Shown in pieces: positions 1 through 64,000 of a stretch of 64,000 nucleotides of DNA. The position numbers and the translations under genes are program-made. The stretch covers positions 121,644,001 to 121,708,000 of the forward strand of contig OX597817.1 in assembly GCA_951406725.2 (NCBI GenBank), read 5' to 3'. This stretch comes from Octopus vulgaris. Lineage: Eukaryota. A model generated the notes under the pieces. It saw only the letters and a program-made list of their open reading frames with translations. It was not told the DNA's origin and ran no database searches. Each line of letters opens with the position of its first letter. Position 1 is the first letter of the stretch.

Positions 1-3000
1 ATAAATATTGATTATTGTTTTGTCCAACTCCCAATCTTCAAACAAAGTTGGCGCCATTTCATTCCAATATTGTATATGTTAACAATAAAAATAAATGAGA
101 GAGAAAAACCGAATGCATCAACTTACAATTTTTATATTTACGTGTTGGCAGAATATTGATTGACAAATTTTTCTATGGTGTTGGAATTGAAATATAGGTT
201 TTACGGCGGTCCATTTACTTAACACGAAATATCAATATGGTTATAAAAGAGAACGCTCTTAAAGTAAATTTTTACTAGTTTCATCTCTCTTGCCCCCAAA
301 TTAAACGTTTTCGACTTTCTAAATTATATGTTGTTTTATACTTTCAATAGTATGCTGTCCATAAATTTGAAATTTTCCTTTTCAGCTTCAAGGTGCAATT
401 TTTCTAATATTTACTTTCATCTCCATCCATTAATGCCTGGAAAGGTATTCATAATAATCATAGCAACAAGTCATTGCATTTTGAAAAGCGCCATCGTCGT
501 TATTTTGAAAGAGACTTCAAAAACAAAAGCAATTTTATTTTCAGTATGCTAAGTTCAAGGGACAAAATAGATGATCACCTTTACAGTTGATTGAATTATC
601 AACATGAAGTTTATAAAACGCTTAACGAATCATCATAAACTCTCATTAGTTGAACAATTTATTCAGTTTCATAAGTCAGCTTTATAAACATATAAGTATG
701 AAAATATAACACTTGAAAAATTTTTAATATTTATTATTGAATCATTAGACAAACTTTGTTTAGTAAACATTATGTTACATTGAACACGTTCCAATATTTC
801 CTTAGATGATTGATATAACTTTACTTCAGAGTAATCGCTCTAATTGACACGCTGCTTACTGCAAATAGTCCTTAATTTTTTATATATAACTTTTAAATCG
901 TTCATTAATAAATACATTTAAATGAAGGCAACTCTGTAAACTTTCACTGTCGTGATGTGTCGTTATAAACATTATAAGTTTTTGACACTGACATTCTCAT
1001 TCACCTAATCAGTATAAGTATGAAGGATTAGAAGAAGTTAAGGATTGAATACAACTTGCTATATATAATAGTCTGGCATTAATGAACAGCTTCAGTGAGA
1101 TTGCAAACAAAAGTGTTATTTAGTAAAAGCGCTACAGATCCTGTTTATATCCCGAAAGCATTGATTTAATATCTATGTTCAGTCACCATTTGTATGAAAA
1201 ATACATAGAGTTTGGTTTGATACTTTACACAACTCAAAGATAAAAATATTTCGTTAAAAAAATTCAATCTCTAGAACTACTAAATAGTAACTGAACTAAA
1301 TTTTAAAGACTTAGATTAAAAATTATTACATTTTCATAGGGAGAAAGAAGTACGAGTATCTGGATATTTCCGATCTATTGGTTTCATTTTGTGATTTTAT
1401 TTTATCGTGGAAGATCTGTATGAAACGTTGGAGATTCATAATGATTCCGTGACACCCTGTAGTAGAAGCAAATTCGTGTCCGTAGTATTATAATAAGGAA
1501 ACACTTTTACTATACAAACACGTCGGTAATAGTCATGCGAAGCGAATTATTAATGTTGTAACAACACGTTTACCCTAGCAGATCTCAAAGATTTTATGGA
1601 TGTGTATTCAAGCGTAGTCAATTCTTTTCGCTGAAACCTCCAATGTCACGAGACAATTTAGGATTGTTATAGTTGATATATAAGTAAAATAATGGCCTGG
1701 CATGCATAGGAACATGGAAATAATATGACAGAAAATGATTACATGAAATACAAAAACGCTATTAATTGGGTTTATTAGATCGAAATCTATATAGCCTATT
1801 CCGATATAACAAAATACTAGAAAATATTTTTGTATATATGAAATAATTTAATGATACTGTAACATCAGCTGGAAATAATGGCTTTTGATAATTTATTTGT
1901 AAGAATGTATATTGTTTGAAAGGGAACGTGAAAATGGCAATGCTTGCAACTATTTCTTATAATATGGGTAGCATGTTCTAGACTGGATGGCAGCACACAC
2001 AAATATCCGGAAAATTCATTTTAGTTTATAAGGCAGAAATTTATAAAAGAAACACATTCAACCTTATTTGATGAATTCAAGCAAAAGGAAACAAATACAC
2101 GTCTGAAATATTTTGTTATGATATTTTGCTGGCTCAAAAGCAATAGGAATTTCTTAGTACTCATATTATGAATATAGGCTTCAGATGATTACTAAGAAAT
2201 ATTTCAGTGAAAATTTAGTAGTGAAATAAAGGTGATTATCATGATGTTGTTCTTGCATATTTCTTCCTAAATAAGTTCATAATACACATTCAAGACATGC
2301 ATAATACAAAAAAATGTGTGATAACTACTGGATACAAAAAATACCATATTATATAAAGGATAGATCAAGTGATTTCAATTCTGTTAACTGCAATGAGTTT
2401 TTATGTATTTCCAACATCGTATCGTTGTTAAATATGATGCATTCAGCACAAAGAAAAAAAGTGTGCAATAAATGTTAGAGTCTAATAGAATATATATTTA
2501 ATCATTGGTCCAAGGGAAATGATAGCTTACATATAATAGAACACCATAAACCCCAGCCACGAGAGATATAACTGTTGAAAAAATTAGTTCGATTATTTTA
2601 TACAGAATATGTATATACATATGCTAGAATCGTTCTACTTCCTTTCAATATTGAAATTTTTTGCATGTCAGTAATCTAAGTGCCAGCCAACGATCGAGGT
2701 AGACTGACTCTACTAGTGTTTTATATATCCTTTCTAACAATATCATTAGGAATACGAAAAGAGAAAGGTCAAATCCCCTCTAAAATTGCTCTGACTGCCG
2801 ACTGATTAACCGTAGTAAACTTAATCCTATTAATACTAAATGAATGTCAATGTTTTGCTACTCTGCACTCATTATTTATTAATGTAATATAAATGTGACA
2901 TAAACAGGAGCACGCAAAGATAAACAGGAATCGAAGTTGCATAAATAGCCATTAATTGTAGAGTATGATTACACATAATTGAATGTTTAAAACTAATAGT

Positions 3001-3815
3001 ACGCTTTCAAGAGTAATAATACGATTTGAAATCTTGCAATTTAGTTGAAGGAATTCTTATACTTCTCAAAATATACCATAATAACGCATGAAACTAAAGG
3101 TGACATAGATTTTGTGCTGGTGATGTAAATAAATGAAATTGGAAGTAACATAAAAAGTTAATAAAAATAATTGTCATAGGGAATTAATACAACAAAAATT
3201 AGTTTCTGATAATGTATATAGATTTATGTAAGATATTTAAAATAAACCATGCAATTGAACTGAATTTTGTGGGGTATGCATCCCTGGTATTTTAGCAGTC
3301 ATTTTATAAACTATATAAAGTTGATATATGATCTACCACGTATTTATATATTACGAATTTATAATCATAATGCATTGCACTTAGCTCGCCAAAGTATTTG
3401 TAATGACAACATATATAGGAATACTTAATATAACAAAGGATATTGTCTTGGTTAGCGTTTATATTAGCAACGGGCAAAAAAAAAAATACCCTTTTGAACA
3501 CCTATGGATGCTGAATGTGATAATCTGGCTATGTTGTTTCATGTGAATTTAGAAAATCAATTTATATTATCTATATCTGGAATAGGACCTAAATCTCCTG
3601 GAATAGACTGGCATCCAATCGAATGCGATATTTATCTCACATCCACTTGATGTCATGTAACTTGTGTTAAAAGGCGCTGTTAGGAGAAGAGCCAATTGAA
3701 GCTACTGGAAACATGACTGATCTCTAAGCGATTGTCTTCTATCATATTAAAAATGTTGTATAATATATAAATACGCACAAACAGGCACACAAACATATCT
3801 ATCTATCTGTCTATC

Positions 3816-3985
<170 letters not shown>

Positions 3986-4730
3986 CAGATGCGCACACAA
4001 CATTAATCTAATTACTTGCTTCTACTTGATCACATAAGGCATGTAAAAATTTGATAAGGATCCTTCAATTGCAAGCTTGTTATGTTTACAATGATATCAT
4101 TTGTTTCAATAATTTCGAAATGCATTAAGTAGGAAGCATTTGAAACTCGACGATAGAATGGATGGGGAGATTAGACAAATAGTTTCTATTTATATATTTT
4201 TTAAAAAATGCCCCCCATTAAACAATAATCAATACTCACTGTATGGTATCTTTTTCTATCAATGAAGGCTTGGGCGTTACAAATGATTTAACAGACTGAT
4301 ACTGATTTCGTTTGCTGTTGTAGATCGTGTGCTAATTTACTTTAAAGTGACATACGTAGACTTCACTATATAGACTTGATCTCAACTACAAAGCGAATAA
4401 ATATTTCCCGTATTCTAAAATTGAAATCGAGCAGTTTATCTTAATCTCATGAATACATCCTTGTCAAAGAAAACCCACTCATCGCTTTCTGAAAAACTAT
4501 TTCCCATTTGGTAATCTTTTTTTCATGTATATCCGTATATCCGTTATCTACAATACAACTGAAATTTCCTAATTTGAAAACGAGTATTACACTATTTTGA
4601 GTAGCATAAAAAAAAAAGAAACTCTTGCTCATTCCAGAATGATAATTTTTTATCAGAAGTTAAAGAGTCGTGTATTAGTTCCCAAGATATATTTATTTTA
4701 GATTCACTTCATCATTTAAATTTAATTTGT

Positions 4731-4775
4731 GTCAAAATATTTTCGTTGCCTAGGAACCGCGATCTGTTCACAGAC
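4731..4775 (-). ncRNA. Minimal type I hammerhead-like motif, G3-C8 core variant (left arm)
   Basis: Minus strand: gtct-GUGAACA-gatcgc...gcaac-GAAA-AUAU-UU-ugac; stem III palindrome AAAAUAUUUU. Confidence 0.55.
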
Positions 4776-4806
4776 AGAACTTCGTGCTGCATCTCAGTGA
4801 AATTTT

Positions 4807-4851
4807 GTCAGTGAAGAGGTCGCGGTTTCAAATCAACGAAAATATTTTGAC
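4807..4851 (+). ncRNA. Minimal type I hammerhead-like motif (right arm, degenerate)
   Basis: gtca-GUGAAGA-ggtcgc...tcaac-GAAA-AUAU-UU-tgac; stem I gtca/tgac is intact. Confidence 0.55.
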
Positions 4852-5944
4852 TCAAATTAAATTTAAATGTTGAAGTGAATCTAACGGTTTTTGTGTGTTT
4901 TTAAATGGCTTATAAATATCTTCCACGCTGCTAATGTTTGTATTTCAGCACACAATCTCAGATCAAGTCACTTGCTATGTAAGTTGATCTTCGTAATATA
5001 TTTATTTTGCCTTGTACCAATTCTGCCTTATATCCATTCTCGATATCAAAGCTATTCATAAATGTAAATGTGATGCATTAAACTCACTTCTTATGATAAT
5101 ATCTCAGTGTCACTGTCTGATTCAGAGATCAAAAATTTTCCTTACCTATGTTACTATTGATTAAATGATAATACGAGATACCTAGGAGTTTTTTAATTAC
5201 TTCTTGTTATCATTATTTCGCATAATGAAACATATGTAGATTTACCCACTGTAAATAACAAATATTTGATTAACCGAAAGCTAAAACATTATAGCCGAAA
5301 ACATCATATTTGTCACCAATCTTTAAATACATAGACTACAAATTTAAATTGGTAAAAGGCTACGCGTCGATTACAGAGAAAATTTGCAGTGAATTAAATA
5401 GACTTCAGTACATGATTTGGTACCAAAAGTATGCTACTGTGTAGTAGCCATGTTTATATTCTTGATAAATGAGTAAACGTTATTCCCAATTTATAAAGTA
5501 TGAAATACGGTAAGACTTTCAACATACTTCTGCTACATATACAGCAATTGCTTTCTATTCGTTGATTCTCTTCGATTTCACCAGTTCATCAATAAAATAT
5601 CGAACACATTTATTTATAGCTTGATATGAAATTTGATTTGTATGCGCAATGCAGCGTACATTAATCATGGACTTTTATGATAGATTTCTGAGATACTAGT
5701 TTCTAAGTGTAACTCATAAACACGATACAGTATTTAGGTCTATTTTATATCTATAAAAGTGTAAAATACTCTGAATCGTGTAAAAGTTTGAAATTTTGAG
5801 AATTTTAGGTCATTTGCTACAAAGTTGAAACTAAGTTTTTTTTATTTTTTCCCTAACACAACTAGAACATATTGGTTGTTAATAAAAGTTGAAAGACGGA
5901 AATAGAGCGTAAATTCACGACAGATACATATATATGAATATATG

Positions 5945-5989
<45 letters not shown>

Positions 5990-6004
5990 GTATTATTTAT
6001 ATGA

Positions 6005-6460
6005 CCAATTCTAAATTCTATTGAATTTTACTCATAAAGTATTGGAATATTATATGTATACCATTCAGCCTAAAAGGACACTTTAATCACAACATTGGAT
6101 TCAATAACACTGTGTATAAACTCTACTCTTGGAACGAACAATTTTAAATTCTATTGGATTTTACTCATAAGGTATTGGAATATTATATATATACCATTAT
6201 GGGTAAAAAATTGGATTTACAAATGGATCTACAAATGCAATATCCATACATATCTCACATATATTTTCTTTTAATTCATCCACCTCACTCTCTATTTTAT
6301 ATCTTATCTAAATTAACTATTTCTTAAGCTTCCTCTCACACCGTCGCCGATGGAGCGATATAATAAAAATCCTGGAAACAGCTGTAAGACCTATCTTTAA
6401 ATGTTCTAAAATACACACAGCCTTGGATATTTTATCTCATTACGAAATAAAAATTTTATC
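6005..6460 (+). mobile_element. Decayed PLE-like pseudo-LTR with degenerate hammerhead
   Basis: About 54-bp direct repeat at 6012-6065 and 6145-6198. At 6343-6390: gtcg-CCGAUGG-agcgat..atcctg-GAAAC-agcu-GUA-agac, with palindromic stem III ACAGCUGU. Flanked by TA runs. Confidence 0.5.
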
Positions 6461-7924
6461 TGTGTATATATATATATACACGCATGTATGTTTGAAAAAT
6501 TTTACAAAACTTAGAAGTTCAAGGTAACTCATTCTGATGAGTTTATTACTACAAAATGTTCATATATACAAATTGTGATACTAATTGGAATTTTATTTAC
6601 TGGAGTTAAAAAGTGTTTAAATAGAAGCACACCACGAATAAAAATTTCTAAAAATTGTAATTAAATCATTGTAGAAAAATGGGAATATATTAGGATACAA
6701 GTATATAAATGACATTCACTTGAGAAAAGAAACCCTTGTTTACATTTGAAAGAGGAAGTAGATACTTTGAGAAGTACAGTTTGTCAAATGTTTCTATGTA
6801 GATGTGACTGTGTCCATGAGAGTGTTTGTTCTTGTATGAAGTGGTTGTAAATGTGTATATTTTGGAAAAATTAAAGTCTTGGCCAAGCTCTTAGTAGGTC
6901 CGTCTTCGTAGCATTACTGGTCTCAGAGTAAATCAGTGCTCTGGATCCTATATTTTAAAGTATTTACTTGTGAAGCAAGCCACAGAAGACCCAGACCAGC
7001 ATTGGACCTTTAAACTCATGAAGATCCTCGGAAATTACACAGTGTGTCCATGAATTTTAACAGCACTCGGTCTCAACAATATGTAAAAATGATATCAAAT
7101 TGTTTGTCTTCAAGATACGTATTCCTTCTATTTTGTTGTATAACAGTAGAATAGGAATTATAGTCTAAACGTGTTAAACAGAGTATTTTCAATAAATGTG
7201 TATTCATTAAATTTTGCATTTATCTTGGAAAGTCTATGTTAGGTATGCACAAGAAAGAAATTAATTTTGTATGTATTGAAATTCTCTTTCGTTGTTAACT
7301 ATTAATCTTGTTTGAAAGAAGAAAATATTAAAAAAACGTTCATGGAGAATTATGCTCTAGGTATAGAAACCCCACTCACAAATCAAAGTTAAGAGTACTT
7401 GACTTTAATACAAAAATAACTTAGGTTAACAGAGACAGAAAAATGAAAATTAAGGAAAAGTAAAAGAAACTCAATACCGTCATGCAGGAAACATGCCAAG
7501 TTGAAACTGAAAAATAATTGTCTATTAAATATTGATAATCCTTTCAAATGTTCCTAAGGTTCGCAAGTTTGGCCTCAATGTTATCTGATCCAAATCAAGC
7601 TAATAATAGGTTACCGCCTCCTACAAGAAAATATCTACCAATCATGTATCAAGCACATCATTATTGGTGGTCTGATGAGACACGTTTATATACAATGTCA
7701 ATTGTTATGATGCCGCATTCCATTTGACGTAGAGATATGAATGTAAGAGCTGTGGCTAAAGCTATGCACAATTATTTGGGCGAGAAATTATGCACACTTT
7801 GCTATTCAGTAACAAGGAAGAATAAAAGAAAAAAGAAATCACGATTCAGCTGAGTTCTATTTTGTACTCACATATGCACAGATATTCATATTATATATGA
7901 ATAGATACTGACAGAGACACACAC

Positions 7925-8137
<213 letters not shown>

Positions 8138-8974
8138 TCAATATGATTCAATACCAACACAATATTCATAAATGAATTCTACTGTTGTTAATTAATGTTT
8201 TATGTTACTTTTCTTTATCTTGGCAGTTACGTCACATACAGATTTTTGTTCCTTTTGATTAGTGTACCCGAGAAGACTAAATTAGATTCGAAACACCTAT
8301 ATGTATATGAGATAGTCATTAAAAATAGAAGCCAAACGTACTACTCTATAGTGGGTTAACTGTTGTTTCTTTTGTGCAAAAAGCACTCGTGAGTTATTAT
8401 CTCTAAAGGAATTTATTTCTATGAAACAAACTGTGCACGGTTATGTACATTTACTAGATGGTTATTCCGCATTTATTTCTGCAAGTAACACGCATATATG
8501 TATGTATGTGTGTGTGCGTGCGTATGTGTGTTGTGAGCTTGTCTGTGCAAGTGTGAATGCTTGCTTGTGTGTATGTACGTTTGTGCCTGTATAATGGTAG
8601 ATGAAATATAGAGTATTTGAAATAGTCTTCAAAGGAATCAATATCGATGTTTGGACAACGATTAATGGTATCTGCAGATTGCCATAAATCTTTACTTTGA
8701 AAAGTCTATTGTAAAAAAAGTTTCACTTCAGCATTAAATCCTTTCCCAGTTTGAAGTAATAACACAGTGTGTATGAATAAATTAAATGGTGCATATCAAA
8801 TGTTAATAAAGAAATGAATATCATCTCAAGGTTGATTATTTTATTTGTAGAATTGATGTTGCATATATGTTGATTGGTCGGGTAATACAGATTCATAAAT
8901 GCTAATTTCATGGATTGAAACAAGCGTGGTAATCATTTTATCGTTTCTACACAGCTTGGCTGCAGACACGACCG

Positions 8975-9140
8975 CGTGATTAAATGGACACTATGTGGTT
9001 TAAAAGTTAGCTTCACAGCTGCCTAGTTTCGAATTCAATCTTTCTGAGTGGCTCTTTTGGAGAAGTGTCTTCTACGATATCCTAAATTCACCCAAATCTT
9101 AAGAGTGATATTTGCAAGAAGCAAACTGTTTGGAAGACCA
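8975..9140 (+). mobile_element. Highly decayed tRNA-derived SINE (same family as 21008)
   Basis: tgtggtttaaaagttagcttcacagc...tttcgaattcaatc...agaagtgtcttctacgatatc aligns loosely with the copies at 21008, 41020 and 48518. Confidence 0.5.
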
Positions 9141-10048
9141 TTTTTAATTTTAAGTGTCAATCAGTCATGATACAATTTAACACATCTAACAGCAGAGTCC
9201 AAACATCGGGCCACATTACAGTTCTGAGTTTAACTGTTTAGCTTCCTCTTCGCATCAGTCTCTATAGTCTTGGAAAAGGCCACAGGCACCGCCTTATCTC
9301 CTCTTTCTTTCATTAAGCCATACGAAAATGACTAGCATCTTTTAATGTTTACAATAAGTCTCATAATTAAACTAAAGTTTAATTAATGTTTAAAAGTAAT
9401 ACCTACACTGTCTCGTTCCACATAACAGTCTCTTACTTTATATTTAACCAAATATAAGATATATATCTAGTCGTTCAGTCTAAAACAGATTTATTATATT
9501 ATCTGAAGAGTATTAGAATATAGATAATTGAATGGTCTCAACTGTACGATAGCTATATATTTTATTGACCCAGGGAAAGTGTCCAAATCAGTATCGGGTA
9601 TAAATTAACTTAATTTGATTAAAGACGTGTAAAATTACTTTAATTTGATTAATTACAAATTATATATACAATTATGTAAGACATTTACTTATTCAGCTGT
9701 CTAATATTAACAATGAACTAACACTGTTTTCTTTATTTTTCAAAACATAAAGAAGTTTCGAGTTTTGCTTTTCATTTGTGTAGCACTATGGTAAAGATAA
9801 AGTCTCTGCTACGAAGAGCTATTAGAATTCTTCCATGATTCTTAGATTTACTAGAAATTGTAACAACTGAAACCATCCTCAAATTTCACCCTACCGCCTT
9901 AAATAAAGAACAATACAATCACCTAAATAAAAATATGGGATGTTCACCGCTGACAGAGAGTTAAGTCGCAATAAAAACAACCGATTGATGTCTTGCAAAC
10001 AACTTGCACATGCAAGTGCTACCAGTTAAAAGCTCCATATACCGGAAG

Positions 10049-10160
10049 CTAGCAAGTGTATGGGGTCATCAGGAGAGAATGCGCGCCGTTTCGGAGCCTA
10101 CCTCTCGACAGCATCAATGCGCACCGGCCCCCCTCACTGATATGAGGCCCCGCTTGCTAG
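10049..10160 (-). ncRNA. Candidate non-circularly permuted (pseudoknotted) hammerhead ribozyme in the LINE 3' UTR
   Basis: Minus-strand order is GCUGUC|GAGAG, then GAAACGGC, then CUCUC-CUGAUGA. Stem I GAGAG/CUCUC, stem III ACGGC/GCUGU, closing helix CUAGCAAG/CUUGCUAG. Confidence 0.7.
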
Positions 10161-10180
10161 ATCAGCTGGTTATGAAGAAC

Positions 10181-10941
10181 TCAATGTACTTCTAGCCATC
10201 GCTCATCGTCTCTTTTTAACCAAATCCAGTGGCTAGCCTTCTCCACTGTAGATTGGTTATCAGTCATGGTAGTATTGACTTTACGATGAGTTAGGCCTAG
10301 CGATAACAACAGTCGTCTCACTCTGTGTCCAACAAACCCTCTACATCCGACTTCGATAGGAAAATGTTTCGCTTTCCAGCCTGCGTCTTCACATTCCTCG
10401 AGGAGGTTTTCATAACGGTTCAATTTTCAAGCCCGAGCGGCGTCCATATTATCTTCATGATAGCTCGACTAACTGTTAGCTCGACTATATTTACAAATTT
10501 CTTTCTTTCACACCACATCAAAATATCTGGTTTTTTCGTAACTGGGATGGGAAAGAAAACCTGGCACCCAGGTAAATTTGCAGTTACCTCCCAATAGCCG
10601 TTCCACTTTTCATTTTTCTCAGGAAGTTTCTTGATCTTCTTCTTGAAAAGGATCCGCTGACCTGGTTGCACGAAGGTAATGAAATCTCTTGATGGTACTT
10701 TCAACGGTTTTTTCTCAGTGTTGTTGAGATGAATTTGGTTCTTTATAGCATTGAAGATAACCTTAAGGACCAAGTTGTGCCTCCATGTATACCTGTTCAA
10801 TGCTAATGAACAGTTGGAAAGAATATGTTTTAGTGTACCGACCTTTACACATTTGCAAATATCATTCTCTAAGACGTTCCATCTTACTAGATTCGTAGGT
10901 GATGGCAAATGCCTGGTATTCAAGGAAGATGATGCGCTCAC
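10181..10941 (-). pseudogene. C-terminal zinc knuckle plus REL endonuclease of a HERO-like ORF, frameshifted
   Basis: ORFs 10420-10941 and 10181-10423. Frameshift at a duplicated TAGCTCGACTA (10461-10487) plus a premature stop near 10430. Confidence 0.88.
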
Positions 10942-11461
10942 TTTTCAGATTGTCACTTGTCTTGCCCTCATTATTGTCAATTATTCTTTTTGTTTTTCTC
11001 CATATTAGCAGTTTGTAAATTTCCCATCTCACATTTTAAAAACTTTTTTGAAATGTTCCTTCTGTTAACATGTTGACACTACTTTAAATGAAATCCAAAC
11101 AACCACCCACCCGCCCACATACACACACACATGCACACAAAAACAGACGCAAGTATGCACGCACACACACACACACTTACACACACAAACTATATATACT
11201 TCTATAACGCAGAAAAACTTTGTGAAATATTTTCAGACCCTGGGCATTTCTCCCTCTTCTGTATATGCATCTGTATGTGTGTGCACACATGTTTGTGTAT
11301 GTATGAGTATGAGTGTCCATACATATATATGGACACTCACATCTTAGAATCCTCATAAATACAAAACTCCAAAAGAAAATTAATGAAACATCGGGGAACC
11401 TATTCCGGAGATAGTTAGCAACAGACATTTATATATTATCGACAATATTATCATTTCATGA

Positions 11462-12036
11462 AGACGGCGAGCTGGCAGAAACGTTAGCACGTCGGGCGAA
11501 ATGCTTACCAGTATTTCGACTGCCGTACGTTCTGAGTTCAAATTCCGCCGAGGTCGACTTGGCCTTTCATCCCTTCGGGGTCGATAAATTAAGTACCAGT
11601 TACGCACTGGGGTCGATATAATCGACTTAATCCGTCTGTCTGTTCTTGTTTGTCCCTTCTGTGTTTAGCACCTTGTGGGTAGTAAAGAAATAGGTATTTC
11701 GTCTGTCGTTACGTTCTGAGTTCAAATTCCGCCGAGGTCGACTTTGCCTTACATTCTTTCGAGGTCGATAAATTAAGTACCAGTTACGCACTGGGGTCGA
11801 TGTTATCGACTTAATCCGTCTGTCTGTCCTTGTTTGTCCCTTCTGTGTTTCGCACCTTGTGGGTAGTAAAGAAATAGGTATTTCGTCTGTCTTTATGTTC
11901 TGAGTTCAAATTCCGCCGAGGTCGACTCTGCTTTCATCCTTTCGGGGTCAACGAAATTAAGCACTAGTTGCGTACTGGGGTCGATGTAATCAACTGGTCC
12001 CCTTCCCCAAAATGTTGGGCCTTGTGAATAGAAAAG
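11462..12036 (+). mobile_element. tRNA-derived SINE, tandem trimer (Meta/MESC-like central domain)
   Basis: A-box-like GAGCTGGCAGAA and B box GAGTTCAAATTCC (x3). Conserved GCCTTTCATCC..GGGGTCGATAAATTAAGTACCAG block. Period 184 bp (11691, 11875). Confidence 0.88.
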
Positions 12037-15000
12037 AATATTATTTCATAAGGTGACGTTAAAAGCGTGTGTTGATACATGTTTTTGCATGTGAATTAAA
12101 ACATTGCGAAGACACTTTAGCCTCGTGTTGAAAATAAACACTTGTAATTTGTCAGTCATTAAAATAGCTATTCATTTGTTTTACTACTTTTACGTCTTTA
12201 TTCATTCAAATAAACATGCTCTTTGTATAGACATAGCGAACAAAGCACTTAACATCTTGTAGAGCGAAACATAACAGCCTTGAATACAGCATGACTTCCG
12301 AGCAATTTCTAGAGACAAAAAAAAATGATTAATTTTTTTCCAGGTTTTCTTTTTCATATTGTTTATTTCTCTTTAAGCTTTACAAAACGTCGAATAATAT
12401 TGTCATGTAACTCGAATAAATATCAAACGTAAAACGATTGAAATTAAATCAGCACGGTAATAATTTTACAAATGAATGATAATTGCTCACTATTTTATCA
12501 TTTAGTGATGAAGTACAGATCGCATTATGTTATTTTCCAATTCATTTGTAACTATATCATGAAAACAGGGGAGGTCTATTATGTATTCCACCTGATCATT
12601 TTCTCTTGCATTGTCCACCGAATCTTTATTCACTAAAACTTTGAATCAATGTATTCATTTCATGTAAAGCAAAAACAATAATGTAATAAAGTAATCCAGT
12701 GCTAATTTATTGGCAATTAACCTCTCTGTGAGTTACTGTTCCGCTTATAATCTTTCCGGATTCGACAAATTAAGAAGGATTCAGAAGGAAATATTTCCGA
12801 TAGTTAGAAATACACATTCTCAGTAATGATTAATGTAACAAGCATTTTGACATCAACCATGAGAAATGTTGAAACGTTGCATCGACGCAAATGTCGCCTT
12901 TTGATAATCAATGCACGTTTATTATTTTTTTTTTTGCACTAATAATCAAAATAATAATGCAAAGCGAATGCGATCATTCATTTGCATGAACGAAACTCAC
13001 TCTGTTCATTCTGGGTTAGAAAGGTCTACATGACTGAATTTTTATCGTATACCTTATTTCCAAATTTTGAAAGTACACACAGTACACCTGAAGTTTGACC
13101 GAAAAATTTGGTAACATAAGTAAATATTAAGAGATAGGCCCAGCGCTTTTACATTCTTTCTCAAAATGTTTTTTGTTTCTGGTGTAGCGACTTATAAACC
13201 GTTATAATTACTTACAATCTGCGTTCTTTTATTTTAGGAAGAAAAACATTTCGTAATCAATTATTAATCTCGATAAAATAATTAATATTAAATATAAAGT
13301 CACAACTAAACTGCTGACTGAGCACCTTCCCGTCGAGGCGTACAGATGTTAATTGCAAACAATAAACTCGCATGGGTATATATTTTGGAGTATTCTGTTA
13401 CTTTTACTTATATGTCTTCCGTGAACCTTCTATATAGTAGGTAGAATTGGTAAATTTTAACTACATATTTGACTCTGGGATTTCAAAGTAAATACTACCG
13501 CGGTTGACGCTTTCTGTCCGTCGTACAGCTTGACATCAACTTCGATTAAGTTGAACGGTAACATACTCTCCCATTATTTTTACTCTAACATAGTGTCTAC
13601 AGGATCGTATTGTACGATATATTCCTTTGTTTTGCAGTAGGATAGCATACGATGCAAGAAAAAGGAGAGGAATGTAATAAATGGTAATACTTTGGCTCAT
13701 ATATATATCGCAGTAACAGAGACATTAATTTGATTACATCGCGAATACCGCAGTATTTCTACGTTTGGAATTATACTCAATCAAAATAAATCATTGTTAT
13801 TAAGTTGCTGGTCTAAATGTCAAATTAGTTAATTAAAATTATATCTTTTCTGTCAAAAGTATAATGAAATGTATTTCTTAGATTTCCTTTTAAGCTGCTG
13901 GAAATTTGCTTCTTGGATGTGAAAGTATTTTTTAAGTTATCAATTAATAAATAACATAATCATATCAACAGCAGTATAGAGATCTGAATAGATATTAGCA
14001 TGATTTCCTATCTCAACAGCATATTTGAACCAAATTGCATTTCCCAGTGGACATATCAAATCCAGAATAAATTACATTTGTAACGAAAAATTGAAAACAG
14101 AATTTGTACAGCTAAATTGGGGATTACATACATTCTTTCGAAATGCATATTGATACCTGAATTTCAGTACAACTGTGCCATCACTAAAATCGCAAAGCCA
14201 GCGGTCATAATCTCATCTGAATTTTTAATCTCATTAAAATTTATTTTCAATAAAAAAGAACTAATATTGGTTATATTTTGTCATTAATGAATATATATAT
14301 ATATATTTCATTAATTGAAATCATAACATGTGGACATAGATATAGTTTAGTGTTTAAGAAGTACAATTTGCAGCGCCACAGTACGGTTTCTTCTAAGTAG
14401 TATATAAAGCAGCCGATTCCTTCAATCATCTCGCGATGGCTAGTATCTTGTTAGATGAATTTTATTGGCAGAGAATGTTCGGTCGCCCATCATATACAAG
14501 TTTAATAGTGTATATATTTACAAGGATGCAAAATTCAGTATTGTTTACGATGCGTTCTTTTATGTTCTATAACTTAGTGGTTGTACAAATAGAGGTCGGT
14601 AATATAAGTACCAGACAAAAGTATAGGGTGAAAAAGTTTGATTAAATCCTTGAATCCATGATCGTGTTAAATGGCTGAAATCATGAGCAGAACATTCGTT
14701 TCTACAAATAACACGTTTATTTTGTAGTCGCAAATTCAATTCTGCAATGGATTTTCCTTTAGAAATTTAGAAGCGTGATAGTTGATTTTTAATTTTAGTT
14801 TACAATAATAAAGGAATGAGGCCCTGTTTTATTTCCCTGTGGGTTTCACATGCTATAAAGTAGCGTCACGAGAACGTACGGATATATATCTGATCCGTGG
14901 ATCATCTCAGATCATCGACGTCCCTATAACTTAATTATTTGACGATTAATGATGTATTTTCTTATTTAAGTATTTAATACGAAGTGATTTGATTTATAAT

Positions 15001-16797
15001 CTATCAATTTAAATTAAATATCGGGAAAATGTGATGAATGATAAAAGCTTCTTACAAGAGTTCATTATTCAGTGCATCGTATAATCGACAAAATACTTAA
15101 CTATCACTAATTCGCTATAACTTTCTGTACATTGGTAAATGACGGTAGCATTTATCGGTGTCTGTGACGAAACGCTGTAAATGGCGAGTGATTTGTTCTC
15201 TAAACTTGAGTTAATAATATAAAATGCACATGTTTTTTCTGCAGTTTGAACTCGAAACCTTGCAAAATTATAGTATGGAAAATAATCATCGCTTTGCGTA
15301 TGCAACTTCAGAAAAGTCAGGCACTCTTGGAGAAAGAAATAAACAGGAATAGTTTGATTTACGTCGTCAACATGTTATGTCTTATTCTCAAACACGATAA
15401 TTATATCCTTTAAAATTTTACTCCAGTATTTTTTTTTATGTTATCAAAGCAAGTAATACAAGAATTTTACATTAAATATACAGATGTTTTATACGAGGAA
15501 AAGCTTGTGTTGTTTTCTGTTACTTGTGAATTAATAGTTTATCGAAATAAATTGTTACATTAGAAGTGATCTTCGGCCGTTGCAAATATATAGAAAATAA
15601 TTTAGTGTGCACAGCAGATGAAGTTGTTAATAGTTGAATCTTCTGTCTTAATTCATTTTTTGTGTAATTTTGTTAAACTAAAAGAAAATCCATCATTCGA
15701 TTAAGCAGTCGTTGAATTTGATGTAGAAAAAGAAAATACAAATCTTATCATTTAACATATACTTTTTTCTAACGACAGCTGTTCAATGAATTCCAACCCT
15801 CCTCATCAAGCGCCCATAATGCCCTGGTCAATGAGATTAGCTTGGTAAATCCAAAACAGATGGAGCAAACTCAAGTAAAAAAGATTCGATGTTTTAGAAC
15901 GTCACTGCAGTGAGAAGAAGAACGAAAGTGTGTAACAAGATCGTTTTTTAGATATGTCCACATCAACGATTTCTGTTTACATTTAGCTTATGAATTCAAG
16001 TGAAAAAAGAAAAAAAATATGGTTCGGAGATTAAAAAGACAGATATGTTTACTTTGACAAATCAAACTTGAATCATTAAATTCTGTGTCTATATTTATTT
16101 GTTATGTATATATGTAGCTAGATACAGATGTTTATTACATGATTATTTAACGAATAATTCTTTTTGTTGTTAAAGCATATATATTTGTATACATGTATCT
16201 GTATACACACATGTATGTGTGTATGTGAATATATGTATGTATATATGTATGTATGTATACATGTATATTCATAAACTTATATGAATGCCGTTTATCTATG
16301 TATTCATATGCTTCTCTTTACGTGTGTGAATTTGTAAAGGAATATGTCCACCTATAAAATACATTTTTCTCTACAGCTTATGCAACAATATGCATTTGCA
16401 TGTTTGAGAAATTCTTATATAATAATTACTCATTTGTATTTTAACTTCTATCATTATATAAAATACACGCAATATAAAACAGCTGCAGCAGTAAAGTTGA
16501 CTCATGATATCGCAATAAATGCAGTGCAGTTAATTCTTGAATTCGAAAAGCCTATGCGGTGCCTTTCAGCTTTAAATTTTTTTGTGATTTATGACATATC
16601 ATCCAAAGTCTAGAGAACTTGGTTTCCCATTCCTCTTCCATTTTAATCAGAGACTATCTAGTACAGAATCTAATAACAGCCAGCTACAAGTACTCTCGAA
16701 ACAGATGTCTATCGTGTTTCGCCAGTCAGGGAGACTACAATTCTAAATTGGAACTTTCCTTAATGTGAAGCAGTTACTTAAAATGCACGTAATGCAA

Positions 16798-17181
16798 TAC
16801 ATAAAATTAACAACCATCGTACAAACAATAACTCTGAGCACCTTTTCAAACTCCACCCATCTAACACCCGTGGACATATTTACAAAGTAAGAAAACAGCA
16901 CAGCTCCCATGACTTTCGGAAACATTTTTTCACGCTAAGAGTTGCTGAAGTATAGAACAAACAGCTGGAATCAGTTGTCAGTTTTCGGAGCACTGCATCC
17001 TTCAAAACGTCCATGCTTCCTGAGATTCGCCAACACTACACCTGATCCTCCCCTCCATACACACACAAGCATTATCTGACTCATACATTGTTCGCTTTCC
17101 AGACATTTCTACATTACTGCATGTACTTTATATGCACTTTCTGACAAGTTGTGGTGCACCTGAGCACTGTATACAATAATT

Positions 17182-17248
<67 letters not shown>
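16798..17248 (+). mobile_element. CR1-like LINE 3' end with (ATT)n tail
   Basis: Translation HLFKLHPSNTRGHIYKVRKQHSSHDFRKHFFTLRVAEV*NK..ESVV...TASFK matches the CR1 ORF2 C-terminus. 3' UTR then (ATT)n at 17184-17248. Confidence 0.88.
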
Positions 17249-17250
<2 letters not shown>

Positions 17251-20200
17251 GTGTCAGATGTAAATAGATATGATCTTCAGTTATTTTGGTATATTATTTC
17301 TCTTTCCTTTCACTCTATATTTCTTTACATTTACTTCCTATTACTCAATTCCTCAAACCATTACCATGTTTTCGAAACCCCTCTTATTTTGCGTACAAAC
17401 TTATCCTAACACACTGATCTCGATCGTCTCAACATATCAAAAGTAGAATTTCCATTTCCATTGTCAAACCGTTCATCTAACCGTCTTTTAACGTATCCAT
17501 GTCTAATCTAAAACTTGATTATACAATGCTCTTGGTAGCTTTCTTGCCATTTAACTCAGACCGTTCATCGGTTAGACATTATATACTTTATTCATTACCT
17601 TTAGACTGTCCGATTAGTAAAGAGTCAACGTAAGAGCACCTTTAGAATAATTACATCAAACTAGAGGTTTTTGCACACCAAAACACAAGTACAAGATGAC
17701 TACCAGAATTAAGTATACTTTTGGGCAGCATCGAACATCGCGTAAGCTCTCTCACGTCCCACATTTTTTTTTAATGTCTTCTATTCCTAGCAAGCGGGAT
17801 CTATATTAACTTCCCAGAATCAACGTTACCAACAACCAAAGTAACAATATTTGATATATATTAAATATATCTAAGTATTGATCTGTATTAAAATTCTTAC
17901 AAACGAAACCACAACGTTTGCTTCTTGACTCTACACCACAGTAAACATTACCATGTTTCTCACTTTTGATATGGCCAGCGTCACCACTACATGCTAAAAG
18001 TTGCCAAATATAAAGGATTCTCCAATCAATGCAGAAGGTAACGCGTTGCTTTAACGAAATTTGTTTCAATAATCTGCAGGAATTGCATCCAACTCCAATC
18101 CCAATCAAATTATTTCCAAAACCTTAAAGCTTCCTCCTTCAAATGCAATATACTTTAATCTATAGAACTATACAACAGTGTACTAACCCACAGAACATTA
18201 TTTCTTTTGGCCGAAATATATATCCCTATAATCCTTAAAAACCATAAACCTCCTCTTTTATTATCAGGCAGGAAGATATATGCTATTCCATCTTCTTCCA
18301 GGTTTTCTACATGCATCGGTGTACATCTAAGTCTTCTGCAACATTACTAGTCTAAATGTATCGCTTACCTTTCAGACATTATTTCTTTCACTAAATAATA
18401 AAAAAAATATGTCGCTTTTGGTAGATATATATTTGCAGCAATGAGATAATGGCAATATGTCTGGTGTCTATTAGGTGACAGCCGTGTATGATTTGTTACG
18501 CATAACGTGTTTTTTTCTTAAATATTTAACAAAAAATACGTGTAATACATTACTTAACTGTCATTATCATAAATTTCTTGCAATTTTAAGCATAACTCAC
18601 ATCGTCTGCAGGCATTGACGTAATTTCGGAACTATTTAGTTTGGTAAAAGTCCGGAAATTTCTGATCTGAATAATATTTCAGTGATACGTAATTGCTATT
18701 TAGAACTTGAAAGGCTTTCCGATTCTTACAAGTAAAAAGAACCAGAACTCACTTTTGGTTTCTGATTTTATCTGAGACGCATTCAGTATTTATTGGTTGA
18801 TTTGCCTACTTATATCTTAGTGCTATTAATTTGAGCATAGCAATCGAATACTAGCTATACCTGTTCTGTATTTCCGTGGATAGATTTGGATGCCTTATTT
18901 TGACAGGCCAAGGACACCTTTCAACAATTTGGATCGCTTTAAATCTGTGTAAAGCTAATGCCCATGTCTTCCCCTACTTCACCATTCCTTTTAATCTACT
19001 CAGTATTTTTCGCTGTTTAACAAAGTTTGTATCATGATTTAACACAAGCACAAGCAAGTGTTGTTGCATGCAACGTTGTTTTGAATAAAAATTGATAAGC
19101 CATTCGTAGACAATATTCTCATATATCGTCTCTCGCGAAAGTATCACCCATAAAAATAAAAGTATTATCACTTTTGATTAATCCCAACCATTCTCTTGTA
19201 AATGACCTTAGTCAAGTTATACACTGTTTATGTTTTCCTTAATATATAGTTTTCATAAATCTGCTATATGAGGGAAGGGATAAATTGAATCAAATCTTGA
19301 GTTACAAAATAATTGTCACCTGATTCCTTACACTCTTTCATCAATGATTCTGCCAGGCTAAATACAGGTTTGTTAAGCATAATTCATGTGATTTCCATAT
19401 GCACTCTTATATAAGTCAATAAAAAGAAACACGATGTACATGTTCTTTGTGTAAACTCACATAAACTTTTAAAATATTGCTTGCTATGATGTATGAGCTC
19501 AGATACCGACAAAATCGGAAATATTCAGTCAGAAATTGGGAAATACTGGAAATATATAACTATATTCTTGGGATGTAATTATATACACTAATTAATTTCA
19601 GGTACATATATTTAATGAGATGAAGATCTGATTAACCTAGAATTCTGAAATGCTATATCCTTCATTATAACAAATAAATTATTTATATTCTATGTATATT
19701 AAGTTGTACGTGAGATGAGCGCCATCGTGTGTAAATCTCATACAAAGTCGTGTTTTAATGATTTCTTAACAGTTTGAAATACTGGTCAATCGAGTAAATC
19801 ATAGTGATGAAAGAATGAGATTGAGGGAGTGCACCATTGATTTCGGATTATATTCTAATTAGAGTAAGTGTTTAATACTAATTTAAAGTTACGGAATAAT
19901 ATTTCAAGGATATCCAACTACGTGACAATCGCATTCATCGTTAAATTCGCTGAATTAGAAGAGAAATGATGCATGTATATGTACGTGAACGCATGGATAT
20001 ACCAAACCAAGAATATACAAAAGATTGTTTGAATGTTCCAGCGTCTATTAGGTAGACTCCAAATGAAGATGATTGTTGCCTATTCCCAAATGAAAAACAA
20101 AACAGTGATAGTTCTATTATGTGTTTTATGATGCAGAATAACAAACTGAGCTGGCAACAATTACAACGATATATCTGTTGGTCAGGTATTAAAATGCCAA

Positions 20201-21007
20201 CTAAGGGAATATATATTTAAAGTAATGCTTAATTCAAATGTATTTCCACTTCAGTTTAAACGTAAACTGTTCTTGGTTTGTTTTCTTTTAATTAGTAATT
20301 TAACTTAGTCACGCTTACACAAGCAATATTTCTATTATTATTACCTAGTCCCAGGACAGTCCTCGGTGAGAGGTGACCTATTATAGAAATATCGGATTTC
20401 TAGATACATTCCATTTAAGACATCAACCATGAATGTGAACAAAATCACATGTTTTTTAAAAAATAAGATAGTGTGAATCAAGGTACTATCATCTGCTATT
20501 TCCAATGGTTTCATGCTCCACGCAGAAACAATTCTATTGTCATTTTCATGGCACAGGCCCTTTTTTTCCTTTTTTGCTAACCAAAAATGAAAGATGGCGA
20601 TTTTGAGGAAAAACAAACTCCCGTTGACCTTCTGATAAATTTTATCCATACATGAATTAATCACTATATATCAGTTAATGATTATATAGATTTCTGTAAC
20701 ATTTATTGTATGTCTTTCTTTAAGCATCGTTAGATCGACTAACAACTGATGATGAATTTCTTCACGAAAGTTGATTGCTTGTCCTGAACTTCCATGTGCG
20801 AATAAAATCTGCTTTTTCGTTGCACCACGTTCCGGTACTTTTCTAAAGCCTTTATTTTATAGTCCATTAAATACAGACAACTTTCCTAACGTCTGATTGG
20901 TATTCATAACGGAACAAGCCGGACGCTGCTATCTGTTCTGTCATACATTCTATTAATTCCGTCAATTGACCCCCATGTACTATGTACTAGATTCTTCCTC
21001 ATATCAA

Positions 21008-21185
21008 GGCATAGCTGTGTGGTAAGAGGTTTGCTTCCCAACCATATAGTTCCGGGCTGTGGTCCACTGCGTGGCTTCTTCGACAGGTATATTCTTCTAT
21101 CCCGGGGTCAGACTAGGCCTTGCGCATGAATTTGGTAAACGGAAATTGAAAGACGTGCGTCTTGTGTGTGTTTGTTTGTGTTTGT

Positions 21186-21263
<78 letters not shown>

Positions 21264-21486
21264 TTATATACATATATGTACCTGTGTGTCTTTCTGTTTG
21301 TGCTTGTTTCCCACCATTGCTTCATAACCAGCGTTGATTTGTTTACCTCCCTATAAATTAACAATTCTACAAAACAAGACACCAAGCTTTCAAAACACAA
21401 GTACTGGGGTAAACTTCTTCAACTAATTCCTTCAAGGTGTCTGAGCATGGCCGCAGTCCAAAGAGTGAAACAAGTTAAAAATAAAA
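21008..21486 (+). mobile_element. tRNA-derived (CORE-like) SINE with internal TC/TA microsatellite
   Basis: Head GGCATAGCTGTGTGGTAAGAGGTTTGCTTCCCAACCA and tail GCATGGCCGCAGTCC..TGAAACAAG-A-rich. The tail recurs at 33938-33995 and 49980-50200. Confidence 0.8.
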
Positions 21487-21687
21487 CGATTAATTGTCTA
21501 TTTATCTTCCATCACTAAATGTATTAAAAGTGGTTGTTGCATATATTTAATGGAGAATTATCAATTCGAAATTACGAGTCATACTTTATTTAGAAAGATG
21601 TTTTTTTGTTGCCCTACCTTCCGGTACTTTTTTTAAAGCCTCCATTAAATAGTCCATATGTATTATTGAGGGCACATACACATCCTA

Positions 21688-22051
21688 TGTGTTCTGCTTG
21701 TTCGTAAGTTCGCTACGAATAGCGCTATGGGGTCGACTTCCTCATAGTACTGGATGTTAAAGCACCTGAAACACATTGACAGGAGAGACAACTCATCTGC
21801 AATCCCATTCAGTAGTGATGGATAACGATATTTTTGAGGCTTATCAATATCATGTACCTATATCGAACAGGAGATGAACCGAAATACCAGTCTATGACTA
21901 TATACAGGTAGCATATGAACCACTTTCTGGTATGTCCCGATGGGGTTGAAGGCGAATTTTCTCGTCTGTCTGTGTTTTAACACCGAGTCTATGAGGGAGT
22001 CATCAACAAAGCGCTATGCTGTAGCGAATCTGCAAACAAGCAAAATACACA
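21688..22051. repeat. Diverged inverted repeat (about 115-120 bp arms, about 130 bp spacer)
   Basis: 21688-21808 is a degenerate reverse complement of 21940-22051 (TGCTTGTT..TTCGCTAC..ATAGCGCT..GACT.CCTCATAG). Confidence 0.7.
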
Positions 22052-22723
22052 TTTAGTGTTTGCGGTCGATGTTTCAACCCATGCTTTTAATTCGTAATTG
22101 AATTTAATCTTACATATGTATCTTTGTGGTGGCATACCCGTAAAAGGTTCTTACACAATTTGTATGTGAATATAAGGGGTTGAATTGGTGTGCAAACACA
22201 CAAATACATTGTGCATATATATATGCACAATGTATGTGTGTTTGTGTCTGTGCTTGAATATACACGTATCGAAAGCATAAAATATATATAACTATATAAT
22301 ATGTTTTTGTACAATGTTCAATATAAAAATAATCATACAAATAATTCATATAATAGAGATGATAAAAATTAAGATACACATATATGAGTGCCGTCTTAAT
22401 TTGCAAATATTCTTCGGATAATATCTGCCATTTACTCTCTACATTAAAACGCCCCCCCCCCCATTTGGCGGGTAGTAAATGATGGCCTGTCATTATCTTC
22501 CTCTGGGTCCAGCTCTAATCCTCCTATTATTAACATTACCCACCAAGATCCCCTCCAAGCTACGTTCTCCAAACTCCGGATAGCTGTCTTCCTCTTCCGT
22601 CCTACCACTTCCAGACCTGTCAGTAATGATCCCACAAACTGTGTCCGGATAAGCCTAGATCTAACCGAAAGTGTATATTGTATAACGTATAGTATGGTAT
22701 ACATAATGTATCATACATATCCA

Positions 22724-22784
<61 letters not shown>

Positions 22785-22787
<3 letters not shown>

Positions 22788-23110
22788 TGGAACAAGAACG
22801 TAACTGGCGACAACAAAATATTCGGACAGTTAGAGGATACGAAAAGGGTCAGGAAAAAACAAGGACGGGTCATTCGGAGCTTTCAATCTTCAGTCAAATA
22901 CCTGATTGTCTTTGCGGTTTCGGCTGGTAACTCTCAAGACTGCTCTAATCTGGCAGGTCCCAAGAAAATCTAAGCTAAGAGCACTAGATTCTTTGGAAGA
23001 AAGCAAGCGAATGTATAAAAAAACAGGGACGAAAAAAAACGAAGAAATGGTACACAATTACAAATACAAACAACCGGACATTAATAACAGGCGTCTTTCG
23101 ACTTAGGACG
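22785..23110 (-). mobile_element. PLE-type non-autonomous repeat, same family as the 39323 fold-back
   Basis: Shares CAAGAACG..TTAGA..GATAC..GGACGGG.CATTCG.AGC.TTC.ATCTTCAGTCAA with 39362-39435. Confidence 0.6.
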
Positions 23111-23540
23111 AATTATATTAATCTGGCGTGTGTGAAAGTGAAAACTTGCAGCAGGAACATAGAAGATGAAAGTCATGGGAAGGAATATAAGAGATGCTAC
23201 GCGGATGGTAGTCGTATCAAGAAAGAAAGGTCAGGCTTGACCGAACATGGAGCACGTGGAAGGAGAGGAGAGAGGTAATGGGTAGAGAGATTGAAGAATT
23301 AGGGAGGGACGAGAGAGAAAAACAGGAAAGGGATAGAATGGGGTAAAGGCGGAGGGAAAGTGATGAGGATGTATATATGTATGTATAAATATATACGCAC
23401 ACAAGTAAGTACATATATATTATACACACACGTATATTATGAAAATAAATATACCTAGAGCTTATACATATATTTAGGTACAATAATACATATACATACA
23501 TATACCTATACATACACACGCACACACACACACACACACG

Positions 23541-23582
<42 letters not shown>

Positions 23583-25792
23583 GTTTTTTAGCTTGTGTAT
23601 ATATACATTATGCTTGCTTAGAAATTTCACTGCCATAAACCGATGCAGAGATACTTGTTTGTGTAGGCTGATGGTTTGAGAGATAGATACTTCCTTCGCA
23701 ATTTCATAGAATTATTGTAAAAATAGGTGATTTTCACATTATTATATTCTTAAATGTCTGATACACAACATTCTTTCATATGTAGGGTTGATTTTATCGG
23801 CTTCCATAATATTAAATGGAGTATTAAGCAAAATAAGAAGACGCTCGTGATTTCTAGTTTCATTTCCGTATGGTGTTAAAGATAATATTCTATATAAAGG
23901 AAAAACAAGATTGGGTTGAAAGAAGTGCTTTGAATTCTGATACAAATATTAATTTGAGAAACACCTTCTGTTTCTAAATCTCCATCTATATTTCTTTATC
24001 TATTATTGATGCGCATTTATGGCATTAATACGATGTTTAATAGAAATCCTGTTTCATTCGTAATATCTTTCAAAAATTGTACTGGCATTGCTATCAAAAT
24101 GATTTCCGTTGAAATATCTTTTTATACTTGTCTTTCCGTTTTCTCAGGTTTTTCTGTGTATATACATGACATTTGTTAGAAATCTTAGTTAATAAAAAAA
24201 TATCTTTACTACTTTAAAAATACAATCTATATATTCTCATACTTATTCGTATTTAAGATAAGATAGTATTACAATAGTTTAAGTTTTATTATTTTTATGT
24301 CCTGCATAATTCACTTTGCAACCATAATTCTATCAGATTTGATCAGCAAACGAATATTCACAAGAGAATTCACACAGAAGATAATTTAATAGTTTATAGT
24401 AGAAAAAACTAAAAGTTGCGTTATTTAAAGTGTTCCACTGTTATTCAACACTAATTTATTTTTAATTTTGAAATACATTTAGCTTTCCATATAACTTCAT
24501 CGTGTTTTACTGACCACATGAAGTGTAGATATCAATGTCTATATGTTCTTGCACATATGTGTTTAGTAGAATTCATTTTCACACGTGTACTGAGCATAAA
24601 CATTTGGTAATAAATTCATTATAATTCATTTTTTCATAGTAACTATGAATAGAAATTTCATATTAAATTTATCCTACGTCTGATTTAATAATGCCATACT
24701 TAATGATTTATATTTACCTACATATTTTAAAGTCAATTTTCAAAGCGCACTTACTAGCAAAATTACATTAAGTGGACGTAAAATTCAACAATATTATTAT
24801 TACATGTCAGCCAATACAGTATACGAAACTATTCCTTGAATTAAGTAATGTTGTGGTTATCATTATTAAAGGCTATTGAGATGGTCTTTAAGTAGTAGCT
24901 TGACCGACTGGAAATAGCAGATATATTTCGAAACGATGACATACTCGACTCTTATAAAAGGCAGAGCACACTGGATAATGCAAAACATAAACATATTAGA
25001 CCAGAATAAGAATGGAGATCAAGTCTGCAAAAGTTTACCTGTTCGATCGAAGATGGAGGAATGTCGTAAAATGTTGTAGGTTGAATACAATTTGCTTCTT
25101 GTTTCTTTTTTTGTTTCGTTATTATTCAATTATTTTTTCTAATTCTGCTTAAACTGATTTTGGATTACGTTGATAGTCTTGAGAAAAGGAAGGCCAATTC
25201 TGTACTCAAATAAATTAACTAAAACTACAACATATCTACAATAGTTAATATTAGGCTTAAACCAAAATATATTCTGTATGGGAGTACGTGATAAACGAAG
25301 ATGCCAAAAGTAGCATGCCAAACTAGATGTTTCGTTTTAAATAGTTTCAAAAATTACCATTTCAAGTAGCCCATTTGAAAACCATCAAATGAGCATTCTA
25401 AATACGGAACTACGATGTGAACACTGAGCCTTCTTGAAATATCAAATAAAGCTACCTTAAACAACATCGCATCGTTTCAGGGAAAAATGCACACATTAAA
25501 TAATTGATTAGTTCACAAACACACACAGTATATTATGTTTTGTTTGAATATTTATATTTATATTCGTACCAACTACCTGCATCGTATTTGTTTTAGTCAC
25601 TGTCATCAAATTTTGCTCATTATTCCCACCAACTTCTTGCTATTGGCACCACCAAAAATGAACGACATTATGGTTAAAGGCGGGCAATCGTAAAAGATAT
25701 TTTGGGACGATAACTGACGAGGAAAAAGCATGTCAATGTCTTGTGTGTGAATTTTCCGTCCGTTCCATTTTCGTAATTTTGTTTAAGTTTTG

Positions 25793-25796
<4 letters not shown>

Positions 25797-25866
<70 letters not shown>
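25797..25866. repeat. (TC)n microsatellite
   Basis: About 70 bp pure TC run. Confidence 0.97.
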
Positions 25867-25871
<5 letters not shown>

Positions 25872-28800
25872 CTCTGTCTCTCACACACACATACATATCT
25901 GTCTATCTATCTATCGATATGTTTCCTAGCCTCTTAAGTAGGTATGCCCATGGATTAAATACTATTCACCATATGCCTGGATAAATAAGATTAATCTGGA
26001 TTACAACAACTACAGTATGTGCTTTTTAGGCAGTAATCGTCTCAAATTGAGAATAAGTTAAGGTTTTCATGTGATAATTTCTACAATATTATACTATGAG
26101 ATGTGATTCCCCAGCCCCAATGAAACAAAATAAGTTTTGCCGTATATACATTTTGGAACAAGTACAGAGTGAAGCGCTACCTCGTCCCACTATATTCTAT
26201 AATTAGCGCTAAGTTTTTCTTCGAATCAAAATCATACTGTCTTGAAGAAGGAGGGGGGAGGTCGAAGAATATAATCCTATATATATATATATATCTCAGA
26301 CCTGAACATAAATGCCATAATTTTGACAATATGTCAAATCAATAAGGGATAAACTGGGAACACAATAACAAGAGCAATTAAATTAATATTTCCTGACTAA
26401 TTTCATTATTTTCTTTTCGGTTTGTTATGTGAAAATTATGTAAAGAATATATTTTAGAAAATCTTGAAATATTCTAGAAAATATTAGTTGATTTGAATAG
26501 AAAATTAAAATAAGACGATAATTAATTTTATTGTATGAGATCAGGTGCGTCTGTGTAAATATTAATTGCATAACGTTAAAAATTATTCAACAATAATTGT
26601 GAATTACAGCTCCGTAATAAGAAAGGATGTTTCAACAAAATTATTTTTTGCGTGCTGGGTTTAATAGTTCACCCTTTAACTTAATTATTTAAATTTATGC
26701 CACTGGTAGATTTGAGTTATCCCCCTTAACTTGTTTTATTGTTTAGTTATGAAAATTTTACTCGACAAAAATTACTCACTATTCGTTTGAAAATAACTTT
26801 ATTTCAACGATGTGCAGGTTTTGTTTAGCTATGCAGTGTTAGTATAACAGACATCTTGGTTTAATAGACAAAAACATCTCCATAGCTGTCCATTGCTCGC
26901 AGACAAAGAACACATGATCGTTTGTTCTATGTAGATAAATTAACTTGAGGAATTCTTAATTACTTGAAAGTTATTTCTATTTTTTCTGGGTGAATTGTTA
27001 ACAATTGCCGCCAGAGATTTATCTTCTTCATCCAAATGATTATGAATATTTTGGCAAATATATTTATACACCATTTCTTTTCTGAATTTTTAACTTCGAT
27101 TTCTGATATCTGGAAAGTCTAGTAAATTTTGACAAGACTGCAACAAAATGAGTGGTTGTTATGAAGATATTACTTAATTTTCTGACATTAACATCACTGT
27201 ATTCTATTTTGAAGTAAGTCTAAAATATAAATAGACGTCTTTTTTTAAAATATGTAATGGATAACAAATGGTTCGGGAATACTGAAAGTCGTGGATGAAA
27301 CATCCGTTTGCGAATGTTTGTGCATGATAACTTAATACAAGATTGGATGATCCACATCAGCCAACCCCATAAGATTGATAAGTGTAAACGAAGGAGACTT
27401 TTATGTGGTAATTCATATTCTCAAAATAGCAGACACCTCTTATTCCTTCACCAAACCATGCAGTATTAAAATTCCAAAGATACATTGGATAATTTATTTC
27501 TATATTCCTCTTGAGAACACACTGGTGGCTTCAAGAATGCTATTCTTTATAGATCTTTTCTAACAAGTCTAACTTTGGTCTAATCAAGATCAACCAAGCC
27601 TATATAAGAGAGCTAATATTAAGACAGTTGCTTAATTTGCGAGAAATAGCAAGTAGACCTTTTTAAAGTTACACATTCTAATGTGTTAAATAGAAAAGTA
27701 ACAATAACGTCAGCAAGTAGAACTGATTTGTGGGTAAAGACTACAATTCAACCATAATGACTCAATCAGCAGTTGGAAACATTGATCTTATGTTAATTTA
27801 AAAAAAAATTAACAACGCGACACAACTTCCTACATAACAAATATACAACGCTATCTGTCTTCAAGGGGTCTTTATATAAATTGAGGGAAAACGTCATGAA
27901 GAAATGGAAAGAGGAAATGTCAAGCTCTGACACTCAGACGGATTACGTTATTGATCATGACGCAAGCTATCTCAATCCTCTCTGAAATGGAATTATTAAC
28001 CTTCTTCGGAGTTGAAATTCACTACGCCAAGTCCAGTCATTCTTTGAGCGAAGGAGCTAATTTTTTCTTTTTGACCATGGTGAAGAATAGATGGAATAAT
28101 ATAACTTTACCATCGCGAAAACAGTAACAGGATACTATCCGATATCCCTATAAGGAGTTTTGATAGCGATAGCTAAAACACAGTAGAATATAAATCAAAT
28201 CAATATATAAGAGTTTAATCACCTTAAAATAATGTTTTACTATTGTTCATAACATTTAAATTGATAGGCCATGTAAAATCAAATGTACGGTTTGAAAGCA
28301 GATGAAATATGGACACAACTGAAGATAAGCTACAATTAATCTAATATGAAGTAAGGAGTTAGATATAGAAGTAAATTTGATAATTCCTTCCAGCTCCAAA
28401 CATTACCTCAATAATTAAATCAAGCTGTGAACTTATACGGCGTCCATATAGAACGTTGCTACACTTCCTTAAAACCATATGTTAAAACTAATAGCTAATT
28501 ATACTGTTATGACAAAAAAAATCATTAAAATGTGATTTTCTCATTAACGAATTAATCAATAAAATCCTAATCTGTCAATATCATTTCACAAATGCACTCA
28601 CATACATAGACGCACATGCGCATAGCTACATCCATATATATATGATTCCTGTGAATATACATCTACAAATATGTAATGTAAATGCATGAAATATATATAT
28701 ATGCATATATGTATACACACAGACGCACTCACACATATATAAGCTTGTGTGTATGTATTTATGTATGAATATATTCATATGTGTTCATGTTCAATGGCAT

Positions 28801-29404
28801 ATGTAGACATTTAAAAATTGGTAGAACATTCATTTCGACCTGTAAATTATCAATTGCTAACGATCACTGGGCCAAGTTTTCAATTAAATCATGAAATATA
28901 AAGCTACACTTGTAACCTATTTTGACTACAACATTGTGATAGTATTCACTTCAATACAATCGAATATATAGAGAGGTAAAATACTATAGTAACACACACA
29001 CATATGTATGATATCTATTTCAAATATACAAAAACAGTTAAAATTTAATACATTTTCTTTCGCTTGCTCTTCTCTTTTCCCCCCAATACTCCAAAATTTT
29101 TTGTGTATGTAATATTGTATGTAATCGTTGATCACAGTTTTGATAATGTTTAAGAAGTAACAACTGTAAGTTTTTTTGAATTTCACTTGTAAAAAGAAAA
29201 AAAGAGACTGAAAAAATGGCGTTCTTTGTATGTGAACATATATATTTGTGGAAGTATAGATCTAGTACACAATATTATCTTCCAAGAGAACAAGTCCAAA
29301 AACTAACTGTGTGCAGCTTACGATGGACTCAACTTTCGAACAATATTTATTTAAATGTAATCGTTATATCTGAAGAAAACACTTGTGATATTGGTTTTAA
29401 TTCT

Positions 29405-29838
29405 TGAGACAAGACCAGCAATCTCAGGGAGCTGTATGTCGACTACATCCACCCCAGTGATCAGTTGTTACTAATTTTATTGACCCCCGAGATGATGAAA
29501 AGCAAATTTGACCTCGGTGGAACTTGAACACAGAGCGTAGACACGGACGATGTACCGTTAAACATCTTACCCGGTAGAGTAACAATTCTGCCAACTCGCT
29601 GCCTTAAATTGACTTCTAATATTGGATTCAAACTCTGGCACAGAGCCACCAATTTGTGGGACCGATAAATCGACCACATCGACCCTAGTGATTCACTGAT
29701 AATTATGTTATCGACACCCCGAAAGGATGAAAGGCAAAGTGGACTTTGGTGGAATTCGAACTCAGAACGTAAGGACGGTCGAAATACTGTGAAGCACTTT
29801 GCCCGCCGAAGTAACAATTCTGCCAGCTCGCTGCCTTA
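29405..29838 (-). mobile_element. Two tandem diverged copies of the 11462 SINE family
   Basis: Each copy ends (plus strand) in TTCTGCCA(A/G)CTCGCTGCCTTA (29607, 29838), the reverse complement of the SINE head. B box and central domain present. Confidence 0.82.
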
Positions 29839-30037
29839 ACCATACTTGTAATAGTGCTGAATAATCAGCTTGTTTCCTCTTAAACAGTCTTCAGTTAGCA
29901 GATAGCTGTATTTATTTTTCACTAATCTATAGAGACAACTAATATATTACAGTTCTATATTTAAGCGAAGAGGAACTATGTACATTATTTACATTAATTA
30001 CATTTAACAGATATTTGTCCTCATCTTGTTTGTTGTT

Positions 30038-30080
30038 AACACGTTTCGGCTGATATACCCTCCAGCCTTCATCAGGTGTC
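30038..30080 (-). ncRNA. Minimal hammerhead, left-arm copy with 3-nt deletion at the cleavage site
   Basis: gacac-CUGAUGA-a-ggcug..cagcc-GAAAC-guguu; lacks 3 nt that are present in the right-arm copy. Confidence 0.65.
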
Positions 30081-30130
30081 TTGAGGAAATTTCGAACTTG
30101 GGTTCTTATTCGTAAGGTAGTTTTCAATGA

Positions 30131-30197
<67 letters not shown>

Positions 30198-30216
30198 CAC
30201 TATGTCATATGCCCGT

Positions 30217-30290
30217 GGACATATGGCATAATGGTTAAGAGCGCGGGCTAGTAACCCCAAGATTCCGAGTTCGATTCCAGGCAGTGACCT
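30217..30290 (+). other. tRNA-Thr(AGU)-like SINE head (Pol III A and B boxes)
   Basis: A box TGGCATAATGG 30224-30234, loop CTAGTAA, B box GAGTTCGATTCC 30267-30278. Acceptor stem is imperfect, so not called a tRNA gene. Confidence 0.8.
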
Positions 30291-30372
30291 GAATAATAAT
30301 AATAATAATAACAATAATAATAATAATAATAATAACCTTAGGAATGAGAACCCAGGTTCGAAATTACCTGAA

Positions 30373-30418
30373 GACACCTGATGAAGGCTGGAGGGTATAT
30401 CAGCCGAAACGTTGTGTT
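30373..30418 (+). ncRNA. Minimal type I hammerhead ribozyme (PLE type)
   Basis: Stem I GACAC/GUGUU, CUGAUGA 30378-30384, stem II GGCUG/CAGCC, GAAA 30406-30409, palindromic AACGUU stem III; predicted cleavage after 30413. Confidence 0.82.
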
Positions 30419-33400
30419 AACAACAAACAAGAAGAGGACAAATATCCGTCAAATGTAAATAATGTAAACTAATATATTGATTAGCGGAATGAACGATACG
30501 CTCAAATCAACATGAAATAATTCAGTCTTATGTCAATCTGCTTAAATTATAGTACATACTTTACAAAAATTTATTGCATTGTGTTTTAGAATTTTTTCAC
30601 GACTAAAATCCTAAAATCAAACAAAATTTGAAATTAGATTATAGTTAACTAAATTAAATAGTTCAACAAGACAGATCCCTGATTGATGACATCTAATTAT
30701 ATTCATTCCACTCTTGAATATGTTCGGGCGTAAGTCTACCAGCAGAAATGTTACTATTTTTTCGGGTTCTTTTCAGATTTGTTTCCTGCTATCCAGCGCT
30801 TATGACAATGACAGGTAAATAGACAGCGTTGTAAACCTTTCTGTAGTGAGATGTTGGATGACAAGGATAAATTCACTTTGTATAGTGGAGGTTTCCTGGA
30901 ATGAAATGGATTCTTACTACTCAAATTTCTAGAGCACAATCTAAATATCTGCTATTGTTAAATAAGATGTTATTGCATATTGGGTTATAGGGCTCATGAA
31001 TCAGTTATAAATGGGAAATACATTGTAAGATAGACATAGAGGAGCTTCGAAGTTAGTTATGTTGAACACATCATAAAATGCTAGGCAAAATAAACCACAA
31101 TATATCGCATGGCCTCAGGTTTTGCGTCTTGTCTACATGTAAGTTACTCTCACACAGTAAAAATATCACTTAAATCAACGAATGGCGTGTATAAATGAAA
31201 AACTATAATTAAATGAAATTATGATACGTGGGTTGTAGCTAATATCCCACACACGTTTATTAAAAACACATGAGACGTGCAAATCCAATCATATGTTAAA
31301 TATATTTTGGTAACAGTTTCATTTGGTGACGTAAATTACATATATTAAACTACGCGTTCTTCAATTATCAAGGTTTAAAGTAAAACCTGAGGTGTGATTT
31401 GGCTAACAATGATTTTGGAATTTGTAAGACTTGGTTCATAAACTCACTAATGAACATATCAAATCTCACGTTTTCGCGTATTTTTTCATTATTACAAATG
31501 AATCAAACGTGTAGTTTGTTGGAGATTTGTATGAGAGGCACATAAAAATGCAGTTTCCAGCAGCAACTTTATCTGCAAATGAACGGATGGTTGAAAAAAA
31601 ATTCCTCAGCTTAATAAGCGTATATAAAAAATCTCAAGTTCTATGAACAGCAGTAATCAAGTTTGGTATGCGTGTTACTTACACGAAGTTGTATGTTCTA
31701 GAGCAAAAACAATTCTAGTAATTAAAAATGTAAATTAGCTAATTATATATTTAAATATCGAATAGGCAAATGTTGGTCCATTTTCTTTTCAAATGTTTAA
31801 TTCTTCCATAAGACTGGCATATTTTACAATGCATCAATGAAATTACATTGCTCTACCTGTTAATCTGTAACACACAGCTTCAATAAAATATATTGAAGTA
31901 CAACTGCTGTTTACTTTTCTTTGATATTTCCCATAATGTAAATATTTTAGTACATTTGTAGAAATCCTAGACTTTAAATTCAGAACGAATTTACAGTGCT
32001 TTTTTTCCAATCGATCAATAAACTAGGCAAGAACTTTTAGACGTATACAGGAAGTGCATCACCATTAACTTTAACACTCAAGAACACTCCATTTGTTTCA
32101 ACGAGAGTTTCTAAATGTGATGCAGCTGATGTGTGCGTTCTCACTGCGTAGAATTAGATAAGTTGCCGGGTAACATAAAAATTAAACATAAAGCACTTTT
32201 TAGAATATAATTCTGCACAAACCACTGTTTTCGAAGCTGGTTCTAATATGAAATTCACAATTAAGAAAATGCGAGAAGAATAAAGTCATATCTCCCATTA
32301 CTTGGTGGCAAACAACATTTTAATTTTCAAACAATCTACAAATGTTTAGACCCGTGTATTTGTTTTTATGAGTGGGTGTGTATGTGTGTGTGAAAGATGG
32401 AGAGAGAGAGAGAGACGGAGAGAGAGAAAGAATGTGTACCAGTGTTATACATATTTAGACTCCTATAGCTAAAGAAGATACACCAAGCTTAGTTGCCCTT
32501 GAAACAATAAACGAAAGCAGGGTCAGTTAAAAATATCGTTGATATGTTTACCTGAAAACCTAAATTGTTCGTTAGAGATATGCCATAACACAGTGATAAT
32601 ATGTGTTCAATGAAGAAGTTGGTAACGCGTTATGTAATGAATATAAAATCTAAGTGAATTTATAAATGATCAACCTTTCTGAACTAAGGTATTATTTATA
32701 AAATATGTGTATATACTTGTGACTTGAACTTTTCTAATGAAAATGCAGTAGCGAATGTCTAACAGTGTGAGTGCATTTTCTGATCAGATTTTGTTACAGA
32801 TAGTGTGGCATGGCTCTAAGCTAAGAAATTTTACTCCATTTAAAGTTGCTCAACTATCTAAAAAATTGGTGCCAATTCGTCTGGTTTGTTGAACTGTAAA
32901 AGGATGAGATTCTATATAAAACCTTTCCAGCTATCCAAATAACGCAAATGAAACAAGAGATTATCTCTGATAAATATACACTGTATATTTAGAAATTACA
33001 TTACTTCATGCTAATTAAATCAATCCCAAGGCTAAATCTGTAAATGATTAATATAATTTTATTGAATAATGTTAGGAAGTTAGTTGAATAGTTGCAACAA
33101 TAGTGCGACGCACTATTCGCTAGTAGCTCTCTGCATTGTGCACTCAAATCTATCTAGCATCAGCTGGAATAAGTAAATACCAGATTTTCACTGGTATAAG
33201 TTTAAGTGTCTATTAATCTAGCACGAGTATTTTAACATTCTGCTAAATTAGGAAAGTAATTTAAAAAGTAACATACCTACGTTCGAAACAGATATATTTA
33301 CAAATATAATGTTCATGCAAAATCTCTTTTGCTCTAATATATCAACTGAACATAGATGTATATCAGGAAAACTTGTTATTTGGAAACTTGGAAGATAATG

Positions 33401-33769
33401 TAAAGTGTTATATAAATAGGAGTAGATTTTGAGCTCTGATGAGATGTGGGATCAATTTTCCATTAATTAAACGATTGATTGATTGAACAGTTATATGTAC
33501 AAATCACTGTATGATGTTGATACGGTTATGCAAACGTTTTGAAGTATAAGAATATCATTCTTTATTCTTTTCTTTGTCTGTTTACTGTCAGACGCTGTGA
33601 TTGATGTACTAACATTGGTGGATAGCATCAGATTCGCAGTTTCTATCTTTCAGAAGACATATCTAACTTACATTAATTACTACTTTTTAACTAGTATTGT
33701 TTCTTCAGTTATTCGCATGCAGTGCTAAGGTATTCGCTCGGATTTCTCGAATTCCTAAATCACTATTTT

Positions 33770-33830
<61 letters not shown>

Positions 33831-33891
33831 TACATACATATATATATATACATATGACAGGCTTCTTTCAGTTCCCTTCTATTGACAGTGT

Positions 33892-33939
<48 letters not shown>

Positions 33940-34009
33940 GTGATGCTCCAGCATGGCCACAGTCAAATGACTGAAACAAGTAAAAGAGTAAAAGAGTAAT
34001 ATATATATA

Positions 34010-34200
34010 TAAGGAGAATTCACAAAAAAAAAACCAAAAGACGAAAACAGGTAGTGAAGACAACAAACAGATCTATTAGTATAATTCTCAGGAAGTGAAA
34101 AAGTCTTTAACGCTACGAGCCTACGCTCTTCCACAGAAAGGAACACAGAAAGAAACAAGGAGAGAAAATAAAGAATGTGTAGTGGCTAGCGATCTATTCG
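34010..34200 (-). mobile_element. PLE-type pseudo-LTR with decayed hammerhead
   Basis: Minus 34105-34140: cttt-CUGUGGA-a-gagc-gtag-gctc-GUAGC-guu-aaag. Stems I and II are intact, the core is mutated. Related to the 40221 motif. Followed by (GT)n 34202-34278. Confidence 0.55.
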
Positions 34201-34265
<65 letters not shown>

Positions 34266-35273
34266 TGTGTTTGTGTGTGAGTGTAAAATGAATAAGAAAC
34301 ATTTTAAACGTTCTGCAGAAGTGAGACATGCGTCCTTCATTATTACGGACAGTTGGTTAAAAGCAAACAAAAACAAAACAAACCAAGACAGTGATAAATG
34401 AATCATCTCCAAGCACTTTGTAAAGGGACCGAATAGTAGCACAAATGGCACCAAATTCGTGCCCTACAGCAGTGAAGCTTTCACCAAAACGTATTTTCTT
34501 GGTCGGCTCTTCCTTTCCGTGTAGAGAATATACGTACTTGTTTGCTTGCTGTAGGCGCCTCCGTATTGTTTCTGTTCAATGGTCCCCGTGTTGAGGTGTA
34601 CACTGTATAAAAAAATACGCAGTTTCGCAACACGGTCATGTAAACGCAAATGTTAATCAGAGTAATCTGGTTAGCTGAACATTTTGAGTGTTCTCTGTCG
34701 CGTGTTTTTTCGGTACACGTAGTATCTTGAACTAATCGCCGACTCCTGTTATCACAAATCAATCCGTGATATTCGTAACAGGGCTCACAGGTGAGCATAC
34801 CGTGTTATCTCGAATCAGTGATTATTGAATCGGTGATAAAGGAGGCTAAGCTAAGCAAAGTATCAACTAATACACAACTCAAGTTGAGAGATATCATTAT
34901 AATAAAAGATATATTAATGCGTCAAAAGTCCTGTTTTCTAAAAGATATGATTAATATATAAAGAAAATATTCGCCTTACATTTTATTTATAAGCTCACCA
35001 TATTTAAAAGCTACAGCCAAATAAATATCAAACTGAAGAAATTGTTCCAATTTTAAACTCTAATTACACATTTCTCTTTCGTGCAGTCAGTCATTACATT
35101 TTATGTTGCAATTCAGGAATAATTCTCGACCTAATCTAATAAAATTTAATTACAAGACTATTAACTTGCACATCATTCTATTGCCTTTTGACTCGAACTA
35201 ATCTACTGCAAAGTTACACTAATACAAACACACATACACACACATAAACATCTCTCCCTCCCTCCTCACTCTC

Positions 35274-35329
<56 letters not shown>

Positions 35330-35569
35330 TTTCTGCATACTTCATATTACATATGTGTATATTATATGCAAACATTATTTGTATTGGTATATTCAGGATC
35401 GTTCACTCGTTTCACCTATTTCCTTTACCTGGCTGCAACTCTAAATAATTAGTAATTTGTGACTGAGCACTCAGAATTAAATTTACTTCGTTGAGATATA
35501 TTCAGATACGCGTTGTGAAATCCAGCGATTATTACCCACCAAACACACACACACACACACACGCATATA

Positions 35570-36505
35570 TATATGTGTGTGTGTTACTTATAGACCAAAA
35601 AATGACTTGACTTATCCTAATGAAATTTGGAACACAGGTATTAGGAATAAATTTTAAAATATAGCCAAAATTTCCATTTCTTTGTATGTTTCTAAGACCC
35701 ACTAATGGGGACTTAAGCCCCAAATATTAGTCATTTTCAATGGACCAAAATTACTGAATGGATCCTTATGATATTTGGAACTTAGATTCAATACATAAGG
35801 CCGGGTATAATGCAGTATGTTTGCTTTTAATTTGCGGGGGCTTAGAAGCCCATGAATATTCATAAATTTTCGATGTTGATGACACAAATCAAAAAGTATT
35901 CCCAAAGTTTCCGCTTCTCATGAGGATTCTAAGATCCCCTAATGGCGGCCATGACTCCCAAATTTTAGTCATTTTTATGATCAAAAACAAGGTAAAAAGT
36001 ACATAAGGGCGGGTGTAATACATTATATGTTTGAAAGTGAGGGGGCATAAATGAGGCTGACTGCTTATTGTGATCATTCGTCTTTTGGTTTCCTCTAGAT
36101 TTGCTCTCTTTTACAAACCCAGTAAATATTCATATATTTCCAATTTCAAAGTAATTTATACCATAGATATAAGACACAAGTTAAAAAAGATTCCCATCAA
36201 TTCAACTTCGCTGGTTGACTTTAGAACTCCCACATTTTAGAGCTCCATGTGGTCCATTGTTCAGGAGCAAAAACCTTTGAATGGGTTTTGGAATCTGGGC
36301 ATGAAGATGAATAGATGAATAGTATGCCATTATTAGAATTTTTGTTAAGGTGCGTAAAGAGGAAAAAAACCCCCATTAAAATTCTTAATATCCAATTTTC
36401 ATGAAATTAGAATCATAGGTATTCCAGTTCATTACAGAAAATATAAAAGAAAAATCTAATTCTTCATTTCCATGTGATACGGGTAATTCCGGATATCCCT
36501 GCTAG
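35570..36505 (+). mobile_element. Non-autonomous Helitron (diverged)
   Basis: 3' end ACGGGTAATTCCGGATATCCCTGCTAG|T (imperfect hairpin plus CTAG). Internal repeats ACATAAGG.CGGGT.TAAT at about 35793 and 36001. 5' boundary approximate. Confidence 0.65.
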
Positions 36506-36537
<32 letters not shown>

Positions 36538-37934
36538 TATATGTGCGTGTGTTTGTGTGTGTGTGTGTATGAATTAGTATGTCTGGTTATGTTTCTCTTT
36601 TTGTAGGTAACTGTGTATGTAAATGGCTACCACGTTTTATAAAAGGTACGTGCGTATGACACCGTGAACATGGGAAAAAATTACGGGGGTCAACGGAAAG
36701 GGAATTTGTTTAAATGAGATATTTTGCATACAAAAAAAGAAGAAAAAAAACCAAAAATCAACTCAGGACATCTAAATTTGGTCTACCTGTCACATTAAGC
36801 CTTCTACATCAAAAATTTCTAGTCATGTGTTAAACAGTCTGGGTTTCCATTTTACGTCTTCCCCACCTTATGTATTTTGTAGATTTTTCGCAAATCAGGG
36901 AACCTTGGAAGTAATGCTGTATGTGTTTAACTTTTTAAAATCGTATTCTAGTTTCTTTTGTCTGATCAATGTGCAGAGACAGAGATATATAGATGTTTCC
37001 GAGTCAGCAACGCGATGTGGTGTTATTTCTGTGTCAAAACTAGAAGTTAGGATCATGACAGTTGCAACATTTATGTTTGCATACGACTGAATGATATTTA
37101 TGGGTAATGCTGAAGTGGAGCTCCACTCTGCCGCATGCAAATGTTAGAAATCCATTTCTGGAAGTTGCAAAACCGAAAAGGTAATATGAATTGAACTCAC
37201 AAAAGGCAGAATAGATTGCTAACATCTAAATGCGATATACAACTCCGCTTGAAGCCATAAGTAATTACTACAATTAACGTGCTATACTGAACCAATATGT
37301 TATACGTTAAAACAACCTGACACAAAATTGCAATAGAAAAGCCATAATTGAAATAATCTATGCAGCCAAACTCGAGGTGGATTAAAATGATACGTTGCAT
37401 ATCATTCTTTAATGATTTTCTATTTAGAAAGTATTATTGCTTCGAGCATTATTTTTTAAAATAAGTTTCATATTCGTGGTGTTTCAATAATTAATATATT
37501 TAAACATTTCCAATAAATTTTCCAAGTCCTGAGGCGTTCTATAAAATTAATATCAAAATAATAATCAACAACAATTATCGGAATCTTTTAGTCTCAATTT
37601 TATGAACATCATAGACTTTAGTGTATTTTTCGATTAAATTATGCCTACTTTTCTCTCTGTCTACCTCACCTTACCTCTGTCTCTTAATCTCTCCCTTTCC
37701 ATATCTATCTACCTACACACACGCTCAAATCACAGCTATTTGGGGGGGGATATATAAAACGTATATATATATATGCAAACAATACCACCTTAGTTGAATG
37801 GACTGTAGTGCCTAAAGTATTACTGTAATATTAAGCATCATTAAATATCTTCAGTGGGTAGTGATTTCAACTTAGTCATAACCTCAGCAAATTCTGCCCG
37901 AAACTAAATATGTAAGTGTATATGTATGCATGTA

Positions 37935-38414
37935 ACCCAGTACAACCTGTTGCATGGTCGGGTCGTCGGCAACTAAACCGGCAACCCCACCAAGCTTGAG
38001 AGATGAAAAACAAAACCCGTCAAAGGGCGGAGGAACTCTTAAGAGTCAACGGCCATCCAATAACTGTTTAAAGGCTGTATCATGCGCGGGGACAATAATC
38101 GGACCGAATACCCGATCGCGCGGTTAAACCATTGGGAGTGAAGGACTCCTAGCCTTTGTCAGGGCATCCTTCTTGGAGAAGGTAACTCAGGTACCTGGGA
38201 TAACTTCGACATAAAACCTGCGGCTCAGTGGTTACCGATGATGCTGACTTGTTCTTCTTTTCGGATTATGGCTGCTGTTGCTTAGTGAGTGGGATTGACT
38301 CAGTGCACAGCCTTTCCTCACTTAAAAAAAAACTTCTTGCACAGGCATTGCACGATAACAACATTGATTAAGCTTCGTGCAATGGCCATACTCGATAACG
38401 AGGGGGCAGCCACC
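37935..38414 (+). mobile_element. RTE-derived bipartite non-autonomous element (5' UTR joined to 3' end)
   Basis: GC-richer 480 bp. GGCATCCTTCTTGGAGAAGGTAACTC resembles RTE 5' UTRs and CATACTCGATAACGAGGGGGCAGCCA resembles RTE 3' ends. Imperfect TSD ATATGTATG(C/T)AT at 37920 and 38415. No ORF. Confidence 0.6.
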
Positions 38415-38423
38415 ATATGTATG

Positions 38424-38470
<47 letters not shown>

Positions 38471-38478
38471 TGAATAAC

Positions 38479-38520
<42 letters not shown>

Positions 38521-38972
38521 AATAACTTGGAGTCAACAAGGGGTAGAGAGGGACATTTATTTGTAATCACTACAATTGTTTCGACGCTACGTAGTTCTCG
38601 GGTTCGCAGGTATTTCGTGATATAACAGATTCCCTGCATTATGAGATCTACCTGTGTTTACTCAGTTGGTATATGAATAGTTTCCGTATACTCAAATTCT
38701 CGGCTTCAAAAGTATCCTTACTATCTGTCGCAGCTTGCAAGGTAGTAGTAGGACCGACTGGGTCTATCAAAAGATGTGTTGTGGTTGAAAGTCTGTTAGT
38801 GTACATGTATATGTGTATGCATGTGTGCATGTGTCGGTATGTACGTATAGCGTGTGTCTGTATATGTACACCTATAGGTATATATAACAATGTATACTTA
38901 AGTGCACGTGCGGATGTATATATCTGTGTATATGTTCGTATATGTAGGTATCCATAGGCGCATGCATGCGCG

Positions 38973-39010
<38 letters not shown>

Positions 39011-39322
39011 CACATGTGTATGCAAATATATATATATATATGTGTCTGTGTGTGTGTGTGTGTGTGTAAGTACGTATCTGTCTTGTGGATGTATTTGTAT
39101 CTATACGTGCGTGACCATGTATGTATATGCATGTAAGCACAGATATAAGCAGCATCCGGATATATGGAAGCACGTCTAATATGCGGTTGTGTAAATATAT
39201 AAATGTATATACGTATATACGTATATACGTATGTATGTATGTATGTATGTATGTATGTATGTATGTATGTATGTATGTATGTATGTATATATATAAGTGC
39301 CAACGAGGGTACGGACGTCGCT

Positions 39323-39597
39323 ATATATATATTATTATATGTAGAAAAATACAAACTGGGACAAGAACGTAAAACATTTAGAAGACGATACAAAAAACAT
39401 GGACGGGACATTCGAAGCCTTCGATCTTCAGTCAAGAGCCAGATCATCAAGATTAATCAGCCGAAATTGCTACGATGATCCAGTTCTTGACTGAAGATCG
39501 AAGGCTTCGAATGTCCCGTCCGTGATTTTTGTATCGTCTTCTAAATGTTTTACGTTCTTGTCCCAGTTTGTATTTTTCTACATATAATAATAATATA
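39323..39597. mobile_element. Near-perfect fold-back element (about 125-bp arms, 25-nt loop)
   Basis: 39323-39448 is the reverse complement of 39474-39597 with few mismatches; embedded in microsatellites; homologous to 22785-23110. Confidence 0.85.
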
Positions 39598-39601
39598 TAT
39601 C

Positions 39602-39654
<53 letters not shown>

Positions 39655-40059
39655 GCATATGTATATATATTTAGATGTGTGTGTGTATGTGAGCATGAAT
39701 ATGTATATAAATGTATATGTGTATAAGAGCATGTATATGTATATATGGGTGTGCAAATATGTCAATCTATTCAGAACGATGTATATGTATATGTAAATTC
39801 ATTAACTGAATGAACGGTAAATTCTTGAAGGTCACCCACGGACAATGGAAATGTAACCTTTCATGAAGAATTGGTTAGCATTACAAAGAAATTGAATGGC
39901 ACTCCCTTTAGTATAAACATCAATACTTATCATCCATAGCATAGTCACTCTCCCTCTACATCTATGCCTTTAAAGCACTTTATCAACAACCTTTTAACCA
40001 CAACTCATTTTTGATAACCCGTGTGAGTACTGCTACCTCGCAAGCCACGACAGACACAG

Positions 40060-40122
<63 letters not shown>

Positions 40123-40220
40123 GTATATCCCAAAAATATAACAAACACAAAAAAAACAACAACGCGAGGACATGGTACACGTAAAATATTAGAAGACGTT
40201 CAGAGAAGGAAAGAAATATG

Positions 40221-40256
40221 GTTTAGCGTTTCGAGCAGACGCTCTTCTTCGGAAAC
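40221..40256 (-). ncRNA. Minimal hammerhead-like motif in a PLE-type repeat (about 40123-40330)
   Basis: gttt-CCGAAGA-a-gagc-gtct-gctc-GAAAC-gcu-aaac; stems I and II perfect, two core substitutions (U4C, U16.1C). Confidence 0.6.
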
Positions 40257-41019
40257 AGAGGAAAGTCCAATAGAAGGGGAGACGGAAGAAGAAAATCGGT
40301 AAAGATTCACATGGGGTTACATTTTGAAATGAACGGAAAGGAATGGGTGCAGAAAAAGTTCTTTCTAAGTCAGGAGAGTGTAAGAGAAAGCATGTGCGTG
40401 TATGTGTGGGTATGTGCGTGCGCGCAAAACTATATATGCGTGTAAGTATGAGTGTGTGTGCGTGGTATGTGTGAACTTTGTGTCATTTAATGTTGTAGGA
40501 AGAATTCAGTAGCAGGAGTGGCAGTCTTTTGTGTTGTGTGTCTCTTCACATCTGAGTAGCAGAATGGTCACTAGAAAGGTGTTTCACTGGCAGTTTGAAG
40601 TATGTGTGTTCGTGTGTATGTACGTGTGTGCGTGTATGTATATGTTGTGTTTGTGTGTGCGTGTATATGTAGCGTGTGCTGTGAGTGTGCGTGGGTTTGT
40701 GTGTGTTTGGGGTTGTGTGTGTGTGGAGTATATGTGCATCCTCTGTGTGTGTGCGTGCGTGTGTGTAAATGCCCATGTATGTGTAATTGCGTGCGTGTAT
40801 GTATGAGTGTGTGTGGGAGAGGTATGTGTGAGTTCATATGCCTGTGCGTCTGTGTGTATGTGTGTGCGTGTGTATATGTGTGCATGCGTGTGAGTGTATG
40901 TGCGTGTGTACATGTATGTGTGTGTGCATATGTGTATGTGCGTGTATGTGTGTATGTGTGTGTATGAACGAGGGATTGTGTGTGGAGGTATACGTGCACT
41001 TTTGGGCGTATTTCAGGTT

Positions 41020-41145
41020 CCGTCTACCAAATTTACTCGTAAGCATCTGGTAGACTCGCGGCTATAGAAGAAGACACTTGTCCAAGGTACCTCACAGTGG
41101 GAATGAACTATGAACCAATGGTTGGGAGGCAAACTTCTAACCATT
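41020..41145 (-). mobile_element. tRNA-derived (CORE-like) SINE fragment
   Basis: TTCCGTCTACCAAATTTACTC..GCTATAGAAGAAGACACTTGTCCAAGG..TGGTTGGGAGGCAAACTTCT is the reverse complement of the 21008 family head. Confidence 0.75.
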
Positions 41146-43589
41146 TTATTTATCGTAGCACGCGAGATTTGACTATTTTTATAATAATAATTGTTTTTGG
41201 CTAATACAACTTTCCTGCTGTGCTGTACGTATTTACTGGCAATAACATTCATCTAGGATCACACAGGACTACCCATAGCATTCTTCCATACCCTGAACCT
41301 AACTTTTAAACCTTAAACTTGTAATATATCAAAGATAAGGGGACATACTGTTCGTCCTACAATATATATTAAATGTATGTCATTCAATCTTGTGACAAAG
41401 TTTCTTTTTTTCAGACAATCGTTATTTTTAAATACAATTTCTACACCAATGTTCTAATATGGAGGTAGAAAAATCCTGCTTAAAAATATTTATAAAAGAA
41501 ATGTCGTTTGACAATATTCTGTCTTCAACTATTCATATTGAAAAGGCATTGTTGAATATAATAGAAACTAACATTTTCTTTTAAGTTTCATCAACGCATT
41601 GAAGCTGGTAAAACAAATCTATGCTTGCTATATTTAAAGATATGTTAGCATCACAATCGACGAGTCTAATTCAAGTATTGTGCTCGCCTTCTCTGTAAGT
41701 ATGAATTGTAGCTTATTCCACTTCAATGTATTCGATTAAGTATCAGTGTGGTAGGCGAAAAAAATATTGATTTATATTGAACTTTCTGTATTGATTATTT
41801 TTCAGGCGTTCTTAAGTAATAACAATAATAAAAATAAGGTCACATACATATAAACACACATATGTGTTCGTGTGATTATATGTTTAAATATATGCATTTA
41901 TACGAATCGATGATTCATTTTTGCATATTTGTGAGTTTATATTGTATATATATGGTGCAGGGCTATCTGTAATCAGATACACAGGCATATACGCATAAAC
42001 ATGTATACACAAACATACACTTACACATATAAAAAAGAAAAACATTCGCATGCATGAATACACACTGTAACATGCACGCACACAGACGCATATTTGCAGC
42101 GAGAGAGCGGAGAAACACGATAGACAGATAAGAGTTATAAAATTATGTATATATAAAATGAATTTCTATATGTAAATATCTCTGTCGATTGCCCTTCTCT
42201 TTCTTTTTTCACTCCAATTTTCCTTGTCTGTTTGTCTTTTTCAAACACATTCACAGATACATATACAGGAAGAGATTCTCGCGTATACAAAAAGAAAACA
42301 AAAAAACTGTTAAACTGATAGTTTTCAGAGCATATAGTACTTAACCAGTTTATAAAATTAATGATTCTGGTAAATTTAGTATGGTTTCATTTTGGAGAGA
42401 TATAGATTTGCTGACTATATAATATTTTCTTTGTGAAATATTTTGATTTGCTAACAGCAAGCAATATTTCTGTCGGTAATGGCGTTAAAAAAATACCAGC
42501 TATCGTCTCTATATACCCTAATACGACACACACATATATAAGTCATTATGACATGTATGGAAATATTCAACGCTGACAAACACGTCGTCCGAATCTTTCA
42601 CTGTTGCTATATAATTGAAATATCAAAGTAATATGCTAAAATATGTTAAAAGTATGTTAAAATATTATGTTAATAGAACTCATTTATTTGACATATCTTT
42701 CTAAAATATACACCAGAAATATTCCTATTAATCTGGGGATTGTATGATAACACAGCATGAGGGATGTCTTCACGATAATTCAAGAAAGGGAGTTTCTATT
42801 TATTTCAGGAGGGATAAGGTAAATATTTTCTCTCTTCTTTCCTCTGATATACAATTTAAGGAAAACATATACGTAAGTATAATATATTCATTTTCTAAAT
42901 GGTTAATATAGTTCTATTGAATTCTGCACGATTCCATTTTAAACAAAGCTTATTTTGTCTACGCCGTTTCATTAAATTTGCCATCTAATGATTCTGAAGT
43001 GCCAACGTTCTCATATAATTATCCAGGTGTTTCATTCACATTTAAGAAATAACTGTTTTTCCTTTCTTTGTATTCACTTTTGTTTAGCATTATTCCCGTT
43101 TTAACGTAGTGAAAATATTTCATCCTTAAATCACAACATAATTCGCATAGTCACGTCACCGGAAAACATCGGAAGTCATATAACTTTATAATTTCTGGTA
43201 GAAGGGTCTGAGATATTGCGTTAGGTTTTGCTTTCTTTCTTCGCATTATTGTTTGCCAAAAACATCAAGGTAAAGAAGACGTGCGTTTGAATTGATTATT
43301 TGGAACTGAGATCAAAAAAAGTTGTCAACTCGGTTACATGCAACAGGATATGGTGCGAAAATTACGATAACGTCTTCCTTTCGGTATGTTCCATTATATT
43401 TTGCGACAAGAAAGAATAGACAATATATTCATCAATCCACATTCAGATATTTTAACTACCAGTTGATACAATTTTGGTCAGGTTTAAGCACATTTTAGAA
43501 AAGTCGTATTTTATTGCCGAAAAATGCATAATAAAACAAAAACAAAACTTACATACATAGTAGGAAGAAGTGAGATATTGATCTACTTT

Positions 43590-43593
43590 ATTA

Positions 43594-43658
<65 letters not shown>
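43590..43658. repeat. (ATT)n microsatellite
   Basis: About 22 ATT units. Confidence 0.95.
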
Positions 43659-44559
43659 TAAAATATACACATTGTAACCAAATACCATGTTTGAAAGACT
43701 TTTGGAAGCAAAAAATAAAATCAAAACTTCATATATTTTATTACCAGGAATAGTTTGTATTTCAATTAGTATTTATTACTTTTATTATTATGAAGTGTTG
43801 TGAATGCTTTATTATTTTAGGACGAGGTCAACTTTTTATACAGGAAAACGAATTTCCATGTTTTTCAAAAGAGGCATTAACGAAGTCAATTACTTTCAGT
43901 GAGGAAAATCTGTCATCTTAGCATAATGGAAGGTTATTTTCAATCTATAGAACTGAACTCTTATTTAATGAGATTAATATCTGGCTAATGCCCTAGAAAT
44001 ATTTGGAAGACATACTCTACAACTTGTCATATATTTAGAGCTTGCATGCGTAATTAAATAATTAAAAAGTTATTACGACACGAATATTAATATTTGCGAC
44101 TGAGTAGTTACCGTTGCAGAATGAGTAGCTATTTCAGAGAATAAGTAGTTAAGCTGTTGGAGATGAATTATGATCTCCAACAATTCCTCTTCTGAAACTC
44201 CGAGTTCCGTAAATCAGTGTTTCTTTCCGATTATTGAGATTTTAAGCAAATGAGGTATACATGTTAAACATATTAAGACTTGATATTCCGTTGATAAACA
44301 TTCGGCCAGTAAGAATTAAACTCAATACTAGACATCAGCCTAAAAAATATTTATTAACTACACATTGATGTCACGTTAATTATAGCAAGGAACTATACTA
44401 CACATGGTATCTACTTATGATTAAGTACATTCGTTCTTTTAGGATTAAGCAACTTCCGAGGAGAATATGAAAGGTCGATAGCCTATGCAAATGGATCACC
44501 ACCATATCGCCCCGCTAAATCACGTTTACCTATGTTACGAAAACGCATACATGTACATA

Positions 44560-45167
44560 GTGTGTTGTATGTGTATCAGAGTAATGTAATTAGATTAGCT
44601 AATGAACTTGAAGAGACGCATGAACTAAGAGCTGATGCAGATTTATACCCAAAAGCATTGGTTGAATCTATCAAAACAACAGTTTAAAAAGAAAGACCAG
44701 TTCACTGAGAAGATTGAATATGGGTAGATGACTCGAAAAACACAAACCGTAAAAGGAAATGATCATATCAGAAGCTTGATATGAAGTACCGACAAGTTTA
44801 TGAGATCCCTCTTCGAAGTTATCTCCATGCAATTCAAGAAAAGAGATCCCCGTCAGGTACCTACATTATAACAAGCAAACTGCATTCAGAGACAACAAAT
44901 ATAGGCAAAGACCAAGACTGAAAGCATCAATCATATTATTGTCAACTTCAGAAGAATGTTTTCTAGAAATTGTCTTCTCATGAAGCATGATGACATAACC
45001 AGAATGGCATGGAACAAGATAGCAAAAGACAGAACATGTATAGACGAAGTTGACTATGTTGAGATAGACGGGCCAAAAGAATATTGGTGGAACTTAAAAA
45101 TAAAAACAACCATCAAGATGAAACACAACCGATAGATATCATCGTTGGGATCACAAGGTATAAACGT

Positions 45168-45216
<49 letters not shown>

Positions 45217-45480
45217 AGGTTCTGCTGTGCATATTATTTGCTCTCAGGATACAAATGTGGTTTAAACAGTACAAGAGAACGAGGACTTCTCTAGACGAAT
45301 GATGAGGAGTTCCAAACATAGTACCCAAGATAGGCTTTCAGCTTCAGACGTATTGTTATTGGGTCAACACTATACGTACTAACAGGTTTGAATGAAAATA
45401 TGGCTGAATTTGGATTCTTGGAGAAAGAACACAAATATTTAAATCATACGCTATAAATTCAGATTTAATGGACGATGGAC
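44560..45480 (+). pseudogene. Decayed R4/Dong-like non-LTR retrotransposon C-terminus
   Basis: Fragments AIQEK, ESINHII, MKHDDITR, EYWWNLKIKTTIKMKHNR and IVIG; many stops; interrupted by (TA)(GA)n at 45168-45216. Confidence 0.7.
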
Positions 45481-45599
45481 AAAAGAAGACGCTTCGCTTC
45501 ACAACCTTGCTACCAATCATGTGGCCATTTAAATTGTTTTCTAAATAGATAAGCGAATGAGAACATACACATATAGTCAAAGAATGCTACAATGCTACA

Positions 45600-46885
45600 A
45601 ATAAGGACATATTGATTAAAATACATCATATGGCCGGCTGTCAATAAAGACAGAGTAACACGAGAGTATTGCACCAAGCTCAGAAAAATGTGGCAGTTGG
45701 AACTCTCCTCTTACAACATGACAATATCCCAGAATGCATTTTCAGTACAAATAGTGATTCCATCATCTGGGATACTTGACTTGTACGCAGAAGAAATCCT
45801 TTATGTAGGCATTAAAATCCGCAAGATCCTGACATCTATTGGGAACTTCTACAGAAACAGTCATATCGACAATCTCTACCTAAAAGGTTTGAGACAAATG
45901 CAGACAGCCCTCGAATGTCATATAATCTCCCTCAGACAGTACTTGCTAATAACAACACCAGCAAAAAGAAACACAGCAACTTGGTACTTAAAAGTGAGGT
46001 GCACAACATACTACGTGTCGGCAGTGAGCTCCTCGGGAAGCACTCTATTGTCGATAGCATCCCATACAACCCCAAATAGCACAACTGTCATACTTCAAGG
46101 AAGACGTGGAAGGAAAACGCCCAGCATACTAAAAATAGACTTCACATGAGTATGCTTCTGGAAGACCTGAAGAGGACTAACATCGACATGATGCTCGTCC
46201 TCTCTTTGACTCATGACAGAACATCACATCATTTAAAAGGCTATGCATTTGGAATCTAGAAAATACCTATTAAACAAAAGAGACAGTGAAGCCTTTGGAG
46301 CAACGGGAAATGTAGATTGTGCAATATTTCTGAGAAAGATATTTTCAGCAGCTGCTGAAAAATTCCGAGGTGCTACTTTCGTATGCGATACAATGTTTCA
46401 CTGAAACAATATACAATGCTCTTAGAAAAACAAACCATCCGAGAATAAATATAGAGAATCCACTTGAGTTTGAATACATACGCAAGCAGCGACACAGGGA
46501 GTATTGGTGGAACATTTCCATCAAAACAACTGACAAGTGTAAGCATAACAGACCGGATATTGTTGTTCGGGAAGATAAGAAAAAATATGAACATCATAGA
46601 GGTCAGCTGTCCGGCTGATTTGAATATAGTTTTGAAAATCAAAGAGTAAGAGGATAACTACAGACAACTGCTTCGAAACCTCCAGCTTGTATATCTAGAA
46701 TATAAATTCATATTTATATCAATGATAAATGGTGTTGTTGGTTTATAAGTATGTGCTTGAGTAACAAACCGGATAAGCTGCGGTTTTCGGAAAAAGAAGT
46801 CAGTCAGCTAACTGGCACATTACAAAGTCAATCAGTAAGAGGGGCAATAAAATTATGCAATTTTTCGCAAGTTTGAAATGACATT
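45600..46885 (+). pseudogene. Decayed R4/Dong-like non-LTR retrotransposon (RT thumb plus REL endonuclease)
   Basis: KMWQLELSSYN..NAFSV..IKIRKILT..FYRNSHIDNLYL, EYWWNISIKTTDKCKHNRPDIVV and IIEVSCPADLNI..K.EDNY; multiple frameshifts. Confidence 0.85.
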
Positions 46886-47021
46886 GTTTTTATTATCTAC
46901 ATTTCAATGATGGAGTTTTGTATATTTGTTAGAAACCAGCTTCTTTCTCACAAAAAGAATTCAGGTGACTAAAAAAATAGAAGAGAACGAATATACATAT
47001 ATATATATATATCTATATACA

Positions 47022-47096
<75 letters not shown>

Positions 47097-47494
47097 AGTG
47101 AGTGTGTGTACTTATGTACAGCTGAAATTATTTCAGATTCTTAGTATTCTCGACTGCAAACATCAAGTAATCTCGTTGCTACCACTTTGCCTTTTCAGAG
47201 GCACGATTTACAGAATCACAGTTTATTTCAAGTAGTAACACATCTATAATGCTATTCAGCTGTTTTCCCCCTCGTAACAAAATTCATTTAATGTTGTCTA
47301 CTTATATTTATGTTATTTGGTTGGCTAAAGCTCAGAGAGTTTAATGTAAACATCTGCAGATAAGCTATGCAATAAAAAGGTAAAATAATTTAATCAATAA
47401 GAATATGGAAATGCATTTTAAGCAACACAAACATGTATGCATATATGTAGAGGTATATATACATAGGTATATACAAGTACGCTACGATATATAC

Positions 47495-47559
<65 letters not shown>

Positions 47560-48517
47560 GCACACACACATTTAGTTATGTATACGCAGTCACATAAGAT
47601 TATGTTTTCTTGTTGCTTTAAAAAAAAAATATCACTAGCTTAGCTTTCGCTTCGCTTCAGTAGGAACATTCGTAGGGTTTTCAAAACTTGCTTGCTGAAT
47701 AGAAATGCAGGTGCTTAATATTAATCGTTAAACGGTGGTTAAGCCAATATTGCCATGAGAAATTTATCCGTGTAAATGTTCGTTTCAATAATATTCATTA
47801 TATGCATACACTTTTAAGTACAAGGCAAGATTTCTGAATCGGTTCCTTTATAGTTTTTAAAGTTGTCATAAAAATTTGTAGTTTATAGATTTCTTTTGAT
47901 GTCCTAAACATACTACTCCGGTTTTCTAATGTGAGGCAAGTATGTGAATGAAACAAAATTATCATCTAACTCGACCTTAAATTAATCAATCTTAAGGTGT
48001 TAAAAGAAAACATGGAAATGGCTAATTTTCGATTTGGATTTATAATTTCTTGTGATGACTGCGGTGTAAAGTGTGGATGTACAGATTAAAGTTTATTAAT
48101 GTCAATTCACATAAATACAGTGCCTCTTATAAAATACCATCATCTAATGAAAAAAATTAACCAGTGAATGCTGTCGAGAAGAATGTTGAGATAAGTACAG
48201 AAGTAACTTCGTGATGTGTTTAAAGGATCCGGAAAAAGAAATTAGTCATAAACTAGCCGCATAATTTCCTTTCAGAAATGTTTAGGTAATATTCAGATTA
48301 AATTGTTTCAAATAAAAATGTTGGGATAATCAAAATTTATATCTTCCTCAGTTGTCCGAGAAATGAATTCCTTTCATTTCTTCCAAATTTTCTTTAGATA
48401 CAATCGATTAGAAACAATGATCGTGAATACTACTCTATCAATAACGAAGAGTAATAATTGTCCCTTCTGTATTTTTTATATTGTAATTTAATCACTTACG
48501 TAGAAATATTTTTCTTG

Positions 48518-48630
48518 GCGCAGGCGTGGCTGAACTGTAAGAGGATTGTTTCCCAACCGCATGATTTCGGCTTTAGTGCCAATGCGTGGCACCATGAGTA
48601 AGTGTTTTCTACTAAAATCTCAGTCCGACA
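48518..48630 (+). mobile_element. tRNA-derived (CORE-like) SINE head fragment
   Basis: GGCGCAGGCGTGGCTG..GTAAGAGG.TTGTTTCCCAACC..TGCGTGGCACC..AAGTGT.TTCTACTA. Confidence 0.7.
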
Positions 48631-48736
48631 AAACATTCAGTTATCTGATTCTCAATGAGCTAGGTTTCTGTAAGAAGCCCATGAGACTTTAAGTTGCATG
48701 GAGCCGAATCCAAAAAATTTAAATAATCCTTTCTAC

Positions 48737-48940
48737 AATAAGCACAAGACCTGAATTTTATGGGAAGGCGATAATCGGTTACATCGAGCACAGTGCGTAA
48801 CTGGTACTTATTTAACAAACACGAAAGTATAATAAGAAAAGTCGACCTCGGCGGAATTCGAACTCAGATCGTAAAGACAGACGACATACCGCTAAGCATC
48901 TAGCGAATCATGCTAACGATTCTACCAGCTGGCCGCCTTG
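48737..48940 (-). mobile_element. SINE, 11462 family
   Basis: CAGTGCGTAACTGGTACTTATTT..GTCGACCTCGGCGGAATTCGAACTCAGA..CCAGCTGGCCGCCTT. Confidence 0.82.
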
Positions 48941-49016
48941 AACTATTTTAAATAATAATATATGTAACTGCTGCTCAATGTGTTGAGTGCCTCTCTCTTT
49001 CATTTTCCCACTCACT

Positions 49017-49175
<159 letters not shown>

Positions 49176-49748
49176 ATTATAATTATATATTATTATACTC
49201 ATAACTGTAAAATTTTTTGGTTAAGTTAACCGATAATGGTTCTTTTAACATACCGAACTACTTGTTAAAATTATTAATTATTAATTAATTAATTGATTTT
49301 ACCCTTTATTATATATATATGTATAATATTATTTTCTTCTTCTGGAAAAAGTTTTTTTTACAGAATTGCATGGATGTGTTCAGGTCGAACATTATATAAC
49401 TTGGTATAAGAAGAGACAAAAATTTAGATAATCATTCTATATTTGTGATATACATCAACATAATTACATAAATACATATAACATTAAATTACATCAAGAC
49501 AAGGAATATATCCATATATTATTTAGAAAGAAATAAGAGTTATATGAGGTACAAATGTACGTGAAAAGGATAAATAAATGATATATCGATTAAAAATCAT
49601 ATCAGATTTAAGGTTAAAAAACGTTGAGTTAAGGATTATATGTTGTAAGATACATCGGCAGTTGTGAGAAGTCCTAATTATGGATTTAAAAGTTTAGAAA
49701 AGTTCCGAAGAAATGTTCATTGAGGATTATAACGTCAATATGAAGCAA

Positions 49749-49830
49749 TTCGACCGCCGTTTCTGGAGTCCATTAGTCAACAGCTATGAATCCTTTAGTT
49801 TCCCACTGAAAATGTCCCCTTCATCAGGAA
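49749..49830 (-). ncRNA. Type I hammerhead ribozyme with intact core and long stem II
   Basis: uuc-CUGAUGA-a-ggggacauu...aauggacucc-a-GAAAC-ggcg-GUC|gaa; predicted cleavage between 49752 and 49751. Confidence 0.72.
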
Positions 49831-52596
49831 AATATAAATAGGTAATCAAATAAGTGTGAAGACATGTAAGAGAAAAGAAAAGAAAGGAAATTTTTGGTTA
49901 CATAACGTTAGTCGTCGGCTAGTCCATCAGATACTGTCATTTTTACGATGATATATATATATATATATGTATATATATTTGTGTGTGTCTTTGTGTCAGT
50001 GTTTATCTCATAAGATCCGCTTGACAACCGGTGCTGATGTGTTAACTTCTCTGTAACTTAGCTGCTCGGTAAAAAAGGTACGACAGAGTACGCACCTTGC
50101 TTAGAAAACGTACTAGATCTCATTCTGTCAACTAAAATTTTCAAGTCGCTAGTCCTGCATGGCCTCAGTCTAATGATTGAAACAGTTAACCAGATAAAAT
50201 ATTGTATTATTAAAATAATACACGATGAATACAAGGATCACTTATAGCTCCTAGTGGTTTCATTATGGTATAACAGTCAGTTGTTATGATAAATCTTTGA
50301 GAAAATGCATTGAATATTTTGGCATAAGCGTACTGCTATTTCAGTTTATATAATTGTATTGCTATTTTATGAAAATCACATTTACTACTACAATATATAA
50401 GAAACAATCACTAGTTGTAACTGTTGTTTATTGAAAAATTTCGTCGTAATGAAATGATGTTAAGAGCATAGCAATATCAATCTCAGCATAGTGAGTACAC
50501 CTGTTACTAAATAGAAGGATAAACGTATAGGAATGATTTTTCTTTAAAGAAATTTCGTGGTCAGAAGTTAACTTTATTTCATAATCTAAATATATCTAAA
50601 TAATTTGAAAAATATATCATGAATAGACTTGAGGCAATATACAATATTTTACACGTCTGTGGATAACTGATGCAGCATAATATACATTAACAGAGTGTGA
50701 GAAGAATTTATGACAACAAGTGTAGTAAACAAGTGAGTAACGTAAAATGTGAATGCTGATGCGTCTGTGATAAAACTTTTATCTTCAGTGGGAAACCTAA
50801 CAGATTGGAATTAATAAGAAGCCATATGACACTGAGTGCGTATATCACGAAAATTATATTACATAATCTCTGTAGCATGTTATAATTGTTGCCAAAGCAA
50901 AGAAAACGAAAAACCTAATAAATAAATCAGATGAGGATAAGATACAACTAAATGCATTTGGATATCATGAACACTTTGGCATGGTGCGTGGTACTTTCTG
51001 GAAGACGACCATAAAGGCCATTTTCGTATGACATTTAGAAACAGGTGGAACATGATATGTAATAAAAATTTATGAACTAAATATAATAAAACTTAAATAT
51101 TCATACTGGTGATTAATCAGTTTAATTGGCACATACAATGATAAGAAGATTGCTAACCACAAATATCAAAGATAACTTAATAACAGCGCATTTTCAATAG
51201 GACTTCCTATAAATATCAATTTTCTATATTATTTTCAGCACTCAAAAAATATCTGAATCAATAAAATTACTTCTACAAAGCTGTAATATACTTAGATATT
51301 GTCACATGTCACAAAACTTGATATACACAAAATTATAGCGACCAACACAGACACACTCGCGCCCCGCCACACGTACATACACACTGACTGACATACCAAA
51401 ACAGACACACAGAAACAAATATGTATATATTCAAGCACTTGCACTATAGATTTCAGCCTATTGCACATTACGTCCCATAAGCTATAATTAAACGTCATAT
51501 GCACCAACACAATTCGACACATGCACCAACATTTAAAAGTAAAACATGCAGAGAACATCACAAATATCAGAGGTGGTTAGTATGCGGTCAGTCGTTTTGG
51601 TAGGGGTCGCTGCTAAAACACTCAGATCACACCCTACTATTTTAATAAAAATATGTTAAGTACGATAGTTCCTTTAAAGGCAAGGTATAGCGAAAAACGA
51701 TCAGATGACTTCCGGTAAATGTCTTCGACTACATGTTTTACTGTAGATTAATCAGGCCCGAATTGTAGCTATGCATCATCAACAAACGTAGATAAATATA
51801 AAAATGTAAAGAAAAAGGGAAAGAAAAGTATAGGCAACATTAGCTAATGAGTAGTACAAGGTAGTATGTAACGCTCTTTCGGTAATTTTTATGTGAGTCT
51901 ATGTAGTTGCAAGCTGGTATAAAAATATTTTGAACTCTCTGATTTCTTGTCTAAGCCGAACCTCTATGTTGTCACAACTGGAGGGAGTAATAGAGAGAAA
52001 GAACTGCGCCAGCAGTCGGCCTATTCTAATGTACAACTAAGAAGACAGGAAAAGCGTGAAAGAAAGTGCTTTACCTAAGGACACAAGGTACCAATCGGTT
52101 CATAAATCAAATAAACGTAAATTACATTATCATACTCTTTAGACCAAGCGTCTTTACAGATGAATATATCCACGGATATACACATCGAAATATCGTAAGT
52201 AATTTATTCATCTAATTCTCTAAAATAATTATTTTAAAATCCCAACGCTATTGCACTCAAAGCTGTAAATTAATGTCAGCAAAATAAGTTCCTCGCGTGA
52301 AATATGTGGATACCAAAACGCCATTTAAAAAGTAGCAAAGAATAATATGTTAATATCTTTTATATAAGTGTAATTGATATTCCACAGAAATAACTATTTC
52401 CTTACCAATAAAATTTTCTTTTACTGCATATTCCATATGCTGTTATAGAAAGTCATCACCATTTCAGAAGTTCGCTTGCAGAATAAATTTTATATTGCAG
52501 CAATCAAAGGAATGATAAATTTTAAAGGTTCGAAATTAGCATTAGTGCAGTTAAATACGAAAAAATAATAATTGTTTGAATTGACATAAAGATTAT

Positions 52597-52659
<63 letters not shown>

Positions 52660-52660
<1 letters not shown>

Positions 52661-53060
52661 TAGCAGTATCGCCCGGCGTTGCTCGGGTTTGTAAGGGAAA
52701 TAACTATATAAGCATTTTTAGAGAGTTATAGCCAAAAAATAGCAAAAAAATGCATTAAAAATGGAAAAAAAAATCAAGGTAAATTTTTTTTTTAAAATCG
52801 TTGACACATCGTAGACATTTTTAGAGAGTTACTTCCCTTATATAATAGTGAAGAAAATGCATTAAAATGGAAAAATATGATGGTAAATTTTTTTTAAATC
52901 GTAGACTCATCGTAGACGCACGCTAATACCCAGAAGGGCTCGATATGAATCACGACTATAAGATACCCAGTTTTGGTTACACTGCACCGCAAAATGTGGG
53001 AGTAGTTAGGAATCTAAATCGTAGGAGACAGACACACAACTTCACTTTTATATATAAAGA
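52660..53060 (-). mobile_element. Complete non-autonomous Helitron (401 bp)
   Basis: Minus strand starts A|TC (53060) and ends in hairpin CCCGAGC-AAC-GCCGGG, then CTAG|T (52660). No TSD. Internal direct repeat of about 103 bp (52713-52918). Confidence 0.9.
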
Positions 53061-53539
53061 TATAAGCCACGTAGTTATATACACATACTTTGTTATATAC
53101 ACATTCTTAAAAGAAAATGTTATTTTGAACACAACATTTATAAAGAATAAAATATTTTTTGGTTTTTCTTTTAAACGGATGCATACATTTATTAATAACT
53201 ATATATAAGTGTCGTCTGTTTATACATAAACACTGTTTCATACTGCAAGTTCGGCTCGCCAATTAATACTACCAAAATTTAACGACAGAAAGTAAAATAA
53301 AAACCAATTTACCTTTTCTGTATTGTTATAGCAATTCGACCGTCCGTGTGTCTTTGCAAATGTGTTGGAATGAGAAGTGAGTTGTATTTTGGCGCCTCTT
53401 TTACTAATAACAAACACACACGTGTTTGTATGTATTTGTTTGAAACGTTTGTGTTTGTCACTGTCATATATGTATGTGTATGCGTGTGTGTGAAGAATGA
53501 CACACACACACTCACGCACAAATGTACATCAATGCCTTC

Positions 53540-54092
53540 GGAGTGAAATGTTAAAATATTGAGTTTTCTCGAATGTTGTCTTAATTGGGGGTAAAATTGA
53601 AAGAAATTTTGTATGGCATGACCCAATGGAAGTACTTTGAAAAATCATGGGTAAACTCTAATTGAAGAAATTGTGTGAGGAGTAAATCATTATGTATTTA
53701 TTTGTTTCTGTTTGCTGTGTGTTTTTTTTAGTAGTGGTTTAAGGTACACTTCTCTCGTTTTATCGAAATAGTTTCACTTTAATCGTTGCAAACTTGCAAA
53801 GAGAAAGTCGTAGAAATTAGAGTGATAGCGTGAGTGAATCAGATCGCTCCCTTTTTTGTGTGTGTGTGCGTGTGCTATAGCCCACACTAAGAAAAGCACT
53901 TGACTCACACACCACAATGTGAGTTTTCTCTAAATTTTGCTTAATTGGGGTTGAAATTTTAAAAACTGGACCTGGCACGACCCGATGCATTCTACTCTTT
54001 AAAATGCTAGGTAAATTGTAATTGAAGAAATCCTATATTGTAGATTTCTATAAGAGACAAAGGGAGGCAGATAAAATCTGCCTTTTATAATA

Positions 54093-54095
<3 letters not shown>
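53540..54095 (-). mobile_element. Helitron-like 5' portion with internal duplication
   Basis: Minus 5' end A|TCTTATTATAAAA resembles the A|TCTTTATATATAAA of the 52660 element. Hairpin GGCAGAT-AAA-ATCTGCC. Repeat 53560-53672 versus 53920-54030. CTAG end not found. Confidence 0.55.
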
Positions 54096-54131
<36 letters not shown>

Positions 54132-56776
54132 TATATAAAATATATATCAAGAATGTATATTTGTATGTATCGTATATATGTATTCCTATTTGAATATATA
54201 TATATGTGTGAGTACGCGTCCGTTGGTATATATGTATAGGTATATATGTATGTATATATGTATGTATATATGTATGTATGTATGAATGAATTGTAAGTCT
54301 CCCAACAAAATACTGTCGGCTTCAAATATTTACAAAATATCATTTTATATGCTAATCGCCCAATTATTTAATTATTTCAGTCATTGGATTGCGACCATAG
54401 GCCACCGCCCCAAAGCGTGTCGTCGATCAAATTCATCACATATTTGTTTTTAATCGTAGTTTGATCTTTTATTTGTACTCAGAGACTCGTTCGTGTTTAG
54501 AAATGTGCTCGCCTGCTCGCACTCACACAAGCATACACACAGCACACACACATTTATCTGCATATTAAAACGACGGGATTTCCGTTAAAACATACGAACT
54601 CGCTGGAATATTGTTTGACAAACCTTAAGACGGACGTTTTCCAGAAACCATTCAAGTTTCATAGCGATATAATACATAATGAATACTTTGGTGGGTATTA
54701 TGTTTATTGATAACTCTATCGGCAACGAGTAAAACCATTGACAAGTACACTTAATTAAGCTTTAATAAACTGACAGTCTTGTAGTATAGGCTCATGACTT
54801 TGTGTCAGTTGTAAACAGATGCTATATGAATTAATATCTTATTCAAGTAGTTATTTCATTAATTATCAGATTTCGTTTCCGTTGATTTCTCGGCCTGTTT
54901 TCGGTAAAAGGAAGAGTGTATAAGTACAGGAATATAAAATCAGTGGAGATTGTAGGATTCTAACTGATATTGTCGATTCAGAGGATCATTAAACAAAAAG
55001 AGATGCGTTTTGTAAGTTGATCATTATCATAAAATAATTAACGTTAAAAATACGAAGCTATTAGCGATAACTGCTTGCAAAAGTTAATTACTCGCCAGCG
55101 AAGTTGGAACTATAATTGTTTTGTGCTACAGTATTTTATTATGAGTTTAGCATTGACTTAAATTAGTTTTATAAATTGCATTCAATCACACTATATCTTA
55201 ATTTTATATATCCAGACAATAATTTGCAGCGAGTGAAGTTCCATTTTGAGAGCGAGAGTGGTGAGAAATAAACACCAAATGTATTTTCACTGGAAAGCGC
55301 AGGCGCTTTGCCTTCTTCACAAAAATGTACTTCCTTCACTGATATATGTCTGTATGTATGCATGTATGTATGCGCGTGTGTATTTGTGCGAGTGTATGTT
55401 TGTGTGTATGCGCTTGTGGCGTAGACGTGCGCGTGTGTAAGCATAATGGGGTTTCAAAAATTTTCACTCTAAAGAAATTAGTCAAGTTACCAGCAGTGAG
55501 ATTGTAACTGCAACCATGCGGTTGCAAAGCAAGGTAACTTTTTAGCAACACCAGGTCTACTGTACATTACCCCAGTATAATTTATAAAAGGCTCTACGAA
55601 AAAATTACCCAAATATAATTTCACCGACATAACTCATGAAATAGCTTACTGGATTATGATTCAATTTATATATTATCGCACAAGATAAGAATTTTACATA
55701 AAAATTATAAATGATAGATCTAAAATTGCATTCCACGAGTGGAAAAGCAATAAGGTCCGCCATTTAGTCATACTTCAATCATAATTAATCTTTTGCACAA
55801 AGCCAATATATCGTGTATCAACATTTTTGTATCTCTCACTACGCGTATACTCCCTTTAATTATATTAGATATTGGTTAATCTTAAAATACAAAATAACCA
55901 CAACGACATGAATAAAGGGTGGAATATTTCATATCAAGCTTTCATATTAAGTGCCAGTTATTTAATACAAAAAGTTAAACCTGTATATATATTTTTCTGA
56001 TACAAAATGATGTTTATTTTTATCACTGGTAAAACCTTATGAAGCAGGAAACACAATATGCTTTGTGTAGCATGAATAAAGGAAAATGCCTTTGCGCCAT
56101 TAAATTAAAGGCCATGACTTTAGTATCAATATATCATAATAAAGCTGTTTATTTAGAATTTATGAACTGAAGACTTTCCCCAATTGCATAGAAGCTTACC
56201 TTTTAGTTGATTCCACCCATAATCTAAATTGAAATAATGAAATAAACAACAACTTTAAAAGTCAACAAAGACATCGAACATATAAATAGCTATAAATTCT
56301 TTACATAGAGCAGATGAATGCAGTAGAACTCTTAAAATCTATTGATATTTCGACATAAGAGTGAAGAGTTAATAAGTCACGAATCTGGAATTAGCCTGTA
56401 GCTTTTATATGCTCCTTATTCAACAAGAGACTTCGGAGGCGTTTTAGAAACTGAACTTCAAAATGCTACGAAACTTAATAGATTTCTTTAATGCCACTAT
56501 TAGAAACTTCAAGAAAGGATTTTAAATTCCATTTATATTTCCTTACAGACTGTATTGAATGATTAAATATATATCTATTCACTACAGTAAGTGTTCCAAA
56601 GTGATGAAGGATCCGTTGATTAATATACATATTCTAGTCTTAAGAACTATATCAATGAATTATTGATATTAAGATTATTGATATTATTGTTAGTATCTGA
56701 AGTTGTTGCAGTAATAGCAATAACTATTAGCATGTGTATCACGCACACACACACACGCTCATATATTATAATATAC

Positions 56777-56809
<33 letters not shown>

Positions 56810-56953
56810 TGTATGTATGTATGTGTGTATGTGTGTATGTATGTATGTATGTATGTATGTATTATGTATGTATGTATGTATGTATGCATGCATGCGTATT
56901 TCGTGTATATTATATATTGCCTGTAATGTATTATACATATTGCATATGATATA

Positions 56954-57001
<48 letters not shown>

Positions 57002-57723
57002 GTACGAGCACACGCACACGCACTTAAATGATTACCTGATAAGCTAAAATTGTTTTGCATATACATCAATATAGTATAACATTTCCTAACGACACACTTC
57101 CACACAGTTTTCGCCAACCAAATTCACTCACAAAGCATTGGCCGACCCAGCAATTTAGTGTTAAACGGTAGCCCAAGATGCAACGTAGTGGGCTGAAAGG
57201 GAAATCGCTTGGCTGCAAAACTACCCTTTAAATCATACTCACGACAGACTAGTAAATTATACGACTCTTCACTATCCTAAGTAACTAGGTAAGCAAAACA
57301 ATTCAACCAGTATAGTGACAAAGAGTAAAAATTTTAATGAGAGGAAGCCAACGACATAACACAGTGGAGCATATAAGGCAGTATTGTATTCAGTATAACA
57401 ATAGCTCAGCAACTTCTGTCAAAGTGATGTCTAACGTACTGCTCAGCATTTTCGAGAACCACGACTACTTTTATCACATCTAGCTGAGTCAAACTGCTAT
57501 AAATACACAAACACACACATAAATAATTATGTGGACTTTGGGTATATGTTCAATAGTATACCGATTAAAGCACTTTCACTGTTTAGGCTACCTGATATCA
57601 TCCACAGTTGCGATAATATTGTCACTGAATCTACGTCAGGAATTCCGCAGTGTTTGTTGAGTTTATGATGAATGAGGGAAATGGAGAATGCTAAATTCAT
57701 TTTCCATTTCCTTCATTCATTAT

Positions 57724-57775
<52 letters not shown>

Positions 57776-57781
<6 letters not shown>

Positions 57782-58146
57782 AAAATGAATGTGAAAAAAT
57801 TGGATATTAATTTAATAACATCAATTTAAACACTAGTGGTCTAGCGCATAACAGACTGAGATTCAGTAAATATTATTAATACACAAATATGAGAGAGAAT
57901 CCACTATGTGGACGCTCTTACACTAGAGATAGATCCGCAAGTGTCTCAACCACTTAGAATTGTTCTCAAGAAAAATTTAGCACACATGGGGTTAATCTGT
58001 TTTTTTGCTATTTTTCATTTGTCCTGCTCGCTTACGTTCTTAGTGTGCTAAATTTTTCTTGAGAACAATTCTTTATGGTCGAGACACTTGCGGATCTATC
58101 TGTAGCGTAAGAGCGTCCACATAGTGGATTCTCTCTCATATTTGTG

Positions 58147-58149
<3 letters not shown>
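57776..58149. mobile_element. Fold-back element inside a (TA)n tract (107-bp arms)
   Basis: 57879-57985 is the reverse complement of 58043-58149, with a 57-nt spacer and about 100 bp extension on the left. Confidence 0.82.
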
Positions 58150-58194
<45 letters not shown>

Positions 58195-58706
58195 TATATA
58201 TATATGTATGTATGTATGTACACACGTATGTATCATTGAACCCGCCTGTTAAAATCAGAATTTAACAGCTTTCGTTGATTTGTACAGTATACAAGGAAAA
58301 ATGAGCCTCACACGTTTCCTAAATGTATTAACGGTATAGTTAAGAAATGTAGATTCAACTCAGGGATGGTCATTCAGTAATTAACATCCCCCTAAACGAT
58401 CGTTGTACAAGTTAAAGAGTTATACCAATTCTATGTGTGTGTGTGTGTTTGTGTGTGTCTGTGTGTGATAAGCAGAATACAGTGTGAGCTTTGAATATCA
58501 TATTTGCTTTTGGGTTGTTATTATTTTCATATTAATTGGCCCGTATTCCTCACACTAGCCTATACCGAAGTCTGTGTCTGTTGTACAAGACTGGATACGG
58601 GAGTGGAGTGTTGAACCCTTTATTAATCCTGATTTTGTTCGCGTGTCGCACTTTACTGCCCGTGTTTCATATACATACATAGATACATATATATATATTT
58701 ACATAC

Positions 58707-58770
<64 letters not shown>

Positions 58771-58800
58771 AAGAAAGAGAGAGAGTGAGTGAGAGAGAGG

Positions 58801-58843
<43 letters not shown>

Positions 58844-59652
58844 GTATGCTTGTGCGTATATGCGTGTTTGTGTATGGACATGTGTATATGCATATCCTTC
58901 TGGCCCCCCTCTATTTTCTTTTTAACGTCTTGTTTTATTGGGAAGATATATTTGCCGCGAAGTAATACTCATACAACAAGAAAATAAATTTGGTTTCCTT
59001 CGTACACTTCCACACATTTTTTTCTTTTTTTTTTTTTACTTTGGCATATACTATCGGTAATGGGGTTCTGTATTGATTCAAGTCAAATTTAGGTGGGTTG
59101 AGTGTTGACGATCTTTAATATCTACAAATGTTTCATGAAATAGCGAACGTTTTCATATATCAAATGACATTTGCATTTTATATTGTTTTCTAGTTATTGC
59201 TGAAGCATCTTACATCTTTATAGCAAGGCAATTTCCTGAGCTTATGTGATATCAGGAAGTGATGCATGATGATGATATTCACAACGACATTACAAATATC
59301 TCGAAAAACAAACTCTATGAGATTGGTGATCAATAACAGGAATGGTCGATCTCTGTTTTCATTAAGCTTTGCGTTTGCTCGTAGCCTCAGAAAATCGTTT
59401 ATTTCCCTCTGCCTTTTTTTTTTAACGGTATTCATTTGAAAATAGGAATAGAAATCAGAACGGGAAAAAGACATTCAAGGCTTTTACAAAAGAGTGTCTT
59501 TCTAGACATGCTAAAAGATAACGTTTACAGTAAGGAAGAAAATATCTTACAACGCTCGTTTCTGCGAAGAAATCCGAAATAATTTTATCTCTGCGCTAGG
59601 AAAGGTCATCATAAACATTATCCATCAATTTATATGATGCATCGAGTATGTA

Positions 59653-60025
<373 letters not shown>

Positions 60026-60893
60026 ATATTTATTAAGATGGTCAATTTAATAAAACTGACAACGCCATTTGCGCGTAGAGCGAATGTTAATGAAGGGAGC
60101 TTGATATAGAAAATAGAGTTAGTATTTTTCGTTGAAATCTGTAATACCTAACTATCTAACCGCTATATCTCTTCCCTCAGACGAACCCAGAGATGAACGA
60201 GGTAATGTGATTATATATACATTTCGTAAATGATATGATAATCTTAATTACAATAAACATATTAATAATGCTATTTTACAAATCTCATTTTGCAGTAATT
60301 TCCAGTTATGTCATCAGTTTTCTCAGTCATTGCAAAAAAAATCTTGATAAACTGTATCATTCAGGCTGCATTTGAAGCAAAGATAATGTAAAAGCACAGA
60401 CACGCTAGAAAATAAATTTTAAATGTATATAAAAACAAATTATTAAAGCATATAGAATAAAAGGCAAGCATGAAAAGATCGTGTCAGTAAAGCGCGACAT
60501 AAATTATTGTTTATTTTGTCGGCACGATTTTATATTTAATCTAACAAGTTGAAAAAAAGATGTCCTTTCATTCTCTTAAATATAACAGCATCAGTAACAT
60601 ATGGTAGCAGCATTTGTCGTCTATATAAGATCTAAAAATTAAATTAGCTTTTACTTCAAGAAATGTATAAGAGAAAATTGTCAACACTTCCCAAAGTATA
60701 ACTTAAATATTATTCAGTTTGCTATACCATAAACTCAGCTTTGAACTTAAATATATATACATACAAACAAATATATATATATACACACACACATACACAT
60801 ATATATATATATAAATATATAAGTTAGACATGGCCTGGACCAATCATTGGTCGAAACATATCTAAGTTTATGTATGTATGTTATTTTCTTATC

Positions 60894-60946
<53 letters not shown>

Positions 60947-61054
60947 ACATAAGCACACATATATTATTTATGTAAATGTTGAGTCATTATGTCTTAATAC
61001 TTAGTCAGTTAACACACTCACCGGTTCAATTGCCACTCAATTATTATTTTACTT

Positions 61055-61091
61055 CTAAAATGTTCGTTGCTTCTTGCAACCTCTTCAATAG
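61055..61091 (-). ncRNA. Minimal hammerhead-like motif, U3 variant (left pseudo-LTR)
   Basis: cua-UUGAAGA-g-guugc-aagaa-gcaac-GAAC-auuu-uag. Confidence 0.55.
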
Positions 61092-61799
61092 TCGTTATCA
61101 AAGCTGCGTTCTTTTCGTTTGTTTGCTTGTGCGCATGTGCGTGCAGTAGTGTACATGTATATACACATAATTATGTATGAACGCATGCATGTGTGTATGC
61201 ATATATATATATATATTATGTATGCGAGTATGTACCTTTTTATGTATGTATTCTGCATATTCATGTGTTTTTGTGAACATGTTTGTGTGTTTATATGTGT
61301 GTGAGTGTGTGTGTATATTTGTGTATGCACCTCTGTCTCCTTCTGTTTGAGTGTTTAAGTGTGTCTATGCGTTTGTGCGACTGTAATGCGTCTGTTATGT
61401 ATGGATGTGTGTCTCCATGCGTGGCCTTGTGTGTGTGTGTGTGTGTGTGGAGTGTGCTTATGGTCATGTGTTACTGTTTCCTTTTATGTGTGTATATGTG
61501 TGTGTGTCTGTGAGTGCTTGTTTGTCCGCATTACCTATGTACCAGTCTATTTACTTATCTATCTGTTTACTTACCTACCTATATAAATATACACTCGCAT
61601 TCATAACAGGTTACTAAAAAATCTACCTGCGCATGTATAAACTCTGGGTATTGGGGTATCACTACCTTCTACGTTTATCTTCTATTTAGTACAGGGGAAT
61701 TTCCTTTATGAGTACGTACTCCTCTGTTTGTCTGAGTTTTGGGTCCTTCAGGTGCTTTTATACAATGCGGTTGTCAAGTTGACCCAGTGTGTCTCCATG

Positions 61800-62870
61800 C
61801 TGGTCTTTGGCATGTTAGTAAAGTATATTGTCTCAAAGGTTCATTTAACCTCTCCAAAATGCTTCTAGATATCTTACCAATGTCATGATCTTGTCTTTAG
61901 AAGCACCCTCTATGCACCTTATGCTGTAGACTGCATTTCTAGATTTACAGTTAATGCCAGGGTTCATCTTTCATACCATTCAATTTTCATTGGTGCATGT
62001 GGTATTCTGAAAGAAGTGGTCTGATGGAGGTCCTTAGCTTTTCAACGATCTTTGTTCTAGTACTCCATGAACTGTGACTTCTACAGACATAACTTCTCGA
62101 TATTTGTCGGCCTTGTACTATGTGTTCGCCCTGTTTGTTTTGTCACAAACTCTCTGTATTCTATTCCAGCTTTTACTCCTGTATCTAGGGCAGGAACCAC
62201 TGGCTTTTATATAATACTTCCTATCTTCTTCCTAGCTTCCCTGCACACTCGAATCCTATGTTTTTGGTTATATTCAGAGAAATGCATGCGGTGTATGAAG
62301 TTCCGTACATGTATTTTTCTTTCATAGGGTTCGTATAAATAGGACATGTTCTTCATTATCCTAAGTCTGCTATGTATATGTTGATTTTCATGTGGTGTGA
62401 CAAAGCTAAGTTCTTGTGAGCAACATATTTAGAAGCTATGGGTTTCATATAATAGGAGTAGAGGAGCTGAACTCTTTTCACAGTCTTTAACCAAAGTTCA
62501 ATATCAAGAACAAGGAGTTTGAAGTTATGTTGCCTGGTGGGGTAATCATTTGTTACCTTGATACTTTGGTGGATGGTGTTAGCTACGTGCTGGATGCTCT
62601 CCATTATGCTCCTCTTGATTTCTACACCACAGTTGCTAGAGTTTGTCCTATCTAAAATATTAATGTTATCTACAGTGAAAAAAAACAGTTGTGGATTGTT
62701 CAGCTATAGATTGTTTAAGTTTTCTGTCCCACCACGTCATGTAGTGGCCAACCACATCTCCAGCCTCACCGACACCAATGGCTGCACCGTGAACATGCAT
62801 GTATAGTTTCCTGTTAAAATTGGTGGTTCTTATGCTAGTCCCTATTGCATGTGCGATCATTCTTTTCACC
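61800..62870 (-). pseudogene. PLE reverse transcriptase plus GIY-YIG endonuclease remnant
   Basis: LYMHVHGAAIGVGEAGDVVGHYMTWWD (RT motif B'), TVDNINI (decayed YVDD), ANTIHQSIKVT.DYP..LVLDIELW..YYMKP (thumb), CKSRNAVYSIRC..DIGKISR (GIY-YIG). Confidence 0.85.
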
Positions 62871-63297
62871 TGACTGTTGTTTTCAAGACCCCTGTGTGGG
62901 TGCGATCCAGCCACTCTAAGCTCTGCGGTGCTCTTTTTTTCACTGCGAAAGTGATGATGGGCGGTTTTCTCCTGTGTGACCTGGTGGGGCAGACGCACTC
63001 AGGAGACAGAGGTACACACGCAAATACACACTCACACACACACATACACATACACACACACACGCAAACACACAAACATACACAAACACATGAATATGCA
63101 GAATATATACGTAATAAATTACACACACGCATACACATATATATGCGTACACACACGCGTACACACATTCATACATACTTATATACATACATAATACATA
63201 TGTATATACATATGTGTATACACATGCACACGGACGCACGCACATGCACACAAATAAACAAAAAGAACGCAGCTCTGATAACGGGCAGAGTAAACAA

Positions 63298-63334
63298 CTA
63301 TTGAAGAGTTTGCAAGAAGCAACGAAAATTTTAA
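63298..63334 (+). ncRNA. Minimal hammerhead-like motif, U3 variant (right pseudo-LTR)
   Basis: cua-UUGAAGA-g-uuugc-aagaa-gcaac-GAAA-auuu-uaa. Confidence 0.55.
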
Positions 63335-64000
63335 AAGAAAAGTAAAAAAAGGAGCGGAAATTGAACGGTGAATGTGTTAATTAATAAGGCATTAAAACAG
63401 AATGACTCTCCTGAGACACAACAAAAATGCTTCATCACACGAATTCACATAAAGAATCTTGCAAACCAAATACAAAAAAGAAATATATATATATATATAG
63501 ACATACAGATACGTGCGCACACACACATGCACACACGAACTCACACACCTATTTGTATGTGTGTTTATATCTATCTGGGTATATTATATATATATATATA
63601 TATATAGATAGATACATACATACATACATAAATACATACATAAATACATACTAGGAAGTCTATAAATTTCTATATCATAACGCAGCACACACACATAAAC
63701 AATAGAAAAGCAAGATTAATTTGCATTTATTCCAGAGAATTAGAATGAACAAATCAATTGCTTAGAATTTAAAGACTTGTTTATAAATTCATACTGGCTT
63801 AGTGAGTAAAATACATAGAGATATTGTTAAATTTATATGAATATTGTTTGGGAATCAATCCAAAAATTGTAAAGCTAATGTAACGCATGAAAATATCTGG
63901 CTTCAATTGAAATGATATAATTTACGAAGCACATGTTTCAATTACCAACTTGAAATTAACCAACAGAAAATTGCTTTCAATTTTCAATAGGAGGACATAT

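What the first reader, a model, noticed from the sequence alone, without database searches (positions are those of the whole stretch)
29937..30478. tRNA-Thr-headed SINE with a hammerhead tail, inserted as a Penelope-style fold-back with 12-bp TSD
Seen: a tRNA-Thr(AGU)-like Pol III head (30217-30290), an (AAT)n linker and a tail with an intact minimal hammerhead (30373-30418). An inverted, longer copy of the tail lies to the left, with a short inverted copy of the head start (30195-30211). AACTAATATATT flanks the whole unit. Established: minimal hammerheads with a palindromic stem III and inverted pseudo-LTRs are PLE hallmarks; SINEs normally borrow LINE tails; the schistosome Sm-alpha repeat is a tRNA-related element with a hammerhead. 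Inference: a SINE or retrozyme mobilised by Penelope-like machinery, transcribed by Pol III and processed by its own ribozyme, possibly into circular RNA.
Basis: partly seen in the sequence, partly recalled or inferred. Interest (0 to 1): 0.82.

Follow-up and report, generated by a model that had tools for sequence, protein, structure and literature searches.

The report
Penelope retrotransposon with built-in tRNA promoter
This SINE-like insert is the terminal repeat of a protein-coding Penelope-type jumping gene that carries a tRNA-like sequence just ahead of its hammerhead ribozyme motif; most copies begin at that tRNA-like sequence, so the element likely uses RNA polymerase III and sheds thousands of SINE-like short copies of itself.

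Summary
The anatomy is real: 12-bp TSD, tRNA-like head with A/B boxes, (AAT)n, minimal hammerhead, inverted longer tail. Two readings change. (1) 'Thr' is a private mutation: 46 of 59 other heads read ACT, and the best host-tRNA match tested is Arg. (2) It is not a separate SINE that borrowed a tail. Head, linker and tail are the pseudo-LTR of an autonomous Penelope/Poseidon-type element. They follow the GIY-YIG ORF end in 27 of 30 loci, the tail precedes the ORF start in 28 of 30, and short and ORF-linked copies show no diagnostic differences. One arm alone carries the ~40-nt PLE extension in 67 of 83 fold-backs; TSDs peak at 12-13 bp. About 51 of 68 copies that reach the head's 5' edge stop within 13 nt of it, and the ORF has no shared TTTT run (0 of 25 intact distant PLE ORFs lack one). 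Pol III transcription is therefore likely, possibly of the whole element, but it is inferred. RNA-seq was uninformative. No tRNA-like head was found in 39 distant PLEs. Circular RNA from this locus is unlikely: there is one hammerhead per strand.

The parts
29937..29948 (+). left target-site duplication AACTAATATATT
   Evidence: family TSD mode 12-13 bp
29949..29986 (-). ~38-nt PLE extension, present on this arm only; in tandem copies it runs on into the ORF N-terminus
29987..30130 (-). inverted pLTR tail; hammerhead core at 30075-30069 with a 3-nt loss at the cleavage site
30131..30192 (-). (AAT)n linker of the inverted arm
30193..30214 (-). inverted copy of the first 22 nt of the head; the rest of this head is deleted
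30215..30216 (.). fold-back centre; mirrors the palindrome native to the PLE just 5' of the head
30217..30291 (+). tRNA-derived head (best match Arg among the host tRNAs tested); A box 30224-30234, B box 30267-30278; private C>G at 30251
30292..30334 (+). (AAT)n linker
30335..30466 (+). pLTR tail without the extension; in tandem copies this sequence is in frame with the ORF 5' end
30373..30418 (+). minimal type I hammerhead motif, predicted cut after 30413
30467..30478 (+). right target-site duplication
30584..30597 (+). first T4/T6 runs downstream in host flank; candidate Pol III stop for a right-arm transcript (inferred)

Best explanation
The insert is a short fold-back copy of the terminal repeat of an autonomous Penelope/Poseidon-type retrotransposon whose repeat contains a tRNA-derived head, and such copies were likely made from RNAs that begin at that head, predicted to be Pol III transcripts. 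Shown: the parent unit is ORF (RT + C-terminal GIY-YIG), about 60 nt of UTR, head, (AAT)n, hammerhead tail, then the ORF again in head-to-tail copies, so the head sits where a PLE promoter sits. Inferred steps: (1) TFIIIC/Pol III starts about 6 nt before the head, 13 nt before the A box. (2) The element's RT/endonuclease nicks AT-rich DNA with a 12-13 nt stagger and primes near the fixed end of the extension. (3) cDNA runs through the mostly uncleaved hammerhead to the RNA 5' end. (4) It folds back at the 5' palindrome or switches template by microhomology, which builds the inverted arm; one arm ends about 40 nt short. Priming at a pLTR that lies downstream of an ORF gives the longer copies.
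For: The head follows the ORF end on the same strand in 27 of 30 GIY-YIG loci (26 of 29 without the query's own). The tail directly precedes the ORF start in 28 of 30 N-terminal loci (the query held 16 nt of tail), with the head upstream in 9 and the ORF-end/UTR upstream of that in 4. A 569-aa open frame carries YVDD, a DKG motif and VYSIPxSCG-YKGET; Pfam RVT_1 E=2.7e-6, just under the cut-off; 2,989 homologues. Of 83 fold-backs in 149 loci, the extension is on exactly one arm in 67, both in 1, neither in 15; TSD of 8 bp or more in 43 of 83 vs 8 of 249 controls. 5' ends of 90 positional heads: 22 at +4..+30, 45 at -10..+3, 8 at -11..-40 (6 of these I reassigned by eye as fold-back look-alikes), 15 beyond -40. 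Exact 20-mer counts fall from 5,148 in the head to 963 about 70 nt upstream. L198, L201 and L215 join ORF sequence onto the head at about -6 without a hairpin. 0 of 201 columns differ in commonest letter between 49 short and 60 ORF-linked copies; divergence 5.1% vs 6.3%. No shared T4 run in the ORF. Decayed copies have 0.51 T4/kb vs 3.2/kb in 5 other host RT ORFs; 0 of 25 intact distant PLE ORFs lack T4. Hammerhead helix II is as stable as the 5' palindrome (-8.1 vs -7.1 kcal/mol) yet only about 7 of 92 copies end there, against about 51 of 68 at the head edge.
Against: There is no direct transcript evidence. RNA-seq reads of a related organism lie on both strands equally, with no start or end pile-up (the library type cannot resolve this). 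The native palindrome coincides with the inferred start, so a structural stop cannot be fully separated from an RNA 5' end. Under the strictest null (synonymous codon shuffle, ORF body only) the T4 absence has P=0.098; the N-terminal shuffle in that call was out of frame and is invalid. The other nulls give P about 0.04 for the body and about 0.007 combined (product of the two values). Phe/NTT codon bias alone is not significant (P=0.12). 4 of the 9 heads upstream of an ORF start have UTR further upstream, so some templates started elsewhere or were multimers. No link was seen between the AC/GT centre and which arm has the extension, so step 4 is not resolved (rough regex). No intact full-length copy was found. 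Positional samples come from the start of one contig and include a few probable duplicates.
Confidence: 0.7

Rival explanations
1. The head is a dead relic of an old SINE that landed in the PLE 3' UTR. The element is Pol II-transcribed, and short copies are ordinary 5' truncations that stall and fold back at the palindrome 5' of the head.
For: The native palindrome folds at -7.1 kcal/mol and matches the fold-back centre. PLEs are strongly 5'-truncated and inverted (PMC8557442 passages). Penelope of D. virilis has a LINE-like internal promoter with a DPE (PMC2377424 passages).
Against: An equally stable hairpin (helix II) stops only about 7 of 92 copies. Several copies start at -6..+2 with no hairpin junction. 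A and B boxes are intact as commonest letters. The ORF lacks T4 runs.
Confidence: 0.17
2. An independent tRNA-SINE that borrowed the PLE pseudo-LTR as its tail and amplified from its own master genes; ORF-linked heads would be later recombinants.
For: Short head-initiated copies outnumber UTR-bearing ones about 5:1. L103 starts with the fold-back (GT) form of the 5' end without an inverted head beside it, which hints that a short copy served as template (one case). Sm-alpha has a Pol III promoter followed by a hammerhead (PMC6765202 passages).
Against: The head is at a fixed place behind the ORF in 27 of 30 loci. Short copies carry PLE UTR letters up to about -6. There are no diagnostic sites and the ages are similar.
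Confidence: 0.1
3. A non-LTR retrozyme that is cut by its hammerheads into monomers and replicates through circular RNA.
For: A minimal hammerhead is present. About 6 independent 5' ends of 100 fall 0..+5 from the predicted cut vs 1.5 expected (P about 0.005). Some loci hold two same-strand hammerheads about 0.5 kb apart (L198, L199, L215).
Against: At this locus the hammerheads are on opposite strands and one is broken. No tandem arrays of the short unit were seen in the loci examined. 92 of 100 tails extend past the cut region. No circle-type joint at the cut among the joints listed (19 were not shown).
Confidence: 0.03

Closest known systems
EN+ Penelope-like elements, Penelope/Poseidon clade (Craig et al. 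2021, PMC8557442; Cervera and de la Pena 2014, PMC4209133; Schostak et al. 2008, PMC2377424)
   Same: Single ORF with RT and C-terminal GIY-YIG; pLTR in partial tandems; inverted 5'-truncated copy; 30-40 bp extension at one end only; minimal hammerhead with bulged base, palindromic 15.2-16.2 and short helix I; promoter position inside the pLTR.
   Different: The pLTR holds a tRNA-derived A/B-box head (0 of 39 distant PLE 3' regions score with a tRNA profile vs 18 of 29 here). Most copies start at that head. The ORF has no shared T4 run. The described Penelope promoter is a LINE-like Inr/DPE type.
Schistosoma Sm-alpha / Sj-alpha SINE-like repeats (as summarised in PMC6765202 and PMC8490949; original papers not read)
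   Same: Pol III-type promoter followed by a type I hammerhead in a roughly 300-bp dispersed repeat.
   Different: Sm-alpha has a canonical hammerhead, occurs in tandems, and the passages read name no autonomous partner sharing its head. Here the unit is the terminal repeat of a coding PLE and inserts as fold-backs.
Non-LTR retrozymes (Cervera and de la Pena 2020, PMC7229834; Li, Clavereau and Pollet, bioRxiv 10.64898/2026.07.22.740005)
   Same: Non-coding, pLTR-derived, hammerhead-bearing units of about 300 bp.
   Different: Retrozymes are direct tandems that give circles. The preprint has 0 occurrences of 'tRNA' or 'Pol III'. This unit is dispersed, inverted and tRNA-headed.
Octopus tRNA-derived SINEs of Ohshima and Okada 1994 (OK, OR1, OR2; the names OK and OR2 are recalled)
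   Same: tRNA-derived (Arg-like) head in what looks like an octopus genome (host is my inference).
   Different: OR1 is described as a CORE-SINE; here the head is followed directly by (AAT)n. The paper was not held, so identity of the short unit with OK or OR2 could not be tested.

Membership tests
EN+ PLE (Penelope/Poseidon) | single ORF with RT and C-terminal GIY-YIG in the parent element | tested here: met
   569-aa frame, YVDD, DKG, VYSIP..CG.YKGET; homologues carry PF00078, some PF01541; GIY-YIG call rests on motif reading, Pfam did not score it
EN+ PLE (Penelope/Poseidon) | pLTR on both sides of the ORF in partial tandems | tested here: met
EN+ PLE (Penelope/Poseidon) | inverted 5'-truncated copy and 30-40 bp extension at one end | tested here: met
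   inverted tail upstream in 53 of 90; extension on one arm in 67 of 83
EN+ PLE (Penelope/Poseidon) | minimal hammerhead in the pLTR | tested here: met
   core letters are the commonest in 112 copies, N7 is T90/A20, 36 fully intact; helices I and II covary among distant relatives
EN+ PLE (Penelope/Poseidon) | clade placement (no Zn-finger linker of Neptune/Nematis; RT tree) | tested here: inconclusive
   no Cys-rich linker seen between RT and EN (vs passage); no tree with named references was built
tRNA-derived SINE | tRNA-like head with A and B boxes | tested here: met
tRNA-derived SINE | Pol III transcription | tested here: inconclusive
   indirect only: 5' pile-up, no T4; RNA-seq uninformative
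tRNA-derived SINE | own non-autonomous lineage, distinct from the partner | tested here: not met
   0 of 201 diagnostic columns; head native to the coding element
tRNA-derived SINE | LINE-derived 3' end finishing in a simple repeat | tested here: not met
   tail is PLE pLTR; (AAT)n is internal
tRNA-Thr-derived element | AGT anticodon and closest similarity to tRNA-Thr | tested here: not met
   loop CTACTAA in 46 of 59, CTAGTAA in 1; Arg-TCG 48-49/75 vs Thr-AGT 44-46/75; only 13 host tRNA copies of about 6 amino-acid classes tested, Arg-ACG not among them
non-LTR retrozyme | direct tandem monomers each with a hammerhead | tested here: not met
   opposite-strand arms at this locus
non-LTR retrozyme | circular RNA and self-cleavage | not testable with these tools
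   only a modest excess of 5' ends at the cut
octopus OK/OR2 SINE | sequence identity to the 1994 consensus | not testable with these tools
   paper not held; no repeat library available

The most novel reading that the evidence does not exclude
The whole ~2.9-kb autonomous element is a Pol III transcription unit: a protein-coding retrotransposon driven by a captured tRNA promoter, with an ORF purged of TTTT terminators. Occasional hammerhead cleavage would license cap-independent translation of the uncapped RNA, while uncleaved RNA serves as template. It would be a retrotransposon that is its own SINE, and a living model for how Sm-alpha-like hammerhead SINEs arise from Penelope elements.
Probability: 0.35. 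Interest if true: 0.88.

Novelty: new variant of a known kind. Interest (0 to 1): 0.7.

Why it matters
SINEs are normally parasites of LINEs, and PLE transcription and integration are poorly understood (PMC8557442 calls for an in vitro system). Here one family ties a tRNA-derived head, a hammerhead and a Penelope ORF into one unit, which gives a concrete route from PLE to hammerhead SINE. Thousands of copies with fixed ends, 12-13 bp TSDs and measurable breakpoints make PLE priming, fold-back and in vivo ribozyme use directly mappable. If Pol III reads the full ORF, it would be a rare Pol III-driven coding retroelement. Practically, such short copies will be mislabelled as SINE or tRNA by annotation pipelines (inference).

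Tried and rejected
tRNA-Thr origin: rejected. Chance nesting and a LINE tail: rejected. LINE 3' ends seen upstream of some tails (L016, L019, L028) look like later insertions into the (AAT)n linker. A mini-intron in the extension that would put a post-cut ATG in frame: dropped, since no such joint is among those listed (19 not shown), the unspliced frame is open through the hammerhead, and a 55%-identical relative reads the same frame. A rule that the AC-centred arm is the first strand and bears the extension: not borne out. A shared mini-tandem family: junctions are mostly different, only L198 and L201 share one. A regex for A/B boxes and relaxed ARAGORN were too insensitive or noisy and were replaced by a profile test. 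Rfam and ARAGORN gave nothing. PF26215 is not in the searchable library. Run search: no RNA holder listed. RNA-seq of organism C gave equal strands and no pile-ups, so it is uninformative. Earlier scan findings: none. Literature searches that found no description of a tRNA-headed PLE pLTR or a PLE-driven octopus SINE; two motifs were absent from the one held supplement of the octopus repeat annotation. Repbase, Dfam, that paper's repeat library, bioRxiv supplements and most subscription papers were not visible, so the family may already sit there under a plain Penelope or SINE label.
Full report
Observation. All described parts are present. The TSD AACTAATATATT is exact on both sides. The right arm reads head (30217-30291), (AAT)n, tail (30335-30466). 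The left arm is an inverted copy that keeps only 22 nt of the head but has about 38 more tail bases. The two heads meet in a palindrome centred on 30215-30216. The hammerhead fits the minimal PLE type described by Cervera and de la Pena 2014 (PMC4209133, parts 1-2 of 4 read): long helix II, a bulged base, a palindromic AC/GU stem III and a 5-bp helix I. Folded alone it is only marginally better than shuffles (z -1.9), and Rfam and ARAGORN miss both it and the head. The left-arm hammerhead has lost 3 nt at the cut.

The family. The genome is 2.8 Gb; the host looks like an octopus (my inference). Exact 20-mer counts are 5,148 for the head, 6,611 for the hammerhead core and 12,406 for the tail past the cut; reversed controls give 0. 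At about 5-6% divergence this implies tens of thousands of arms (inference). In 90 heads taken in positional order on one contig, the tail follows within 300 nt in 73 and within 950 nt in 5 more; an inverted tail lies upstream in 53. The anticodon loop is CTACTAA in 46 of 59 other heads and CTAGTAA in 1; the window's G30251 is private. Among 13 host tRNA copies tested, Arg-TCG fits best (48-49 of 75 columns vs 44-46 for Thr-AGT; Arg-ACG was not in the set). The parent tRNA is therefore not settled, but Thr is unsupported.

The parent element. One tail locus (L026) held a GIY-YIG-like coding fragment. Searching with it gave 3,365 candidates. In 27 of 30 fetched loci the ORF stop is followed, as a rule after about 60 nt, by the same head, mostly with linker and tail. 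Longer copies show a canonical PLE ORF: DKG motif, YVDD, and a C-terminal VYSIP-CG-YKGET endonuclease. Pfam RVT_1 scores E=2.7e-6, just below its cut-off, and Pfam did not score the endonuclease; 2,989 homologues were found, some carrying PF01541. At the other end, the tail runs straight into the ORF N-terminus in 28 of 30 loci; the head lies upstream in 9, and the ORF end or UTR upstream of that in 4. The frame is open through the hammerhead, and a 55%-identical relative begins with a matching peptide. So head, linker and tail are the pLTR of a head-to-tail PLE unit. No intact full-length copy was found.

Insertion signature. Among 149 loci (90 positional, 58 similarity-ranked, plus the window; L110/L111 are one unit counted twice) 83 are fold-backs. 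Exactly one arm has the extension in 67, both in 1, neither in 15. A direct repeat of 8 bp or more flanks 43 of 83, against 8 of 249 shifted controls, with a mode of 12-13 bp. This matches the PLE description in Craig et al. 2021 (PMC8557442, passages): an inverted 5'-truncated copy, and a 30-40 bp extension often at one end only.

Where copies start. In the 90 positional heads the sense arm's 5' end lies at +4..+30 in 22, at -10..+3 in 45, at -11..-40 in 8 and beyond -40 in 15. Six of the 8 are, by eye, fold-back junctions that mimic the upstream sequence. About 51 of 68 copies that reach +3 thus end within 13 nt, while 15 of the 17 that pass continue beyond -40. Genome-wide counts agree: 963 matches about 70 nt upstream vs 5,148 in the head. 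A native palindrome sits at this edge (-7.1 kcal/mol), but hammerhead helix II is as stable (-8.1) and only about 7 of 92 copies end there. L198, L201 (one shared junction) and L215 join ORF sequence onto the head at about -6 with no hairpin. This points to an RNA 5' end about 13 nt before the A box, where Pol III would start (established knowledge of type 2 promoters, recalled). Short and ORF-linked copies have the same commonest letter in all 201 columns and similar divergence (5.1% vs 6.3%), so the short form is not a separate lineage.

Could Pol III read the whole element? The commonest-letter track over the ORF has no run of four T (about 4.8 expected by composition; P=0.17 and 0.04 for the two parts). 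Stricter nulls are weaker: P=0.098 by synonymous shuffle of the body (the N-terminal shuffle there was out of frame) and P=0.043 by redrawing third positions. Individual decayed copies have 15 T4 runs in 29.3 kb and no T5. Five other host RT ORFs have 3.2 per kb, and none of 25 intact distant PLE ORFs is free of T4. None of 39 distant PLE 3' regions scores with a tRNA profile, against 18 of 29 here. Head and T4-free ORF thus go together in this family and are absent in the distant sample. This is suggestive, not proof. How an uncapped RNA would be translated is open. Lopez-Galiano et al. 2026 (PMC13725137, abstract only) report that self-cleavage can induce cap-independent translation, but the first in-frame ATG here lies upstream of the cut, so that step is speculative.

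The ribozyme. Core letters are the commonest in 112 copies; 36 are fully intact; apart from CpG sites and 3-nt losses at the cut, the position that varies most is N7 (T 90, A 20), which the consensus CUGANGA leaves free. Helices covary among distant relatives. In 100 positional tails, 7 have 5' ends 0 to +5 from the predicted cut and none fall in the next 24 nt; about 6 are independent vs 1.5 expected (P about 0.005). One of these is explainable by a palindrome and one by microhomology. So cleavage probably occurred in a few percent of templates, while most were uncleaved. Circles need two same-strand cuts, which this locus cannot give.

Expression. No RNA holder was listed. Two RNA-seq runs of a related organism gave 7,545 and 6,239 reads on a head-tail-ORF stretch, equal on both strands, with no start or end pile-up and no listed intron joint. 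This says nothing for or against Pol III.

Prior knowledge. Sm-alpha is the closest layout, a Pol III promoter before a hammerhead (PMC6765202 and PMC8490949, passages; originals not read). Li et al. 2026 (bioRxiv, parts 1-3 of 5 and a word search) derive retrozymes from pLTRs but never mention tRNA or Pol III. Penelope's own promoter is LINE-like (PMC2377424, passages). The octopus repeat annotation (PMC13282606, part 1 of 3, passages, one supplement) has 0 occurrences of 'hammerhead'. Also seen as passages only: PMC7229834, PMC4824008, PMC3531059, PMC10886601, PMC6962438, PMC8967140, PMC5680766. Ohshima and Okada 1994 and Lunse et al. 2017 were not held. Ten searches found no tRNA-headed pLTR. 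Repeat databases could not be checked, so the short unit may be a named octopus SINE or an unnamed Penelope consensus.

Verdict. PLE membership of the unit is shown. Pol III initiation at the head is likely (0.7). Pol III transcription of the whole coding element is possible (0.35). New variant of a known kind; interest 0.7.

Noticed in passing
L016, L019, L028, L005, L018 (just upstream of the tail): 3' ends of at least three different LINE families with a C-terminal CCHC/RPDI-type region sit in the (AAT)n linker of this element and separate head from tail; they look like Dong/R4-type microsatellite-targeting elements (name recalled; frame seen).
   Followed up: partly
L003, L007, L022, L075, L118, L197 (in the linker): A ~500-bp non-coding element ending in CTCTCACTC(AAT)n recurs inside the (AAT)n linker; no Rfam match beyond simple-repeat noise. 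Likely a non-autonomous partner of those LINEs.
   Followed up: partly
L198 and L201 (G000:C3, about 1 Mb apart): Same junction between ~240 nt of ORF N-terminus and the head at -6, giving a ~0.5-kb same-strand tandem; either a segmental duplication or a mobile mini-PLE, and a candidate for circles.
   Followed up: partly
window 29502-29856: Two ~123-nt copies, 75% alike, of another repeat lie just left of the insertion; similar sequence recurs in many fetched flanks.
   Followed up: no
L212:1150-2070, runs X21 and X22: A>G and T>C differences are listed more often in the RNA runs (34/36 and 41/36 places) than in run X15 (25/19). Fold-back copies would make ~250-bp dsRNA that ADAR could edit, but species and copy differences confound this.
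   Followed up: no
L212:1460-1514: A 55-nt go-back joint from the end of the extension is seen in both RNA runs (22 and 13 reads); it is not at the hammerhead cut and is probably one expressed genomic duplication.
   Followed up: no
L323 (metagenome contig), ~390 nt past a PLE-related ORF: A weak A/B-box-like stretch downstream of a distant RT ORF; under 6 bits with the tRNA profile and no hammerhead match beside it.
   Followed up: partly
L150:138-2854: A cluster of seven tRNA-Cys-like genes, one with anticodon ACT.
   Followed up: no
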